From positions 1,472,001 through 1,536,000 of the forward strand of contig OY762654.1 of NCBI GenBank assembly GCA_963666205.1: 64,000 bases of DNA, written 5' to 3'. The translations under genes and the position numbers were made by a program. Below the pieces are notes generated by a model. That model was not told the origin of the DNA, ran no database searches, and saw only the letters and a program-made list of their open reading frames with translations. Below are positions 1 to 64,000 of this stretch, in pieces. The DNA comes from Synergistales bacterium. Its GTDB lineage: Bacteria > Synergistota > Synergistia > Synergistales > JAFGMB01. Within the stretch, counting starts at the first letter, position 1; each line of letters opens with the position of its first letter.

Positions 1-1757
1 ATCTTACCTTCGCGATAGTAGCGGTTTTCCTTCTATACCCTGCTAAAATTACCATGAACAGGAACGCTATACCCTGGTATGACTGGATCCTGGCACTTTT
101 TGGAGGCATAGGAACAGCCTACATAGTTTTTTTCTTCAACGTGATCGCGGAGAGAGGAGCACAAGTTCAGCCTCATGAGATCTGGTTGGGAATAATGACC
201 ATTATCCTTGTCCTTGAAGCAGGAAGAAGGGTGGTTGGAAATGTCCTTCCCTGTCTGAGCACTCTATTTCTGCTTTACTGTTTTTTCGGAAGATATATGC
301 CGGAAATGTTCATGCACAGGGGATACTCCATTTCAAGAATAATCCAGCATATGTACCTTACCCAGGAAGGAATATTCGGAGTAGCTCTGGGGGTTTCAAG
401 TACTTTTGTCTTCATGTTCATCCTTTTCGGAGCCTTTCTCAGTAAAAGCGGAGGGGCAAGATTTTTCAATGAGCTTTCCCTTGCTGTTGCAGGCCATTCT
501 CCCGGGGGCCCGGCAAAGGTGGCCATAGTTGCATCAGGAATGCTGGGAACGATCAACGGCTCTTCTGTTGCCAACGTTGCAACCACAGGTGCATTTACCA
601 TACCGCTGATGAAAAAGGTGGGATATAAACCCGAGTTCGCCGGAGCCGTCGAAGCCTGCGCCTCTACAGGCGGACAGTTTATGCCGCCCATAATGGGAGC
701 CGGAGCTTTCATCATGAGCGAATTTCTGGGTATTTCATACCTGAGAATAGCAGCAGCGGCAATAATTCCTGCCATCCTTTACTATTCTGCCCTGTTTATT
801 GCCGTCCATATCCGGGCCAGGGACAAAAAACTGGAGGGACTTCCCCGGGAATCTCTACCAAGGATCAAGGAAGTCATGTCAAAAGATGGACACCTCCTTA
901 TTCCGCTGGCAGTAATCATTTTCATGCTGCTGAGAAAATATACTCCCCTCGCCGCCGCCTTCTGGGGGATCCTTTCCGTACTGGGGGTAGCCCAGATCAG
1001 GCAGCATACCAGGATGGGTTTCAGATCCGTATTTAAAGCCATGGAAGAAGGTGCACGAGGAGCCCTGGGAGTTGCACTGGCATGTGCCCTCGTGGGTTTT
1101 GTCGTTGGGACATCCTCTCTGACAGCCCTTGGACTTACAATTTCCAACAACATCATAGAAATAGCAGGGGGAAGACTCCTTCTTACCCTGGTAATGGCCA
1201 TGGTGGCATGCCTTGTGCTGGGAATGGGGCTTCCCACAACAGCCAACTACATTGTCACCAGCACCATGATAGCCCCTGCACTCATCAAGATGAGCGTTCT
1301 CCCCCTGGCAGCACATCTCTTTGTCTTTTATTTCGGGATAATGGCTGACCTTACACCCCCGGTATGTCTTGCCGCATTTACAGGTGCCGGAATAGCGGGT
1401 GGAAATCCGAGCCAGACCGGCTTTAACGCCACAAGGATAGCCATGGTAGCCTATCTGATACCCTATACATTTATCTACAGCCCCATGATACTCCTTGAAA
1501 ATCCAAGTATGGTACCCCTTATGATCCTTGTATTTTCAGCCTTTACAGGAGTTATAGGATTGGCGGCAGCTCTTCAGGGATGGATGTTCATACGATTGAA
1601 TTCCATGATCAGGCTTATCTTCCTCTGCTGTTCCATAGCAGCATTTCTTCCTGGAACTGCTTTCAAGATCGGGGGCACCATGTCAATGGGAATTCTCTTC
1701 ATTATTCTGAAAAAGTGGTCAAGCCGGGGAACCGAACTCGAATTACAGGAGGGATAG
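1..1757 (+). CDS. TRAP transporter fused permease (4TM/12TM, TAXI-type), 5'-truncated by the window
   Basis: Frame is open from position 3 (LTFAIVAVFLLYP...). Motifs GGPAKVA, GSSVANV, STGGQFMPPIMGA, GMGLPTTANY, LTPPV; many TM segments. Confidence 0.9.
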   Translation, partial: LTFAIVAVFLLYPAKITMNRNAIPWYDWILALFGGIGTAYIVFFFNVIAERGAQVQPHEIWLGIMTIILVLEAGRRVVGNVLPCLSTLFLLYCFFGRYMPEMFMHRGYSISRIIQHMYLTQEGIFGVALGVSSTFVFMFILFGAFLSKSGGARFFNELSLAVAGHSPGGPAKVAIVASGMLGTINGSSVANVATTGAFTIPLMKKVGYKPEFAGAVEACASTGGQFMPPIMGAGAFIMSEFLGISYLRIAAAAIIPAILYYSALFIAVHIRARDKKLEGLPRESLPRIKEVMSKDGHLLIPLAVIIFMLLRKYTPLAAAFWGILSVLGVAQIRQHTRMGFRSVFKAMEEGARGALGVALACALVGFVVGTSSLTALGLTISNNIIEIAGGRLLLTLVMAMVACLVLGMGLPTTANYIVTSTMIAPALIKMSVLPLAAHLFVFYFGIMADLTPPVCLAAFTGAGIAGGNPSQTGFNATRIAMVAYLIPYTFIYSPMILLENPSMVPLMILVFSAFTGVIGLAAALQGWMFIRLNSMIRLIFLCCSIAAFLPGTAFKIGGTMSMGILFIILKKWSSRGTELELQEG

Positions 1758-1776
1758 CTGTCTTGTCGGGAAAAGA

Positions 1777-2349
1777 TCACTCCATCATCTCAAAGAGTAC
1801 ATGAAAGCTTTGAACAGTTTCCTTTGCTCCTCTCCGGAATCTTGTAAAAAGAAAGTAGACCAGAAAGGGCGGCCATAGTACATGGATCATCTGAAAGACC
1901 TGAAGGGTCTGCCATCTTAAGGCCGGAACGCTGCTTGAGAGGGCAAAAAACCATACGATCAGGGAGATGCCGAATATAAAAAGAGGTTCCACTACAAGGA
2001 CAAGGATCGCCATTATTGTGACCATAACCCTTTTGAGCCCTGTCATATCAAGAACAGAGGACAGACTGGAACCAGCATCTTTTTTTTCGATACTCATCTG
2101 AAGACGGGACAGGCCGATCTTCATCACAAGGGCTCCGTCCCCTGTTCTGGTGACGGGAAATTTTTCAGACAGACGAAGGGAGATCTCCCTGAGCGCTTTT
2201 TCGGATCCTATCTGCAGATTATCAGTCCTCGCCGACAAAAGGCGGGGACTTTCCCTTATGGAGAGAAAAAGGAATATGGAAAATATCCAGGACAGGATCC
2301 CGCAGGATACCGCTGCAAGCCAGATGATCCACGAAAGGACCGGGGTCAT
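1777..2349 (-). CDS. Hypothetical membrane protein
   Basis: ATG at 2349 follows a GGAGGT SD; several hydrophobic helices. The longer ORF-track start overlaps the next gene's start. Confidence 0.6.
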   Translation of the reverse strand: MTPVLSWIIWLAAVSCGILSWIFSIFLFLSIRESPRLLSARTDNLQIGSEKALREISLRLSEKFPVTRTGDGALVMKIGLSRLQMSIEKKDAGSSLSSVLDMTGLKRVMVTIMAILVLVVEPLFIFGISLIVWFFALSSSVPALRWQTLQVFQMIHVLWPPFLVYFLFTRFRRGAKETVQSFHVLFEMME

Positions 2350-2461
2350 GATATACCTCCAGGAAATAAAGTTTCCAAGTGTTTCAATATTAATATAATT
2401 CAGTATAATAAAAAAGAGCAGATAAAGTCTTCTAGAGTGCAGAGAAGAAGGATGCGATAAT

Positions 2462-3580
2462 ATGAGACCGGTCAATCTTTTCTATATCACTGCAGGAAGC
2501 GGACACAGATCAGCAGCAGATGCGCTGAGGGAAGCCCTTGATGAAAGAGATATACCCAGCGTCCTTCTGGATATACTTTCCTTTTCCAACAAGCTTTTCA
2601 AATGGACCTACAGCGATGGTTATGAATTCGCCAGTGAACATGCCCAAATAGCCCTTAAAGGTCTTTATAAGCTGACCAACCAGGACAGGGACTCGAGCAA
2701 CCTCGTCCAGTTCCTTGAAGAATTCAACACCAGGAACGTGGAAGGCTTTCTTGAATATATAAGGGATAATCCCCTTGTATCTTCCATATGTACTCATTTT
2801 TTCCCCGCCTATGTTCTCTCTAAACTTAAAAACGAAGGAGCTTATAGTGGGAAGATCTATGTGAACATTACCGATTACGGGTTTCATAAAATGTGGTACA
2901 TGGAGGGAATAGACAGGTATTTTGTGGCCAGTGATAACGTAAAGCAGAAACTGTTGGAGATGGGCGCGGAAGAAAACCGAATTTCCCTTTCCGGTATACC
3001 CATTTCCCGAAGATTCAGCAACATTGAAGACCCTGAAAAGATCCTTGGGGAGAACAACCTGGACGGGCGAAAATTTACCCTGCTTTTCATTACCAGCTCC
3101 ATATCTGACAGCGTGGCACTCAGGATACTGGATAACCTTTATCTTTCGGATATGGAAATGAACATCCTGGTCGTTGCAGGTCGGAACAGAGATCTTTTTT
3201 CCAGCCTTGCCACCTATCATTCCCAGAACGGCATCACCTTTCGCAAGTATGAATTCATCGACAACATGGATGAACTAATGTCGATCTCCGACCTCCTGAT
3301 AACCAAACCGGGAGGACTTACGGTAAGTGAGGCACTAAGCAGCGGATTACCCCTTCTCATGTTCAGGCCTATCCCCTACCAGGAAACCAATAACGCATCA
3401 CACGTTGAAGAAATAGGTGCAGGAGTTCTTGCGGTCAATGAAGTGGAGATCATGGAAATAATCGAAAAACTTTACTTCAATCCCCACATGCTCGAAACAA
3501 TGAAGACAAACTGCCTGAAAAATGCCTGCCCCTTTGCCGCAGACACCATCATTGAAAGCATAATGGAAGACCTGGATTAA
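2462..3580 (+). CDS. MGDG synthase / UgtP-like diacylglycerol glycosyltransferase (GT28-like)
   Basis: AGSGH, THFFP, ITDY, ITKPGGLTVSEAL and QETNN motifs. Confidence 0.85.
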   Translation: MRPVNLFYITAGSGHRSAADALREALDERDIPSVLLDILSFSNKLFKWTYSDGYEFASEHAQIALKGLYKLTNQDRDSSNLVQFLEEFNTRNVEGFLEYIRDNPLVSSICTHFFPAYVLSKLKNEGAYSGKIYVNITDYGFHKMWYMEGIDRYFVASDNVKQKLLEMGAEENRISLSGIPISRRFSNIEDPEKILGENNLDGRKFTLLFITSSISDSVALRILDNLYLSDMEMNILVVAGRNRDLFSSLATYHSQNGITFRKYEFIDNMDELMSISDLLITKPGGLTVSEALSSGLPLLMFRPIPYQETNNASHVEEIGAGVLAVNEVEIMEIIEKLYFNPHMLETMKTNCLKNACPFAADTIIESIMEDLD

Positions 3581-3674
3581 TATCAGCTATTGATGGGTAT
3601 GAATTTTTTTCAGATCCAATGTCTTTCAACCTTTCTTTAAATACTATCCCGGAAGGCTTTTTTAAATCGTGCTA

Positions 3675-3721
3675 TTGACAAAAATTATCAGCTCGTATTA
3701 TACCTATAGGGTGTAGGGTAT
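3675..3721 (+). promoter_or_regulatory. Sigma70-type promoter overlapped by a CsoR/CstR-family-like operator
   Basis: TTGACA at 3675-3680; ATACC-TATAGGGTGTAG-GGTAT at 3700-3721 (ATACC...GGTAT inverted repeat with G-tract). Confidence 0.55.
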
Positions 3722-3778
3722 TTCATTCAATAAGTTATAAAGTTCACATGCAGTGTGACCATTAGAGGAGGAGAAGAA

Positions 3779-5467
3779 ATGAGCAAAAGAATTCTTATCG
3801 TTGGAGGAGTCGCCTGCGGAGGTAAAACCGCCGCGCGCCTTATGAGGATAGATCCCGAAGCTGAAGTGACCATGCTGGAGAAGGGGGAATATCTGAGTTA
3901 TGCAGGATGCGGCCTTCCATACTATGTGGGTGGAGTGGTCCATGAATACAAGGACCTCCTTTCCACAGCCATCGGAGTAGTGAGGGACGAGAACTATTTC
4001 CGAAAGGTCAAGAACGTTGAGGTAAAGACAAAACACATGGCCACAAAGATCGACCGGGAAAAGAAAGAGGTCACAGCCCTGGATCTTGCAAGCGGAGAAG
4101 AGAAGATCTTTCCCTACGACAAGCTGGTCCTTGCAACAGGTGCAAGTCCTGTAAAACCACCCATTCCAGGTTCAGACCTGAACAGGGTCTTCACCCTGTG
4201 GACCATGCCCGATGCACTGGGCATGAGAGCCGCCCTTGACAGCGGAAAAATAAAGAAAGCTGTGGTAGTTGGAGCAGGTCTAATAGGTATGGAAGTAGTG
4301 GAAGCCCTTCATGACAGGGGTGTGGAGGTCTCCGTTGTGGACTTCCTTCGCTCTCCTCTACCCGCCCTTGTGGATGAGGAATTTGGAAACAGGGTGAATT
4401 GTGTACTGAAGTGCAAGGGAATAAACTTCTACGGCGGCGAAAAAGTGGTTGAAATCCTTGGAGAGGAAGGTTACGTTACCGGAGTAAAGACAGATAAACG
4501 TGAGCTTGAGGCAGATATGATCCTTATGGCTATCGGTGTAAGGCCCAATACCATCCTCGCAAAGGAAGCCGGGCTCGAGATGGGTGATTTCGGTGCCATA
4601 GCTGTGGATTCCCACATGCGCACCAGCGATCCCGATATATACTCCGGAGGAGACTGTGCCATAGGACGACACATCGTTACCGGTAAGCCCTGCTGGCAGC
4701 CCATGGGCTCCACGGCCAACCGCCAGGGAAGGGTCATAGCCGACAATATCGCAGGCAAGGGGACATGCTTCAAAGGTGTCCAGAGTACGGCCATAATGAA
4801 ACTCTTCGAGTACACGGTAGGAAAGACAGGGCTTACGGAAGAGCAGGCCCGTGATAACGGTTTCGATGCCGTTTCCATGACTATCGTTGACCCCGACAAG
4901 CCTCACTTCATGCCCCAGGGCGGAGTGGTCATGATAAAACTGGTGGCGGACAGGTGGTCCAGAAAAGTGCTGGGAGCCCAGTCCTTCGGAACAGGCAAGA
5001 TAGACAAGCGTCTGGATGTCCTGGTAGCTGCTGTTAACGGCGGACTGACCATAGACGACCTGGCAGACCTGGATATAGCTTACGCTCCGCCCTTCACTAC
5101 TGCTCTCGATCCGGTAACCCATGCAGCCAATTCCCTGAAGAACAAGATGGACGGCCTGGTTAAGACCTATTCCGCCTCCGAGCTCAAAAAGAAGATGGAC
5201 GATGGAGATAACCCCGTTCTGGTGGACCTCAGGACCCAGCCGGAGATAGAATCACAGGGACAGCTTCCCTACGAACAGGTGGTCCATATCCCCCTGGGAC
5301 AGTTCTGGGAAAAGGCTCCGGAACTACCGAAAGACAGGGAGATAATAACCTATTGCAAGGTCTCCATAAGGGGATGGGACGCTTATACCATTCTCAACAG
5401 GCTCGGATTCAAAAAGATCGCTTTACTCGAAGGCGGAATTCTCGGCTGGCCTTTTGAAAAGAAATAG
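3779..5467 (+). CDS. CoA-disulfide/persulfide reductase with C-terminal rhodanese domain (CoADR-RHD)
   Basis: FAD-binding GGVACG, redox SYAGCG, NAD-binding GAGLIG, YAPPF, rhodanese YCKVSIRG; AGGAGG SD. Confidence 0.9.
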   Translation: MSKRILIVGGVACGGKTAARLMRIDPEAEVTMLEKGEYLSYAGCGLPYYVGGVVHEYKDLLSTAIGVVRDENYFRKVKNVEVKTKHMATKIDREKKEVTALDLASGEEKIFPYDKLVLATGASPVKPPIPGSDLNRVFTLWTMPDALGMRAALDSGKIKKAVVVGAGLIGMEVVEALHDRGVEVSVVDFLRSPLPALVDEEFGNRVNCVLKCKGINFYGGEKVVEILGEEGYVTGVKTDKRELEADMILMAIGVRPNTILAKEAGLEMGDFGAIAVDSHMRTSDPDIYSGGDCAIGRHIVTGKPCWQPMGSTANRQGRVIADNIAGKGTCFKGVQSTAIMKLFEYTVGKTGLTEEQARDNGFDAVSMTIVDPDKPHFMPQGGVVMIKLVADRWSRKVLGAQSFGTGKIDKRLDVLVAAVNGGLTIDDLADLDIAYAPPFTTALDPVTHAANSLKNKMDGLVKTYSASELKKKMDDGDNPVLVDLRTQPEIESQGQLPYEQVVHIPLGQFWEKAPELPKDREIITYCKVSIRGWDAYTILNRLGFKKIALLEGGILGWPFEKK

Positions 5468-5477
5468 TTAACTTATT

Positions 5478-5527
5478 GAAATAAAAAAGGGGCTCTTCCA
5501 GAGTTGGAAAAGCCCCTTTTTTATTTC
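5478..5527. terminator. Bidirectional intrinsic terminator
   Basis: GAAATAAAAAAGGGGCT...AGCCCCTTTTTTATTTC inverted repeat with A and T tracts. Confidence 0.8.
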
Positions 5528-5983
5528 GAGGAATTCTTTCTATACCAGATTAAAGGATGGTAAAATCATTACGAATTACCAGGAGCTGGATAAAAACTGA
5601 AATGTCTATCCTGCCCGGAGGATCCAGAAAACAGAAAATTCCGAAGGACCAAAAAAAATCTTTTTCCACCATTTGCTGTTGCAGCTTCGTATTTCTAAAA
5701 GGACAGGGCCAATACGTTGAGACAGAAGCCGGAACATGATTCACACTATATACCAGATAATGCCGGTATGGGTTACACATTAATGGCCAATCTTTTTCCA
5801 GGAGAAATCTTTGGGAAGATAGCCATGCTGGAGGGCGCTATACCGGGCTGCCCTTCGAAAAGAAATCCTTCCGATATACAGAGGGTTTCAAATGTTGCAT
5901 GCCATCTCTGCATATTGTATAATCCGGTCGATTGCAGTTAATATCTGATGAAACAATTTTTCTTGACTAGGAGGGAATTTCTT

Positions 5984-6151
5984 ATGGCAGCAAAGATCGA
6001 CAAAGATACATGCGTAGGTTGCGAAACCTGTGTTGGAACCTGTCCTGTAGAGGCTATTTCCATGGTTGATGGCAAAGCTGAGGTTAACGACAGCTGCGTC
6101 GAATGCGGCGCCTGTGTTTCCGTTTGCCCCGTAGAGGCTATTTCTGTATAG
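5984..6151 (+). CDS. 2x[4Fe-4S] ferredoxin (55 aa)
   Basis: Two CxxCxxCxxxCP motifs; AGGAGG SD before ATG 5984. Confidence 0.95.
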   Translation: MAAKIDKDTCVGCETCVGTCPVEAISMVDGKAEVNDSCVECGACVSVCPVEAISV

Positions 6152-6172
6152 CATAGGCTCTAAGCAAGTTAG

Positions 6173-6216
6173 ATATAAGAAAAGGACTGCCCCCAAAGGC
6201 AGTCCTTTTCTTATAT
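6173..6216 (+). terminator. Intrinsic terminator after ferredoxin
   Basis: AGAAAAGGACTGCC...GGCAGTCCTTTTCT stem-loop. Confidence 0.85.
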
Positions 6217-6234
6217 AGAGGTCAGAAAGAGATT

Positions 6235-6498
6235 AAAAAGGGAATCCCTAAAGGGGGGCGGGATTCCCTTGGATTCGAGGTCGGAAAAGGTTGAATTATC
6301 CTTTTTATGGAACCTGCCAGAAGATATTTTTAAAAGACTTTTGCGTGCCCGGAGGTGGGGGTATCTACTCCGGAAAAGTTTTATAAAAATAGCCCTGTAA
6401 AACAAGGTCCATTCTATTAGAGGGGGGGAACCACAGTAATAGAAAATAGCAACATTTTCTCGACACTCTAGCCTGAACAAGCAGGCAAAACGAATAAT
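6235..6498 (-). ncRNA. Candidate small RNA 2 (about 265 nt)
   Basis: Own promoter TTGACA-N17-TAAAAT (6533-6505) and terminator AAGGGAATCCC/GGGATTCCCTT+U tract (6270-6235); no SD-led ORF; shares motifs with RNA 1. Confidence 0.55.
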
Positions 6499-6603
6499 GT
6501 AGGGATTTTATACGTGGATGTGTATTTTGTCAAGTTTAGCTTTTGCATATTTATTAGTTTATTTTGATACTACCAGACTTATCGTTTTATACCGTGGAAC
6601 AGT

Positions 6604-6902
6604 AAAAAAGGCCCAGCCTATGAACTGGGCCTTTTCTGATAAGAAGTAGAGGTATGATCGCGATAATGGCGTTATCGGCAAAATTAACGGGTCAAGGAGA
6701 GAGGTTATTACCCTTTTTTTAACAAAGGTAAAGGGGGAATTTGCGTGCTCCAGGAGGCAGATCCGGATAACCTTCGGGGAAAAGGGCCGAATCCTTGGCG
6801 GTAATAACCTCTTGAAATAAACCTTGAAACCCAAATAACGTAAGGGGGAACCAAACGTTCAAAGAGTATGCTTCATATATTTTCAAAGCTCGTTCTTTGT
6901 TG
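6604..6902 (-). ncRNA. Candidate small RNA 1 (about 300 nt)
   Basis: Promoter TTGACA-N17-TAAAGT (6937-6909); terminator AGGCCCAG/CTGGGCCT+U6 (6634-6604); long internal stem AGAGGTTATTACC/GGTAATAACCTCT. Confidence 0.6.
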
Positions 6903-7227
6903 GCGTATACTTTATACTGCATATATAATTTTGTCAACCGTATTTTTGGCTTTTTTGTAAAGATAAAGTAAAATTAGGGTTTTAAAGAATAGTTAATGTA
7001 TGCTGAATAAACCCCTAAATTGAACACTCCGTTACGAAATTAACGCCTTTTAAAATGAAGATCTCCAGCCTTTGAAATGAAAGCAATAACCGGAAACTAC
7101 CTTTGACGGGTATACAACGAGAAATCGGGGATATTGTCAAAAACCTGAAACTTCAGGTACTTCACGGAGGGGAAGGCTTCGACAATATCCCCGGAGATAG
7201 GGGGTAAAGAACTCTTTTCTCCCTTCC

Positions 7228-7335
7228 CTATCGAAGACAGGGAAGATATGGGGGGGTATTGGGGAAAGAAAGTTCCCTTGCTCCTGTTTCTTTCTTTTTT
7301 CCTGCCTTCTGTTTTTCATCTTTGATCTGTGCCAT
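7228..7335 (-). CDS. Small hypothetical protein (35 aa, MAQIKDEKQKAGKKKETGARELSFPNTPPYLPCLR)
   Basis: GGGAGGT SD 8 nt before ATG; below the ORF-track cutoff; lies downstream of the attenuator. Confidence 0.45.
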   Translation of the reverse strand: MAQIKDEKQKAGKKKETGARELSFPNTPPYLPCLR

Positions 7336-7375
7336 TTCTATAGACCTCCCTGATATTTTTCGTTTATATCTGCTT

Positions 7376-7543
7376 TCAGTACTTCCACCATCGGGGAATG
7401 GAAATACTCTTTACCTCTTCCTTTCTTTGAAAGGGTCCAGGCTTGTTCTCGGGAAGAAAGGGCGAATATCTGAACCCCGAAAGAGGTGTATCCATCACCT
7501 GCTCCTCCGGTATGCTTCGCCAGAAAAGGCTTTCTTCATCCAT
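7376..7543 (-). CDS. Small hypothetical protein (55 aa, MDEESLFWRS...PRWWKY)
   Basis: AGGAGTGAGG SD; first ORF after the attenuator terminator. Confidence 0.5.
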   Translation of the reverse strand: MDEESLFWRSIPEEQVMDTPLSGFRYSPFLPENKPGPFQRKEEVKSISIPRWWKY

Positions 7544-7571
7544 ATCCCTCACTCCTTTCCTCAAAGACCAT

Positions 7572-7610
7572 AAAAAAAACCGGGCTCCCTTAAAGTTCGG
7601 GAACCCGGCC
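7572..7610 (-). terminator. Attenuator terminator hairpin
   Basis: CCGGGTTCCC-loop-GGGAGCCCGG followed by U8. Confidence 0.85.
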
Positions 7611-7633
7611 TGAGATCTACTGGTCAACGCCTG

Positions 7634-7720
7634 TCAGACGCCGACCACCTCAGGTGAGTCCCCGCCGCTAAACCAGTAATAAAAGTAATAGCTGTTACTG
7701 TAAGAACTATTCTTTTTCAC
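7634..7720 (-). CDS. Attenuator leader peptide MKKNSSYSNSYYFYYWFSGGDSPEVVGV
   Basis: GTG start with GAGGTG SD; run of 7 aromatic codons; upstream promoter; downstream antiterminator/terminator. Confidence 0.8.
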   Translation of the reverse strand: MKKNSSYSNSYYFYYWFSGGDSPEVVGV

Positions 7721-7775
7721 AGAGACACACCTCGCCTTCATCAATTCGTTTAAATTTTCAGAATTATTGCCGAAT

Positions 7776-7804
7776 ACTTTATACCCCTTATCCCCATTTG
7801 TCAA
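7776..7804 (-). promoter_or_regulatory. Sigma70-type promoter of the attenuated transcript
   Basis: TTGACA-N17-TAAAGT. Confidence 0.7.
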
Positions 7805-7975
7805 TACGCAACCTGAGAAAAAAAGAAAGAATATTTTCTCAGGTTGACAACCATACAATTCAAAAATTTCCCTGGGTGTTTTGAAATGGATTATACTAAA
7901 GAAAGTCAGGCAAAATTCCTGTAAAACAGATTATCAGCTAATTGTCCTGGGCATATGGACGGGGGGCATTAAACT

Positions 7976-8716
7976 TTGAAAAAACCAGAAGATTTCAGAA
8001 TCCTTCCAGCAGGAGAATCCTGCATCTTTGTAGATTTCGGATCCATGGTAAACCTTGAGATCAACGGCAGGGTCCAGGCATTAAAGAAAAAGGTTGAAAC
8101 AGAACAGCTTACCGGGATAAGGGAAGTTGTTCCAACCTACCGTTCACTGGCCATATATTTCGATCCTGTATTGCTGGACCTGGAAAGATTCATAAAAAGG
8201 CTCAAAGATATAATTCCCGGTACTGCATCCCTCCAGAATGAAACAGCAAGAACGGTGGTCATTCCCGTATGTTATGGCGGGGAATTCGGCCCGGACCTGG
8301 AAAGAGTGGCATCCCTCAAGGGACTGACCTGTGAGGAGGTTATTCGGAGGCACTCTTCAAGGGACTACTACTGCTACATGTTGGGATTTACCCCGGGTTT
8401 TCCATATCTTGGAGGAATGGATGAATCCATATCCGCACCGCGTCTGGAAAGCCCCAGGGAGGTAATACCAGCCGGCAGCGTCGGCATCGCAGGCACACAG
8501 ACCGGCATCTACCCCATAAGCAGCCCAGGGGGCTGGCAGCTTATCGGCCGGACACCCCTGACGCTCTTTGATCCACACAGAGAACCTCCCATACTCCTCG
8601 AATCGGGTATCTGGATCCGCTTTCGTCCTGTTTCAGAGGAAACATACCGAAAGATCTCGGAAAAGGCCGATTCCGGTAACGGGGATATGGAGCCACTGGA
8701 AAGAGGGCGATCCTGA
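7976..8716 (+). CDS. pxpB: 5-oxoprolinase subunit B (KipI-like)
   Basis: VVPTYRSL, IPVCYGGEFGPDL, GFTPGFPYLGG, SPGGWQLIGRT. Confidence 0.9.
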   Translation: MKKPEDFRILPAGESCIFVDFGSMVNLEINGRVQALKKKVETEQLTGIREVVPTYRSLAIYFDPVLLDLERFIKRLKDIIPGTASLQNETARTVVIPVCYGGEFGPDLERVASLKGLTCEEVIRRHSSRDYYCYMLGFTPGFPYLGGMDESISAPRLESPREVIPAGSVGIAGTQTGIYPISSPGGWQLIGRTPLTLFDPHREPPILLESGIWIRFRPVSEETYRKISEKADSGNGDMEPLERGRS

Positions 8717-9786
8717 TGGACTTCAAAGTAGATCATCCTGGAATGTTAACCACCGTTCAGGATCTGGGCAGATGGGGTTTCCTTGGCAAGGGAATGCCCA
8801 TTGCAGGTGCCATGGATCCTGCTGCCCTGCAAATGGGCAATATCATGGTGGGTAATCCTGCAAACACTGCTGCCCTGGAGATAACCATTATGGGACCCAC
8901 CCTTACCGTAACCGCAGGAGAAGCAATGGCTGTACTTACCGGAGCTGATCTTGGCCTAACCATAAATGGCAAATTAACACCGGCCTGGAAGTGCTTAATG
9001 ATAAGATCAGGCGATAACCTTGCCTTCAGAGGATCTTCGGCGAGGGGGTCCAGGGCTTATCTGTGCCTCAGCGGAGGAATAGAAGTAGACCCGGTTATGG
9101 GGAGCCGTTCCACCTATCTCAGGGGGAAAATGGGCGGTTTCAATGGAAGACCCCTTGCAAAGGGAGATGTTATCCATACAGGAAAGCCTCATCTGCTCTG
9201 GAAAAGATTCGATGACTTTGAATGCCCTGAAGACCTTATACCGGACTATGGGCAGCAAACAAAACTGAAGGCTGTTCCAGGACCGCAGGATAATCTTTTC
9301 ACTGAGAATGGGCTGAAAACCTTTTTCTCCTCTGAATATACCATCACAACTTCGGCTGACAGAATGGGTTACCGCCTGGAAGGACCCGTAATAGAACATC
9401 TTGGAGGTCCCGACATAATCTCAGATGCAATTCCTCCGGGATCGGTCCAGGTTCCCGGAAACTGCCAGCCCATAGTGATGCTTGCTGACGGGCAGACAAC
9501 CGGAGGATATGCCAAGATCGCCGTCCTGACGACCCTGGCCCGCTGCATGCTGGCACAACGTCTTCCGGGACAGACAGTATTCTTCGAAAGGACGGATCAG
9601 GATTCAGCCATCCTGGAAGCACGGCAGTTTGCAGAGAAGATCAGCAGACTGGCAATAGCAAGGGCAGCATTTTCGACAGGTCATACCATATTTCACCCGG
9701 AAGAAAGAGAATCGGCTTCGGGTTCCATGAAGATGAAAATCAATGACAGGATATGGAAAGTCGACTGGGAACTTCTTGATAAATAG
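8716..9786 (+). CDS. pxpC: 5-oxoprolinase subunit C (KipA-like)
   Basis: TTVQDLGR, GAMD, GSRST, DRMGYRL, QTTGGYAKI. Confidence 0.9.
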   Translation: MDFKVDHPGMLTTVQDLGRWGFLGKGMPIAGAMDPAALQMGNIMVGNPANTAALEITIMGPTLTVTAGEAMAVLTGADLGLTINGKLTPAWKCLMIRSGDNLAFRGSSARGSRAYLCLSGGIEVDPVMGSRSTYLRGKMGGFNGRPLAKGDVIHTGKPHLLWKRFDDFECPEDLIPDYGQQTKLKAVPGPQDNLFTENGLKTFFSSEYTITTSADRMGYRLEGPVIEHLGGPDIISDAIPPGSVQVPGNCQPIVMLADGQTTGGYAKIAVLTTLARCMLAQRLPGQTVFFERTDQDSAILEARQFAEKISRLAIARAAFSTGHTIFHPEERESASGSMKMKINDRIWKVDWELLDK

Positions 9787-9803
9787 GAAAGGGAGGAAGG
9801 ACT

Positions 9804-10577
9804 ATGTTCAAAATAGACCTGAACAGCGATCTTGGAGAAAGCTTCGGACCCTGGAAAATGGGACGGGACAAAGATGTTATGAAGAACGTTACATCTGCTA
9901 ACTTAGCATGTGGATTTCATGCAGGAGATCCCCTTGTAATGGCAGGAACTGTCGAACTGGCAGTATCTGCAGGAGTGGGTATAGGAGCCCATCCCGGCTA
10001 TCCCGACCTCCAGGGCTTCGGACGGCGGAAAATGATCTGTTCTGCGGAAGACATCTATACGGACACCCTTTACCAGATAGGCGCCCTTTCTGCCTTCTGC
10101 ACGGCAGCAGGCACCGAATTACAGCATGTGAAGGCCCATGGAGCCTTATACAACACTGCGGCAAAGGATATGGAGATAGCCCTTGCAATAACAAGGGCAG
10201 TCAAGGACTTCAGGGAAGATCTCATCCTTATGGGTCTGGCCAACTCCCTTTTCGAGAAAGCAGCAAAGGAGATGGAAGTCCCCTTCGCATCTGAAGCCTT
10301 CGCCGACAGGGCATACCAGGAGGACGGATCCCTTGTTCCCAGAAAAATGGAGGGTTCTGTCATTCATGACAGCCAGGTTGCAGCTCAACGGGTAATAAGA
10401 ATGGTAAAGGAAGGATCTGTTGAAACCATTACAGGTAAGATAATTTCTCTTAAACCCCATTCCATCTGCCTCCATGGCGATACCCCCGAAGCGGTGGAAA
10501 TGTCAGCGGCAGTAAAGGAAGCTCTTATCCGGGAGGGGATACAGGTGGTTCCTCTGAAAAAGGTGTTGCTGGGGTAA
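9804..10577 (+). CDS. pxpA: 5-oxoprolinase subunit A (LamB/YcsF family)
   Basis: DLNSDLGESFG, ACGFHAGD, HVKAHGALYN, EAFADRAY, ICLHGD. Confidence 0.92.
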   Translation: MFKIDLNSDLGESFGPWKMGRDKDVMKNVTSANLACGFHAGDPLVMAGTVELAVSAGVGIGAHPGYPDLQGFGRRKMICSAEDIYTDTLYQIGALSAFCTAAGTELQHVKAHGALYNTAAKDMEIALAITRAVKDFREDLILMGLANSLFEKAAKEMEVPFASEAFADRAYQEDGSLVPRKMEGSVIHDSQVAAQRVIRMVKEGSVETITGKIISLKPHSICLHGDTPEAVEMSAAVKEALIREGIQVVPLKKVLLG

Positions 10578-10610
10578 CATTATTGCAGGATTACCAGGTT
10601 TAACGAATTT

Positions 10611-10662
10611 TCTGGTAACAGATGGGCCAGGGCAGCAATGCCCTGGCCCATCTGTTACCAGA
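10611..10662. repeat. Perfect 24-bp inverted repeat with GCAA loop
   Basis: TCTGGTAACAGATGGGCCAGGGCA-GCAA-TGCCCTGGCCCATCTGTTACCAGA. Confidence 0.9.
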
Positions 10663-10806
10663 CCTGATTGTTAATCTTTTGTTTGATCAACAACTGCTCC
10701 AGTGAGTGAAGCCTTTTAAGATCCTCGTCGTTTTTTTCTTTCCTGTTCAACAGGCATGCCATAAAGGATCGGAGGAGAATGGCTTTCAATTATTTCGATA
10801 TAAATG

Positions 10807-10874
10807 TTCCGACTATTGACAAATATCGGAATAAGTATATCATGAATATCATTCGCGGAACAATAATTCCGTTT
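10807..10874 (+). promoter_or_regulatory. Promoter/operator of the TRAP operon (copy 1 of a duplicated element)
   Basis: TTGACA-N16-TATCAT plus palindrome CGGAA-N6-TTCCG (10856-10871); near-identical to 15043-15110. Confidence 0.75.
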
Positions 10875-11101
10875 CAATGATAATTAGAAACAATCTAATC
10901 CTTTTCCAAAAAATACAAAAGTCGAAACCTCCAGATGTCCAGTCCTGGTAATCCCGAGATGATTGCCTTGACTGAGAGCGATCAGTGGAATCAGACAGTA
11001 ATTGGTCATTCAGAAACCTTAAGAGAGAGGGGGCTTCGGGTTAATCTCATTTCTGGTGTGGGGAAAACTGGGAAACTAAAATATGAGAGGAGAAAAATTA
11101 A

Positions 11102-12166
11102 ATGAAAAAGAAAATGTTCCTGGCTTCTTTAGTCTTGCTAGCTGTTAGCCTCGCTGCTGTAGTGTTCACTCCAATAACTGCAATATCGGCGGAGAAACCG
11201 ATCGTGTGGAGAAATGCGATAATGTGTGGAGGCACTGAGGATGCATTTAACTGGGTAGAGCTCGCAGAAGAAGTGAAAACGGCTACAGATGGCCGACTCG
11301 TGATAGAGCTTTATTTACCAGGTGAACATCCCTATGGTCCTGCTGATTCACTTAGAGCAGTTCGGGATAATGAGTTCCAGATAACGGGGCTTACAGGTGG
11401 TTATGTAACTGGTGTTGACCCAAGGCTTGGGGTTCTGGACCTTCCGATGTTACTGCCTGGCGGCGACTATGAAACCTTCCTCAAAGTTCATGATGTTTTC
11501 GACAAGTACCTTGGCAAAGTTCTCACAGAAGACTGGAACTCCGAGGTTTTGATCCATCATAACTGGGGGAACATGCAGTTTTTCATGAAAAAGGGTTTTG
11601 TAGAGAATTGGGATAGCTTCAAGGGGAAAAAGGTCAGGGTATGGAGTGCCGAGATCGCCGACCTCGTAACTCTTCTTAACGGTACACCGGTCAACATCGC
11701 ATGGGGAGAGGTTTACACATCGCTGGCAACAGGTCTTGTGGACGGATTGACCACCGACTTCTTTTCTGCCTATAGCACCAGGCTTACTGAACTGGCCCCG
11801 GATGTGACCATGATGTCATATATGTTCGGTACCAATAACTACATCGTAAATAAAGATGCGTTGAATTCATTACCCGAAGACGTGAAGAAGATCCTACTCG
11901 ATGTAATGGCCAGGAAAGATCATTCCTTCCGAACTGCAACCGTACTAAAAGATGGCCTCGCGCTTCAGGAAGCGTTTCTGAAAGATAACATCAAGGCACA
12001 CGGAATATCCAAGGCCTTTTTTGACGATGTCAGAAAAAAATCATATGATGCCATATGGAAACCATGGATCGAGCGAAGTGGCTCGGAAGGCGCCGCAGCT
12101 TTTGATGAGGTAGCCAGACTCATAATAGATCTGGGATATGACGTTCCCGGTTATACGCCGAAGTAA
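11102..12166 (+). CDS. dctP: TRAP transporter substrate-binding protein (DctP family)
   Basis: Signal peptide; KGKKVR and WGEVYTSLATGLVDG motifs. Confidence 0.88.
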   Translation: MKKKMFLASLVLLAVSLAAVVFTPITAISAEKPIVWRNAIMCGGTEDAFNWVELAEEVKTATDGRLVIELYLPGEHPYGPADSLRAVRDNEFQITGLTGGYVTGVDPRLGVLDLPMLLPGGDYETFLKVHDVFDKYLGKVLTEDWNSEVLIHHNWGNMQFFMKKGFVENWDSFKGKKVRVWSAEIADLVTLLNGTPVNIAWGEVYTSLATGLVDGLTTDFFSAYSTRLTELAPDVTMMSYMFGTNNYIVNKDALNSLPEDVKKILLDVMARKDHSFRTATVLKDGLALQEAFLKDNIKAHGISKAFFDDVRKKSYDAIWKPWIERSGSEGAAAFDEVARLIIDLGYDVPGYTPK

Positions 12167-12208
12167 AGCAGGAGAACAGGCGTATCAAATACAGATAGGA
12201 GATATTGC

Positions 12209-12718
12209 GTGGGAAACATTCTTAATAAATTATCAAAGGCTGTTTCAATCAGTTTGGCAAGTGTAGCTGCCATAACCCTTGTTTCCTGGGTATTTGTGAT
12301 AGTGGTATTTGTCTTTGCTCGTGCCATTTTCAATGTGCAGTGGATGTTCGTAGAGGAATACACCGGTTATTGCATGGTTCTTTTGACTTCCTTTTCCTTT
12401 GCATACGCTCTGAGACGGGGAGCACACATAAATGTAACGGCTGTTGTGGATAATATTCCAAAGGGAATGCAAAAACCTTTGAGGATATTCGCTGATCTGG
12501 TAGGTCTGATAGTCACAGTTTACCTGACCTGGCACGGGATACGATGGCTGTTGCATGGATTACAGGGAGGAGAACGTTCCTGGTTCCCCAGCCGAACTCT
12601 TTTGTGGCCAGTTTACGCATTGATCCCTATAGGTCTGGCAGCTCTATCTCTGGAGTTTCTTAATCAGTTATTATCCAGTATAGCCAGCTTCCGCGAGGGT
12701 TGGACAGAACGAAAGTAA
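12209..12718 (+). CDS. dctQ: TRAP transporter small permease
   Basis: 4 TM; VEE..Y and GAHI motifs; lies between dctP and dctM. Confidence 0.85.
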   Translation: MGNILNKLSKAVSISLASVAAITLVSWVFVIVVFVFARAIFNVQWMFVEEYTGYCMVLLTSFSFAYALRRGAHINVTAVVDNIPKGMQKPLRIFADLVGLIVTVYLTWHGIRWLLHGLQGGERSWFPSRTLLWPVYALIPIGLAALSLEFLNQLLSSIASFREGWTERK

Positions 12719-12731
12719 GGGGGCAGATATT

Positions 12732-14042
12732 GTGCCATTGTGGTGGTTGATAATCCGACTCGTTATGCCTCTGTTTATATTGCTGGCAAGCGGGGTATAT
12801 ATTGCAGTTTCTCTTGCGGCCTCGGGTATTCTTGGCTTGGAATTTATTGTAAAAGTTCCCCAGCTTATCGGTAACCTGATGTTCAAAAATCTGAATAGCT
12901 ACACCCTTTTAGCTATTCCTCTGTACATCTTCATGGGAGAGATAATGCTCCACAGTGGTATAAGCCGTGGTCTTTTCAGTGGAGCTTCCAAGTTGACAAA
13001 GGTCGTACCCGGTTCATTACTACACACTAATATTTTAAGCTGCGCCTTTTTCGCTGCAGTCTCAGGTTCAAGCCTTGCTACTGCAGGTACTATAGGTAAA
13101 ATAGCCTATTCTGAAGAAAAAGCGCGCGGATACAAGCGGTCGATGATAGGCAGCACCATAGCAGCCGGGGGTTGTCTGGGTATTCTCATTCCCCCATCCA
13201 TAGATATGATCATCTATTGCGTTATCGTACGTGCTTCTGTGGGACGTCTCTTTGCGGCCGGTCTGATCCCTGGAATACTTCTGGCCCTGATCTTCAGCCT
13301 ATATATCGGAATAAGGGCTACTCTTGACCCGACGACATCAGAGCCCCGGGAAAAAGTGACCCTGGGTTATATCAGAGGCATCCCCGCTGCGCTTGGAGAA
13401 CTGTGGCCCCTGTTCCTGATAATGGGAATCGTTTTCGGTGGCATATATGGCGGTATATTCACACCTACCGAAGCTGCAGCGGTGGCCAGTGTCGCAGCAT
13501 TAGTAATAGCGGCTTTCTATGGGGAACTCACCTTCACACTATTGAAAGGAGCTGCTATGGCAGCCCTGGAAACAACCGCCATGATCCTTTTCATCATGCT
13601 CGGTGCCCAGATCTTTGCAATTGCCCTGTCCATGCTGAAGATACCTGCCCATTTATGTGCCATGGTGTCCAGTTTGCCGATCCATCCACTGATAATATGG
13701 TTCTTTGGTATTATCCCGCTCTATCTTGTTTTGGGATGCTTCCTGGATTGTGTTTCAATGATCGTGCTTACCGTTCCCATAATATATCCAATTGTGGTTG
13801 GCACATTCGGCTTTGACCCGATCATGTTCGGTGTGGTACTTGTTATACTGATCGAGTGTTCACTGCTGACCCCACCTGTGGGGATGAACATATTTGTTGT
13901 TCATAATGTTACCGGCGGAGGGGACATTATGGAGCTGTTCAAGGCGGCCGTTCCTTTCGTAGTATGTTTGCTGCTGGTAATTGCCATCCTTACATTTTTC
14001 CCGCAGATAGCTCTGTTTCTGCCTTCTCTTGTATTTGACTAA
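12732..14042 (+). CDS. dctM: TRAP transporter large permease
   Basis: LLAIPLY, SGSSLA, GILIPPS, FTPTEAA, LTPPVG. Confidence 0.92.
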   Translation: MPLWWLIIRLVMPLFILLASGVYIAVSLAASGILGLEFIVKVPQLIGNLMFKNLNSYTLLAIPLYIFMGEIMLHSGISRGLFSGASKLTKVVPGSLLHTNILSCAFFAAVSGSSLATAGTIGKIAYSEEKARGYKRSMIGSTIAAGGCLGILIPPSIDMIIYCVIVRASVGRLFAAGLIPGILLALIFSLYIGIRATLDPTTSEPREKVTLGYIRGIPAALGELWPLFLIMGIVFGGIYGGIFTPTEAAAVASVAALVIAAFYGELTFTLLKGAAMAALETTAMILFIMLGAQIFAIALSMLKIPAHLCAMVSSLPIHPLIIWFFGIIPLYLVLGCFLDCVSMIVLTVPIIYPIVVGTFGFDPIMFGVVLVILIECSLLTPPVGMNIFVVHNVTGGGDIMELFKAAVPFVVCLLLVIAILTFFPQIALFLPSLVFD

Positions 14043-14086
14043 AATATTAAAAAAGCCCGGCCACATTGCCGGGCTTTTTTAATATT
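14043..14086. terminator. Bidirectional terminator between convergent genes
   Basis: AATATTAAAAAAGCCCGGC/GCCGGGCTTTTTTAATATT. Confidence 0.85.
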
Positions 14087-14107
14087 GTGATTGTGGTCCG
14101 GATCATA

Positions 14108-14986
14108 CTAATTGTTGATCCCCCGGTCTACCAGAAGTTTTTCCAGCGAATGGAGGCGTTCAAGGACCTCTCCCCTCTTTCGCTTTCCTATCTCCACGAT
14201 AAGAGCATCAAGGATAGTCATTATGGGAACCAGAGAATAATGAGTCGAAGTGGAAGGAACACAGATCACCTCTGAAGCAAAAGGAACAGCCCTGTTTGCC
14301 AGGTCATCAGTGATAAGAATTACAGGAACTCCTTTTTCATTCGCATATTCAACAGCCTCAATGGTCCGGATTGCATAGTGGGGTCCACCCGCTGATATGG
14401 CCAGGAGGACATCCTCTTTTTCGAGATCTATCAACTGTTCATACATATGATCGCTTCCAAGACAGGCTGGAAGCCTTACGTTTGGAAGAAGCTGCCTGCA
14501 CAGAGTGAAAAAAGCTTCGGCGGCAGCGCGGGAAGACCGCATTCCCAGGATCAGGATCTGCCCTGCCTCGCATAAGCGTTCCACTGCACTGTGAAAGGCA
14601 TCGATATTCAGGGTAGAAAGACACTGGGTTATGGTATTGGCATTTTCCTGGACTACCTGTTCAAGGGAACCATCCATTGCCTTGTCTGTGGAAAAGGACT
14701 GCTCCAGTCTCCACCAGACAGAGGAATTGGTGGATATCATGATCTTATGAAGCTGGTTCTGGAAATCAACAAAAGAAGAATAACCCAGGCTGTTGATAGT
14801 CCTCATAACAGTAGCAGGACCCACACTTGTTTTTTCCGCAATAGCCTTGACGGTCAGGAAAGCAGCCTCCCTATAATTATGAAGGAGGAACTCACAAACC
14901 TGCTTCTGCTGAGTAGGAAGGGTCTCCATGCCTTCCTGAAGTTTTTCAAAGACCGTGATTTTGACTTCACCATGTGGCACCATCAA
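14108..14986 (-). CDS. RpiR/MurR-family transcriptional regulator (HTH + SIS)
   Basis: HTH VGPATVMR..LGYSSF..FQ; SIS domain GMRSS, LAIS, VILITD. Confidence 0.88.
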   Translation of the reverse strand: MMVPHGEVKITVFEKLQEGMETLPTQQKQVCEFLLHNYREAAFLTVKAIAEKTSVGPATVMRTINSLGYSSFVDFQNQLHKIMISTNSSVWWRLEQSFSTDKAMDGSLEQVVQENANTITQCLSTLNIDAFHSAVERLCEAGQILILGMRSSRAAAEAFFTLCRQLLPNVRLPACLGSDHMYEQLIDLEKEDVLLAISAGGPHYAIRTIEAVEYANEKGVPVILITDDLANRAVPFASEVICVPSTSTHYSLVPIMTILDALIVEIGKRKRGEVLERLHSLEKLLVDRGINN

Positions 14987-15042
14987 TTACCCCCTATTTA
15001 TTGAACTTAAGGAATATGATCTCCTGCTATCCGATATATATA

Positions 15043-15110
15043 TTCCGGCTATTGACAATCTTTGGAATAAGTATATCATAAATACTATTCGCGGAACAAT
15101 AATTCCGTTT
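15043..15110 (+). promoter_or_regulatory. Promoter/operator of the AOR operon (copy 2)
   Basis: TTGACA 15052-15057, TATCAT, CGGAACAATAATTCCG 15092-15107. Confidence 0.75.
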
Positions 15111-15175
15111 ACTCTATAAAACAGAATAAAAATGATTCGTACGGATTTTCATGGGATAAACAGGGAGGTAGTTTC

Positions 15176-17341
15176 ATGAATGCTAAAACTCCAATAGAAA
15201 AAATGAATATCATCAAGTCTTTTAATTATGAACCCGCAGATATCAGAAAAGGTTACACGGACCGGATACTCCATCTGAATATCTCAGAACATTCCTTTGA
15301 GAACAAGGCAGTACCTTCGGATATGAAAAGGAATTTCATCGGAGGAAAGGGTTATGGGATGAAACTTCTATGGGATGCAGTCGATGGAAGAACATCCTGG
15401 GATCATCCTGATAATGAATTCATAGTCTCACCTGGGCCAGTATGTGGAACAACACAATACCCCGGCTGCGGCAAATCAATAGTAGTGACCCTCTCCCCAC
15501 TTACAGGAACTGCTATAGACAGCAATGTTGGAGGATACTTCGGCCCCCTTATGAAATGCGCAGGCTGGGATGTCCTGGAAATAAAAGGGAAATCGGATAA
15601 AGACATCATTATAGTAATAGACGGCGATAAAGGACAGATACTCCTCATAGAAGATTACCTCGATAGTAGTGACAGCCACCTTGTTGCAGCCCAGCTCACC
15701 AGGGATATGGCAAGGGATGAAACAGACAGGCCCAATGTTGCAGTTGTCTCCGCGGGCAGGGGAGCTGAGAACTCTCTCTGGGGAATGGTTAATTTTTCCC
15801 TTTATGACCGCCGCCGCAAGGATGTTCGGCTAAAGCAGGCCGGCAGGGGTGGTACTGGAACAGTCCTGAGAAACAAAGGAATAAAAGCCATTGTTGTCAG
15901 ATCCTCTATTTACCTTGGAGACATGAACAAGGCTCAGGATCCTGCCATTGTAAGAGATCTAGGGCTCAAGGTCCACAAAGAGATATTTACCCTGGACAAC
16001 AAACAGATCAAGATGAGGAAAAGCGGCACTTCCTTCCTTGTCGAACTCTGCAACAGCTATGAACTTCTCCCCGTAGAAAATTACAAGTATGGATCAAGCC
16101 CCGAACACTACAAGGTTAAAAGGGAGGTCTGGGAAAAAGCATTTACCCAGGGTATTCCTGATGGCTGCTGGTACGGATGCAGCATCCAGTGTGCAAAAGC
16201 AGTAGACGGATTTACCCTTGCCACAGGACCATACAAAGGAGAAAAAGTCATCGTGGATGGGCCTGAATATGAGACTATCGGTGCCCTTGGAACAAATTGC
16301 GGGATATTTGATCCTGTCCATATCCTGGAAGCTAATTTTTACTGCGATACATACGGTCTTGACACAATAGGAGTAGGAACCGGAACGGCCTTCGTAATGG
16401 AATGTTATGAACTTGGAATTCTTGACAGGGAAAAAACGGGGGGACTGGAACTTACCTTCGGTAATAAGGATGCCGCCATTGAACTTCTCCATCAGATTGG
16501 GAATGGAGAGGGTTTTGGAAAGATCGCCGGGAAGGGCATAAAGAAAATGAAAGAACACTTCATCAGGGAATTCGGTTCCGACCCGGTTATTCTGAATGAT
16601 ATCGGAATGGAAACCAAGGGACTTGAGTATTCGGAGTATGTGACTAAAGACTGTATCTCTCAACAGGCAGGTTTTGCCATGGCCAACAAGGGACCTCAAC
16701 ATGATGAAACATGGATGATGGGTATGGAAGTAATAAACAAGGAACTGCCTTCTTTGGGAGATAAGGTGGAAGCTATCTACTGGTTCTCTCTCTTCAGGAC
16801 ATGGTTCAGCCTTAATGGAACATGCAAAATGCCCTGGGCAGATATCGTACCAAAGGACAACTATCTTAAACCCAAAGCTGCAAGGGTCCCTGAACACGTG
16901 GAGAATCTTGTAAAACTCTACAGTGCAGTTACAGGGAATGAGATAGATGAAGAAGAAATGATACGGCAGTCCGAGCGGGTACACAACCTTCAGCGGGTCC
17001 TGAATGTCAAGATGGGAATCTGGGGAAGAGAAAAGGATACACCCCCCTACAGGGCAATGGGACCTGTAACTGAAGAAGAATATCTTCACAGAAAAGAATA
17101 TTACGATGAAATGATTCGGTCTCAGATCAAAGGAATACCCGATACCATGAAAATTAAGGAAAAACTTTCAGTCATAAGGGAATATAAGGAGGACAATTAC
17201 AGAACCCTCCAGCAGATGATCTATCAGAAAAGAGGATGGAATGAAGAAGGTGTGCCAAAACCGGAAACCCTTAAAAGATTGGGTATAGATTATCCGGACC
17301 TTATGAATACGGTTGAGAAAGCACTGGTTCAAAAAAATTAA
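15176..17341 (+). CDS. Aldehyde:ferredoxin oxidoreductase family (tungstopterin) enzyme
   Basis: FIGGKG, SPLTG..DSNVGG.FG, AGRGG.G, CxxCxxxC, GPEYET, CDTYGLDTI, YQKRGW...GVP. Confidence 0.9.
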   Translation: MNAKTPIEKMNIIKSFNYEPADIRKGYTDRILHLNISEHSFENKAVPSDMKRNFIGGKGYGMKLLWDAVDGRTSWDHPDNEFIVSPGPVCGTTQYPGCGKSIVVTLSPLTGTAIDSNVGGYFGPLMKCAGWDVLEIKGKSDKDIIIVIDGDKGQILLIEDYLDSSDSHLVAAQLTRDMARDETDRPNVAVVSAGRGAENSLWGMVNFSLYDRRRKDVRLKQAGRGGTGTVLRNKGIKAIVVRSSIYLGDMNKAQDPAIVRDLGLKVHKEIFTLDNKQIKMRKSGTSFLVELCNSYELLPVENYKYGSSPEHYKVKREVWEKAFTQGIPDGCWYGCSIQCAKAVDGFTLATGPYKGEKVIVDGPEYETIGALGTNCGIFDPVHILEANFYCDTYGLDTIGVGTGTAFVMECYELGILDREKTGGLELTFGNKDAAIELLHQIGNGEGFGKIAGKGIKKMKEHFIREFGSDPVILNDIGMETKGLEYSEYVTKDCISQQAGFAMANKGPQHDETWMMGMEVINKELPSLGDKVEAIYWFSLFRTWFSLNGTCKMPWADIVPKDNYLKPKAARVPEHVENLVKLYSAVTGNEIDEEEMIRQSERVHNLQRVLNVKMGIWGREKDTPPYRAMGPVTEEEYLHRKEYYDEMIRSQIKGIPDTMKIKEKLSVIREYKEDNYRTLQQMIYQKRGWNEEGVPKPETLKRLGIDYPDLMNTVEKALVQKN

Positions 17342-17370
17342 ATATCAGAAATACCAGGATCAAGGAGGTC

Positions 17371-18480
17371 TTGAAATTGCCAGTACCAAGTGTAAAAACA
17401 TTAATGCTTTCCCAGGATGATCTCATCAAAGTAGGAGTCCAGGACATGCCCAAATGCGTGGATGTCATAGAGGGTGTTTTCGAACTTCTGGGTAAAGGCG
17501 ACTACATGATGGGTGGTCCCCGGGAGAACGAGCACGGCCAGATGATCTGGTTCCCTGAAGAAAAAAGATTCAATATTCCAGTTACCGGCCCCGACAGACG
17601 TTTCATGGCTATGATCGCCTATCTCGGCGGAGAGTACAATATCTGCGGAGAAAAATGGTATGGCTCAAATGCGGAAAACAAGAAGAAGGGCCTCCCAAGA
17701 TCTATCCTGACCACCATTCTTAACGACGCTGATACAGGAATCCCCTTTGCGATCATGTCCGGTAACATGATAAGCGCCATGAGGACAGGGGCTGTTCCCG
17801 GAGTGGCAGCAAGACATCTTGGCCGCAAGGGCTCAAAAGTCATAGGAGCCATTGGCGCAGGCGTTATCAATAAAACATGCACCCTTGCCATCGCAGCAGG
17901 CGTAGGAACTATAGAAGAAGCAGTAGTCTACGATCCATTTCCCTCCGCTTCCAGGGCCTATGCTGAGGAAATGAAGGAGAAGCTCGGTATCAGTGTACGT
18001 ATAGTAGACACAATTAAAGAAGCTGTTGAAAATGCAGATGTCATTACTATCGCCACCTCTGGAGAAAACTTCCCCCGCATTGAAACGGAATGGCTGAAGA
18101 AGGGGGTCCTTCTAACCATGACAGGTGCGGCAGACATGGATGAAGAGGCTTTCCACAAATGTACCCTTTTTGCAGATAACTGGAAGATGCACCAGGCATT
18201 TATAGCCGATGGAAACGAACATCCCAAGGGTTTCACCGCTCTTGAAGTAATTGCACCTTCATACCCGCTTATCAAGCTTGTCAATGAAGGCAAAATTGAC
18301 GAAAAGGTCATCCGTAACCTTGGAGAAGTTGTTCTTGGTACCGATTCCGGCAGAAAAGACGATGATGAGAAGATCATTTTCGTTACCGGAGGGATGCCCG
18401 TACACGACCTGGCATGGGGTATGACCTTGTACAGGGAAGCGGTAAAACAGGGGCTTGGATCTGAATTCACGTTCTTTTAA
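17371..18480 (+). CDS. Ornithine cyclodeaminase / mu-crystallin family protein
   Basis: KWYGSN, GLPRS, SAMRTGA, IGAGVI, GRKDDDE, GMPVHDLAW. Confidence 0.85.
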   Translation: MKLPVPSVKTLMLSQDDLIKVGVQDMPKCVDVIEGVFELLGKGDYMMGGPRENEHGQMIWFPEEKRFNIPVTGPDRRFMAMIAYLGGEYNICGEKWYGSNAENKKKGLPRSILTTILNDADTGIPFAIMSGNMISAMRTGAVPGVAARHLGRKGSKVIGAIGAGVINKTCTLAIAAGVGTIEEAVVYDPFPSASRAYAEEMKEKLGISVRIVDTIKEAVENADVITIATSGENFPRIETEWLKKGVLLTMTGAADMDEEAFHKCTLFADNWKMHQAFIADGNEHPKGFTALEVIAPSYPLIKLVNEGKIDEKVIRNLGEVVLGTDSGRKDDDEKIIFVTGGMPVHDLAWGMTLYREAVKQGLGSEFTFF

Positions 18481-18524
18481 AACCTGAATAAAACTCATAA
18501 AGCAGATAATATTTACACCTCTAT

Positions 18525-18558
18525 GGGGCCCGGATCTTTTCGGGCCCCTTTACTTTTG
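18525..18558 (+). terminator. Intrinsic terminator
   Basis: GGGGCCCG/CGGGCCCC followed by T-rich tail. Confidence 0.75.
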
Positions 18559-18617
18559 TTATTCTGTAATTTAACATAGTAGTGTTATGCATAATATAAA
18601 CACAGGAGGGATAGTAA

Positions 18618-19238
18618 ATGATAGATCTTAAAAGAATGCCAGCCCTGCTATTGCTTGTAACTTTTATTCTAACTGCACTTTTACTGACTGGGGGCTTTGC
18701 CCAGGAACCGAGTTCCCGTTGCGGCCTTGTGACCCTCAATGATAAACCCCTGACTCTTGCGGGTGCAGAACTGAAAGTGGGAGACAAGGCTCCCGGATTT
18801 GAACTTCTTGATGTGGATAGTAACACTGTTTCAAAAGAGACATTCAAGGGAAAGATCATGGTTATCTCCGTCATGCCTTCCATCGACACTCCTACCTGAA
18901 TGAGCCAGATCCAGTGGCTGGCCGGTCAGGCTGGCGATCTCAAGGAGAATGTGGTCATCATCAACGTGAGTGTGGATCTTCCCTATGCCCTCAAAAGATA
19001 CAGGGAGGAAAAAGCAATTGAAAATGCGGTATTTCTCTCAGATCACCTCAACGGAAGCTTCGGAAAGGACTGGGGTGTTCTTCTGGAAGAGATAAGGCTT
19101 CTCGCCCGGGGACTTTTTATCGTCGACGAAAATGACATCATCCGTTATACCCAGGTAAGCCATGACGATCTCTTCTCAAAGAGCCTGAATTATGAGGAGA
19201 TCTCCATGGCACTGGATGAACTTAAGCTTTACAGATAA
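18618..19238 (+). CDS. tpx: Thiol peroxidase (Tpx-type peroxiredoxin), probable selenoprotein with signal peptide; TGA 18897-18899 read as Sec
   Basis: Two ORFs abut in frame across one TGA at the peroxidatic position (PSIDTPT-U); VGDKAP.F, SVDLPYA, FGKDWGV and LLARG motifs. Confidence 0.8.
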
Positions 19239-19252
19239 CTGAAGTATTCTTA

Positions 19253-19294
19253 AGAGAAAGGGGGGAACCCGGAGGAAGGGATCCCCCCTTTCTT
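19253..19294. terminator. Bidirectional terminator
   Basis: AGAAAGGGGGGA...TCCCCCCTTTCT inverted repeat between convergent genes. Confidence 0.7.
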
Positions 19295-19308
19295 ATGATC
19301 AGCACAAC

Positions 19309-20100
19309 TTAAAAACTATATCCTACACTGGCATAAAGACCATCAAGATCTGTTCGGGCAAAATCACCGCTATCTTTAGCCTTTATCACCATGTTCCTGT
19401 ATCCGAGTGTAAGGAAAGCCCTGTCTGAAAAATGATAGGCAAGAATAGCTTTTCCATCGTAGATATAGCCGTAATCTTCAACAGATACCCCGGAAAAATA
19501 GAAATTGAAATTCCACTTTTCCGTAAATGGCCAGTCAAAACCAAAGCCCAGAACAGGAATTCCAATGAGAGTATCCTCAAACTCCCTTCTAGTATCCGGT
19601 TCTCCTGCTTCTTCAAGAGAAGCTTCGATCCGGTATCCCCTTATTCCTGCAAGCCAGAAAATCCGGCCCTTTCTGTTATTCAGATCATATTCCCGGAGAG
19701 GGAATTCCCAGTCAATGCCATACTGGGTTAACTCAAAGGTTCCCATGACCAGGGAATCAACTGGATATATTTCATCTTCCCATTCGATATCCCCTTCAAG
19801 ATGTTTGGTCCCGGAATTATCAGTAACCATATACTCAAAGGTCATGTGGGTACCGCTGCGATATATCCATCGAAGCCTTATTCCAAGAACACTGTCATCT
19901 GAGAAGCCGAAGAGATCAGTAAAATTTATAACTCTACCTGCATCACCGGCCTCAGATGTAAGATCATTACTCGGATCCCAGTAGAAAATCTCGGCCGAAA
20001 AATCCGTTGCTGTTGAAAGACCGCTCCATGCAAGCAATAGAAGCACTCCAATAAATAATGGTTTAAAAAATAGCTTCCCATTTACAAGTCTCATACTCAT
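19309..20100 (-). CDS. Outer-membrane beta-barrel protein
   Basis: Signal peptide, amphipathic strands, LGYR motif, C-terminal G.Y.SVGYSF. Confidence 0.7.
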   Translation of the reverse strand: MSMRLVNGKLFFKPLFIGVLLLLAWSGLSTATDFSAEIFYWDPSNDLTSEAGDAGRVINFTDLFGFSDDSVLGIRLRWIYRSGTHMTFEYMVTDNSGTKHLEGDIEWEDEIYPVDSLVMGTFELTQYGIDWEFPLREYDLNNRKGRIFWLAGIRGYRIEASLEEAGEPDTRREFEDTLIGIPVLGFGFDWPFTEKWNFNFYFSGVSVEDYGYIYDGKAILAYHFSDRAFLTLGYRNMVIKAKDSGDFARTDLDGLYASVGYSF

Positions 20101-21782
20101 CCTTGCCTTTTCTCAAAAGTTTCCACAGCCTTGTCAAGGTTATAGAACATTCTCTCCTGTCCAAGGATCTCTCCCAATGGAGCTTTCCTCACCATTTCAA
20201 GGAAACTGGGGTTCAGACCGGCTAGCCAGAGTGTTATACCTGCTTCTGATAGCTTCTCCTCGAATTCCGTCATAACCTGAAGGGCAGTATATTCAATATC
20301 CGGAACGGCTGACAGTTCAAATATGAGAACCCGGGGTTCGTATCTATGTATAAAAGCCCACATTTTTTCCCCAAGCCTGGGTACGCTGGCGAAATTCATA
20401 CGTCCTTCTGTTCGAACAACAAGCAGGCCAGGCAAAGTCTCATCCTCTGGATGCTTTGGGGAAAGGGGTCGGTATATCCTGGTCCCGGGTTTCCTGCCAA
20501 CTGCATACAGTGGAGGATGGTTGGCCTGGTAAAGAAGGGTTACAAGAGATATAGCCACGGCCACCAGAATTCCCCTCAGGGTTCCCAGGAAAACCACTCC
20601 AGTCAGTGCAGCTATCCCCCACCAGAACTCTGTTTCTCTAACCCTTCTTATAGCTATGAAATCTGCGGGATTCAGCAGTCCAATGGTAGTAGCTACTACC
20701 ACTACTGCCAGGGTAGCCTTGGGCATGAGCTCTATAACAGGGGAAAGGAACAGGAGCACACCCAGAACAACCAAAAGAGTTACCACCTGGGATATCTGGC
20801 TACGAGCACCTGCATTACTGTTTACAGCCGTCTGGGAGGTTCCTCCTCCTGCGGGCAGGGCCTGGGAAAAAGCTCCCAACATATTGGCTATACCCAGTGC
20901 CCTCAGTTCCTGGTCAGGAACGGGACGGGGATCACCATGCCGGGCAAAGGTCCGACCGGCAGCAACTGTTTCCGTAAAGGACATGAGCGATATGCCGAGA
21001 GCACCAGGCCAAAGGACGGTAGAAAGAGACAGGGCCGGCATCCTCAGGGCAGGGAGGCCAGCCTGAACCTCGCCGATCAGTTCAACTCCCCATCGATCCA
21101 GACCCAGAATGAAGGAAAGGAGTATTCCTGTTATGACCGCAAAAAGCGGACCAGGGGCTTTGGGAATTGAATGCTTGAAGAAAATCAGAAGAGCTATCAT
21201 AAGTATAGAAACACAGAGAGTGGCAGGGACAGTTTCCGGAACATGATAAAGGATGGAAAGTATATCCCTGAAAAATCCGGCCTTGTCGATATGGATCCCC
21301 AGAAGCTTGGGAACCTGGTCAAGTATTATTACCAGGCCTATACCTGATTTGAATCCTGTCAGGACAGGGGTGGAAATAAAATTTGCGATAAAACCAAGAT
21401 GTAACAAACCTGCCAGAAACAGAAAAACCCCTGAGAGAAAAGCGAGCATGGCCGCAACTTCAAGAACCCCTTGGGACCCCACAGCACCAGTGACCAGAGA
21501 AAGCTCCGCGGCAACAAGAATAGCAATGGTGGAAGTGGAACTCACACTAAGTACCCTGGATGTACCCATAAACACATACACCAGCATGGGAAGGAAGGCT
21601 ACATATAACCCGACCTCAACGGGTAAACCCGCAATAGTGGCATATGCCATGGCCTTGGGAATGACAACAGCAGAAGCTGTAAGGCCCGCAATAAGATCTG
21701 AAGGCAACCACTCAGACCTGTAAAGGGGAAGCCATTCCAGTACGGGTAAAAGATCTGACAATTTTACAGAACTTATTTTCAT
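20097..21782 (-). CDS. SulP/SLC26 anion transporter with STAS domain
   Basis: DLIAGLT...IP..MAYA.IAGLP..GLY motif, QELRALG, C-terminal STAS domain; SD-led ATG at 21782. Confidence 0.9.
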   Translation of the reverse strand: MKISSVKLSDLLPVLEWLPLYRSEWLPSDLIAGLTASAVVIPKAMAYATIAGLPVEVGLYVAFLPMLVYVFMGTSRVLSVSSTSTIAILVAAELSLVTGAVGSQGVLEVAAMLAFLSGVFLFLAGLLHLGFIANFISTPVLTGFKSGIGLVIILDQVPKLLGIHIDKAGFFRDILSILYHVPETVPATLCVSILMIALLIFFKHSIPKAPGPLFAVITGILLSFILGLDRWGVELIGEVQAGLPALRMPALSLSTVLWPGALGISLMSFTETVAAGRTFARHGDPRPVPDQELRALGIANMLGAFSQALPAGGGTSQTAVNSNAGARSQISQVVTLLVVLGVLLFLSPVIELMPKATLAVVVVATTIGLLNPADFIAIRRVRETEFWWGIAALTGVVFLGTLRGILVAVAISLVTLLYQANHPPLYAVGRKPGTRIYRPLSPKHPEDETLPGLLVVRTEGRMNFASVPRLGEKMWAFIHRYEPRVLIFELSAVPDIEYTALQVMTEFEEKLSEAGITLWLAGLNPSFLEMVRKAPLGEILGQERMFYNLDKAVETFEKRQG

Positions 21783-21850
21783 AAGAGCGCTCCCTGATAA
21801 AAAAGATGACCCGGAACCGGTTGAAATGTTCCAGGCCATCTTCCACAATG

Positions 21851-24217
21851 TCACTGTTTCATCATAAGTTTATTCATTTCAGCCTCGTCATCCTGAATGA
21901 GGTTTCCTGAAACATCTATGGTCACATGATCTATGGTGCCTGTAAATTCAAATGCTCCCTTGTAATCCTCAGGCACCACTGAATCTGCCGCATCATAACC
22001 GCAGCTGAGGCCTATGATCCCGAAACTTGAGGGAACAGTATAGGGGAACTCAACGTTTGCAACAAGTTTTCCATTGACATAGAGCTGTCCCTTTCCTTGC
22101 GAACCCTTCCCTACTGAAAAATCAGGTTTGCCGGTGGGCTCAAATTCATAGCGGAGGGAAAGCTTTCCAGCAGGCAACTTGTCAGGGGAGGAAACCCTGA
22201 ATTTCTCCAATGCCAGGTAGTTGTGAACATAATGGAGTCTGCCATCTTTAATGTAGAGAGCATAACCGCCATGACGGTTTCCATGGGCCAGAAGAACCCC
22301 TTCGGCACCAGCTTCAGGGATCTCCACTTCGGCAGTTATGCTGTGAGACCTGTTGAAAACTCTGGGGGTGGCTGCAAAGGGAACGGGGGATCCGCCCGGA
22401 TAGTAGGTAAAGGTACTCCTGTCCTTTGAGATCTTTGGTCTTGGAACGTTCATCCGGTTTATGTCCGCAGTTGCAAGAGGAAGTACTCCGTATTTGCCGG
22501 CCTCCGTGTACCATCGCTGGATCATTTCGTTGAGCTTTTCAGGATCCTTATCAGCCAGGTTATTTATCTCCGAAGGATCCTTCGCCACATGGTAGAGTTC
22601 CCAGCCATTCTTATCCAGATCTTTCAATACTTCGATTGTCAGGGGGCTCCCGAAAGCCCTGCCCTTGGTGGCTGCCTCGGCAAAACTTGGGCCGGGGAAG
22701 GGGCATACGGCCCTCCATCCATCATGGTAGATGGAACGATGGCCGAACATCTCGAAGTGTTGCGTAATGTGCCTGCTCTCTGCAGAAGCATCCTCGAAGG
22801 AGTTTGCAAAACTCACCCCCTGAATATCGGACTGGGCCACGCCTCTTATCGATTCAGGCGGATCCATATCAAGAGCTTCAAGGACCGTGGGAACCAGGTC
22901 GATAGCATGGGCGAACTGGGCACGGGTTTCCCCTCCTGCCTTTATTCTCTTCGGCCAGAAAACGATGCAGGGGTCACTTATACCTCCCCTGTAGGTCTCC
23001 CTCTTCCACCTTCTGAAAGGAGTATCTCCGGCCCAGGTCCATCCCCAGGAGTAATGACAGAAGGTATCGGGCCCTCCCCATTTATCTATGGCCTCTATGT
23101 TGTCTTCCAGTCTCTCGGGAACATGGTTGAAGAAAAGCCCTTCGTTGATAGAACCGTCAGGTCCACCCTCCGCGCTGGCACCGTTATCGGATATCACAAC
23201 GACCATGGTGTTATCCAGCGCTCCAAGTTTTTCCAGAAAATCGAGGATCCGGCCGAAATGATAGTCCGTCTGGGACACGAATCCCGCAAAGACCTCCATC
23301 TGCCTGGCATAAACCTTTTTTGCGATATCTGAAAGGGAATCCCAGGCGGAGATATCTGGATCTCTTTCGGACAATACTGTATCCGGTGGGACTATCCCCA
23401 TCTCTTTCTGCTTCTCCAGGACTATCTCCCTGTACCTGTCCCAGCCCATATCGAATTTTCCCTTGTACCTGTCGGCCCACTCCTTCTCCACATGGTGGGG
23501 AGCATGACCTGCGCCGGTGGCATAATAGAGGAAGAAGGGTTTATCAGGAGCATTGACATGGGCATCCTTGATAAAATCGATTGCATGATCTGCCAGATCG
23601 ATATTCAGGTGATAACCCTCTTCGGGGGTCTTCGGAGGTACCACACTGTGGTTGTCATAGGTCAGGTCAGGGTACCACTGGTCCGTATCCCCTCCCATGA
23701 ATCCATAATACCTTTCGAATCCTCTTCCAAGAGGCCATCCGCGATATGGACCGGCAGGGGTGGTCTCCTCGGGGGCGGTCAGGTGCCATTTGCCTATGCA
23801 GAAGGTGTTATAGCCTTTCTCCTGAAGCATCTCGGGGAGAAAACCGTGTTCAAGCCCCACCATTCCGTTATGGGCAGGGAAACCCATGGAAAGCTCCGTA
23901 ATTGCAGACAATCCCAGGGTATGATGGTTCCGTCCGGTGAGGATACAGCCCCTGGTGGGAGAACAGAGGGCCGTGGTATGCATATTTGTATAACGGAGCC
24001 CCTTTTCGGCCAGACGATCCAGATTGGGAGTCTCCACCAGTCCTCCAAAGGGAGAAAGCTGCCCGAAACCCACATCGTCAATGACGAAGAAAATAATATT
24101 GGGAGAACCTTCCCTGGCTCTGACCGGAGAAGGCCAGGCCGAAGTAGATTCATCCAGGGTCCTGCCTATCTTGCCGGGAAAGGGAGTCCCCGGCTTGTAT
24201 TCTCTTATCTCATCCAC
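21851..24217 (-). CDS. Arylsulfatase (Cys-type, CxPxR), no signal peptide, with C-terminal extension
   Basis: PNIIFFVIDDVG, LCSPTRG, GKWHL, HAPHH, SDNGAS. Confidence 0.92.
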   Translation of the reverse strand: MDEIREYKPGTPFPGKIGRTLDESTSAWPSPVRAREGSPNIIFFVIDDVGFGQLSPFGGLVETPNLDRLAEKGLRYTNMHTTALCSPTRGCILTGRNHHTLGLSAITELSMGFPAHNGMVGLEHGFLPEMLQEKGYNTFCIGKWHLTAPEETTPAGPYRGWPLGRGFERYYGFMGGDTDQWYPDLTYDNHSVVPPKTPEEGYHLNIDLADHAIDFIKDAHVNAPDKPFFLYYATGAGHAPHHVEKEWADRYKGKFDMGWDRYREIVLEKQKEMGIVPPDTVLSERDPDISAWDSLSDIAKKVYARQMEVFAGFVSQTDYHFGRILDFLEKLGALDNTMVVVISDNGASAEGGPDGSINEGLFFNHVPERLEDNIEAIDKWGGPDTFCHYSWGWTWAGDTPFRRWKRETYRGGISDPCIVFWPKRIKAGGETRAQFAHAIDLVPTVLEALDMDPPESIRGVAQSDIQGVSFANSFEDASAESRHITQHFEMFGHRSIYHDGWRAVCPFPGPSFAEAATKGRAFGSPLTIEVLKDLDKNGWELYHVAKDPSEINNLADKDPEKLNEMIQRWYTEAGKYGVLPLATADINRMNVPRPKISKDRSTFTYYPGGSPVPFAATPRVFNRSHSITAEVEIPEAGAEGVLLAHGNRHGGYALYIKDGRLHYVHNYLALEKFRVSSPDKLPAGKLSLRYEFEPTGKPDFSVGKGSQGKGQLYVNGKLVANVEFPYTVPSSFGIIGLSCGYDAADSVVPEDYKGAFEFTGTIDHVTIDVSGNLIQDDEAEMNKLMMKQ

Positions 24218-24352
24218 TTCAATTACCTCCTTTCGATTTTTTCGAGGAGAGAGTTGAAGTTTGGTAAACAGAAAAAGGGAAATGACATTGTCAGAAATAT
24301 ATCTCTCGACCAGGAAAAGTTAATTGGGGTATTTTATGAATAAACCCAACCA

Positions 24353-25843
24353 CTAATGTTTTGCTCCGCCGCTGCTGTCCTCGAGTTGTTCAAGCACTGC
24401 ATCCAGATTGAAGGATGCCGGTTTCTGCCGGGGAGGGAAATTCCTGAAGGATTCGATCTGATCCGCAACCAGTGCCTGCATTCCGTAGATCAGGTAAGCG
24501 TGGGAGATCAGCCAGTCCCAGTACGTGTTTGAATTGTGATCGGCACGCTCGAAGGGATCCCTGCGAAGATTGAAAATCTTGGGGCCTCTAAGCTTCACGA
24601 AGGGCTCAAACCAGCAGAATAACTGTCTCTCTCGCTGTTCCATGAGCACAGCCTTCCAGTCTTTGTGCCGGATAGCCAGGACATCACCATCATCACTGAT
24701 GTAGAAAAAGCTCTCCCTGGGACTATCTTTCACTTCGCCCGTCAGATAGGACAGCATGTTGAAGCCATCGATGTGACAGTTAAAGGTCTTTTCCCCCACC
24801 TTACAGCCCTTGAGAAGCTTTTCCTTAACCTCCCCATCTCCTGCCGCCGCCAAAAGTGTGGGCAGCCAGTCCTGATGAGACACGATACCGTTCAGGACAG
24901 ACCCTGACTCGATCTTCCCGGGCCAGCGAACAAAGGCTGGTACCCTCCAGCCGCCTTCCCAGTTGGTGTTCTTCTCACTGCGGAAGGGGGTAATTCCGGC
25001 ATCAGGCCAGGTGTTATAGTGTGGTCCGTTATCTGTGGAGTACATTACAATGGTGTTATCCGCTATTCCCAGTTCGTCCAGCTTATTCAGCAGTTCGCCA
25101 ACATGTTCATCATGAGCAACCATGGCATCGTTGTAGAATCCCTGGCCACTCTTGCCTTTATGCTTTTCAGCAACGTGTGTCCGGAAATGCATAGCCGTCG
25201 TGTTGTACCATACAAAGAAGGGTTTGTCCTCCCTGTGAGCATCCTCTATGAAACGCAGGGAATGGCCGGTGGCCTCATCGTCGATGGTCTCCATCCGTTT
25301 CCTGGTCAGCGGCCCGGTATCCTCGATCTTCTGTCCGCCTTTTCCATCGGCATGGCAGTGTAACACACCCCGGGGGCCGAACCGCTTTCTGAACTTAGGA
25401 TCTTTTGGATAATCCGGATCTTCAGGCTCCTCTTCAGCATTCAGATGGTACAGATTGCCGAAAAACTCATCAAAACCATGCATGGTGGGGAGAAACTCGT
25501 CTCTGTCACCAAGGTGATTCTTCCCGAACTGCCCCGTTTTATAGCCCATGGGTTTCAGCAGCTCTGCTATTGTAGGATCTTCTGCGGGCATACCCACAAC
25601 TGCTCCAGGCATGCCCACTTTGGTCAGCCCTGTCCGGATGGGATTCTGGCCGGTTATAAAGGCAGCCCTGCCAGCAGTGCAGCTCTGCTGGGCATAGTAA
25701 TCGGTAAAGGCAACCCCTTCGTTTGCTATCCTGTCAATGTTCGGGGTCCGGTACCCCATCTGCCCCCTGCTGTTGTAGCTTATGTTCCACCATCCTATAT
25801 CATCTCCCCATATAATGAGGATATTCGGCTTTTTATCAGCCAT
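24353..25843 (-). CDS. Arylsulfatase (Cys-type, CxAxR variant)
   Basis: PNILIIWGDDIG, SCTAGRAA, GKNHLG, TDNG, EKNTNWEGG.RVP. Confidence 0.9.
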   Translation of the reverse strand: MADKKPNILIIWGDDIGWWNISYNSRGQMGYRTPNIDRIANEGVAFTDYYAQQSCTAGRAAFITGQNPIRTGLTKVGMPGAVVGMPAEDPTIAELLKPMGYKTGQFGKNHLGDRDEFLPTMHGFDEFFGNLYHLNAEEEPEDPDYPKDPKFRKRFGPRGVLHCHADGKGGQKIEDTGPLTRKRMETIDDEATGHSLRFIEDAHREDKPFFVWYNTTAMHFRTHVAEKHKGKSGQGFYNDAMVAHDEHVGELLNKLDELGIADNTIVMYSTDNGPHYNTWPDAGITPFRSEKNTNWEGGWRVPAFVRWPGKIESGSVLNGIVSHQDWLPTLLAAAGDGEVKEKLLKGCKVGEKTFNCHIDGFNMLSYLTGEVKDSPRESFFYISDDGDVLAIRHKDWKAVLMEQRERQLFCWFEPFVKLRGPKIFNLRRDPFERADHNSNTYWDWLISHAYLIYGMQALVADQIESFRNFPPRQKPASFNLDAVLEQLEDSSGGAKH

Positions 25844-25991
25844 TTCTTAATCACTTCCTTTCTGAAAAATCTTCAAACCAGAGCAGAATATAGATTCCAT
25901 CAGTAAGAAGGATGTTATTACGGCTTGAACTATTCCATTTTATCTGGTTGTACCATCTATCCTTCCCCTCCGCTCAGGATGGGAATATAGC

Positions 25992-27221
25992 TCACATCTG
26001 CTTACGCAGAGGAGTTGCAGCTGACTTCTCCTCCATGGCCAGAATATCCATGATCTCGTCGGCATAATGTCCTTTACTTAACAGCTCCGCCATTATCTGC
26101 ATGGGCTGTGCAGTATGGACAAAAAATGCCTTCAGCCCCGAACAGAGCCAGTTGAGGCCTGGCTCTCCATCAGGTGTTTTCAGTACCCGGTTCTTGGGAC
26201 ATTCACCATTACAGGCGAAGAGGTATTCGCACTCCCGGCAGTACCTGGGAAGGGTGTCAGATTTAGCTCTGCCGAAGGCTGCCTGTTTCTCCGACCGCAC
26301 CAGTTCTCCCACAGGGGTTTCTGTGATATTACCAAGGAGATGGGCAGGTTCAACGAAATGATCGCAGGAATAGACGTCACCGTTGTGTTCAAGGGCGACC
26401 CCGTCGCCGCAGGTGGGACGGAATATGCATATGGATGAATACCCTCTGATCCATGAAGCTACGGTGGCATCGAACATCTGGATGAACATGCTGCCCACGT
26501 CATTTCTTACCCATTCGTCAAAGATTGTGTTAAGGAACCTGCCGTACTGGTCAGGGTCCACAGTCCGGTCCGTAAGTTTCGTGCCTTCCTGGTTTCCGGT
26601 TTCATTGTCCCTTTCGACAATGGGGATGAACTGGAGGTAGGGGGTCTTCATCTCGTCGCGGAAGAAATGGTAGACCTCCAGGGGATGTCTGCTGTTGGCA
26701 GAATTCACAGTGCAAAGGATGTTGAACTCCACACCCCATTCCTGCATCAGCCTGGCAGCCTTGACCACCCTTTTGAAAACGCTCTTTCCAGCCTTGTCCA
26801 GACGGTACATGTCGTGGAATTTTCTGGGTCCATCCAGGCTCAGCCCCACCAGAAAATTGTTTTCTTTCAGAAACCGGCACCATTCTTCGTCTATGAGGGT
26901 GCCGTTTGTCTGGATGGTATTTTCGAAGGTCATGCCGGGCCTGGCATACTTCTTTTCCACTTCCATGGCCCTGCGGTAGAAGTCCACTCCCATAAGGGTG
27001 GGCTCACCTCCCTGCCAGGCGATGGTCACCCGGGGGATCCGGTGAGCCTCGATGGTCTGTCTTATGTACATCTCCATGAGTTCATCGGACATGGTGAAAT
27101 CGCTTCCCGGGTAAAGGTTCGCCTTCTTCAGAAAGAAACAGTAGGCACAGTTCATATTGCATCTTGCTCCTGTAGGTTTTGCCATCACGTGAAAAGCAGG
27201 ACGTTCATCGGGTTTTACCAT
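25992..27221 (-). CDS. Anaerobic sulfatase maturase (radical SAM/SPASM)
   Basis: KPTG..CNMNCAYC, WQGGEPTL, YSCDH, CxxC...CNGECPK. Confidence 0.93.
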   Translation of the reverse strand: MVKPDERPAFHVMAKPTGARCNMNCAYCFFLKKANLYPGSDFTMSDELMEMYIRQTIEAHRIPRVTIAWQGGEPTLMGVDFYRRAMEVEKKYARPGMTFENTIQTNGTLIDEEWCRFLKENNFLVGLSLDGPRKFHDMYRLDKAGKSVFKRVVKAARLMQEWGVEFNILCTVNSANSRHPLEVYHFFRDEMKTPYLQFIPIVERDNETGNQEGTKLTDRTVDPDQYGRFLNTIFDEWVRNDVGSMFIQMFDATVASWIRGYSSICIFRPTCGDGVALEHNGDVYSCDHFVEPAHLLGNITETPVGELVRSEKQAAFGRAKSDTLPRYCRECEYLFACNGECPKNRVLKTPDGEPGLNWLCSGLKAFFVHTAQPMQIMAELLSKGHYADEIMDILAMEEKSAATPLRKQM

Positions 27222-27618
27222 GGGAGGCCTCCTTTTTTCTCATGATCCCTGAAAAGATCCTGTTGGATATTCCTCTGGAAAAGGAATAGGGAACCCCCAT
27301 TATGAAAGTTCCTACAAGAAGAGCTGGAAGGGGCCGGATATGTTTGAATATCAGATACTGGGCTATGGCATCCAGCGCTATCCCCACTATTACAGGGGTA
27401 AACAGTGAATGAAGGGCATTTCGGAACTGTCTTCGATAATGTTCTTTTTTGAAGATAACGTTGTATATGAATGGAGGCGTCCCCGCCTTCGCATCAAGCC
27501 TTCCGTCACGGATCCCGAGTATCACTGCCACCATGGGCTGTATAATAAACCTGAAACTCATGGGACCGGCTATCCGGGCGACCATATCATCCAGAAACTC
27601 ACTCGAGAAAATATACAT
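27205..27618 (-). CDS. Hypothetical membrane protein
   Basis: GPMSFRFIIQP motif; hydrophobic segments; overlaps anSME start. Confidence 0.65.
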   Translation of the reverse strand: MYIFSSEFLDDMVARIAGPMSFRFIIQPMVAVILGIRDGRLDAKAGTPPFIYNVIFKKEHYRRQFRNALHSLFTPVIVGIALDAIAQYLIFKHIRPLPALLVGTFIMGVPYSFSRGISNRIFSGIMRKKEASHGKTR

Positions 27619-28398
27619 TCATGGATCACCCCTCTGAAAAAGAAGCAATAGTATGGCAGTATATAAAACTGCCCCTGAGAGGAAAGCCCAGAACTTGCTC
27701 TCCTCCCGTTTGGGAAGTTCGATTATCATGGTGTTCATGATCACCGCACCGGCAATAAAAGCTCCCAGGGTAACCAGAAAAGGAAGGGGCAGTACGATGA
27801 TTTTGTAACAGCCCCAGCCCGCAAGAGGTGCCAGAGCAAGCAGATTTTTACCCTTACGGCTATAGAAAACCCCATAGTCCATGAGAAGATAAAAGTCCAC
27901 GAGTATAAAATGAGAACTCATGGCTACGATATAGAGAACCAGCGGAACAGCACCTTCACGAATCTGGAATCCGAGGAGATAGGTTATGAGCCAGGAATAA
28001 AGAAAGAACTCGGAAACAGCTATATACAAACCTTTCCGGACTCCTCCCGGCTCTTTGACATCAGATGGCGGCTTACTGTCCGATAGTCTGCTGGAGGTAG
28101 CCCAGTGATATAGACCGTAGGAAATAATAAATCCGGCCAGTGTCGCAAGGTAGATCCGGTGTTCACCAAAAGGATAACCCAGACCTTCGGAACTCTGGAG
28201 AAAGAGTTTCCTGGCATGTTCGAGCTCGGGCAGAAGCTCCGCAAAGATATAGGCAACAGATATCCCTCCCGCAAAGGAAAGAAACCTTCGATAATATCTC
28301 TCTCCCCTTCTGGGGAAATGGATCTTCACCCCGAAGTAGAAAATACCGGAAAAGATCAGTGCTACCAGAAGGAGCTGAATATCATTCGCATTTTCCAT
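27619..28398 (-). CDS. Hypothetical multi-pass membrane protein (ZIP-like motifs)
   Basis: SFAGGISVAYIF.ELLPEL, AFIAG...ELP; about 8 TM. Confidence 0.65.
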   Translation of the reverse strand: MENANDIQLLLVALIFSGIFYFGVKIHFPRRGERYYRRFLSFAGGISVAYIFAELLPELEHARKLFLQSSEGLGYPFGEHRIYLATLAGFIISYGLYHWATSSRLSDSKPPSDVKEPGGVRKGLYIAVSEFFLYSWLITYLLGFQIREGAVPLVLYIVAMSSHFILVDFYLLMDYGVFYSRKGKNLLALAPLAGWGCYKIIVLPLPFLVTLGAFIAGAVIMNTMIIELPKREESKFWAFLSGAVLYTAILLLLFQRGDP

Positions 28399-28404
28399 GA
28401 TCTA

Positions 28405-28812
28405 TCAGAAAACCTCTCTGTTCATCAGTATTGTGATAAAAAGGAAAAGCCCCATGATCCCTATAAGACTGGCCAGAACCACCGGGAATTTACGCATCTG
28501 GGCTCCATAAGACTTCAGCTGGGAAATGATATCCCTGTATTCCAGTAACCCCAGAACAAGACATGCTGTCCCCAGCCCGATGAGAAAAAGACCAATATTT
28601 CTGGGACCATAGGTCCTGATAGTCACCTCTGTCAGATCTTCCTTCACATACTGGAGAAACTTGTAAATGGTAAAACCAAAACTGATCATGGAGAGACCCG
28701 TCCGTATCCAGGCCATGAGAGATCGCTCAGCTGCCAGGATGGTTCTCTCCGCGGCAAGGAGCGTCCGTTTCTGTGCCAACCTGTCCGATAATTTCAGTTC
28801 GTCTTCAGCCAT
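28405..28812 (-). CDS. YidH/DUF202 family membrane protein
   Basis: LAAERSLMAWIRTGLSMISFGF; SD-led ATG at 28812. Confidence 0.85.
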   Translation of the reverse strand: MAEDELKLSDRLAQKRTLLAAERTILAAERSLMAWIRTGLSMISFGFTIYKFLQYVKEDLTEVTIRTYGPRNIGLFLIGLGTACLVLGLLEYRDIISQLKSYGAQMRKFPVVLASLIGIMGLFLFITILMNREVF

Positions 28813-29244
28813 ATTTGATCTCCTTTCGCACTTCACTCATTGATATGAAATAAAGGGAAAACATAATGGGCAAAATATGCTTCGATAACTGAAAAGGGAT
28901 GTGATCCGGAAATTAAAACCAGCAAAAGAGGAAGGGAAAAACAGCAAATGAACAGAAAATGAGCAAAAAACGATCTAAGACCAACTCTTTACTTATCTGC
29001 TACGTTGTTTTATTATATTAGTGGTTTGTCTAATTCATGTCAAATATTAACTTAATATGAAGATTTCTCTTTTCTCATTCCCCTTCAGAACGTCCATTCC
29101 GGTAAACATATCTTCAGAACGATCTTAATATCCCAAAACTATTTTCATGGACATTATGCAGTTTACAGCCTGATCAGTTCTTCACAGGAAGACAGAAGCT
29201 CTATGGGCAAGCAGGCAGATCCTGGGTAAAGAGAGATAAGTACC

Positions 29245-29385
29245 ATGAAGTTCACAAAGGAAAACCTGAAAATTAATGGCGACGGGTCCTTCGACATTTC
29301 ATTTGGTCCGCAGGGACCTGCAAACAAAGAGGATAACTGGATCCAGACCATTCCCGGCAAAGGATGGAATAATTCAGGTTCCTGA
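29245..29385 (+). pseudogene. Fragment of a DUF1214-like domain
   Basis: 46-aa frame KENLKINGDGSFDISFGP..P..EDNWIQTIPGKGW; no N-terminal part present. Confidence 0.55.
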
Positions 29386-29397
29386 GGGAGGTTCTTT

Positions 29398-30567
29398 ATG
29401 GAAAAGAAAAAATATCAGGACCATTTATTTACATCCCTGTTGAGACCATTTCTTTCATTGATCCTGATCTCATTACTGATCCTTTTACTGAGTATTATCA
29501 GTTACCCGGATAATGCCATCCATGCAATTGAACAGACTCTAGAGGAAGAAACCGCCGAAAAAGCAGCTGAAAAAGCCGTAGAAAAAGCCGCTGAAAAGGC
29601 GGAAGAAGAGGAAGCTGAAAAGGCAGAACTTACAGCCAGGCGTCCTGGCGAATGGAGAGGTCCCACAAAGATCTACTTCCTTATTTTTATTCTTGATATC
29701 GATGAAATAGATGATGCCAACCAGAATTTTATGGCTAATGTCTATCTTCAACTTCGCTGGCAGGACGAACGCCTTGTTAACCCAGGCGGAACTACCCGTC
29801 AGATACCCATGGAAGATATCTGGAATCCCAGGATCCTCATATCCAATCGACAGGGCCTTGTTTCGAGGTCCCTTCCCGAAGTTGCCCAGGTCAATTCTGA
29901 CGGAACTGTATACTATCGTCAGCGATACAGCGGCAGACTGTCTCAACCACTCACTTTAAAGGACTTCCCCAGGGACAGCCATACCTTCAACATCCATTTT
30001 GTGGCAGCCGGTTATCCTGCAAAGGAACTTGATTTTATCCCCGATGAAATGGGCACTTTTGTCGGAGGATCCATGGCAAAGGAACTTTCTCTCCCCGACT
30101 GGGAGATTCTCAAATATGAAGCTCTTAATCTTCCCTACAAACCAATTGAAGGAATAAGCACTGCAGGCTGTGCCTTCCGTTTTGAAGCGAAGAGGTACTC
30201 CATCTATTATCTATGGCAGGTAGTATTGCCCCTCGCTATTGTTGTATTCATGTCCTGGGCAGCCTTCTGGGTAGGACCTGAACATGTGGGTGTGAGAATA
30301 GGTATTGCAACCAGTTCAGTTCTGACACTCATAGCGAACCGCTTTCTCCTGGCAAGTCTTCTTCCCCGTCTCCCCTATATGACACGGCTGGACTATTTTA
30401 CGGTGGGGAGTACTATCCTTGTGTTTCTGGCTCTTGTCACTGTGATAATGACAGCCTTTCTTGTGGAGCAGCAGAAAGAAGAAGGAACCCGAAAGATCGA
30501 TATGGCAGCCCGTTTGGTCTTTCCAGCAGTCTATCTTGCTTTTTTTAGCTGGTTTATTTTTGCGTGA
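29398..30567 (+). CDS. Prokaryotic pentameric ligand-gated ion channel (GLIC/ELIC family) #1
   Basis: W.D.RL, IW.P, DFP.D (Pro-loop), four TM helices, LPRLPY.T.LD. Confidence 0.85.
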   Translation: MEKKKYQDHLFTSLLRPFLSLILISLLILLLSIISYPDNAIHAIEQTLEEETAEKAAEKAVEKAAEKAEEEEAEKAELTARRPGEWRGPTKIYFLIFILDIDEIDDANQNFMANVYLQLRWQDERLVNPGGTTRQIPMEDIWNPRILISNRQGLVSRSLPEVAQVNSDGTVYYRQRYSGRLSQPLTLKDFPRDSHTFNIHFVAAGYPAKELDFIPDEMGTFVGGSMAKELSLPDWEILKYEALNLPYKPIEGISTAGCAFRFEAKRYSIYYLWQVVLPLAIVVFMSWAAFWVGPEHVGVRIGIATSSVLTLIANRFLLASLLPRLPYMTRLDYFTVGSTILVFLALVTVIMTAFLVEQQKEEGTRKIDMAARLVFPAVYLAFFSWFIFA

Positions 30568-30651
30568 ATCAACAGAAGTGAATTCAGTTCATAAATTTTA
30601 CAGGTACTATTCCAGGACAAAATATAGAGATTAATAAAGGAGGGAAAAGTA

Positions 30652-31407
30652 ATGAAGAAAAAAGCCATGATCCTAGCCTTGGTGATCTGCATATCACTGG
30701 TTCCACTTTCAGTCCAGGCTTCAACCCGGGATAACGCCTGGAAATACTCCTTTTCTCCCTATTTGTGGTTCGCCGGAACGGACGGAAATATAACTGCAGG
30801 AGGAGAGACCTACCCGGTGGATATGAGTTTCAGCGATGTACTTGATGACCTTGACTTGGCCATGATGTTCCGTTTTGAAGGGTGGAAGGCCAAATGGGGA
30901 TACTACCTGGAAACATTTTTTATAGATACCACTTCCAGGTTTACTACTAATGGAACTCTTCTGCTCAAAGTAGATGTTGATATGTGGATAATCGACCTGG
31001 GAGCCGGTTACAGGATGCATGAATTTACCACAGAAAAAGGCCTTCCCGGGACCTTCGATCTTCTCGCCGGCATCAGATATTACGATTCAAGTACGGATCT
31101 CTTCGAAATTGAAGCAGGCAATTTCTCTTCAGGAACTGACTGGACAGATTTCGTGATCGGCGGAAGGCTTTCCTATCCCCTTTCAGAACAGTGGATATTC
31201 CGTTTAAGGGGAGACCTGGCTTTCGGCGGTTCTGACCTCACATGGAACGCCGTCGCAGCCTTTGATTACAAATGGAAAGAAAACTGGTCCCTGCTTATAG
31301 GTTACAGGATCCTTGATATCGACTATGAAGACGGAAGCGGAGCTAACAGAAAGGCCTTCGACCTTCAGATGGACGGACCTGCTTTGGCGCTGACATATAG
31401 CTGGTGA
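30652..31407 (+). CDS. Outer-membrane beta-barrel protein
   Basis: Signal peptide; SPYLW, GYR, GP...LTYSW C-terminus. Confidence 0.75.
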   Translation: MKKKAMILALVICISLVPLSVQASTRDNAWKYSFSPYLWFAGTDGNITAGGETYPVDMSFSDVLDDLDLAMMFRFEGWKAKWGYYLETFFIDTTSRFTTNGTLLLKVDVDMWIIDLGAGYRMHEFTTEKGLPGTFDLLAGIRYYDSSTDLFEIEAGNFSSGTDWTDFVIGGRLSYPLSEQWIFRLRGDLAFGGSDLTWNAVAAFDYKWKENWSLLIGYRILDIDYEDGSGANRKAFDLQMDGPALALTYSW

Positions 31408-31439
31408 TGGTGCAACAAATATTAAAGGAGATGATCTGA

Positions 31440-32258
31440 ATGGTAAGGTTTATTCAAAAATCCTTTCCAGAATTTATCATCGTAATATTTGTCCTTATTT
31501 TTCTTTGCTCTTCATCGGCTGCCGATACCGATCCCGGTGAACTGGCCAGGAAAGCACAGAATCCCGTTGCAAACATGATCAGTGTCCCCTTTCAGTATAA
31601 TCTTTCACCACAGACCGGCCCTTATGAAAGGCCTTTACACATACTGAACATCCAGCCTGTTATACCCTTTCCACTGGATGAAAACTGGAATGTCATAACT
31701 CGAACTATTATCCCGGTAATAAGTCAGCCCCAATTCATCTCCGGGCAGGGGCGGGAAACAGGACTGGGAGATATTAATATGACTTTTTTCTTCTCTCCCA
31801 GGAAGGTGGAGAAGCTTATCTGGGGTATTGGCCCTGTCTTTCAGTTTCCAACAGCAACGGATGACCGGCTGGGAACGGATAAGTGGTGCGCCGGAATAGC
31901 AGGAGTGGCCCTCAAGATGAAGGGTCCCTGGGTCTATGGTGCTCTGATAAATAACATATGGTCCTTTGCTGGAGATGATGACCGGGATGATGTAAACCAG
32001 ATGCTCATACAGCCCTTCATAAACTACAATCTGCCAAAAGGCTGGTATTACTCCTTCTCCCCCGTCATCACCGCGAACTGGGAGGCCGACTCAGGCAACC
32101 AGTGGACGGTACCCCTGGGATTGGGCGTTGGACGTGTCATGACCCTGGGAAAACAGCCCGTCAACATATCCGCTGCAGCCTATTACAACGTCGAGAAACC
32201 GGAATATGTGGATGATTGGCAGATAAGGCTGCAATTTACACTGCTCTACCCAAAATAG
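31440..32258 (+). CDS. Putative outer-membrane beta-barrel / transporter
   Basis: LARKAQNPVA.MISVPFQ, NIQPVIPF, GLGD, FPTAT...LG..KW, W.VPLG. Confidence 0.7.
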   Translation: MVRFIQKSFPEFIIVIFVLIFLCSSSAADTDPGELARKAQNPVANMISVPFQYNLSPQTGPYERPLHILNIQPVIPFPLDENWNVITRTIIPVISQPQFISGQGRETGLGDINMTFFFSPRKVEKLIWGIGPVFQFPTATDDRLGTDKWCAGIAGVALKMKGPWVYGALINNIWSFAGDDDRDDVNQMLIQPFINYNLPKGWYYSFSPVITANWEADSGNQWTVPLGLGVGRVMTLGKQPVNISAAAYYNVEKPEYVDDWQIRLQFTLLYPK

Positions 32259-32290
32259 GTTTTGGATTCAGAAAAAAGGAGGACGGGAAA

Positions 32291-32995
32291 ATGAAAAATT
32301 TTAACAGAATGTTTCTTCTTTTAATGGTCGTAATGACCGCTTCTCTCATGATGCTCCAGGCATTTCCTGTATATGGAAGCACGCCCGAAGAAAGGATCGA
32401 CTCTTCCATCAAGATGCTGGAAGAGATGTCGAAACAGACCGATGCAGGGTCCATGGCACGCTATATAAAAGAAGGAATAGGTGTAGCCCTCTACCCTTCG
32501 GTGTTAAAGACTGGAATGGGTTTCGGGACCAAACGGGGAAAAGGATTGATCCTGCAGCGGGACCCGGCCACAGGAAAATGGTATGGCCCCAGCTTCACCG
32601 ATATCCTTGGTGCTTCATGGGGGATACAGATCGGTGTCCAGGTCATATCCCTTGTTCTTGTCATCAACAACGAACGGGGTATGGAACCCTTTACAAAGGG
32701 TGACAATGTAACCATAGGAAGTGATGTGGGTGTTGCTGCGGGGCCTGTGGGAAGAACGGCTGGAGCAGCCACAGATATTCAGGCGAAGGCGGCCATGTAC
32801 AGCTACTCCATGTCGAAGGGACTTTTTGCAGGACTGTCGCTGGAAGGGGCAACTCTGCGGATCGACCAGAACGCCAACACAGCTTACTGGGGGAAAGCAA
32901 CTCCTCCAAAGGAAGCCCTGTCAAAGGAAGCCACAGATGAAAGGGTGAAGCCCCTCATTGACAAGCTGGAGGAGCTTATGAAAAAAGCAGAATGA
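32291..32995 (+). CDS. Ysc84/SYLF lipid-binding domain protein, exported
   Basis: GASWGIQIG, AAGPVGR, YSYSMSKGLFAGLSLEG; signal peptide; GGAGG SD. Confidence 0.85.
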   Translation: MKNFNRMFLLLMVVMTASLMMLQAFPVYGSTPEERIDSSIKMLEEMSKQTDAGSMARYIKEGIGVALYPSVLKTGMGFGTKRGKGLILQRDPATGKWYGPSFTDILGASWGIQIGVQVISLVLVINNERGMEPFTKGDNVTIGSDVGVAAGPVGRTAGAATDIQAKAAMYSYSMSKGLFAGLSLEGATLRIDQNANTAYWGKATPPKEALSKEATDERVKPLIDKLEELMKKAE

Positions 32996-33053
32996 CCCCG
33001 GTTTCTGAGACACCGGATCGGAGGGCGTTGCGCTGACAATGGAGGTAATGAAA

Positions 33054-33524
33054 ATGTGGAAAAGAGGAATATTTTCAATCTCGGGTTGTATTTTAATACT
33101 GCTTTCTTTCTCCATTGCACTGGCATTCCCCGTTATTGAGCCTCAGAGGATACTTTCAGAGGAAGGCTGGCAGGAAGAATATGATTCATTTCTTGTAGAA
33201 GATAACCTGTTAAATGATCTGAAATCCGAGATGAAAAGTGAGGATGCCATTGAAGTATATTTCGCTTTCTGGTGCCCCGATTGCAAAAGGGAACTTCCCC
33301 ATTTTCTCAAGATCATGGACATGGCAGAAATGGATCTTGAGAATGTAACTTTCTACGAAGTGGAAAGAAAAAGCTCGGGTGACCAGAAATACTATTTTGA
33401 GGAAAAGAAGGTAACGAAAATACCTGCATTCATCCTTTTCAGAAATGGAAAGGAAGCGGGAAGGATAGTGGAATCCCCTAGGAAAAGCCTGGCCGAGGAC
33501 CTTGTTGAAATATTGAAGGAATAG
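33054..33524 (+). CDS. Exported thioredoxin-like protein
   Basis: WCPDC, IP.FI...GKE.GRIVE.P; signal peptide. Confidence 0.8.
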   Translation: MWKRGIFSISGCILILLSFSIALAFPVIEPQRILSEEGWQEEYDSFLVEDNLLNDLKSEMKSEDAIEVYFAFWCPDCKRELPHFLKIMDMAEMDLENVTFYEVERKSSGDQKYYFEEKKVTKIPAFILFRNGKEAGRIVESPRKSLAEDLVEILKE

Positions 33525-33531
33525 GGAGGAT

Positions 33532-34593
33532 GTGTCCGAATTGTCCAGGGATAAACCCAGGGATGGAGCCCTTTTACTATTCAGATCAATGTTCCTGATA
33601 CTGCTGGCCTTCTTTTCGATAACCCTTTGTAACCCGGGCCATGCTTTCTACTACAGATCCCGTCCTGAAAGTGAAAAGGGCCCTACAGATGTGAACATAG
33701 GTATCTATGTTATCGATATATCCAGAGTGGATGATGCAAACCAGAGATTTTCCACAGATTTTATTCTTCGCCTTACCTGGAAGGATCCAAGGCTTGCCAT
33801 TGAATCGGATGAAGACACATCCTTAACCAGGTTCCTGTCCCTTGATGAAATATGGCATCCGGCTATTGGAATAATCCAGCAGGAGAATCTGACCAGGCAT
33901 TACCGGGATAATGTTGAGATCAGCCCTTCAGGAGATGTGAAATACTCCCAGAGATATTCAGGTAATGTTCATTTTGTCATGGACCTTAAGGACTTTCCCT
34001 TTGACGATCATATAATCACGTTGAGTGCTTCGTCATATCCCCACGACATTCATGAAGTGCAACTGATCCCTGACCCCGAAATAACAGGGATCGATCCGGC
34101 ATTAACCCTGACCGGGTGGAAGATCCTTTCATCCCGATACAATTCAGATACTTCATATATGGCTCCTCAGAACAAGTACAGAAGCAGGTTCAACCTTGAA
34201 ATTGAGGTCAAAAGAGAGCCCGGTTTTTTCCTCATGCGGATAGTTTTCCCTTTATCCATAATAGTGTTCATGTCCTGGATGGTCTTCTGGATCAACCCTA
34301 TCCATCTTGAAGCACAGATAGGAGTTTCGGCCACTGCCCTTCTCAGCCTTTTCGCATTTCACTTTTCCATGGGCGAACTCCTGCCCAGGATCTCCTACCT
34401 TACAAGAATGGATATTTTTGTTACAGGATCGACACTGCTGATATTCCTGGCCATTGTTGAGACCGTACGCACAAGCCTTCTGGCCGACAATGGACAGGAA
34501 AAAAGGGCATTGGATATCGATAGTTTCTGCAGGGTCTTTTTCCCGTTATTGTATATTTCCATCGCCGTCTATTCCATGCTCGTGATCTTCTAG
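33532..34593 (+). CDS. Prokaryotic pentameric ligand-gated ion channel #2
   Basis: WKDPRL, IWHP, DFPFD, MSW.VFW, LPRISYLTRMD. Confidence 0.87.
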   Translation: MSELSRDKPRDGALLLFRSMFLILLAFFSITLCNPGHAFYYRSRPESEKGPTDVNIGIYVIDISRVDDANQRFSTDFILRLTWKDPRLAIESDEDTSLTRFLSLDEIWHPAIGIIQQENLTRHYRDNVEISPSGDVKYSQRYSGNVHFVMDLKDFPFDDHIITLSASSYPHDIHEVQLIPDPEITGIDPALTLTGWKILSSRYNSDTSYMAPQNKYRSRFNLEIEVKREPGFFLMRIVFPLSIIVFMSWMVFWINPIHLEAQIGVSATALLSLFAFHFSMGELLPRISYLTRMDIFVTGSTLLIFLAIVETVRTSLLADNGQEKRALDIDSFCRVFFPLLYISIAVYSMLVIF

Positions 34594-34688
34594 CAAGAAA
34601 ATGAAAATGGAAATATACCTGACAGATTTATTGTTCCATCCCCTGAGACCCCGGAAATTGCGGGTCTTTTTTCTTTGGATCTATCTTC

Positions 34689-34746
34689 TTGACAAAATCG
34701 CATATGGGACTAAAATCAAATAATCGTTTAAATCAAACGTTTGTTT
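34689..34746 (+). promoter_or_regulatory. Promoter with putative TetR operator
   Basis: TTGACA-N16-TAAAAT followed by palindrome CAAACGTTTG. Confidence 0.55.
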
Positions 34747-34774
34747 GGTAGTAATTTCAGGGAGATGAATATAC

Positions 34775-35377
34775 ATGTCGATGGAAGAAATGAATACACG
34801 GGAAAGAATACTGGAAACTGCAAAGAGACTTTTCGCTGATAGAAGCTTTGAGGGGGTTTCCATAAGGGATATAACAGGTGCTGCAGGAGTGAACACTTCC
34901 ATGATCTCCTATTACTTCGGGGGCAAGGATGGTCTCTACGAGGCCATCTTTGATAGTGAATTCATGTCCATGATCCGTTTCCTCAGTGACAGTGAGACCC
35001 TCAAAAAAATGCCTCCCCGTGAAAGGATAATCCACCTGGTCGACATGATCGTGGAAATGCACACGGAACATCCGGACCTGGCCAGGCTGCTCCACCATGA
35101 AATGCTCCACCCCACCAGAATGTACTCCGAAAAGATAGTGAAGGGAGTCTCCCTTCTGGCCGAAACTTTCAGAATGACCTTTCAGGAAGGAATTGAAAAG
35201 GGGATATTCCGTTCTGACCTGAAAAGTTTTGAAATGTCCTATGCCCTGGCCTCCATGGTGAACTACCAGTTCATCTTCTCCGGGCTCCTTTCAACGATAA
35301 TGGATAACCTTAATGTTTCAAAGGTCAGAACGGAAAGCCTTATTTCAATACTCATGGAAGGAATAGAGAATAGATGA
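34775..35377 (+). CDS. TetR/AcrR family regulator
   Basis: RERIL..A..LFA...FEGVSIRDI...AGVN.SMISYYFGGK. Confidence 0.92.
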   Translation: MSMEEMNTRERILETAKRLFADRSFEGVSIRDITGAAGVNTSMISYYFGGKDGLYEAIFDSEFMSMIRFLSDSETLKKMPPRERIIHLVDMIVEMHTEHPDLARLLHHEMLHPTRMYSEKIVKGVSLLAETFRMTFQEGIEKGIFRSDLKSFEMSYALASMVNYQFIFSGLLSTIMDNLNVSKVRTESLISILMEGIENR

Positions 35378-36390
35378 AGAAGCCAGGGGTCATTTTTTTC
35401 ACTATATTAATCGCTTCAGCAATTGTGGCGGGATACTTCTACAGGAACAGACTTCTGGAATTTCTGCCCCTGAACAGAAAAGATAACACCGTTCTGCGTG
35501 CTACCGGAACAATAGAAATACAGGAAGTTGATATTTCATCAAAAATGACAGGATATATTGAAAATATCCTTGTCGAGGAAAGCGACCTGGTGAAAGAAGA
35601 CCAACTGCTGGCAGTCATCAAGAGGCCCGATCTTATATCAAGGCTGGCCCTGGACAGAGCTTCTCTGGAAAAGGCAAGGGCATTACTTGCGGATATACAG
35701 AAAGGTGCCAGGAAAGAGGAGATCGCAGAAATAGACGCCAGGATCAAGGCGGCTTTATCACGTTACGGCCAGGCAGAAAAGGACTATGAACGTTATCGCA
35801 GACTTTACGAGGATAACGTGGTCAGTTCAAAACAGATGGAGGAATTCCGTCTCAGCAGGAATGTTGCTCTTGAAGAAGTCAAAGCCCTGAAGGAAAAGAG
35901 AGACCTTCTTCTCCTTGGCGCAAGGGATGATCAGGTAAAGGCCCAGGAAGAGGAAATAAAAAAACTTGAAGCAAACATAGGAATAACCGAAACAGAAATA
36001 GAAGATACCCGGATAACAAGTCCCCTTTCCGGAGTTGTTCTTTTAAAGAATTACGAGAGGGGCGAGCTTGCCTCAGCAGGTTCCATTCTTCTGACCATCG
36101 GCGATTACACAGATTGCTGGATCAACATATACGTTCCCTCAAGCCTGCTGGGTTATGTATATCCAGGACAGGAGGCTTCCATCAGGATAGATTCCTGGCC
36201 AGAAACCGCTTTTACCGGAAATGTTTCGGAGATCGCGGAAAGAGCCGAATATACTCCCAGGGCGAGCATTACTCCCGAGGAAAGAGCCAATCTGGTTTTC
36301 AGGGTCAGGATCTCCCTGGATAATCAAGAGGGTATCTTCAAACCCGGAATGCCCGCTGACGTGATCATAATGAAGAAGGAACTGAAATGA
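35374..36390 (+). CDS. HlyD/YbhG-type membrane fusion protein
   Basis: N-terminal TM, coiled coil, SP.SG.V, AEYTP, KPGMPAD. Confidence 0.88.
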   Translation: MKKPGVIFFTILIASAIVAGYFYRNRLLEFLPLNRKDNTVLRATGTIEIQEVDISSKMTGYIENILVEESDLVKEDQLLAVIKRPDLISRLALDRASLEKARALLADIQKGARKEEIAEIDARIKAALSRYGQAEKDYERYRRLYEDNVVSSKQMEEFRLSRNVALEEVKALKEKRDLLLLGARDDQVKAQEEEIKKLEANIGITETEIEDTRITSPLSGVVLLKNYERGELASAGSILLTIGDYTDCWINIYVPSSLLGYVYPGQEASIRIDSWPETAFTGNVSEIAERAEYTPRASITPEERANLVFRVRISLDNQEGIFKPGMPADVIIMKKELK

Positions 36391-37280
36391 TCGAGGCAAG
36401 GGAACTGAAAAAGGATTTTGGCAAGGTGAAGGCTGTGAGAAGCATCTCCTTCACAGTCCATAAGGGGGAAATTTATGGGATAGTCGGGCCCGACGGCGCC
36501 GGCAAGACGACAACTCTCAGGATGATAGCCGGAGTAATGAAACCTTCTGGTGGAGAGATCTTTCTGTCGGACCAGAAAAATGGTAAGGCAGTTCCCGGGA
36601 GAATGGGTTACATGCCACAGAACTTCAGTCTGTACGAGGAATTCTCCGTATGGGAAAACGTAAATTTCGTAGGATCCATGTACGGGGTAGAGAACATGAA
36701 GATCAGGAAAAAAGGAGAGGAAGTTCTCTCCCTTATGGGGCTTATCGATTTCGGAGACCGCCTGGCTGGAAGGCTTTCGGGGGGAATGAAGCAGAAACTG
36801 GCCCTGGCCTGTGCCCTTCTCCACGAACCGGAATTTCTTATCCTGGACGAACCTTCGAGAGGAGTGGACCCTGTATCCAGAAGGGAATTCTGGGAGATCC
36901 TCTACAGATTGAACAGCGAAGGAATAACAGTACTGGTTTCAACCCCCTACATGGACGAGGCGGAACTATGTTCTCAACTTGCCTTTATGCATCATGGAAG
37001 GATACTCCTTTCCGGATCACCAGAAGAAATATGCCGGAAATATCCCTGGAAAGTTCTGGAGGTTCATTCTCCTGAAAAAAGATTCCGGAAAGAACTCGAG
37101 GATTTACCCTGTCATGATATCAACTCATTCGGAGACACCATTCATGTAGCAGTTGAGGATGTTTTTCAAAAAACCCGCGAAATAGAACATATTTTTGCCC
37201 ATTCCGGGATTGGGGATTATTCCATAAGGGAAATATCCCCTTCCATAGAAGATGTTTTTGTTGAGTTTTCAAAGGATTGA
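36387..37280 (+). CDS. ABC transporter ATP-binding protein
   Basis: GPDGAGKTT, LSGGMKQK, ILDEP. Confidence 0.92.
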   Translation: MIEARELKKDFGKVKAVRSISFTVHKGEIYGIVGPDGAGKTTTLRMIAGVMKPSGGEIFLSDQKNGKAVPGRMGYMPQNFSLYEEFSVWENVNFVGSMYGVENMKIRKKGEEVLSLMGLIDFGDRLAGRLSGGMKQKLALACALLHEPEFLILDEPSRGVDPVSRREFWEILYRLNSEGITVLVSTPYMDEAELCSQLAFMHHGRILLSGSPEEICRKYPWKVLEVHSPEKRFRKELEDLPCHDINSFGDTIHVAVEDVFQKTREIEHIFAHSGIGDYSIREISPSIEDVFVEFSKD

Positions 37281-37285
37281 TCATT

Positions 37286-38203
37286 ATGAAAGAAACTGTT
37301 GTTAAAACTCGAGGACTCACGAAAAGGTTCGGCACTTTCAGAGCTGTTGACAGGGTGGATCTTGAAATATCCAGGGGTCAGATCTTCGGTTTTCTGGGTC
37401 CTAACGGTTCAGGAAAGACCACCACCATCAGGATGCTCTGTGGGCTTCTCTCTCCTTCCGAGGGAGAGGGCTCCATACTTGGAATGGATATTTCAGTGGA
37501 AGGTAAGAAAATACGGGAAAATATTGGTTACATGTCACAGAAATTCAGCCTCTACTCCGATCTCACTGTTATGGAGAATCTGAAATTTTATTCGGGCATG
37601 TACAGTCTTGGACGGAAGATGTCTTCGTTAAGGATAGAGGAACTGATTAAATTATCCCATCTTGAAGAGATGGGAAATGAATTGGCATCAAACCTTTCAT
37701 CCGGGGTAAGACAGCGATTGGCCCTCTGCTGTTCTATTCTTCATGAGCCTTCCATTCTATTTCTGGACGAACCCACAAGCGGAGTCGACCCGGCAGGCAG
37801 GAGGAATTTCTGGAAGATCATCTATTCCCTTGCAGAAAAAGGCACCACTATCATGGTTACCACCCATTTCATGGATGAAGCAGAACACTGTGACCGGCTG
37901 GGACTTATGTACTCCGGACAGCTTCTGGCCTGTGATACGCCTGAAGATCTGAAAAAAGAACTCCCTGGCCATCTCTTCTGCATAAGTACCAAGAATCCTG
38001 TAACCCTCCTTGAACACATAAAGAATAGCAATGAGGAGATCATTGACGCCTATCTCTACGGCAGGTCATTAAGAATACTTTCAAGGAGCGAAAAACTTGT
38101 GATTCCAGGAGAAATGCCGTCGGAAAGGATCGAGCCCTCCCTTGAGGATATTTTCGTTCACTATGTCAGGGAAGGCATAAAAATCGAAAGAAATGCAGCC
38201 TGA
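37286..38203 (+). CDS. ABC transporter ATP-binding protein
   Basis: GPNGSGKTT, LSSGVRQR, FLDEPTSGVD, TTH. Confidence 0.92.
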   Translation: MKETVVKTRGLTKRFGTFRAVDRVDLEISRGQIFGFLGPNGSGKTTTIRMLCGLLSPSEGEGSILGMDISVEGKKIRENIGYMSQKFSLYSDLTVMENLKFYSGMYSLGRKMSSLRIEELIKLSHLEEMGNELASNLSSGVRQRLALCCSILHEPSILFLDEPTSGVDPAGRRNFWKIIYSLAEKGTTIMVTTHFMDEAEHCDRLGLMYSGQLLACDTPEDLKKELPGHLFCISTKNPVTLLEHIKNSNEEIIDAYLYGRSLRILSRSEKLVIPGEMPSERIEPSLEDIFVHYVREGIKIERNAA

Positions 38204-38217
38204 GGAAGAGGGTAAAG

Positions 38218-39330
38218 ATGAGAAGACTTCTGGCCCTTATAAAAAAAGAATTCATTCAGATGAGGCGCGACAGGATAACCCTGGCCCTTATGATGATGCT
38301 TCCGGTGGTACAGCTAATTATTTTCGGCTTCGCCATAAATACTGATGTCAAACACCTTTCAACGGCGGTGTTCGATCAGTCCCAGACCCAGGAAAGCAGG
38401 GAGCTGATAAGATCTTTCAAGGCAACCCAGTATTTTGACATAAAGCACTATGCCCGAAGCTACGAAGGGGTAACCGAACTTATCCAGAAAGGGACCGTAA
38501 AGGTGGGAATAGTGATCCCTCACGATCATGCCCAAAACCTGAAAAAAGGAACTCCGGCCCAGGTACAGGTCCTTGTGGATGCAACGGACTCCATGTCTTC
38601 TGCCTCTGCAATAAATGCGGCGGAACTGGTGGGGTTAAAAAGATCGGAAGAATTAAGGTTCCACGGGTTGAAGGGCACCAGGGATCCTGCCTATGATATC
38701 CGGGTTAGAGCCTGGTATAACAGGGACTTCAGGTCCACATGGTTTATCGTTCCTGGAATCCTTGGCATCATTCTGACCATGACCATGCTCATGATAACTT
38801 CCATGGCCATCGTCCGGGAAAGGGAAAGGGGTACCCTTGAACAGCTTATCGTAACTCCCATGAGATCCTGGGAGCTCATGCTTGGAAAGATCATTCCCTA
38901 CATAACCGTGGGATACGTTCAACTGACTCTGGGACTTCTGGTTGGTAAATTCATTTTCAGGGTCCCCATGAGAGGCAGCATGACCCTTCTCTATGTACTT
39001 ACCCTTCTTTTCATAGTGGCAACCCTTGCCTGGGGAATACTCATATCAACCATGGCCAGGACCCAGACCCAGGCCATGATAATGTCCATATTCGGTCTTC
39101 TGCCCAGCATCCTTCTTTCGGGATTCGTCTTTCCCCGGGAGGGAATGCCCCGGTTCTTCCAGGTCATAAGCAACATTCTCCCGCTGACCTGGTTTCTCCA
39201 GATAACCAGGGGGATCATGTTAAAGGGTGTGGGAATAAATTACCTGTGGCCCCAGTTAGGAGCCCTGGTGATACTTATATCATTTTTCCTGACGGTAAGC
39301 CTCATCAAATTCAGAAAGACTCTTGATTGA
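38218..39330 (+). CDS. ABC-2 type permease (YbhR/YbhS-like)
   Basis: KKEFIQMRRD, RERERGTLEQL, LSGFVFP. Confidence 0.9.
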   Translation: MRRLLALIKKEFIQMRRDRITLALMMMLPVVQLIIFGFAINTDVKHLSTAVFDQSQTQESRELIRSFKATQYFDIKHYARSYEGVTELIQKGTVKVGIVIPHDHAQNLKKGTPAQVQVLVDATDSMSSASAINAAELVGLKRSEELRFHGLKGTRDPAYDIRVRAWYNRDFRSTWFIVPGILGIILTMTMLMITSMAIVRERERGTLEQLIVTPMRSWELMLGKIIPYITVGYVQLTLGLLVGKFIFRVPMRGSMTLLYVLTLLFIVATLAWGILISTMARTQTQAMIMSIFGLLPSILLSGFVFPREGMPRFFQVISNILPLTWFLQITRGIMLKGVGINYLWPQLGALVILISFFLTVSLIKFRKTLD

Positions 39331-39496
39331 AAAACTGAAGGTCTGATCTGCGAAAATGTTTTATGCAGAATACTAACAGTGAGAAGAACTGGCTTGATGA
39401 TCTTAATAATCTGGGGTATCATTCAATCTATCTCCTCAGTCAACTCTTTAACGAGCTAATAAAAATATTTACTTTTTTAAAGAAAGGATATGGATC

Positions 39497-40801
39497 ATGA
39501 AATATTTCAGGGGAGAGAAATTATCAGGATATTTTCTGTTCTTAATTATAATCCTTTTACTCACGGGGCCCCTGGCTGTTTTCTCAGCATCAGAGGAGGT
39601 TTCCGTCGAGAAATTACTGCTCCTTGTTCAGCTTGAAAACAAAACTATTAAATCATCTGCCTCCCGGCTTGAATCGACCTACTATGCAGTGAGATCTGCC
39701 GTATCTTCACAGAGACCGGCTGTGGTCATTCAGGGTACTACAAACAGCATAACCAGCGAAAATGCTGAAAACACTATCTCCGCAGGTATAACTCACCGTC
39801 TGGATATCTCCGGTATCTACTCTACCCAGGAGAAAAGTGCCATCTACGGGTACCTTGTACAGGCTGAAACTCACCGGAACCTGGTCAATGATATTCTCTC
39901 CTCTGCAGAAGCTCTTTACTGGATGGGCGTCATGGCCCTGGAGAACGTAGACCTTTACAGGAACATCCTGAAACAGAGACAGGAAAATCTCCGTATAACT
40001 GAAGAACAGTTTCGTCAGGACCTTATTCCCATGCTTGATGTTATAAGGGCTGAAACAAAGATGGAGGAAGGTATAAGTCTCCTCACACAGGCAGAATCGG
40101 ATTACAGAGACATCCTTGCCCAGCTTTCAACCCTTGTAGCAGGACTCGAAGTATCACCCTTGAAAACCAGTCTCATTCCTCCAGATATGCCAAGGGTCCG
40201 GGATGTTGAAGAAACCTGCTCAGACCGGCCGGACATAAGGTCTCTGGAATATGCCCTGGAAAAGGCAGGCAGGGACCTTGACCTTGCAGCCAAAGGCCTT
40301 TCCCCCACCCTGGATGCATTCCTGGGGTGGACAGCGTGGTCGGACTCAGAGCGTATATCCCCTGCCGAGAACGAGATCCTTCTTTCCCTGACTCTTAATG
40401 TTCCCATCACTGATGGGAATAACACAAAAAACCAGGTAAGAGAAAAAGAGGAAACCATAAAGGGCGCAAAAAGGGAACTTGAGGCACGGAAGGATAAGGC
40501 CAGGGAGGAGATAATCCTCGCACAGAACAGGTGGGAAAAGGCCCTGGCTCTCAGAAAAAGCCGGGAAAAGCAGGCCCAGCTCGCAGAAGAGGAATTGAGA
40601 ATAACCACCCTTCTTTACACTGAGGGACTGGGAAGCCAGCTGGATCTTCTCAATGCCCAGACGGAACATGTCCGGGCCAATACTGAAAGACTTGATACCA
40701 TAAAGGAACTGTACCTGGCCCTGGTGGATATGAAGCGGGCCTGCGGAACCTATGCCAGCGAATATACGGACAGGGATTGGATAAGATATCGGGAGTGGTG
40801 A
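39497..40801 (+). CDS. TolC-family outer-membrane efflux protein
   Basis: Signal peptide; helical repeats RPDI, P.LD, P..DG, Y..GL.SQLDLL.A. Confidence 0.8.
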   Translation: MKYFRGEKLSGYFLFLIIILLLTGPLAVFSASEEVSVEKLLLLVQLENKTIKSSASRLESTYYAVRSAVSSQRPAVVIQGTTNSITSENAENTISAGITHRLDISGIYSTQEKSAIYGYLVQAETHRNLVNDILSSAEALYWMGVMALENVDLYRNILKQRQENLRITEEQFRQDLIPMLDVIRAETKMEEGISLLTQAESDYRDILAQLSTLVAGLEVSPLKTSLIPPDMPRVRDVEETCSDRPDIRSLEYALEKAGRDLDLAAKGLSPTLDAFLGWTAWSDSERISPAENEILLSLTLNVPITDGNNTKNQVREKEETIKGAKRELEARKDKAREEIILAQNRWEKALALRKSREKQAQLAEEELRITTLLYTEGLGSQLDLLNAQTEHVRANTERLDTIKELYLALVDMKRACGTYASEYTDRDWIRYREW

Positions 40802-40806
40802 TCTCC

Positions 40807-41901
40807 ATGAGAAAGAACAAGGGAAAAATCAGGATATTTTATTTTATTGTCGTTTTACTGATCCTCGGTGGACTATTTACAGGATTTCGTTTTATTGCTG
40901 CCAGAAGAGCAAAGGAGGAAGTTCCTCCCAGCGTTGCTGACATACGGGCTGAGAAGGGCATACCTGTCAGGGTCGCTAAAGTAGAAGCCCTGCCATGGCA
41001 GGTCTGGAAAAGGTATTACGGACAGGTCAGGGCATCAAGGACACAGGACGTTACATCCTTCGTGAGAGAGTTCATCGTTGAAGTCCCCGTGGATGTGGGG
41101 GATAAGGTCAGGACCGGAGACGTCCTTCTTGAACTGTCAACTGAAACCCAGGCCTTTGATCTTTCTGCCAGGGTCGCAGACTACCAGGAGGCGAAAAGGG
41201 ACTACGAAAGAAAACTTGCTCTCAGCAAGGCCGGCGGTCTATCAAAACAGGAAGTTGAAAAAGCCTACGTAACCATGGAACAGAAAAGATCCCTTGTGAG
41301 AGATGTCCAGACCAAGGTTTCTCGTACAAAGGTATATGCAAAAATAGATGGGACCGTAACCTATCGTGATGCCGAGGTGGGAGAAATAGCCGAATCGGGC
41401 AAACGGGTAATGGCGGTCGCCGACACGGAACATCTGGAAGTTGAAGTTCTTCTTCCCCCTCTGGAAATAGGACGTATTAAAAAAGGGATTACTGTAAGAA
41501 TAAGTCTCCAGGACAGGACCTGCCCCGAGATGAAGGTCTGCGAGGGAACCGTTCTCAGGCTCGACCCCGAGGCTGATCCCAGCACCGGGTTATATAAATG
41601 CATAGTGGAACTCACCCGTGGAGCGGACTTTCCTCCAGGATCATACGTGGAAACGGAATTTCTCATAGATGACAGGCCTCAAGTTATACAGATACCTTAC
41701 GAGATCATCGACCGGGAAGGCAGCAGAACCTTCGTTTACGTCATTGAGGATGAAAGGGCCTTCAAACGCTACATCCAGACAGGTGAAGGTGTTGACCGGA
41801 TGATGGAAGTTGTTCAGGGACTTTCTGCCGGGGAAACAATCGTTGTTGAAGGTATGGATAACATCTTCGACAGCGCTCAGGTATGGATCCAGGAACCATA
41901 A
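40807..41901 (+). CDS. RND efflux membrane fusion protein
   Basis: N-terminal TM; lipoyl-like VDVGDKV..GD; GL..GE.IV.EG. Confidence 0.88.
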   Translation: MRKNKGKIRIFYFIVVLLILGGLFTGFRFIAARRAKEEVPPSVADIRAEKGIPVRVAKVEALPWQVWKRYYGQVRASRTQDVTSFVREFIVEVPVDVGDKVRTGDVLLELSTETQAFDLSARVADYQEAKRDYERKLALSKAGGLSKQEVEKAYVTMEQKRSLVRDVQTKVSRTKVYAKIDGTVTYRDAEVGEIAESGKRVMAVADTEHLEVEVLLPPLEIGRIKKGITVRISLQDRTCPEMKVCEGTVLRLDPEADPSTGLYKCIVELTRGADFPPGSYVETEFLIDDRPQVIQIPYEIIDREGSRTFVYVIEDERAFKRYIQTGEGVDRMMEVVQGLSAGETIVVEGMDNIFDSAQVWIQEP

Positions 41902-41902
41902 C

Positions 41903-41935
41903 AATTTTAGATTTTAGATTTTAGATTTTGGATTA
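41903..41935 (+). repeat. Heptamer tandem array (ATTTTRG)4, left arm of an inverted repeat
   Basis: A-ATTTTAG-ATTTTAG-ATTTTAG-ATTTTGG-ATTA. Confidence 0.9.
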
Positions 41936-42082
41936 GAAGCAAAACCTGAAAAATTAAAAACAAGAAAAGAGAAATTTGGAATTTTAGAATAAAACCCAAC
42001 AATAAAAGATTGCATTTTAGATTGAAACCCCAAAAAGAACATCAAATCAATTCAAGACTTTACAATTTAGAGGGGATGCAGC

Positions 42083-42451
42083 ATGGACGAAAAAACATTC
42101 AAAAACAGAACAAAGCAAATAGCCCTTGATTTTATTACATTGATCGACAAACTACCCAAAACAAGTTCAGGATCAGTCATAGGAAAGCAGTTACTCCGAT
42201 CATCAACGTCTGTCGGAGCGAATTATAGAGCAGCATGCAGGGGAAAATCTGTTGCAGATGTTATTTCAAAAATGTCCATTGTGGAAGAAGAAGCAGATGA
42301 GACACTTTACTGGTGTGAACTTCTTAGAGAATCTGGATTATTTTCTGAAGAAAACATTATGCCTCTTGAAAAAGAAATGAATGAGATCCTGGCCATGACA
42401 GTGGCTTCGATAAAGACACTTCGATCAAAACAGAAGAGGAAGAAGGATTAG
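42083..42451 (+). CDS. Four-helix-bundle protein (23S rRNA IVP-like family)
   Basis: KQLLRSSTSVGANYRAA, KMSIVEEEADETLYW. Confidence 0.9.
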   Translation: MDEKTFKNRTKQIALDFITLIDKLPKTSSGSVIGKQLLRSSTSVGANYRAACRGKSVADVISKMSIVEEEADETLYWCELLRESGLFSEENIMPLEKEMNEILAMTVASIKTLRSKQKRKKD

Positions 42452-42641
42452 GAGCTTTTTTTAAAATAAGAGCTTGAATTGTTTTTGACTTCGGGATCTA
42501 ATCCAAAATTGTTCTAGCTGTACTGTGTTTCAGGTCTTGGTTTTAAAGGTTTTGGTTTGGGGTCTTAATCCAAAGTCTAAAATCCAAAATGAACTTAATA
42601 CTTCGCGTTAATGGTTTCCCGGGTTTTGGAATTTACGTTTT

Positions 42642-42674
42642 TAATCCAAAATCCAAAATCTAAAATCCAAAATT
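42642..42674 (-). repeat. Heptamer tandem array, right arm (31/33 nt complementary to the left arm)
   Basis: TAAT-CCAAAAT-CCAAAAT-CTAAAAT-CCAAAAT-T; partial copies near 42497 and 42566. Confidence 0.9.
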
Positions 42675-42752
42675 AGAATGATGCTTTCATCAAAAACAAA
42701 GGAAACAGAAATGCACATGGTTTATGAAGCTTTTCTCTAAAAGGAGACAGGG

Positions 42753-45700
42753 ATGGGAATAATTCGGGCTTTTGTAAGAAGGCCGGTCTTAACAAGCGTA
42801 ACGGTCCTCATGGCTGTATTCATAGGAATATATGCATACTTTGAACTGGGGGTGGAACTCCTTCCCCGGGTGGATATTCCCGTGGTGGTAGTCCAGACCT
42901 CTTACAGGGGAGCCGGTCCCAATGAGATAGAGAATCTCATCTCCAAACCGGTAGAAGATGCCGTAGCACAGGTCGAAGGTGTAAAAAAGATCGAAAGCTA
43001 TTCCGTGGAAGGCATTTCCTTCGTTGTAGCCGATTTTGAATATGATATAAATCTTTCCGAAGCAACCCTGGATGTTTCAAACAGGGTGAAGGCCATAGCA
43101 GGTCTCCTGCCCGATGATGCCGATGATCCCATCGTCGAAAAGTTCGATATAAATGCTCAGCCCTTTATGACCCTGGCAGTACTCTCCTCTGCTCCCCAGG
43201 AAGAAGCCTATACCGTTGTGGAAGACAGGATACAGAGACAGATCACCCAGATAAAAGGTCTCGCAAAGGCAGATATCCTTGGAGGCATAAAAAGGGAGAT
43301 CCATATCTATGTAGACCCATCCTATATGGAACAGTTCGGTATCAACCTGCAGGATCTGACCCGCATTCTTGCTGCGAACAACCTTAATGACCCATCAGGA
43401 CACATTTCCAAGGGGGCAAAGGAGCTTTCCATAAGGGTTCTTGGAGAAGTGGAAGACCCAAAAGAGCTGGAGGATATCAGAATTCCCCTTCAGAACGGGT
43501 ATTCCGTCAGGATAGGCGATTCGCGCGGGTGGTAGACACCACTGAAGAGAGAAGGAGTTTTGCCAGATACAGGGGCAGAAGCGCGATCTTTATCGACTGT
43601 ATCGCCAGCCCCAATGCAAACATAGTAGGAATAAGCGAGAAAATACAGGTAGAACTGGACAGAATAAGGCAGTACATGCCTCCCGGATATGAGATCATAA
43701 TTACCAATGATGAATCTACCTTCATTTCAGAGGCCGTAAGGAACGTTTTCCGCGACATGGGCTTCGGTATACTGCTTACCGCCCTGATACTGTATATGTT
43801 TCTGATGAGATTCTCCGTTACCCTTGTGGTGGCCCTGTCCATGCCTACTGCAGTGGTGGCTACCTTTATTCTCCTCTTCACCAGCGGAACCACCCTTAAC
43901 ATAATGAGTACCCTTGGTTTGGCCATCTCCATCGGAGTTCTTGTAAACAACGCTATTCTCGTGATAGAAAACATCTTCCGTTTTCGTGATATGGGCCTTG
44001 ACGCCATGGAAGCAGCGGAAAAGGGGACCGGTGAAATAGGTCTTTCTGTACTCTCCACGACAGTAACCAACCTGGCCGTCTTTATTCCGGTGGTATTTAT
44101 GGGAGGTATTGTTGGACAGTTTTTCAGCGACTTTGCCATCACAGTCGTATTTGCTACGCTCTTCAGCCTGTGGGTGGCCCTGACATTTACACCCATGGTG
44201 GCTGCACGGATACATTACGGAGAACCTTCGAAGATCAGCAGATTCCTGACGGGATGGTTCCAGTGGATCTACTCTCATTTTGACACTCTTCATCATGTCC
44301 TGGTGAAAAGGACCCTGAGGCATCCCTTTCTGACACTAATCCTTTTCCTCCTTCTTTTTACAGGTTCCATAATGCTGGCCGGATATGTGGGAACGGAATT
44401 CCTCCCGAGGGCTGACCAGGGAGTGGTCACTATGGAGATATCCCTTCCATCGGCGGTATCCCTTGAATATACCGAAATGATAACAAGGCAGGTCGAAGAC
44501 TATGTCACGAAACTTCCCGACATCAAGGCTGTAGAAGTCCTTGCAGGAGGAACCGGAGCCGAACAGGGAGTTAATCAGGCAAGAATAAGGATCTTCATGA
44601 ATGAAAAAAAGGGACGGGTCACAACTTTTGAAATATCGGAAATGGTAAGACCCTTCATGGCCTCCCTTCCCGACGTGACCTCTGTGATAAGTGCTTCAAC
44701 AAGCGGAGGCCCTCCTGGCAGAGCTCTCCAGATAGGTGTAATAGGAGACGAGATCGAAGAACTGGACAGGATATCCCAAAAAATGCTGAACATCATGAGA
44801 GCTACTCCGGGTATAGTGGATGCCGATGTAAACTGGGAACTCGGCCGCCCCGAAATTACCCTTCAGGCAAACCGTTGGAGGCTGGCCCAGCTGGACCTGA
44901 GCGTTTCGGAACTTGCAGATACGTCAAGAACCTACGTTACAGGCAAAGATGCCGGTGTCTTCCGTACAGGAGGAAAGGAATACGATATCCTTGTCAGGCT
45001 TGAACCATCCAAAGTAGATAATGTTTTTGACCTTCCAGGCCTCCCTGTTCCTACAAAGAGCGGTTTCGTTCCCCTGGGTGTGGTTGCCAACGTGGGATAC
45101 AGCCTGGGTCCCACCACAATCCTTCGAAAGGACAGGAACCGCTACATGGCCGTTGATGCCGACGTATCTGGAATAACCGTCGGAGAGGCCTTCAACCAGG
45201 TTCTGCCGAAGATCCAACAGATAGAACTTCCTCCCGGCTACAGGTTCGACTTTGCCGGTGAAGTGGAAAGCATTCAGGAGAACTTCAGATTCATGTTCCT
45301 GGCATTTGGAATGGCTGTGGTGCTGACATTCATGGTCATTGCAGCTATCCTGGAATCCTACCTGTTCTCTTTCATAATAATGCTCACCATACCCCTTTCA
45401 GCCATTGGGGTTATCCCTCTCCTTTTCATAACAGACATAGCTGTTTCCGTATATGGACTTCTGGGAGTAATCATGCTTGTGGGACTTGTGGTTAACAATG
45501 CCATAGTCATAATCGACTATGCTGAAAGACAGCGCAGAAATGGACTGAAACCCTACGATGCCATCCTTGAGGCTTGCCAGGTAAGGCTTCGGCCCATCGT
45601 CATGGCAGACATAACCTCCATCATCGCCATGCTGCCACTGGCCCTGGGACTGGGAGCTGGTGGTCCCTTCCGTCAGCCCATGGCCATAGTCGTAATAGGA

Positions 45701-45802
45701 GGTCTGCTTGCCGGCGGGACCCTTGCCCTCTTCGTTATCCCTCCAGTTTACGAAAGGGTCTGGGCCTTCCGTGAATGGCATCAGAACCGCAAGCCACGCT
45801 GA
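42753..45802 (+). pseudogene. AcrB/AcrD/AcrF-family RND permease split by a frameshift near 43520 (or sequencing error)
   Basis: The 260-aa and 757-aa ORFs are consecutive parts of one RND protein; GVLVNNAI, GLVVNNAI, RLRPIVM motifs. Confidence 0.85.
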
Positions 45803-45922
45803 TCTCCAGAATTCTCTATTCTTGAAGTCCAGTTTCAGAACTGTTTGCTCAACTTCTGGTTCCTTACTTTTCTGTTAAAAAAGGATATACTCAGTCTGCA
45901 ACCAATGTAAGGAGGGATATAT

Positions 45923-46864
45923 ATGCTTGTTTTCGGACCTGTACCATCAAGAAGGCTGGGGAAGAGCCTTGGGATAAACCATATTCCGCCAAAGACCTGT
46001 CCCTACTCATGCATCTACTGCCAGGTAGGCAGGACCAACTCCATGATCGTAGACCGCAAAGCCTTTTACGATCCGGAAATTGTGGTTGCCGAGGTTAAAA
46101 ATAAAATTACCCTTTCAAGAGAAAAGAATGAACAGATAGATTACCTTACCTTCGTTCCCGACGGGGAGCCAACCCTTGATATAAATCTGGGCCTTATGGC
46201 TGGCATGCTCAAAGATACCGGTATCCCCCTGGCCACCATATCCAACGGTTCTCTCATATGGATGGAAGACGTCCAGGCCGACCTGCAAAAACTGGACTGG
46301 GTTTCACTCAAAACCGATTCGGTGGTAAAGGATGCATGGAAAAGAGTTGACCGTCCCCATGGAAAGCTGGACCTGAGAAAAATACTGGATGGTTACCTTG
46401 AGTTTTCCGAAAAATTCGAAGGGAAACTGAACACAGAGACCATGCTGGTGAAGGGCGTAAACGACTCGGAATATTCCCTTAACGAAACTGCCGCCTTCCT
46501 GGCCGAGTTAAACCCCGACATAGCTTACATCTCCATTCCCACCAGGCCTCCCGCAGAAGAGAAGGTCCTTCCAGCTGATGAAGAGACTTTAAACAGAGCC
46601 TTTCATATCTTCTCTGAGAAATTGAACAAGGTGGAACTGCTCTTCGGTTACGAAGGAAACGAATTCGCCGCCACGGGAAATGCAGCCGAGGATATCCTGA
46701 GCATTACGGCAGTCCACCCAATGAGATCCGATGCGGTTGAGGAACTGCTGAAGAACTCGGGAGAAAACTGGAGTGTTGTAAAACAGCTGGTCTCTGAAGG
46801 AAAACTGCTCGAATTGCCCTACCGGGAAAAAGTCTTTTATTTGAGATCCATGAAGAAGGGCTAA
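45923..46864 (+). CDS. Radical SAM protein of unknown function
   Basis: FGPVPSRRLG.SLG, CPYSCIYC, GEPTL, RPPAE. Confidence 0.88.
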   Translation: MLVFGPVPSRRLGKSLGINHIPPKTCPYSCIYCQVGRTNSMIVDRKAFYDPEIVVAEVKNKITLSREKNEQIDYLTFVPDGEPTLDINLGLMAGMLKDTGIPLATISNGSLIWMEDVQADLQKLDWVSLKTDSVVKDAWKRVDRPHGKLDLRKILDGYLEFSEKFEGKLNTETMLVKGVNDSEYSLNETAAFLAELNPDIAYISIPTRPPAEEKVLPADEETLNRAFHIFSEKLNKVELLFGYEGNEFAATGNAAEDILSITAVHPMRSDAVEELLKNSGENWSVVKQLVSEGKLLELPYREKVFYLRSMKKG

Positions 46865-46920
46865 GACAAAGCTAACATTAAATCCCCAAATATCTGCTAC
46901 ATAGTATCTGGAGTAAGCTC

Positions 46921-48117
46921 TTATCTCGACGAGAGATATTCCCTTCTGTACCAGTCGATATACCAGTTAAGGAATTGCCTGTGTTTTTCTCTGCTCTCCG
47001 GTAAAATATTTACAGCCAGTTCATACATTCTATCCCACATATTCCTGCTTGCTATAGGAATAGACAGACTGGAGAGGTTTTCCCTGATCACTTCGATGAA
47101 AGGCTCAGGAACAGGGAAGCCCCAATCTGAAGGATCTTCGCCATGAATCAACAGCGATACGATCCCTCTTAAACATTTTTCACAAAGGGCACAGTTCTTT
47201 ACAGCGTTACCACTCATGCTATCCAGACAGACCCTCATAAAAAGCTTATCCTTTCCCGGGTTGTCCCTGCAAAAATTTATTATGAATTGGACTTTGTCCA
47301 CCCAGAAAGAATTCATTCCTTCCGCAAATACCCTGATACCGCTAACTTTAAGCCTTGGTTCAAGAAAAGGATGGGCTCCCCATGGCACATTATATGACAC
47401 TTTCTTCGCTACAGAAGAGGAGAAAATAACTGTATTCCAACCATTAAAAACAGCAAGAGGAAAAGCCAGTCCTGCTAATCCAAGTCCATGCTGCACCATT
47501 CCATACCATGGTTTGAGAACGGGATATTTTTTATGTATATCTCCACACCGCAGAAGTCCAAAGACATTTGCGCTTACCCTGATCGACCTGAAAGTAAACC
47601 GGGAGGCAAAAGAATCCACCTGGCTACAGACGGTCTCCCATGCCAGGTCATTATTCAGTGCAATGTCGTGACCGCGTACGGTAAGAAGCACAGTTTTGCC
47701 GGGATCGACATTGAGAGCCGAATAGGTGGAATCCACCCCTCCTGAAAAGAAAAGTACCTGGGACAGGTCTGTCGTATTTTCTCTCATGGGGACAGAAGTT
47801 AAAGTTTCAGGAATAAGCCGGCCCTCCCATGGAACATTCGGATAAAGGGTCCGAAATCCTTCCCGGACCAGTTCAAGGCTGGAAAAAAGATCCTTATCCA
47901 TAAAATCCACCTTATATGTTCCGCCAAGAAACCAGAGAAGGGGAATTACATTCAGCAGAAAAGGTGTGATGACTATTGAAGGATGCAGTTCCCGGAGGTC
48001 AATATCTGCATCGTATTCTATGGTTAAAGGCTGTCTCATTCTTTTAATCAGTGGATCCCCCTGAAAGACTGTAGCTTTTTTCTCGCTTATATCAATATGG
48101 GAAATAATATTATCCAT
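46921..48117 (-). CDS. PP-loop (QueC-like) ATPase-fold protein, paralog 3
   Basis: FFSGGVDS; C-terminal RVC...NCxxCEKC. Confidence 0.7.
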   Translation of the reverse strand: MDNIISHIDISEKKATVFQGDPLIKRMRQPLTIEYDADIDLRELHPSIVITPFLLNVIPLLWFLGGTYKVDFMDKDLFSSLELVREGFRTLYPNVPWEGRLIPETLTSVPMRENTTDLSQVLFFSGGVDSTYSALNVDPGKTVLLTVRGHDIALNNDLAWETVCSQVDSFASRFTFRSIRVSANVFGLLRCGDIHKKYPVLKPWYGMVQHGLGLAGLAFPLAVFNGWNTVIFSSSVAKKVSYNVPWGAHPFLEPRLKVSGIRVFAEGMNSFWVDKVQFIINFCRDNPGKDKLFMRVCLDSMSGNAVKNCALCEKCLRGIVSLLIHGEDPSDWGFPVPEPFIEVIRENLSSLSIPIASRNMWDRMYELAVNILPESREKHRQFLNWYIDWYRREYLSSR

Positions 48118-48191
48118 TCTCGATCAAGTTCTCCTATTGTATAACTGCTCTCTGATTCCCAACCTTTCAGGCAAAAGAATTACAGATAATT

Positions 48192-49439
48192 TTAGCTACT
48201 GGCCTTGCTGGATGAACAAGGATAAATTTTCTCCGTCTGAAAAATGTACTTCTTTTCGTACCAGTTCGTAAACCAGTTGATGAATTCTCTATGTTCTCCC
48301 CTGATTTCCGGAAAAGCCGACAAAACCTGTAGGGCCACCTTGTGGATGCGGTCCCAGATATATTTGTTAGATCGTGGAATAGTCATGGTTAAAAGACAGT
48401 TCTTCAGGCTGTTGAATACAGGATCCGGGACAGGAAAGCCCCAGTCAGAAGGATCTTCAAACTTGATCATCAATGAAACTATCCCTCTTAAACATTTCTC
48501 ACAAAGAGTGCAGTTCCCTATTGCATTTCCATTCATGTCATCCAGACATATTCTCAAAAAAGGCCTTGCCACTCCTGGATTACTGCTGAAAAAATCGACA
48601 ATGGCCAGAACTTTATCGACCCAGAATAGCTCTGTTCCCTCTGAAATAACCTTAACTCCATTAACTTTAAGCCTGGGTTCAAGAAAAGGATGGGATCCCC
48701 AGGGAACATGGGTAACCTGCTCTCCGACGGAAGAAGAAAAAATGACATTATCCCAGCTGTTATAAACAGCAAGAGGGAAAGCCAGCCCCGCTAATCCCGA
48801 CCCATGTTGAACCATTCCATACCATGGTTTTAAAACGGGGTATTCTTTATGTATATCTCCACATCGTAAAAGGCGGAACACGTTAGCCCTTACCCTGGCG
48901 GTTCTGAAATTGAAGGCGGAGGCAAAGCTGTTCACATGGGAACATACTGTATCCCATGCCAGGTCATTATTCATGGCAATATCGTGACCACGTACGGTCA
49001 GAAGGACCGTTTTGCCAGGGTCAACATTGAGAGCCGAATAAGTAGAATCTACTCCTCCTGAAAAGAAAAGAACCTGGGACAGGTCTGTGTTATTTTTTCT
49101 CCTGGGAACAGAAGTTAAAGTATCAGGAACAAGCCGGCCTTCCCAGGGAACATTCGGATAAAGGGTCCTGAAGCCTTCCTTGATCTGTTCCAGAGTACTG
49201 AACATGTCTTCATCCATGGAATTTACTGTACAGGTTCCACCAAGAAACCAGAGAAGGGGAATTACATTAAGCAGAAAGGGGGTGATCACTATTGAAGGAT
49301 CCAGTTCCCGGAGGTCAATATCTGCATCGTACTCTATTGTGAAGGGCTGTCTCATCCGCTCAGCAAGAGGAGTTCCCGGAAATACTGTGGCTTTTTTCTC
49401 GCTTACATCAATGTTGGTAATAATGTTATTTATTCTCAA
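48192..49439 (-). CDS. PP-loop (QueC-like) ATPase-fold protein, paralog 2
   Basis: Same motifs; TTG start. Confidence 0.7.
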   Translation of the reverse strand: MRINNIITNIDVSEKKATVFPGTPLAERMRQPFTIEYDADIDLRELDPSIVITPFLLNVIPLLWFLGGTCTVNSMDEDMFSTLEQIKEGFRTLYPNVPWEGRLVPDTLTSVPRRKNNTDLSQVLFFSGGVDSTYSALNVDPGKTVLLTVRGHDIAMNNDLAWDTVCSHVNSFASAFNFRTARVRANVFRLLRCGDIHKEYPVLKPWYGMVQHGSGLAGLAFPLAVYNSWDNVIFSSSVGEQVTHVPWGSHPFLEPRLKVNGVKVISEGTELFWVDKVLAIVDFFSSNPGVARPFLRICLDDMNGNAIGNCTLCEKCLRGIVSLMIKFEDPSDWGFPVPDPVFNSLKNCLLTMTIPRSNKYIWDRIHKVALQVLSAFPEIRGEHREFINWFTNWYEKKYIFQTEKIYPCSSSKASS

Positions 49440-49545
49440 TAAATTTTCCTGCCTGTATCTCAGATATATAGTCTCTATGGTTCACTAATGATGAATAACC
49501 TTCATTACAGTTTCCCTCTTAACAAAACCGATCATGTCTTCGTAC

Positions 49546-50739
49546 TTAAATTATATATTGATTTTCATACCAATTAACAAACCAGTTGAAGAACTGTCTG
49601 TATTCTCCTCTACTTTCCGTTAAAGCTCTTGAAGCCAGAGCATGGATGCGATCCCACTCATATATATTGAACTCGGGAATTGTCATATATAACAGAGAGT
49701 TCTGTACAGCACCAAATAAGGGACTCTCCACAGAAAATCCCCATTCTGAAGGATCCTCAGACCTTACCATAAGGGAAACGATCCCCCTCAGACATTTCTC
49801 ACAAAGGGTGCAATTCTTGACAGGATTGCCGTTCATGTCATCCAGACAGGTTCTAATAAAAGGTTTATTCATCTCCGGATTATTCCTGTAAAAATCGACA
49901 ATGCCTAATACTTTGTCAGCCCATAAAAGTTCATTACCCTCTGATATCACCTTAATACCATTCGCTTTGAGCCTTGGTTCAAGAAAGGGGTGAGATCCCC
50001 AGGAAACATGGGTTGTTTTTTCATCTATAGATGAAGAAAATATTATTCTTTCCCAACCATGATAAACAGACAGGGGAAAGGCCAGACCCGCTAATCCCGA
50101 CCCATGTTGAACCATTCCATACCATGGTTTCAATTCAGGGTGTTCCTTGTGTATATCTCCACATCTTAAAAGTCCAAAAACATTTGCACTGGCCCTCGCA
50201 GTCCTGAAGTTAAAAGTTGAGGCAAAATCGTTCACCTGTGAACATACTGTTTTCCAGGCTTTGTCATTATTCAGTGCTATATCATGACCTCGTATTGTAA
50301 GAAGTACCGTTTTGCCGGGATCGACATTGAGAGCAGAATAGGTGGAATCCACCCCTCCTGAAAAGAAAAGTACCTGGGACAGGTCTGTGTTATTTTTTCT
50401 CCTGGGAACAGAAATTAAAGTTTCCGGAATAAGCTGGCCTTTCCAGGGTATATTCGGATAAAGGATTCGGAATCCATTCCGAACGAGCTCAAGGCTGGAG
50501 AAAAGATCCTCATCCATGGAATCCACCTTATATGTTCCACCCAGAAACCAGAGAAGGGGAATAACATTGAGGAGAAAGGGAGTTATAACAATCGAGAGAT
50601 CCAGTTCCCGGAGGTCAATATCTGCATCGTACTCTATTGTGAAGGGCTGTCTCATCCGCTCAGCAAGAGGAGTTCCCGGAAATACTGTGGCTTTTTTCTC
50701 GCTTACATCAATGTTGGAAATAATGTTAGACAGATTCAA
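49546..50739 (-). CDS. PP-loop (QueC-like) ATPase-fold protein, paralog 1
   Basis: TTG at 50739 with GGAG SD aligns with the starts of the other paralogs. Confidence 0.7.
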   Translation of the reverse strand: MNLSNIISNIDVSEKKATVFPGTPLAERMRQPFTIEYDADIDLRELDLSIVITPFLLNVIPLLWFLGGTYKVDSMDEDLFSSLELVRNGFRILYPNIPWKGQLIPETLISVPRRKNNTDLSQVLFFSGGVDSTYSALNVDPGKTVLLTIRGHDIALNNDKAWKTVCSQVNDFASTFNFRTARASANVFGLLRCGDIHKEHPELKPWYGMVQHGSGLAGLAFPLSVYHGWERIIFSSSIDEKTTHVSWGSHPFLEPRLKANGIKVISEGNELLWADKVLGIVDFYRNNPEMNKPFIRTCLDDMNGNPVKNCTLCEKCLRGIVSLMVRSEDPSEWGFSVESPLFGAVQNSLLYMTIPEFNIYEWDRIHALASRALTESRGEYRQFFNWFVNWYENQYII

Positions 50740-50927
50740 AGAATGTTTCTCTCCATTTCTTGATATCACAGGATGAGACTTTTTTCTGCAGTAAACATGA
50801 ATTATTATTATAATATATGAAATTCCGGCAGTACAAGCTGAGACAAACACCAGGTCCGGAGTAAGAATATCCCTGTAATTGTCCTTGGCAAGTATAAATG
50901 CTTCTGACAATTGAGAAAAGCGAGTGA

Positions 50928-52106
50928 TGGACCATTCTGGATATAAAAGATGTTGAAAAGGAACCACGTTCCCCTTCTCCTGAAATCTCCGTTGATAAAG
51001 ATTTTCTTTCCCGTAAGGATTGGGGAAAAATTCTTCTCTCTGCATGGGAAAAAACCTTTTCAGGACGCAGGATCAACATAGCTGATGATTTTTTTGACCT
51101 TGTAGGGACCGATTCTGCAGCCGTTCTCGGGATCAGGATGAGGAAACATATGGAAGAGATCTCAGGAAGGGATTTCTACCTTTCTCTTCTTTTTGAAAAT
51201 CCTACAATTGAAAGTCTTTCTTCGGCACTTGAACAACGGCAACAGGGCCCTGAAAAATGGCCAACCCTCGTGAAGATCAAGGATGGAGATGAAGCCTTTC
51301 CTCTCTTCTGCTGCCATCCCATAGAGGGGAATGCCATCTGGTATATGGAAATGGCAAGGGCACTGCCTTCATGGCAAAAGGTATATGGACTGGAAGCACC
51401 TGGTCTGGATAAAGTGCAGTTTCCCCTTTTCACCATGGAGGATCTGGCTGTATTCCATATTAAGGAAATGAAGAAGGTGCAACCCCATGGCCCATATTTT
51501 CTAACCGGTTATTCCTTTGGGGGCCTTTTAGCATTTGAAGTGGCCCGCCAACTTGAATGCTCAGGAGATAATGTAGGGTTACTGGCTATTATTGACCGGT
51601 CAAAACCTGTGGCCGCCCCTAAAATAGCGGGTGGAGCGATCTGTCCTGCTGAATTAGCCTGCGAAAGGGGAACTTCTTTTTCGGACCGCTTCCATTCTCA
51701 CTGGTACTGGACCAATAAATGGATAAGAATGGAGTTCCGGAAATCTCTGGCTTCCTTTATGCGGATTTTTAATCCCAGGATTCCCTTCATGCGAAAAATA
51801 ATGAGGGATGTTTCATATTTTATGATGATGTTATATCAACCAGCTTCTGTTTATAAGGGTGATATTCTCCTGTTACGCCAGGAACCGGAGAAGAGACCCT
51901 CTAACAGACAGGCAGAACGCTATAATCGGGAAGACTACGGATGGAGCGATCATGTCTGTGGCAAAATACAGATAAGGCATATCCCGGGAGAAGATCATCA
52001 GGGTCTTATGAACAGACCCTATGCTGCCGTTATATCTTCAATGATCGAGGAAGCCCTGGAAGACGCCAGAGACAGATATTGCCAAAAGTCAGATCCAAGA
52101 GAATAA
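50928..52106 (+). CDS. Carrier-protein (PCP/ACP)-thioesterase didomain protein; start codon uncertain
   Basis: Frame open from 50928 contains W...DDFFDLVGTDS...LFENPTI; thioesterase GYSFGG and C-terminal His (GEDH). Confidence 0.75.
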   Translation, partial: WTILDIKDVEKEPRSPSPEISVDKDFLSRKDWGKILLSAWEKTFSGRRINIADDFFDLVGTDSAAVLGIRMRKHMEEISGRDFYLSLLFENPTIESLSSALEQRQQGPEKWPTLVKIKDGDEAFPLFCCHPIEGNAIWYMEMARALPSWQKVYGLEAPGLDKVQFPLFTMEDLAVFHIKEMKKVQPHGPYFLTGYSFGGLLAFEVARQLECSGDNVGLLAIIDRSKPVAAPKIAGGAICPAELACERGTSFSDRFHSHWYWTNKWIRMEFRKSLASFMRIFNPRIPFMRKIMRDVSYFMMMLYQPASVYKGDILLLRQEPEKRPSNRQAERYNREDYGWSDHVCGKIQIRHIPGEDHQGLMNRPYAAVISSMIEEALEDARDRYCQKSDPRE

Positions 52107-52179
52107 TTCATTACTCAAAGTGAATAATCAATAATAAAAATAAACAGAAGGGCCGATCTAACCTGGCCTTACTGTAATT

Positions 52180-52470
52180 TTAAGAACATTCCCCACAGGA
52201 GGTACAATCACCCGGACAGCTGGTATGTCCTTCTTCAAGGTCAGCCAGGACAGGAAGATAAAGATCCAGGATCTCCTGGATGTCTCCTGCACATCAGGTC
52301 CCGGAAGGATTCATTACCGGGCAGTTATCTCCGGTACAGGCTCCGGTGATCCTCTTTATATCCTCAAGGGTGCGTGCCCCATCTATGGTTATGGCTGAAA
52401 GGATCTGCATCTTGTTGACATTCTTGCAATAACAGACTGTTGCGGCGCCGCCTTTTTCAAGCCATGACAT
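52180..52470 (-). CDS. BFD-like [2Fe-2S]-binding protein, probable selenoprotein (TGA 52296-52294), 96 aa
   Basis: VCYC...TGAC....C...NPSGT-U-C, then 37 more codons ending CPGDCTSCGECS; SD; SECIS-like hairpin. Confidence 0.8.
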
Positions 52471-52927
52471 TAATGTTTTCCCCCTGTCTTACAGTTCCGT
52501 GTTCATTTATGAATTGCTCTACGGCTGCCCTTATCTGGTCTCTGACGATCCTGGACCTGGCAACCATTTCATCCCATTTCCCTGTGAAGGCTCCTATATC
52601 CTCAAAAGGCCAGTCGATCTTTTCATGCTGCCCCGGGAATATGGGACACCTGGCGGATTTGGCCTCATCACATACAGCTATTACATAATCGTATGTCCTG
52701 CCCTCTTCGAAGAATTCCATTATACCGTTAACTTTGTTAGCGGAAATGTCGACATCGATCTCCTTCATTACTTCCACGGCAAGGGGGTTTACTCCCGGAC
52801 CCGGCTCAAGGCCGGCACTCTCGGCTTCGAAACACTCTCCGCCCAGCATGTTCATGAAAGCTTCACCTATCTGGCTTCGAGCCGAATTCTGTCCACATAT
52901 GAATAATACACGAATTTTATCACTCAT
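52457..52927 (-). CDS. arsC: Arsenate reductase (LMW-PTP fold)
   Basis: CGQNSARS, SAG, VC......CP.FPG, WPFED; AGGAGG SD. Confidence 0.88.
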   Translation of the reverse strand: MSDKIRVLFICGQNSARSQIGEAFMNMLGGECFEAESAGLEPGPGVNPLAVEVMKEIDVDISANKVNGIMEFFEEGRTYDYVIAVCDEAKSARCPIFPGQHEKIDWPFEDIGAFTGKWDEMVARSRIVRDQIRAAVEQFINEHGTVRQGENINVMA

Positions 52928-52979
52928 TCTAACAATCCTCCTGAAGTGTATCAGCTTACCCCAATATATAAGCTTTTTC

Positions 52980-55115
52980 TCAAGCTTGTGTAACAATACC
53001 CATTCTGATAGTCCGGGCAGAGTTCAGAACAGCCAGAAGTGCCACACCAACATCGGCGAACACTGCTTCCCAAAGCCCCGATATGCCGGCCAGGCCAAGA
53101 ATAAGGACTAACCCTTTAACTCCAAGGGCAAGGCTTATATTCTGCCAGACTATCCTCCTGGTCTGCCTGGCTATGGATATAGCATCTGCCACTTCTGAAG
53201 GTCTGTCGCTCAGGATAACCAGGTCAGCTGTTTCAACGGCTGCAGCTGAACCCAGTCCACCCATTGCTACTCCGACATCGGCGGCAGCAAGGGAGGGAGC
53301 ATCATTAATGCCATCCCCTGCAAAGAGGACCTTTCCTCCGATTTTGTTTCGGATGTTCTTTACCTGTTCGACCTTTTCGTGGGGAAGGAGTTCCGCCCTG
53401 TAATCGTCTATTTCCAGAGCTGCAGATACGGTTGTTGCAACTCCATACCTGTCGCCTGTAAGCATCTGTATCGTCCTGATCCCCATCTCTTTCAGTTTTC
53501 TTACCGCAAGGGGAGCATCTTCGCGGATCACATCAGAAACGACAAGGTAACCCTGATATCTATCATCCAGGGCAGCATGTACCACCGTACCTCCTTCTTC
53601 GACATGGGGTACCACTATACCCCTGTTTTCAAGAAGGGCTGCTTTCCCAGCGAGTATGAAATGGCCATTTTCTTCTGCTCGAACACCCTCGCCAGGGATC
53701 TCTTCCATCTCAATATTTATTGATGCCGGTTTCTTACCATAGGCTTTCATTACTGAACGGGCAATAGGGTGATTAGAGTTCATCTCAGCCATTGCTACGG
53801 TTGTCAGAAGCTCCTCGGGAGTCACCCCGGCAACCGGCCGCAGTGAAGTCACGTTAAATACCCCTTCTGTTAAAGTTCCCGTCTTGTCAAAGATAACTGA
53901 AGTCACCTCAGTAAGGGCATCCAGAACGTTACCTCCTTTTACAAGGAGACCATGTCTGGATGCAGCGCCTATTCCTCCGAAGTATCCCAGGGGAATACTT
54001 ACCATAAGGGCACAGGGACAGGATATTATCAGCAACACCAGAGCTCGATATATCCAGGAAGAAAATGAACCATACCCCATAAACGGGGGAAGAAGGGCTA
54101 CAAGAACCGCCAGGGTAACAACCGCAGGTGTATAATAACGGGCAAACTTTGTGATAAACCTTTCAGTGGGGGACTTCTGTGCAACTGCAAATTCGACCAG
54201 TTCAAGGATCCGGGCAATGGCGCTCTCCTTATATGGCGATGTAACCCGGATCTTAAGGACTCCCGTGAGGTTGAGACTTCCTCCATAAAGGGAGTGCCCA
54301 ACGCCTGCTGAGACAGGTACAGGTTCTCCCGTCAGGGGGGATGTATCCACATGGGAAGATCCTGTGAGCACCATTCCATCCAGAGGGATCTTCTCTCCCG
54401 GTTTTACTATCAGCATATCTCCGGGATTAACAGTGTCCGGAGAAACATTTATGATCTGATTCCCTTTGAGAAGGTTTGCGAAGGCCGGTTTTGATGCAAG
54501 CAGTGATTTTATGGATTTTCTGGAATTTGAGGCTGCCACATCCTGAAAGAATTCACCGACCCGGTAAAAGAGCATGACCCCCACGGCCTCTCCGAAGAAC
54601 CCAAGGGCAATAGCCGCAAAAGTGGCAAGGGTCATGAGGAAGAACTCGTCAAAAAGATGTCCCCGAATGACGTTCCTGAAAGCAGATTTAATAACACTCA
54701 GGCCACAGATAAGGTAGGCCGAGAGGAACACGGAATAGTAACCCAGGGAATAAGGAGTGGCTTTCAATTTCTCCCCAAAGACTATCCCTCCCATAAAGAG
54801 CAGCCCTGCAAGAAGGAGTTTCTTTATTTCGGGAAGGTTCTCCCTGTTAAAAATCGCTGACATGATACTCCCTTGCCCGGGAACAGCAGGAGTCATATTC
54901 TCTTCAGTAAGGATCTCCTCCACTTCCACATCCGGCTCTATCTTTTGGATAACCTGCAATATGGTTTCGAGGCCTATCTCTTCCCCATACATATTCAGAA
55001 GGGACTCGTCAAAATCTATGGATACCCCGCTGACACCGGGAAGACTCCCGAGAACCTGTTCCATCGTAGCGGCACAGCCTCGACACCCAAGATTGATCAA
55101 TCGATATTGTTTCAT
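52980..55115 (-). CDS. cadA: Heavy-metal P1B-type ATPase (Cd/Zn/Pb)
   Basis: N-terminal CxxC HMA, TGE, CPC, DKTGT, HP, GDGINDAP. Confidence 0.88.
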   Translation of the reverse strand: MKQYRLINLGCRGCAATMEQVLGSLPGVSGVSIDFDESLLNMYGEEIGLETILQVIQKIEPDVEVEEILTEENMTPAVPGQGSIMSAIFNRENLPEIKKLLLAGLLFMGGIVFGEKLKATPYSLGYYSVFLSAYLICGLSVIKSAFRNVIRGHLFDEFFLMTLATFAAIALGFFGEAVGVMLFYRVGEFFQDVAASNSRKSIKSLLASKPAFANLLKGNQIINVSPDTVNPGDMLIVKPGEKIPLDGMVLTGSSHVDTSPLTGEPVPVSAGVGHSLYGGSLNLTGVLKIRVTSPYKESAIARILELVEFAVAQKSPTERFITKFARYYTPAVVTLAVLVALLPPFMGYGSFSSWIYRALVLLIISCPCALMVSIPLGYFGGIGAASRHGLLVKGGNVLDALTEVTSVIFDKTGTLTEGVFNVTSLRPVAGVTPEELLTTVAMAEMNSNHPIARSVMKAYGKKPASINIEMEEIPGEGVRAEENGHFILAGKAALLENRGIVVPHVEEGGTVVHAALDDRYQGYLVVSDVIREDAPLAVRKLKEMGIRTIQMLTGDRYGVATTVSAALEIDDYRAELLPHEKVEQVKNIRNKIGGKVLFAGDGINDAPSLAAADVGVAMGGLGSAAAVETADLVILSDRPSEVADAISIARQTRRIVWQNISLALGVKGLVLILGLAGISGLWEAVFADVGVALLAVLNSARTIRMGIVTQA

Positions 55116-55161
55116 TTCATTCCTCCGTTACTGAGGATCTTCTGCAATTTCTGTTCAGATA

Positions 55162-56328
55162 TTAACCCGCCATCAGACCGAATATGGTCCCTGCCAGAGT
55201 TGAAAGAACTACCACAAGACTGACATAGACCACGGTTTTTTTCGTTCCGATAACGCTCCTTATGACAAGCATGTTGGGTAGGGAAAGAGCCGGACCGGCC
55301 AGTAGAAGAGCCAATGCCGGCCCTTTACCCATCCCTGCACCAAGAAGACCCTGGAGAATAGGCACCTCCGTAAGAGTTGCAAAATACATGAAAGCACCGG
55401 CAATGGAAGCAAAGAAATTAGAAAAGATCGAATTACCTCCCACAAGGGATGCGACCCACTGGCTTGGGATCAATGCTTCGTGGCCGGGTCTTCCCAGAAG
55501 AAAACCTGCGACCAGAACTCCGCCAAAAAGAAGGGGAAGTACCTGAAGGGCATATCCCCAGGTAGAACTCATCCATTCCTGTCTTTCTTCTTTGGAGAAC
55601 CATATAACTGTTGAAGCCGCTACGGAGACAAGAGCAGCCGCGGCTATATACCACTTAATCGAATAAGCCGCCGCCCAGAAACCCACCGGCACCTTTGGTG
55701 CTGCCCAGTTGGCAAAGACAAGAAAGACAACCATGCTGGCCATGTGCCACACTGTTTTCCAAAGGGGACGGGTATTATCATCTTCTTCGATCCGGGCAAA
55801 ACCTGCCTGACGTTCCCTTTCCTCATGACGGAAGATAAAGGCCATGGATATACCGATGATAACGCTGAAGGCAATAGCCCCCACAGCCCTTGCAATACCC
55901 ATCTCCAGACCGAGGACACGGGCTGTCAGTATTATGGCAAGAACATTTATGGCCGGTCCGGAATAAAGAAAAGCTGAGGCCGGGCCAAGTCCTGCTCCCC
56001 GCATGTAGATACCTGCAAAAAGAGGAAGAACTGTACAGGAGCAGACAGCGAGTATCGTACCTGAGACGGCGGCAACACTGTAGGCGACCATCTTCTTTGC
56101 TCCGGCTCCAAGATACTTCATCACCGACTGTTGACTTACGAATACCGTAATGGCTCCAGCTATGAAAAATGCCGGGACAAGACACAAAAGAACGTGCTGA
56201 CGGGCATACTCGTGAGTCATGGCAAGAGCTTCAAGGGCACCACTGCTTATCCTTGTACTCTCAACGGGAAGAAAATAGAAAAGGGCAAAGAAAAGAAATA
56301 TATACAGGAACTTCTTTCTGTCTTCCAT
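55162..56328 (-). CDS. ArsP/DUF318-family permease
   Basis: AVCSCTVLP, FLYSGPAIN, MYFATLTEVP, GPALSLP. Confidence 0.85.
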   Translation of the reverse strand: MEDRKKFLYIFLFFALFYFLPVESTRISSGALEALAMTHEYARQHVLLCLVPAFFIAGAITVFVSQQSVMKYLGAGAKKMVAYSVAAVSGTILAVCSCTVLPLFAGIYMRGAGLGPASAFLYSGPAINVLAIILTARVLGLEMGIARAVGAIAFSVIIGISMAFIFRHEERERQAGFARIEEDDNTRPLWKTVWHMASMVVFLVFANWAAPKVPVGFWAAAYSIKWYIAAAALVSVAASTVIWFSKEERQEWMSSTWGYALQVLPLLFGGVLVAGFLLGRPGHEALIPSQWVASLVGGNSIFSNFFASIAGAFMYFATLTEVPILQGLLGAGMGKGPALALLLAGPALSLPNMLVIRSVIGTKKTVVYVSLVVVLSTLAGTIFGLMAG

Positions 56329-56446
56329 CTTTGAAAAAACCTCCATTAAGTGAAAATTTATTCACATATATTCTTTAAAACTTCCCCGATGATTCAAATC
56401 CACCGGGGTTTTTATTAACCTGTACAGGCCTGCATAAATGGAGGCA

Positions 56447-56680
56447 CTACTTCGACAGCAATTCCTTCATTCTATCTTCAGTCGGGATTTTCCCGGCCAC
56501 TACCACTTTTCCGTCAATTACAAGACCAGGGGTGGACATTACACCGAACTGCATTATATCCACTATCTCCGTAACTTTCTCAAGTTCATAATCTATACCG
56601 AGATCTTTAGCTGCTTTCTCTGCCACCTCGGCCATTTTCTTACACTTTGCACATCCTGTACCAAGAATCTGTATTTTCAT
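56447..56680 (-). CDS. Small redox-active disulfide protein (thioredoxin-like)
   Basis: MKIQILGTGCAKC...GVMSTPGLVIDG. Confidence 0.88.
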   Translation of the reverse strand: MKIQILGTGCAKCKKMAEVAEKAAKDLGIDYELEKVTEIVDIMQFGVMSTPGLVIDGKVVVAGKIPTEDRMKELLSK

Positions 56681-56796
56681 TTTAAAACCACCTGCCGATT
56701 TTAGATTTGCGATTTTGGATTGAAACCCGGTTAAATTCATAAGATCAAAACAGTTAAAATCCTGTACATTAGAATTTAATATTTAAACTCAAAAAC

Positions 56797-57126
56797 TTAT
56801 TCCTTACTGCTACAGCTGCATGTCAGCAACGAAGTTAGAGGCTCTTCTCCCTGCACCACAAGTTCAACACATTTAAGAAGGGTAGTCAGGCACTTCATTC
56901 TGAGGCTGTAATAAATATGAAGGCCATCCCTTCGGTCATCAAGAATATCAAGATTTTTCATGAGAGTCAGGTGTTTGCTTATGCTGGTCCTGTCAAGGGT
57001 AAACTTCTCGGCTATGTCACAGACACACATTTCGCCGCCTGCAAGAACCTCAACAATTCCAAGACGTACCGGATGGGCCAGTCCCTTAAGTATGGCTGCC
57101 TTTTTTTTCTGTATCTGATCACTCAT
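56797..57126 (-). CDS. ArsR/SmtB family repressor
   Basis: KGLAHPVRL, EMCVC, ISKHL, YYSL. Confidence 0.9.
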   Translation of the reverse strand: MSDQIQKKKAAILKGLAHPVRLGIVEVLAGGEMCVCDIAEKFTLDRTSISKHLTLMKNLDILDDRRDGLHIYYSLRMKCLTTLLKCVELVVQGEEPLTSLLTCSCSSKE

Positions 57127-57352
57127 CCTGATGATCTCACCTCCATTATGTGAATATATTACCACATAGCCATTTATCCTGCAAGAGTGTTAAAAACATT
57201 TCAAGACCCTGTCTATTTTACTTGCTCCAGACCTGAAGAGTTACCTTTGAATTTAGATGGGGGAAGGATTATGTATGTTTTTAAAGGAAGGAATATTAAT
57301 AAAAATACTATATCAAGACCTGACCCTAACTTGACGAACTTAAAATTGAAAG

Positions 57353-57428
57353 TGGTGGATCATACAGGAATCGAACCTGTAACCCCCTGATTAAGAGTCA
57401 GGTGCTCTGCCAATTGAGCTAATGATCC
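57353..57428 (-). tRNA. tRNA-Lys (CTT)
   Basis: 76-nt cloverleaf: GGATCAT/ATGATCC acceptor stem, CCTGA-CT-CTT-AA-TCAGG anticodon arm, GGTTCGATTCC T-loop, encoded CCA. Confidence 0.96.
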
Positions 57429-57567
57429 ACTTTATTCTCTTGAGATGGTTCAATGCAAAGGGAATAATAACAGAAAAAAGGGCTCAGGGAAAGGGGAAAA
57501 CATCTGCAAATCAAAAAAAGACCGAATTTATGATCTCACCCTGAGTCCCTTCTCTTTCCGTTTACAT

Positions 57568-57879
57568 TCAAAGATCCGAAATAAATCTCAGTCGGAGCCT
57601 TCCAGCACCTTCGACGAAAAAAAGGAAATCCCCTTCCTTTCCAGGCCCGATCAGTTCCATATGGGCAGAAACATCCTCATGGATCCAGCATGTGATATTA
57701 TCGGTTGTCTGAAAGGGTTCATAACCCTTGAGTTCTTCAGGTTTTCCCCAGAGGCCCAACGGACCCTTGAAAGCATTTCATCAGCCGGAAATACAGACGC
57801 CCATCCTGATATGAAAATGCCCTCCCTTTGAGGAAACAATACCGAGCCAGTATTTCGAGGTTATCCTTATCTTTTTCAT
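57568..57879 (-). CDS. Small HesB-like / CC-Se-motif-like protein with two adjacent in-frame TGA codons (probable Sec-Sec), 103 aa
   Basis: MKKIRI...KGG...VCISG-U-U-NAFKGP...GKP....Y; SECIS-like hairpin with GTT loop. Confidence 0.65.
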
Positions 57880-57936
57880 GAAATCAACTTTCCATCAGAA
57901 TTTTATTAGTCCTCATAATGGGTAAACCATGAGGTA

Positions 57937-60297
57937 TCAGAATTCAGCCTGCTCGGACCTGGCAATTATCTCTTCCTGATGATCCCTGTCGAGATCGACG
58001 AAATAGTCACTGTACCCCGCCACCCTCACAAGAAGATCCCTGTAGTCCTGGGGATTTACCTGGGCATCTCTCAAAGTTCCGGCATCAACCACGTTGAATT
58101 GCATATGATGACCGTTGAATTTGAAGTATGTCCTTATGAGGTTCATGAATTTGCGGATACCATCTTCTCCCTTAAGGACAGATGGCAGGAACTTCTGGTT
58201 AAGAAGAGTGCCTCCCGTCTTTATCTGGTCCATCTTCCCGAGAGATTTGACAACTGCCGTTGGGCCGTTCCTGTCTGCTCCATGCTCTGGTGAAGTTCCG
58301 TCAGACTCGGGCATGCCTGCCAGCCTTCCGTTGGCGGAAGCTCCAAGCTTCTTCCCGAAATAGATGTGACAGGTGGTAGAAAGCATGTTCAGGTAATATC
58401 GGGTCCCCTTTGTATTGGGTTTACCCTCTATGAACCTGTTGAGAGAGGCAAAGACCCTCTGCATGATCTCATCGGCATGGTCATCGTCATTCCCGAAGAA
58501 GGGGGTGTGGTTGAAGAGGAATTGCCTGAGGTCCTCCCTGCCTTCAAAATTCGAAAGAAGAACATCATTAAGCTCGGGAAGAGTCATCTTATTATCCTGG
58601 AATACATGTTTTTTTATGGCTGAAAGGCTGTCCGTAATAGTACCTATTCCGCAGCACTGGATGTAGTTGGTGTTGTAGCGGGGACCTCCGTTGTAATAGT
58701 CCCTGCCATTCTTTATGCAGTCCTGTATTACTACTGAGAGGAAGGTGGCAGGAACTTCCTTACCATACATCTTCTCGATAATGTTATTCACCTTTATCTT
58801 AAGATCCACTATATATTCAAGCTGTTTCTCGAAGGCATCGTAAAGATCATCGAAGTTTGTGAAAGATCCAGGCTCCCCGGTCATCAGTCCGATCTGCTCA
58901 CCGGTCATGGGATCGACACCATTGTTCATGGCTAGTTCAAAGATCTTGGGTACATTCAGATAGCCCGTAAGTATATAGGCCTCTTTGCCAAAACATCCTG
59001 TTTCGATGCATCCGCTGCATCCGCCACCCCGTGCATCTTCAAGGGATTTTCCCGCCCTGACCTGCTCGGCCACGACCGCATCGGCATTGAAAACCGAAGG
59101 ATATCCGTAACCCTTCCGGATCACTTCGCTCGCCTTTTTCAAAAAATGATCCTGGGTCACCTGACTTATCTGCACATTGACCTGGGGCTGAAGAAGGTGG
59201 ATCTCGTCAAAGGCTTCAAGGAGTATGAAGGAAACCTCGTTTACCCCTGATCTTCCATCCCTGGTGAGCCCTCCCAGGTTTATATTGGTGAAATCGTTAT
59301 AGGTCCCGCTTTCCTGGGCCGTCACCCCCACCTTGGGAGGGGCCGGCTGATTGTTGAACTTTATAAGGAAACATTCAAGGAGTTCCTTTGCCTGTTCACG
59401 GGTCAGGGAACCATCCTCGATCCCCTTCTCGTAAAAGGGTCCCATGTGCTGATCCAGGTGACCCGGGTTCATGGCATCCCAGCCATTGAGCTCAGAAATG
59501 GTACCCAGGTGGACGAACCAGTACATCTGGAGGGCTTCATGCAGGTCCCTGGGGGCATTGGCCGGCACCCACCGGCACACTTCCGCGATCTTCAGGAGTT
59601 CTACTTTCCTTCCAGGATCCTTTTCTGTTTCTGCCATTTCCTCCGCAAGGTCTGCGTGCCTGTTGGCAAAATGGATTGCCGCATCGCAGGATATGAGCAT
59701 GGCCTTCAGCTCTTCTTCCTTGTCAATGGCCTCGGGATCATTAAGATAATCAAGCTTTAAAAGGGCTTCGCTGATCTCTTCCTTGAAATCCAGCATCCCT
59801 TTCTCATAAATGATCCCGTCAAGGGTGGTGTGGCCGGCTGCCCTCTGTTCCATGAACTCAGTGAACATACCAGCCGAATAGGCCCGTTTCCATTCTTCCG
59901 GAACCACCTGAAATATACGATCCCTCATAGTACGTCCATTCCAGTAGGGCAGGACTTCCTTTTCATAGGTCGCGATATCCTTGGGATCCACATCGTAGGA
60001 GGTCATGGGTCTTGAATTCAATACCCTCAAGTCTTCCACGGTATGGCAGTTGAGTTCGGGAAAAGTGGAAACAGCCTTTGGACGTGGCCCCCTCTCACCA
60101 ACGATCACTTCGCCCTCTCCGATATATATGGTCTGTTTCGCCCACAGATTGCTGAAATTAAGGGCTCTCATCACAGGAGCCGAGTACTTGCCTGCATTTT
60201 CCCGATAGAATTCCGTTACAAGCTGTGCTCTTTCGATCGATACAGACGGCTTTGTGTTAAGGCTTTCAGTTCTAAGTTTTTCAACTCTTGGGGTCAT
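57937..60297 (-). CDS. hypD: Glycyl radical enzyme, trans-4-hydroxy-L-proline dehydratase
   Basis: MEQRAAGH, WDA.NPG, ESGTYNDF, SGCIETG, AYILTGY, ML.TTCH, RVAGYS; these match the HypD active-site pattern as I recall it. Confidence 0.85.
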   Translation of the reverse strand: MTPRVEKLRTESLNTKPSVSIERAQLVTEFYRENAGKYSAPVMRALNFSNLWAKQTIYIGEGEVIVGERGPRPKAVSTFPELNCHTVEDLRVLNSRPMTSYDVDPKDIATYEKEVLPYWNGRTMRDRIFQVVPEEWKRAYSAGMFTEFMEQRAAGHTTLDGIIYEKGMLDFKEEISEALLKLDYLNDPEAIDKEEELKAMLISCDAAIHFANRHADLAEEMAETEKDPGRKVELLKIAEVCRWVPANAPRDLHEALQMYWFVHLGTISELNGWDAMNPGHLDQHMGPFYEKGIEDGSLTREQAKELLECFLIKFNNQPAPPKVGVTAQESGTYNDFTNINLGGLTRDGRSGVNEVSFILLEAFDEIHLLQPQVNVQISQVTQDHFLKKASEVIRKGYGYPSVFNADAVVAEQVRAGKSLEDARGGGCSGCIETGCFGKEAYILTGYLNVPKIFELAMNNGVDPMTGEQIGLMTGEPGSFTNFDDLYDAFEKQLEYIVDLKIKVNNIIEKMYGKEVPATFLSVVIQDCIKNGRDYYNGGPRYNTNYIQCCGIGTITDSLSAIKKHVFQDNKMTLPELNDVLLSNFEGREDLRQFLFNHTPFFGNDDDHADEIMQRVFASLNRFIEGKPNTKGTRYYLNMLSTTCHIYFGKKLGASANGRLAGMPESDGTSPEHGADRNGPTAVVKSLGKMDQIKTGGTLLNQKFLPSVLKGEDGIRKFMNLIRTYFKFNGHHMQFNVVDAGTLRDAQVNPQDYRDLLVRVAGYSDYFVDLDRDHQEEIIARSEQAEF

Positions 60298-60301
60298 AAT
60301 T

Positions 60302-61210
60302 TCATCCTCCTATCTGCACTTCAATTCCATGCTTACAGAACAGATCCTGGATATGAAGCATCTTATCTTTCCCTGGGGGTAAGGTCTCTTTCAATTTATA
60401 ATCGCTTTTCAAGTTGGAATACTTGGATTTTCCAAAATCATGGTAGGGCAACAGGTTCACGGAGTAAGAACCTTCAAGGGTCCTGAGAAAGTCTGCGGTG
60501 GCATTCAGATTTTCAAGATCATCGTTTATACCCGGGATAACAGGTATCCGGATAAAAACCCTGGTCCCGCTTGCGGAAAGAACCCTGAGGTTGGAGAGGA
60601 CAAGCTCGTTCCTGACCCCGGTGTATTTAAAATGTTTTTCAGGATCCATCATCTTGAGATCATAAAGGAAGAGATCCGTGAACGGAGTTACTTGTTTTAT
60701 GACCTGTAAAGGAGCGAAACCCGTTGTGTCAACAGTTCGATGAATACCCTCATTGCCGCAGGCCTTCAGAATTTCAATAAGAAATTCATGCTGGGAAAGA
60801 GGTTCTCCTCCCGAAAAAGTCACACCCCCTCCTGAATCATCAAAGAAGGGAATATCCTTTCGTATCTCTTTCATCAGATCCTTGACCGTTATCTCTTTCC
60901 CCATCATCTCCAGTGCCCTTGTGGGACAGCTTTCAGCACAGGTGCCGCAGGAAGTGCAGAATGAACTGTCTATCCGTATACCCCCCTCAGAGGCGAGGTA
61001 CAATGCAGATTCAGGGCACACAGAAACACATGTACCACAGTCAATACACCTTGAGCGGCGATAAACAAGTTCAGGTTCCGGCCTTATTCCTTCAGGGTTA
61101 TGACACCACCAGCAGGACAAGGGGCAACCTTTAAGAAATACGGTGGTCCTTATTCCGGGCCCGTCATGGAGGGAATATTTCTTTATGCTGAATATCACGC
61201 CATTCTTCAA
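60302..61210 (-). CDS. Glycyl-radical enzyme activating enzyme
   Basis: HDGPGIRT.VFLKGCPLSCWWCHNPE, ferredoxin insert, GGGVTFSGGEP. Confidence 0.93.
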   Translation of the reverse strand: MKNGVIFSIKKYSLHDGPGIRTTVFLKGCPLSCWWCHNPEGIRPEPELVYRRSRCIDCGTCVSVCPESALYLASEGGIRIDSSFCTSCGTCAESCPTRALEMMGKEITVKDLMKEIRKDIPFFDDSGGGVTFSGGEPLSQHEFLIEILKACGNEGIHRTVDTTGFAPLQVIKQVTPFTDLFLYDLKMMDPEKHFKYTGVRNELVLSNLRVLSASGTRVFIRIPVIPGINDDLENLNATADFLRTLEGSYSVNLLPYHDFGKSKYSNLKSDYKLKETLPPGKDKMLHIQDLFCKHGIEVQIGG

Positions 61211-61905
61211 AGGTTTTTCTCCCCTTCAGGATGATCAAGTTCGTGGGAACTGGCAAAGTAATATTTTTTTATATAACGCTCCTGAACATAATATGACCAA
61301 TGCACATCCCTCACAAATTTCGAGGCACCCTCGAAATCTCCTTTGTCAAAAAGGTTTACAAGTTCACGATGCTCACCCATGGAGTTCATCTCCCACTCCT
61401 TAAGGAAACCCTTTTTCCTGGGAAAATCGTAAAGCCTCTGCTTGTAGATACGGACCATATGGACAAGATCAGAGTTCGTCGAAAGATCTATGTAGATATC
61501 GTGAAAGGCAAGATTTTTTTCATAGAAGTCATCAAAATCGTTTCTGTAAAGAGCATCATCCATTTCCCGGATAAGTCTGTTCATGCTGTCTGTATCCGCT
61601 TTGCGAAATTTGAAAGCATTGTTGATTATGGCCGTGCTTTCCAGAGAACCCAGGATCTCGTAGATATTCGATATTTCCGGAAGGTCCAATACCCGAACCA
61701 TAACGCCCCGCCTTGGAAATATACGAACAAACCCTTCTGCCTCCAATTGAAAAAGAGCATCCCTCAAGGGCGTTTTACTTATTCCAAGTTCGTTGGCCAT
61801 TTCACCAAGCATCAGAAATTCACCAGGCTCAACGGCACCTTCGTTCATCTGGGTGCGAAGAAAGGTATAGACTTGTTCTCTGAGTGATTTTACCGGTGAT
61901 GGCAT
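61207..61905 (-). CDS. GntR/FCD family regulator
   Basis: LA.ELGISKTPLRDAL..LE.EG.V...PRRG; N..FH and EH motifs. Confidence 0.9.
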   Translation of the reverse strand: MPSPVKSLREQVYTFLRTQMNEGAVEPGEFLMLGEMANELGISKTPLRDALFQLEAEGFVRIFPRRGVMVRVLDLPEISNIYEILGSLESTAIINNAFKFRKADTDSMNRLIREMDDALYRNDFDDFYEKNLAFHDIYIDLSTNSDLVHMVRIYKQRLYDFPRKKGFLKEWEMNSMGEHRELVNLFDKGDFEGASKFVRDVHWSYYVQERYIKKYYFASSHELDHPEGEKNL

Positions 61906-62054
61906 GGTGTTCCCTCCATCTTATGATGTTTGGATCCCAATGTTGTATGTAATATATCAGTGATGTATAAATTACCACAGTTTCTTCTTTCGGTCAATTG
62001 TCTACTCTTATAAAGCATTCCTCTAACCTTATATGGGTATCTGGATAATAGTTT

Positions 62055-63017
62055 TTACTGCTCCAGTTCCTGTCCTGCTCCTTTTAAGAGAGCTGATTCG
62101 TAAACATCATTTGCCACGACCAGGTCGAACAGAGCCATCCCTACCGTCTTGACAAGAATGGTCCCCTTTTGAACCCCTTCTTCCCTGGCAATACAGTCGG
62201 ACATGAGAGTAATTTTGTCGGGATCCAGGTAGTGGTTTTCAAGGGGGGTAATAAGATCTCCCGATTCTTCAAGGGCATGTTCACAATCTATAAATATTCT
62301 GTCAGCTATTGTGAAAAAACTGTCAGGAAATTCACGCTGTGTCGGGAGGGCAGAACCCACTCCAACGTAAAAACGATCTTTCAGCAGTCCTGGATCATCG
62401 GGGAGAACCGGTTCTTGAGATGGAGTGGCGGAAATGATTATTTCCGAATTTTCAACTACTTCTCTATTTGATGCACAAGCTTTTACAATAACATCCGGTA
62501 ACCGGGAACAAAGTCTATCTACATATTCAGTAAGCTTGTCAGAGCAGGAGTCAAATACCCGTATTTCTCTAACAGGTCTGGCCTCTGCAGCGAAGAGGGC
62601 CTGGGTAAACCCCTGGGCACCTGCCCCGAATATCCCTAAAGTTGAGGCTTCCCTTGAAGCCAGTCTCCTTATAGCACTTCCTCCGACTGCTCCTGTGCGG
62701 TGTGCAGTAAGTGCTCTTCCATCCATAACTGCAAGGGGTGCTCCCGTTTCATTGTCATATAACTCCACCAGTCCATTTATAAATGGGCGGCCCTTGGCTG
62801 GATTATCTGAATTAAGGGTGAGGATCTTCACTCCCCATACTCTTTCGGTACCGCAAGGCATGAGTAATAATTTGTTACCATTTATTTCAAGAGAGGAGCG
62901 AAGTGGCATGGAAAAGTTCCCGCTGCCATAGATCTTGTAAGCTTTCTCTATGGCATTCATCGTTTCCTGAAGGGGTAAGGCTTTTTCCATCTGAGAACTG
63001 TTGAACCATAACATCAT
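62055..63017 (-). CDS. Ornithine cyclodeaminase / mu-crystallin family protein
   Basis: LLMP, K.LT...N, LTA.RTGA, GAGAQ, ESGDL, KTVGMALFD. Confidence 0.88.
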   Translation of the reverse strand: MMLWFNSSQMEKALPLQETMNAIEKAYKIYGSGNFSMPLRSSLEINGNKLLLMPCGTERVWGVKILTLNSDNPAKGRPFINGLVELYDNETGAPLAVMDGRALTAHRTGAVGGSAIRRLASREASTLGIFGAGAQGFTQALFAAEARPVREIRVFDSCSDKLTEYVDRLCSRLPDVIVKACASNREVVENSEIIISATPSQEPVLPDDPGLLKDRFYVGVGSALPTQREFPDSFFTIADRIFIDCEHALEESGDLITPLENHYLDPDKITLMSDCIAREEGVQKGTILVKTVGMALFDLVVANDVYESALLKGAGQELEQ

Positions 63018-63080
63018 GAATACCTCCCTGGTAATTTAATAAGCTCTTGAAAAGAGATCATTAAAGTTGAAAACAACTCC

Positions 63081-64000
63081 TTATTCCTGGACCGGTATAG
63101 TCAGTGCCGAAGGGCAGATAGCAAGGCCGCCCTTTGCCGTACACCTTAGCTCGGGCGGCATCATTTTACCTACTGAATACATGGCATCGATCGTTTCATC
63201 AAGGGGAACCGGATTCTCATAGCCCCCCATTACAAGATCTGCGCAGAGAAATGCATTTGCCGCAGCTGCTGCATTCCTTGTATGACAGGGAATTTCCACA
63301 AAACCCTGGACAAGGTCGCATACGCTTCCCATGGTGTTCTGAAGAGATATGGCTGCTGCATTCAGAGCTTCTTCGGGGAGTGCCCCTGCAAACTCAGCTA
63401 CACCAGCGGCACCCATGGCACCAGCCACACCTATTTCCACCTGGCAACCGGCTACTTCTGCTGCAAAAGTTGCTCTCTTTGCCACTACAAGACCTACGGC
63501 AGATGCGGCAAAAAGCGCTTTCGCAAGTTCACCACCGCAAAGGCCCATTTCCTGCTTAAGTGTTACAAATACACCTGGCACAGTACCTGCGGAACCGGCA
63601 GTAGGAGCTGCACAGACAAGGCCCTTGGCACCGTTTATGTGCATTACCGCCATTGCCCGGGCAGCCGCTCGAGTATGGATCCCGCCGATAGCAACCCTGT
63701 TATTCTTTTCGGCTTCCATAACATTGCGGGCAGAGGGATAAAGGAGTTTCATAGAAGGGATTTTCTCGGCCAATCCTGCTTCCACAGCTTTTTCCATTAC
63801 TCCGTAACGGCGAAGCATTTCCTCCTTGACATCTTCCAGTGTCAATCCAAGAAGCCTGGCTTCGTATTCCATGGCTGCTTCCCCAAGAGATTTGCCCTCG
63901 TCCCTGCACCATGAAAGCATCTCCTGTGCCGACTCGAACAGGGTTTCTCCTGTTTTAGGAAAAAATACCGGCTCAGCCACAAGGACTGCCTTGACGTTTT
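63081..64000 (-). CDS. Fe-S L-serine dehydratase alpha-like protein, 5'-truncated by the window
   Basis: AAPTAGSAG, GCQ.EIG, CD...G.VEIPC..RN, ELRCTAKGGLA. Confidence 0.85.
   Translation of the reverse strand, partial: NVKAVLVAEPVFFPKTGETLFESAQEMLSWCRDEGKSLGEAAMEYEARLLGLTLEDVKEEMLRRYGVMEKAVEAGLAEKIPSMKLLYPSARNVMEAEKNNRVAIGGIHTRAAARAMAVMHINGAKGLVCAAPTAGSAGTVPGVFVTLKQEMGLCGGELAKALFAASAVGLVVAKRATFAAEVAGCQVEIGVAGAMGAAGVAEFAGALPEEALNAAAISLQNTMGSVCDLVQGFVEIPCHTRNAAAAANAFLCADLVMGGYENPVPLDETIDAMYSVGKMMPPELRCTAKGGLAICPSALTIPVQE

Follow-up and report, generated by a model that had tools for sequence, protein, structure and literature searches.

Two separate small-RNA genes lie on the minus strand of the window, the 64,000-nt stretch of DNA analysed here (G000:C1:1472001-1536000), which comes from a complete Synergistales genome of 2.95 Mb. 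Both genes are real. The first, unit 1, specifies a conserved structured non-coding RNA of about 250-300 nt that represents an undescribed family, and this family is confined to one family of Synergistales. The second, unit 2, appears from the genomes compared to be a genus-specific sequence in a slot held elsewhere by another C-rich RNA. As far as sequence comparison reaches, the two units share a design and no detectable ancestry, with only their promoters alike. Both lie inside a 1.8-kb stretch without long open reading frames (ORFs), between a ferredoxin gene and a PxpB-like gene:

5948-6151, plus strand, 2x[4Fe-4S] ferredoxin gene, the flank of the RNA cluster that is convergent with the units
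6498-6235, minus strand, unit 2 RNA of about 263 nt, from the promoter and terminator reading, same genus only
6902-6600, minus strand, unit 1 RNA of about 300 nt, from the promoter and terminator reading and orthologues
7976-8716, plus strand, carboxyltransferase C/D (PxpB-like) gene, the opposite flank

On the ferredoxin side, an inverted repeat at 6173-6216, with perfect 19-bp arms, a 6-nt loop and flanking T/A runs, is likely a bidirectional terminator that serves both the ferredoxin gene and the RNA cluster on the minus strand.

Each unit has a promoter with a 17-nt spacer and an intrinsic terminator, just as the earlier note on this DNA had read them on the minus strand; a third promoter of related type, absent from that note, belongs to a further transcript that we call unit 0:

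6937-6909, minus strand, unit 1 promoter, sigma70-like, TTGACA-17-TAAAGT, 10 of 12 consensus matches
6533-6505, minus strand, unit 2 promoter, sigma70-like, TTGACA-17-TAAAAT, 11 of 12 consensus matches
7804-7776, minus strand, unit 0 promoter, the third of related type, driving a conserved leader RNA and small ORFs
6600-6636, minus strand, unit 1 intrinsic terminator, stem 6606-6616/6625-6635 and then a T run
6235-6270, minus strand, unit 2 intrinsic terminator with a C-rich loop, stem 6238-6248/6260-6270 and then a T run

The putative start of unit 1 (about 6902) was placed from the position of the -10 element and its end at the T run past the terminator, and unit 2 would start at about 6498. 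Neither terminator was listed in a minus-strand scan for consensus terminators, both calls being based on inverted repeats, direct reading of the T runs and predicted folds. The unit 1 promoter is conserved across genera in position and sequence. Over its -10 region it carries GTATAAAGTA, a 10-mer common to the unit 1 and unit 0 promoters, which occurs twice in the whole 2.95-Mb genome, only in these two promoters and each time 17 nt past TTGACAAA; TATAAAGTA is retained in eight of the ten unit 0 and unit 1 promoters of five genomes.

When 40 relatives were searched at the DNA level, the whole region was recovered from a same-genus genome at 89-93% identity, three same-family genomes gave fragments of it, and the orthologous unit 1 loci have a common promoter word, closing helix and C-rich blocks. 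The covariance-model search of related genomes that the earlier note had proposed was run with unit 1 orthologues (model R1, built from five unit 1 cores). It matched all five family genomes, with one copy in each, and none of the 146 other genomes of the order sample; in the phylum sample, the three family genomes drawn (3/3) and G000 were matched, and none of the 147 others. Scanned with an exact pattern, 185,579 species genomes yielded four relatives and two chance matches, while a pattern scan of metagenomes returned six true loci and one chance match. Two of those six scored the same as the relative G002, and the four further distinct metagenome sequences together with the five family genomes make nine distinct unit 1 sequences. 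Three of the 13 scan loci (L042, L045 and L054) were rejected as chance pattern matches in coding sequence with no other motifs and no R1 match; L042 and L045 come from other phyla and are not members of the unit 1 family.

The elements of unit 1 on which the comparison of these nine sequences turns are the following:

6696-6862, minus strand, conserved core of unit 1, matched by R1 at 141.5 bits, with 9 distinct members
6800-6812, minus strand, 5' arm of the closing helix, AGAGGUUAUUACC, in a 13-nt perfect inverted repeat
6700-6712, minus strand, 3' arm of the closing helix, GGUAAUAACCUCU, in the same 13-nt perfect inverted repeat
6844-6853, minus strand, UGGUUCCCCC, hairpin 1 loop, C-rich in six of nine sequences
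6776-6780, minus strand, UCCCC, loop of the inner hairpin, invariant in 9/9
6751-6759, minus strand, UGCCUCCUG, containing the anti-Shine-Dalgarno core CCUCC, loop of a 3-bp hairpin (helix 5), invariant in 9/9
6740-6748, minus strand, GCACGCAAA, the second word shared with unit 2, not conserved (one of nine unit 1 sequences)
6730-6739, minus strand, UUCCCCCUUU, unpaired within the closing helix, with CCCC and UU invariant
6646-6661, minus strand, 3' box GCGAUCAUACCUCUAC, between the hairpin and the terminator, resembling the 16S 3' tail

The predicted unit 1 transcript folds better than its dinucleotide shuffles (z -4.55; 0/100), and in the consensus fold of the nine sequences a 13-bp closing helix encloses three small hairpins, while a further 5' hairpin stands apart from them. 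In the nine-sequence alignment, which was fitted to the covariance model and so favours structure, 87.6% of the pair cells are standard, a share that falls to 39.1-54.5% once the partners are slid; changes on both sides occur in 12 of 32 pairs, compared with 1-3 after sliding. The covariation value observed was reached by none of 500 shuffles on four of five measures; the fifth, which counts further pair types, did not rise above the shuffles (463/500). This covariation is located in hairpin 1 and in the inner hairpin (helix 3), the latter having four of its six pairs changed on both sides. The closing helix is 95.6% paired across the nine sequences, with two pairs changed on both sides and ten of 13 pairs that never vary; because these ten are invariant, conservation of the helix could serve something besides pairing.

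The invariant unpaired letters of unit 1 are UCCCC, UGCCUCCUG and CCCC..UU (9/9 each), all of which complement Shine-Dalgarno (SD) sequences. Other C-rich elements vary more: the C-rich loop of hairpin 1 is missing in three of nine members, one clade having UUAUUU instead, and the 3' box pattern GCGAUCAUACCUC(U/C)AC is retained in clades a, b and c and weak in clade d. Judged by generic criteria for sRNA genes, unit 1 has a promoter, an intrinsic terminator, no conserved ORF, sequence conservation and a covarying structure. With nine distinct sequences, a fold supported by covariation and invariant anti-SD-like loops, it is ready for curation as a new RNA family.

These features suggest how the RNA may act. 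The 3' end of 16S rRNA in this organism reads GGAUCACCUCCUUUCU, and its tail CACCUCCUUUCU recognises G-rich SD sequences. The 13-bp helix closes a domain displaying UCCCC, UGCCUCCUG and CCCCCUUU in loops or unpaired stretches, and most unit 1 members also have a UUCCCCC loop on a 5' hairpin and, on the 3' side, a CCUC box. All these C-rich elements complement the G-rich SD sequences recognised by the 16S tail. In the mechanism we propose, unit 1 would pair in trans with the ribosome-binding sites of several mRNAs, without Hfq, such pairing blocking translation initiation; unit 2 probably acts in the same way. Hfq-independent trans-pairing to SD regions, of the RoxS/LhrC kind, is the reading favoured here, because the invariant loops complement SD sites and a precedent exists in Firmicutes, where RoxS and LhrC exemplify a well-documented type of sRNA that masks SD regions with several C-rich sites. 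We hold it tentatively, at a little short of an even chance, and both the trans-acting mode and the targets are what we infer. Complementarity by itself is weak evidence, since a C-rich motif can pair with nearly every SD. The suggestion of the earlier note that these are non-coding units with C-rich loop motifs able to pair with SD sequences gains support from the analysis, unit 1 being backed by conservation and covariation in nine sequences.

The genome itself was also searched for partners. No hfq gene was found in it. A BLAST search for genome sites complementary to the RNAs gave chance-level matches only, and the best-placed candidate, a 16-nt perfect match ending at an ATG, was discarded as it is part of a longer frame that is already open further upstream. 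A count of genome sites complementary to the invariant motif gave ordinary SD sites, 46 in all, 10 of them beside ORF starts (the count was one letter off and has no control). In G002, the start region of a small ORF can be matched by eye over about 13 bp with the CCCCC motif of that genome's own unit 1; the same pairing is not evident in G000, G003 or G004, and we therefore make no claim for it.

Next in rank after SD trans-pairing comes a decoy function, which we consider unlikely, in which the RNAs titrate a C-rich or anti-SD-like binder (a 30S-associated factor, Rho, a KH-type protein or CsrA) and pair with no mRNA. Several repeated motifs set out in loops on one large scaffold, the arrangement seen in sponge RNAs, would suit such a role, as would the nearly invariant helix arms and motifs, the resemblance of the 3' box to the 16S tail and the presence of a csrA gene in the genome (76.3 bits). 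However, the GGA motifs that form the CsrA determinant vary among clades (unit 1 of G000 has three GGA sites, none of them invariant), no protein that might be the partner has a link to the locus, and the motif type fits known base-pairing sRNAs.

Unit 2 repeats this design on another sequence, and its predicted fold contains three hairpins of interest:

6471-6486, minus strand, 5' hairpin GCCUG...CAGGC, with a compensatory change in the relative (pair 24/37, CG to UA)
6412-6443, minus strand, hairpin with loop CUGUGGUUCCCCCCCUC, from the predicted fold and the two-genome comparison
6349-6373, minus strand, hairpin CCGGAG...CUCCGG with a CCCCC loop, inside a long AU-rich stem

The predicted transcript folds better than dinucleotide shuffles (z -4.73; 0/200). 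Outside G000 it turned up in the same-genus genome and in RNA-library contigs from a close relative and nowhere else, a conservation depth of two genomes; those contigs carry the same two changes in the 5' hairpin (places 6472 and 6485). Between the two genus members, one pair is changed on both sides, six are changed on one side and still paired, and none of 67 predicted pairs is broken, in a structure predicted from the same two sequences on which it was scored. Against the minimum-free-energy fold of G000 itself, seven pairs are broken, where random placement breaks 11.5 on average (seven or fewer in 138/5000), which gives modest support to conservation of the predicted fold. In sister genera, the slot between unit 1 and the ferredoxin gene contains a different conserved C-rich RNA, in which one hairpin has a poly-C loop, another element is also C-rich and a long-range helix carries a GAUGCCUC box on its 3' arm. 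A covariance model built from six of these second-slot RNAs (R2) has no match in G000 or G001, neither at unit 2 nor elsewhere. Unit 2 resembles unit 1 in its poly-C hairpin loop, its CCCCC hairpin within a long stem and its CCUC box before the terminator. The second slot, in which the sequence changes between genera and the design is kept, is a small case study of how quickly sRNAs turn over.

The earlier note had gone further and taken the two units for homologous-looking siblings. The shared words to which it pointed are present and in the same order in both units (TGGTTCCCCC at 6853 and 6433, GCACGCAAA at 6748 and 6348, minus strand), but two collinear words of at least 9 nt turn up in 165 of 2000 dinucleotide shuffles, so the likeness does not exceed chance. 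Nor is GCACGCAAA a family trait of unit 1, since the same-genus relative differs from it at two letters and the other clades are without the word. R1 gave no match to unit 2 at E<=10 with default filters, and with the filters off it gave 4.1 bits (E 0.68), a result that speaks against a sibling sRNA family. Alignment of the transcript bodies scores no higher than that of shuffles (z -0.78), whole-genome BLAST with either unit as query did not find the other, and R2 detects neither window unit; a global MAFFT alignment of both units came out of register and is uninformative on homology. What true paralogy would explain is that the units are adjacent and on the same strand, that their 56-nt promoter regions are significantly alike (z 5.06; 1/1000 shuffles), and that they share two words in order, an overall design and a CCUC box near each 3' end. 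On balance, paralogues that diverged everywhere save at functional motifs seem quite unlikely.

Six metatranscriptome runs hold parts of the stretch, and four of them were examined for contigs. In RNA libraries of one study, contigs of a relative 90-99% identical to the window covered both units in two of two runs, at word depths of 36-141. Unit 2 has contigs at 6317-6668 and 6334-6516 (depth 87-141), the unit 1 core at 6712-6863 (36-53), with a further one at 6834-6963 plus the small-ORF region, and the flanking ferredoxin and PxpB-like genes at 2-20, all of these depths indicating presence only, as they cannot rank genes. Metatranscriptome contigs give no strand or ends, and DNA carry-over is possible. 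The two runs of a second study (X3 and X4) yielded no contig on either unit, which is no evidence of silence. Taken together, the contigs are a hint that the two units are transcribed and no proof of two discrete RNAs.

The same contigs bear on whether the units are independent at all. One runs over the unit 1 promoter and links 7127-7477 with 6963-6834, and that at 6317-6668 crosses the unit 1 terminator into unit 2. Moreover, the terminator of unit 1 is degenerate in the same-genus relative, where its 5' arm is missing, and in G002 a symporter and a dehydrogenase gene that G000 lacks stand between unit 0 and unit 1. All this could be expected if the units were processed or read-through 3' parts of an upstream operon, or leaders orphaned by gene loss. 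We nevertheless regard such an origin as improbable: the unit 1 promoter keeps its position and sequence across genera, unit 1 has the same place with or without the two genes (G002 compared with G000 and G003), and the gene that follows is the convergent ferredoxin gene, which leaves nothing downstream to lead into.

Upstream of unit 1, the minus strand carries the unit 0 leader RNA (7565-7804), 73-76% conserved in all five family genomes, and two small ORFs:

7376-7543, minus strand, small ORF1 of 55 aa, with a good SD, no Pfam/NCBIfam match and a conserved GF.Y...P.WW
7228-7335, minus strand, small ORF2 of 35 aa, with a good SD, no Pfam/NCBIfam match and the ending EN.P..LPCL(R/C)
L029:1423-1636, L030:49-262, L031:2086-2305 and L032:247-460, unit 0 orthologues in the loci of relatives

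Unit 0 contains an ORF of 28-29 codons with an aromatic run (SYYFYYWF), in frame across genera, and an invariant stretch of about 26 letters starting CGGGGACUCACCU, part of which pairs with the SD and start of that ORF; an intrinsic terminator comes after. It has no Rfam match at E<=10, and its appearance is that of an attenuator or riboswitch-like leader not described before, which may sense aromatic amino acids. ORF1 and ORF2 look conserved in other genera and are covered by RNA-library contigs from two studies. The stretch between the small ORFs and unit 1 (window 7200-6960) is the place where G002 has genes for a sodium:solute symporter and an Ldh_2-family dehydrogenase (L030:842-3400), the latter with sulfolactate dehydrogenase as its best NCBIfam match, below the cut-off. 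As G000 and G003 are without these two genes, the leader-controlled operon is shortened there. About 129-163 nt of the window (6964-7092) are missing or replaced in the same-genus genome and in a sediment relative, where 32 other letters separate 6963 from 7127. Beside this variable stretch, at 7126-7193, lies an inverted repeat whose 16-bp arms are 94% complementary and enclose a 36-nt loop.

A bolder extension of SD pairing, which we put forward as a long shot, is that unit 1 and the interchangeable second RNA are multi-site mimics of the 16S tail, acting as global 'Shine-Dalgarno sponges' in an Hfq-less phylum and co-induced with the leader-controlled operon via the genome-unique promoter word. 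If so, they would regulate bulk translation initiation rather than a few targets.

That the units are small-protein genes is very improbable. Some members do have open stretches of 40-55 codons; however, none of the 12 sense ORFs of at least 20 aa in five unit 1 orthologues has an SD-like word upstream, only one of them begins with ATG, the indels between clades are not multiples of three, and no reading frame stays open across clades in the unit 1 core, where one clade has at least two stops in every frame. The absence of an SD-led ORF asserted in the earlier note is thus borne out, and no conserved small ORF that could explain the motifs was found in the unit 1 orthologues.

Comparison with Rfam 15 at gathering scores returned nothing at the units or in eight orthologous loci, the sole match of the window being a tRNA elsewhere, which agrees with the earlier failure to assign the RNAs to a known family. 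At E<=10, the region gave noise only (miRNA or terminator look-alikes) besides a rimP leader on the plus strand, which was rejected; its score of 31.9 bits (cut-off 47; E 0.0099) is carried by the two terminator-like hairpins. The earlier note also named divergent 6S paralogues. As RNAs that bind RNA polymerase, such paralogues would suit the size of the units (260-300 nt) and the long irregular stem of their single-sequence folds, but the idea is hardly credible: RF00013 has no match at E<=10 in 5900-8000 and reaches its gathering score nowhere in the window, several hairpins in a closed domain make up the conserved fold in place of one long hairpin with a central bubble, and a better, full-length candidate stands elsewhere (G000:C1:505656-505832, 36.5 bits, below the cut-off of 46.4). 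That candidate, about 970 kb away, is the only match of the 6S model in the genome and probably the real, divergent 6S RNA of the organism.

Hardly any regulatory RNAs are known from Synergistota. The table of a 2022 survey gives one annotated sRNA for the phylum (PMC9029176), and our literature search found nothing relevant on small or noncoding RNA of Synergistetes/Synergistota or on sRNA of Acetomicrobium. With unit 1, post-transcriptional control in these anaerobes, which ferment amino acids, becomes accessible to experiment for the first time.

Among known systems, 6S RNA (RF00013) is comparable in length and likewise rich in secondary structure, but its model does not match, and the unit 1 fold lacks the single long hairpin with a large central bubble. 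The CsrB/RsmZ sponges resemble unit 1 in presenting repeated short motifs in loops on a scaffold, and a csrA gene is at hand, but the repeated motif of unit 1 is C-rich and not GGA. RoxS contains four regions rich in C that pair with G-rich target sequences (PMC5419742). The units are about three times larger than RoxS/RsaE (RF01820) and of another architecture, and RsaE has no match in the region at E<=10 (its best in the genome, at another locus, is 23.7 bits against a cut-off of 79); what unit 1 has in common with it is C-rich regions that are unpaired and conserved, here UCCCC, UGCCUCCUG and CCCC..UU in 9/9 sequences. In LhrC of Listeria monocytogenes, two or three UCCC motifs in loops or a single-stranded stretch pair with AG-rich SD regions, lhrC1-4 stand in tandem, and target regulation is Hfq-independent (PMC8079631). 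The RNAs of the LhrC family (LhrC1-5, Rli22 and Rli33-1) are 105-121 nt long and clearly homologous, whereas the window units are about 260-300 nt and not detectably so, belong to another phylum, are matched by no Rfam family and, in unit 1, have their motifs enclosed by a 13-bp helix. The likeness lies in the several C/U-rich loop motifs and in the neighbouring genes.

Follow-up and report, generated by a model that had tools for sequence, protein, structure and literature searches.

A likely selenocysteine codon in a CopZ-like BFD protein gene at the end of an ars/cad operon in Synergistota

The window analysed here is a stretch of 64,000 nucleotides from a Synergistales genome, and it contains an ars/cad operon whose last gene has a TGA in frame. 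The question is whether this codon is read as selenocysteine (Sec) and, if so, what the residue might do in a protein of such an operon. The minus-strand translation of 52470-52180 gives MSWLEKGG...NPSGT-TGA-CAGDIQEILD...CPGDCTSCGECS-stop, which has 96 codons, a single TGA, the motif G57-T58-U59-C60 at the Sec site and a TAA stop codon. The frame overlaps the final 14 nt of arsC (52457-52470). The initial annotation had described a 96-aa frame with an overlap with the arsC stop, an AGGGGG Shine-Dalgarno sequence and an internal TGA, and all of these features are present; it left the strand unstated, which is the minus strand (Table 1). A plus-strand frame at the same coordinates was rejected, as its translation differs from the protein described. 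The gene had also been called unannotated, for which truncated is the better word: the protein collection contains 58-aa calls that end at the UGA. Sequencing error was rejected as the source of the TGA, since the stop is kept in a genome of the same genus (G001), in six clustered 58-aa calls and in diverged contigs. Correcting the truncated call adds one more member to a catalogued, never-characterised selenoprotein subfamily.

Table 1 Features of the operon and of its last gene, in window positions
Feature	Position	Strand	Basis
Stand-alone CopZ-like BFD [2Fe-2S] protein (predicted), 96-codon gene with GTUC motif and Cys-rich tail	52180..52470	-	Pfam Fer2_BFD 31.9 bits (cut-off 26)
In-frame TGA, codon 59, likely selenocysteine	52294..52296	-	Cys in homologues; TGA kept in relatives
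SECIS-like upper stem-loop, 7 bp, loop AGAT at +19	52264..52281	-	Identical in G001; also flagged terminator-like
Cys-rich tail C85/C89/C92/C95, predicted second metal site	52186..52218	-	All four Cys kept in 4 same-family orthologue loci
Shine-Dalgarno-like AGGGGG, inside the end of arsC	52480..52485	-	9 nt before ATG
Possible operon terminator, a hairpin directly after the stop codon where two genes converge	52149..52170	.	Consensus match only
ArsC-like LMW-PTP-fold reductase, conserved C11, C86, C94	52457..52927	-	Best TIGR02691, 96.7 bits, below cut-off 174.3
CadA-type P1B ATPase, N-terminal CxxC and SCPC motif	52980..55115	-	TIGR01512, 501.8 bits (cut-off 313.5)
ArsP_1 (DUF318) permease	55162..56328	-	252.8 bits (cut-off 32.3)
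MTH895/ArsE-family thioredoxin-like protein (CAKC)	56447..56680	-	TIGR00412, 107.8 bits (cut-off 62)
ArsR/SmtB repressor, MCVCD box and C-terminal Cys	56797..57126	-	NF033788, 79.3 bits (cut-off 55)

Judging from sequence comparisons, it is highly probable that the codon-59 UGA of the 96-codon gene is read as Sec, because orthologues have Cys at the TGA and the TGA is kept in diverged relatives. The machinery for Sec is present in the genome: selA, selB and selD score above curated cut-offs, and a tRNA-Sec with anticodon UCA was found (profile and tRNA searches). The selD gene has a TGA of its own. The initial annotation had named an absence of selABCD and a lack of conservation past the TGA as grounds for giving up the selenoprotein call; all four genes are found (selC being the tRNA-Sec gene), and the codons past the TGA evolve under constraint, with mostly silent changes relative to G001. 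It had also expected Cys at the TGA in an alignment with BFD-like and CopZ-type proteins. We aligned 157 rows, made up of 150 representatives, 6 close homologues and the query, in which U was written as C. Cys stands at the TGA in 144 of them, which together with the Sec machinery supports the call. The next column (C60) is Cys in 148 rows, and the columns of C13, C15 and C50 are Cys in 152, 151 and 155 rows, respectively. The closest full-length homologues, at 71-84% identity, have K-C-C at the Sec site.

The gene of G001 has a TGA at the same codon. Over the 37 codons past the UGA, the two copies have 18 identical, 12 synonymous and 7 changed codons, which is similar to the 58 codons before it (37 identical, 15 synonymous and 6 changed). 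Nor does the TGA change in four diverged contigs, two of them from the public run X15 and one each from X8 and X16 (X4, which is identical to this copy, was left out of the count), and the stretch of 44 nt that follows the TGA is nearly invariant across diverged contigs. The two X15 contigs have one listed difference each within 52256-52299, and one of these makes a G-C pair of the stem G-U. Contigs from RNA libraries of relatives span the gene, which is no gauge of the transcript or its level.

A phylum-wide search covered 268 genomes, and 62 loci were scored, picked for the strength of the match or for an internal TGA. The TGA lies at the codon-59 column in 17 of the 62 loci, from several families, and 35 of the 62 have CC. 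Every searched genome with a TGA at this column has selA; of 34 genomes checked, 33 have it, and the one miss is a genome of 65% completeness. The residue before the Sec in the 17 UC loci is Thr (14 loci), Gly (2) or Ser (1) and never Arg or Lys, whereas Arg or Lys dominate before CC, where Thr occurs at 0 of 35 loci. The Thr before Sec suggests that separate origins share a constraint of codon context or structure. A single origin of Sec at this column was rejected by an AU test of one clade (p-AU 1.1e-51; 8 UC rows among 27, on a quick tree with the site masked). In a quick tree, a well-supported family clade contains a small group made up of the Sec copies (this gene, G001 and P0007), and the six remaining members of that clade have Cys. 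Cys-coding relatives with selA include G002 and G004, with whole genes, and G003, with a fragment. The simplest reading of these sequences would be a recent Sec gain in this genus, one of several flips, as judged from trees that are quick, short and unrooted (that of 84 rows having few columns) and weigh gain against loss without a root.

The initial annotation had pointed to the hairpin ATCCAGG-AGAT-CCTGGAT after the UGA, and it is present at 52281-52264, with a loop that begins 19 nt past the UGA and has G as its second position. An extended lower stem is predicted over 52290-52250. We took the SECIS consensus from section 5 of PMC13188914: a loop of 3-9 nt located 16-37 nt from the UGA, G in the first two loop positions, a stem of 4-16 bp and a stability of -7.5 kcal/mol or better. 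The codon-59 hairpin fits this consensus, so the SECIS prediction that had been proposed as a check is positive, with a low specificity, as 135 of 803 control ORFs (TGA-ended, at least 200 aa, same genome) also pass. Of the 803 control ORFs, 12 pass with a hairpin of -9.2 kcal/mol or better, and an exhaustive scorer found 21 of 803 at -9.7 or better, in a control set that may include a few true selenoproteins and terminators. Only 4 of 500 synonymous recodings of the peptide equal the stability of the hairpin. When compared with shuffles, the 52-nt fold is unexceptional for this copy (z -1.34; 18/200 as good) and exceptional for the G001 copy (z -5.17).

The stem is a near-palindromic coding of the peptide I-Q-E-I-L-D, which to a large extent dictates the hairpin. 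A Cys-coding orthologue, L007 (2439-2490), has 6 of the 7 stem pairs in the same place, at +19, and the hairpin is absent from two more distant Cys orthologues. The lower stem is longer in both Sec copies (-17.5 and -23.5 vs -13.9 kcal/mol). Because L007 already has most of the pairs, the hairpin is weak evidence by itself, although supportive. The near-hairpin of L007 may be a pre-adaptation or a relic of a lost Sec, and its presence in a Cys-coding relative suggests that a coding-region SECIS can arise almost free. The AGAT loop is without the usual G-[G/U], whereas the loops of SelD (GGC), GrdB (GGT) and a paralogue described below (GTT) show it. The GrdA genes of this genome have poor hairpins by the same test; with these low scores and the many control ORFs that pass, the SECIS model is loose both ways. 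We note that 5 T occur within 8 nt just past the codon-59 hairpin, which was flagged terminator-like.

The AlphaFold model of the protein has a confident core (mean pLDDT 89.6) and a tail of low confidence (pLDDT 52-58). In Foldseek, the best match is the N-terminal domain of A. fulgidus CopZ (CopZ-NT, 2HU9) with an E value of 0.011, and no match falls below 0.001. In VIA, P. aeruginosa Bfd (PDB 4E6K, 6E6R) comes first, with the same fold on the predicted model (Z 9.0, rmsd 1.3 Å, 57 of 57 residues on model residues 10-76), and 2HU9 has a Z of 5.9. A PDB sequence search also gives 2HU9 as the best match (E 1.1e-5; 8.9e-12 in a profile search). Saposin matches in the PDB sequence search were rejected, since they cover the helix and tail only and are absent from the profile search. 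The BFD-like fold proposed in the initial annotation is consistent with the Pfam match above its cut-off and with the Foldseek and VIA matches of the predicted model.

Going by its sequence, the GTUC gene belongs to a known predicted family, the CopZ-family (2Fe-2S)-binding selenoprotein form 1, which has WP_245779778.1 as its representative. Selenoprotein catalogues have an entry "(2Fe-2S)-binding protein (CopZ family) form 1, GxUC" for this predicted subfamily (PMC13188914 Table 1; PMC9312934). As these listings cover the GxUC form of the BFD domain, the family is not a new one. The features of form 1 are found here: a CopZ-like domain (cd10141, by proxy of the Fer2_BFD and 2HU9 matches) and GxUC with one Sec, in this case G-T-U-C. 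Form 1 itself is predicted, and its function is uncharacterised. The four-Cys tail, the ars/cad setting and a separate Sec origin in the genus are additions to what the listings give for form 1. In the 2008 paper to which form 1 is traced (PMC2398784), 2Fe-2S does not occur in the text available, nor do 2Fe-2S, BFD or CopZ in four supplements. A supplement of PMC5029168 lists 12 such selenoproteins in 11 organisms, and the same paper names Synergistetes as selenoprotein-rich; the supplement search of PMC13326102 gave no match.

Other known systems are less close. The best NCBIfam match is NF045877 (Csac_0668 family, form 2), with an E value of 1.6e-15 over profile positions 99-158 of 161. The score of 57.4 bits lies below the cut-off of 190, this protein lacks the N-terminal part, and the motif is UC here and CU in form 2. 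The protein shares the pattern CYC...C-x3-NPSGxCC with the N-terminal domain of A. fulgidus CopZ, with Sec at the position of Cys118. Unlike that protein, it has no zf_CopZ zinc domain and no CxxC copper domain, it adds the Cys-rich tail, and its setting is ars/cad and not cop. Likewise, it scores 26.1 bits, with no zf_CopZ match, against NF047645, the CopZ-type metallochaperone with zinc and Fe-S domains, which takes a score of at least 100. The zf_CopZ domain is found in many longer homologues.

The operon runs arsR, trx, arsP, cadA, arsC and, last, the bfd-like gene, all on the same strand with gaps of ~45-120 nt and the last pair overlapping. The whole gene order is kept in G001 and G002, and arsC is directly upstream of the bfd-like gene in 4 of 4 same-family loci, in agreement with the end-of-operon position and the arsC synteny put forward in the initial annotation. 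The operon is presumably under the control of ArsR. A promoter scan of the region was near chance (9 found vs 6.9 expected), and 9 terminator-consensus hairpins were found vs 5.5 expected. The spacing of the tail is C85-x3-C89-x2-C92-x2-C95, and the tail may form a second metal site. Markers of ars/cad genes lie within 3 kb at 20 of the 22 CC or UC loci with a Cys-bearing tail and at 3 of the 30 without one; these counts exclude 10 loci with other or unparsed motifs (markers are near 24 of the 62 loci overall) and come from queries mostly from this operon, from kin that are not independent and from loci of which several have flanks shorter than 3 kb. The initial annotation had placed a selenoprotein in an ArsR-controlled arsenic/cadmium operon. 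A special tie of Sec to arsenic operons is not supported, as only 3 of the 17 UC loci have ars/cad neighbours and the remaining 14 have mixed neighbours: the operon association goes with the tail and not with selenium. A specialist would not be surprised by the pairing of Sec and arsenic in any case, since selenoproteins in arsenic and mercury resistance settings have already been reviewed (PMC13188914, section 7). The literature search, in the material accessible to it, found no paper on BFD-like proteins in ars operons. An Acr3 arsenite exporter is encoded elsewhere in the genome (G000:C1:1927314-1928489, plus strand), far from the ars/cad operon.

We propose that the protein is a redox-active metal or metalloid chaperone for the exporters of the operon, a mechanism that, taken as a whole, we hold to have an even chance of being right. 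Its first two steps, which amount to a selenoprotein of this family with the gene, UGA, machinery, BFD fold and ligands described here, are very likely correct. In step 1, SelB-dependent read-through of the codon-59 UGA would give the 96-aa protein. In step 2, the BFD fold would hold a [2Fe-2S] cluster through C13, C15, C50 and C60, with U59 free beside it. In step 3, the flexible four-Cys tail, helped by U59, may bind As(III) or Cd/Zn and deliver it to ArsP or CadA. ArsD is an arsenite metallochaperone that captures its cargo by thiols and hands it over in ars operons, and the likeness to it lies in the proposed job and in one natural BFD-ArsD fusion; this is an analogy and not membership, as the protein has no ArsD match in Pfam or NCBIfam. 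The cluster may also supply electrons to the bound metal or maintain the thiols in the reduced state, by analogy with the Fe-S domain of A. fulgidus CopZ, which mediates Cu(II) reduction according to a review (PMC7558416). In step 4, Sec would be a recent lineage-level swap of Cys, as the tree suggests, that tunes the protein and leaves its job unchanged. Sec incorporation, the cluster and metal binding are all predicted for the 96-aa protein. The substrate is uncertain because ArsC scores below the NCBIfam cut-offs and ArsP_1-type permeases also match Cu/Zn exporters. With the chaperone reading, the catalogued family gains a concrete lead to its function, namely the export of metals or metalloids in connection with the Cys-rich tail. 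A Cys orthologue of 84% identity allows a clean Sec-vs-Cys comparison.

The selenoprotein could also serve ArsC and the thioredoxin-like protein as a redox partner or one-electron carrier, with a tail that binds structural Zn or a second Fe-S cluster in place of cargo. This would fit the overlap of the gene start with arsC, the arsC gene directly upstream in all four same-family loci, the electron carrier Bfd as the closest fold match and the tail spacing, which is fixed within the family. Fusions were seen among 44 longer homologues scanned (BFD-ArsC, BFD-ArsD and ArsM-BFD, each a single sequence on one contig); all three favour the chaperone, and the first of them also favours a redox partner of ArsC. 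When longer fused forms were sought, zf_CopZ proteins were the only outcome (17 of 7992 scored), which is weak evidence. Against the carrier role, most tail-bearing relatives adjoin acr3, arsP or cadA, and an arsC marker is within 3 kb at 6 of the 22 tail-bearing loci; the three Cys of ArsC are those of a thioredoxin-coupled enzyme, and the operon includes a thioredoxin-like gene; and the number of tail Cys varies from 1 to 5 across families. We consider the carrier role rather unlikely and keep the chaperone as the working model.

The role of Sec in such a chaperone depends on which of the adjacent residues 59 and 60 binds the cluster. By sequence alignment, C13, C15, C50, U59 and C60 correspond to C75, C77, C109, C118 and C119 of 2HU9, in which we assume the cluster ligand to be C119 and not C118. 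The Cys of Bfd are C4, C6, C38 and C41, which we take to be the cluster ligands. C41 falls on model C60, provided that the last helix is gapless (Bfd residue 57 on model residue 76); the last ligand pair is C-x2-C in Bfd and C50-x9-C60 here, and the adjacent Cys/Sec and the tail are extra in this protein. From the model, the predicted ligands are C13, C15, C50 and C60, and U59 is likely to be a free selenolate beside the cluster and not a ligand. The initial annotation had proposed Sec as a cluster ligand, and the structural register with Bfd speaks against this, pointing to C60 as the fourth ligand and U59 as its neighbour. A direct ligand role of Sec59 is improbable: conservation at position 59 comes close to that at position 60 (144 vs 148 of 157), and the register argument presumes a gapless helix and the ligand numbers assumed for 2HU9, but S or G at position 59 (7 rows) is more frequent than replacement at position 60 (3 rows of the 157-row alignment, a small bias), and Sec and Cys at position 59 flip repeatedly. 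U59 may yet serve as a ligand of a second, exchangeable metal.

Two further readings fare worse than those above. A general oxidant-sensing or Fe-S housekeeping selenoprotein that merely travels with a metal operon would suit the 14 of 17 UC loci with no ars/cad marker nearby and the paralogue that precedes 4Fe-4S membrane-protein genes, but this is very improbable, as the tail-bearing clade stays with ars/cad genes across differing gene orders and exporters. The least probable is a true stop at the UGA (through a nonsense mutation in a single genus, or with 58 aa as the true product; the hairpin would be a by-product or weak terminator): gene callers end there, the hairpin with its T-rich flank is terminator-like and is partly present in a Cys-coding orthologue, but C60 and the last helix would be lost, the downstream codons are under constraint, and the same TGA recurs in several families, with selA in every such genome searched.

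The paralogue (G000:C1:2350789-2350529, minus strand; locus L062:6290-6030) is a degenerate BFD-like gene that has lost the CxC motif and ends in GGCGGG-TGA-AGCSGSC, and the G001 copy is alike. Its hairpin has 7 bp and a GTT loop at +19 and spans the stop codon, whereas the hairpin is missing from the counterparts in G002 and G004, where Cys takes the place of the TGA. By its sequence, the paralogue is likely a second selenoprotein. Other BFD-like genes have a TGA 2-11 codons before the next stop: L020, L048, L049, L050 and L116 (all family f6); L037; L112 and L123; L113 and L114; L120 and L121; L053; and L061. The f6 genes lie in arsR-bfd-acr3 operons, with a 6-7 bp hairpin wholly past the stop codon and its loop at +25. 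When 32 loci were classed by eye, 16 had such a tail TGA followed by a short extension; 13 of these 16 have a hairpin whose loop starts with G and which reaches -5 kcal/mol or better, vs 1 of the 16 others and 53 of 803 background ends. Tail TGAs without a later Cys (NCG-U-KK, GGG-U-SA) are possibly real stops with a terminator. The convincing forms, as sequences go, are those in which the TGA has a Cys counterpart and is followed by a conserved Cys (CT-U-GGNC, CG-U-GNC and GGG-U-AGC). No NCBIfam model is above its cut-off for three of these, and the 119-entry selenoprotein catalogue table, as available, has no tail-Sec form of this kind. C-terminal Sec motifs are catalogued in other families (UXX-star, KCU-star, SaoC). 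Tentatively, the tail-bearing CopZ-like BFD proteins of Synergistota may be an unrecognised arsenic/cadmium chaperone family that has recruited Sec repeatedly at two sites, beside the cluster, as in this gene, and in a C-terminal Gly/Cys tail with a SECIS overlapping or past the stop codon, as in the paralogue and in the relatives from arsR-bfd-acr3 operons. If true, close Cys/Sec orthologue pairs make the contribution of Sec to metalloid binding testable.

Several observations concern the surroundings of these genes. In the window, a lone thioesterase-domain gene (51138-52106) on the opposite strand precedes three tandem paralogous ORFs (46921-51045, minus strand) of ~400-500 aa with an FFSGGVDS motif and conserved Cys; there was no Pfam match in the one scanned. 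In one f4 genus, a UC-type BFD domain is fused behind TfoX_N (L056:5873-6358, minus strand; the Pfam match is shown for L056), and similar long N-terminal frames occur in L094, L095, L101-L103 and L105, while one member, L111, has CC. P0113 and P0130 have a DF-family (seleno)protein domain (NF049942) fused with the BFD domain, above the cut-off in P0113 only. Elsewhere in the genome, a gene that we take to be rhodanese-like has tandem in-frame TGAs at G000:C1:1272818 and 1272171 (minus strand) in YCA-U-PxE context, each with a 6-bp hairpin at +22, and these are likely further selenoprotein codons.
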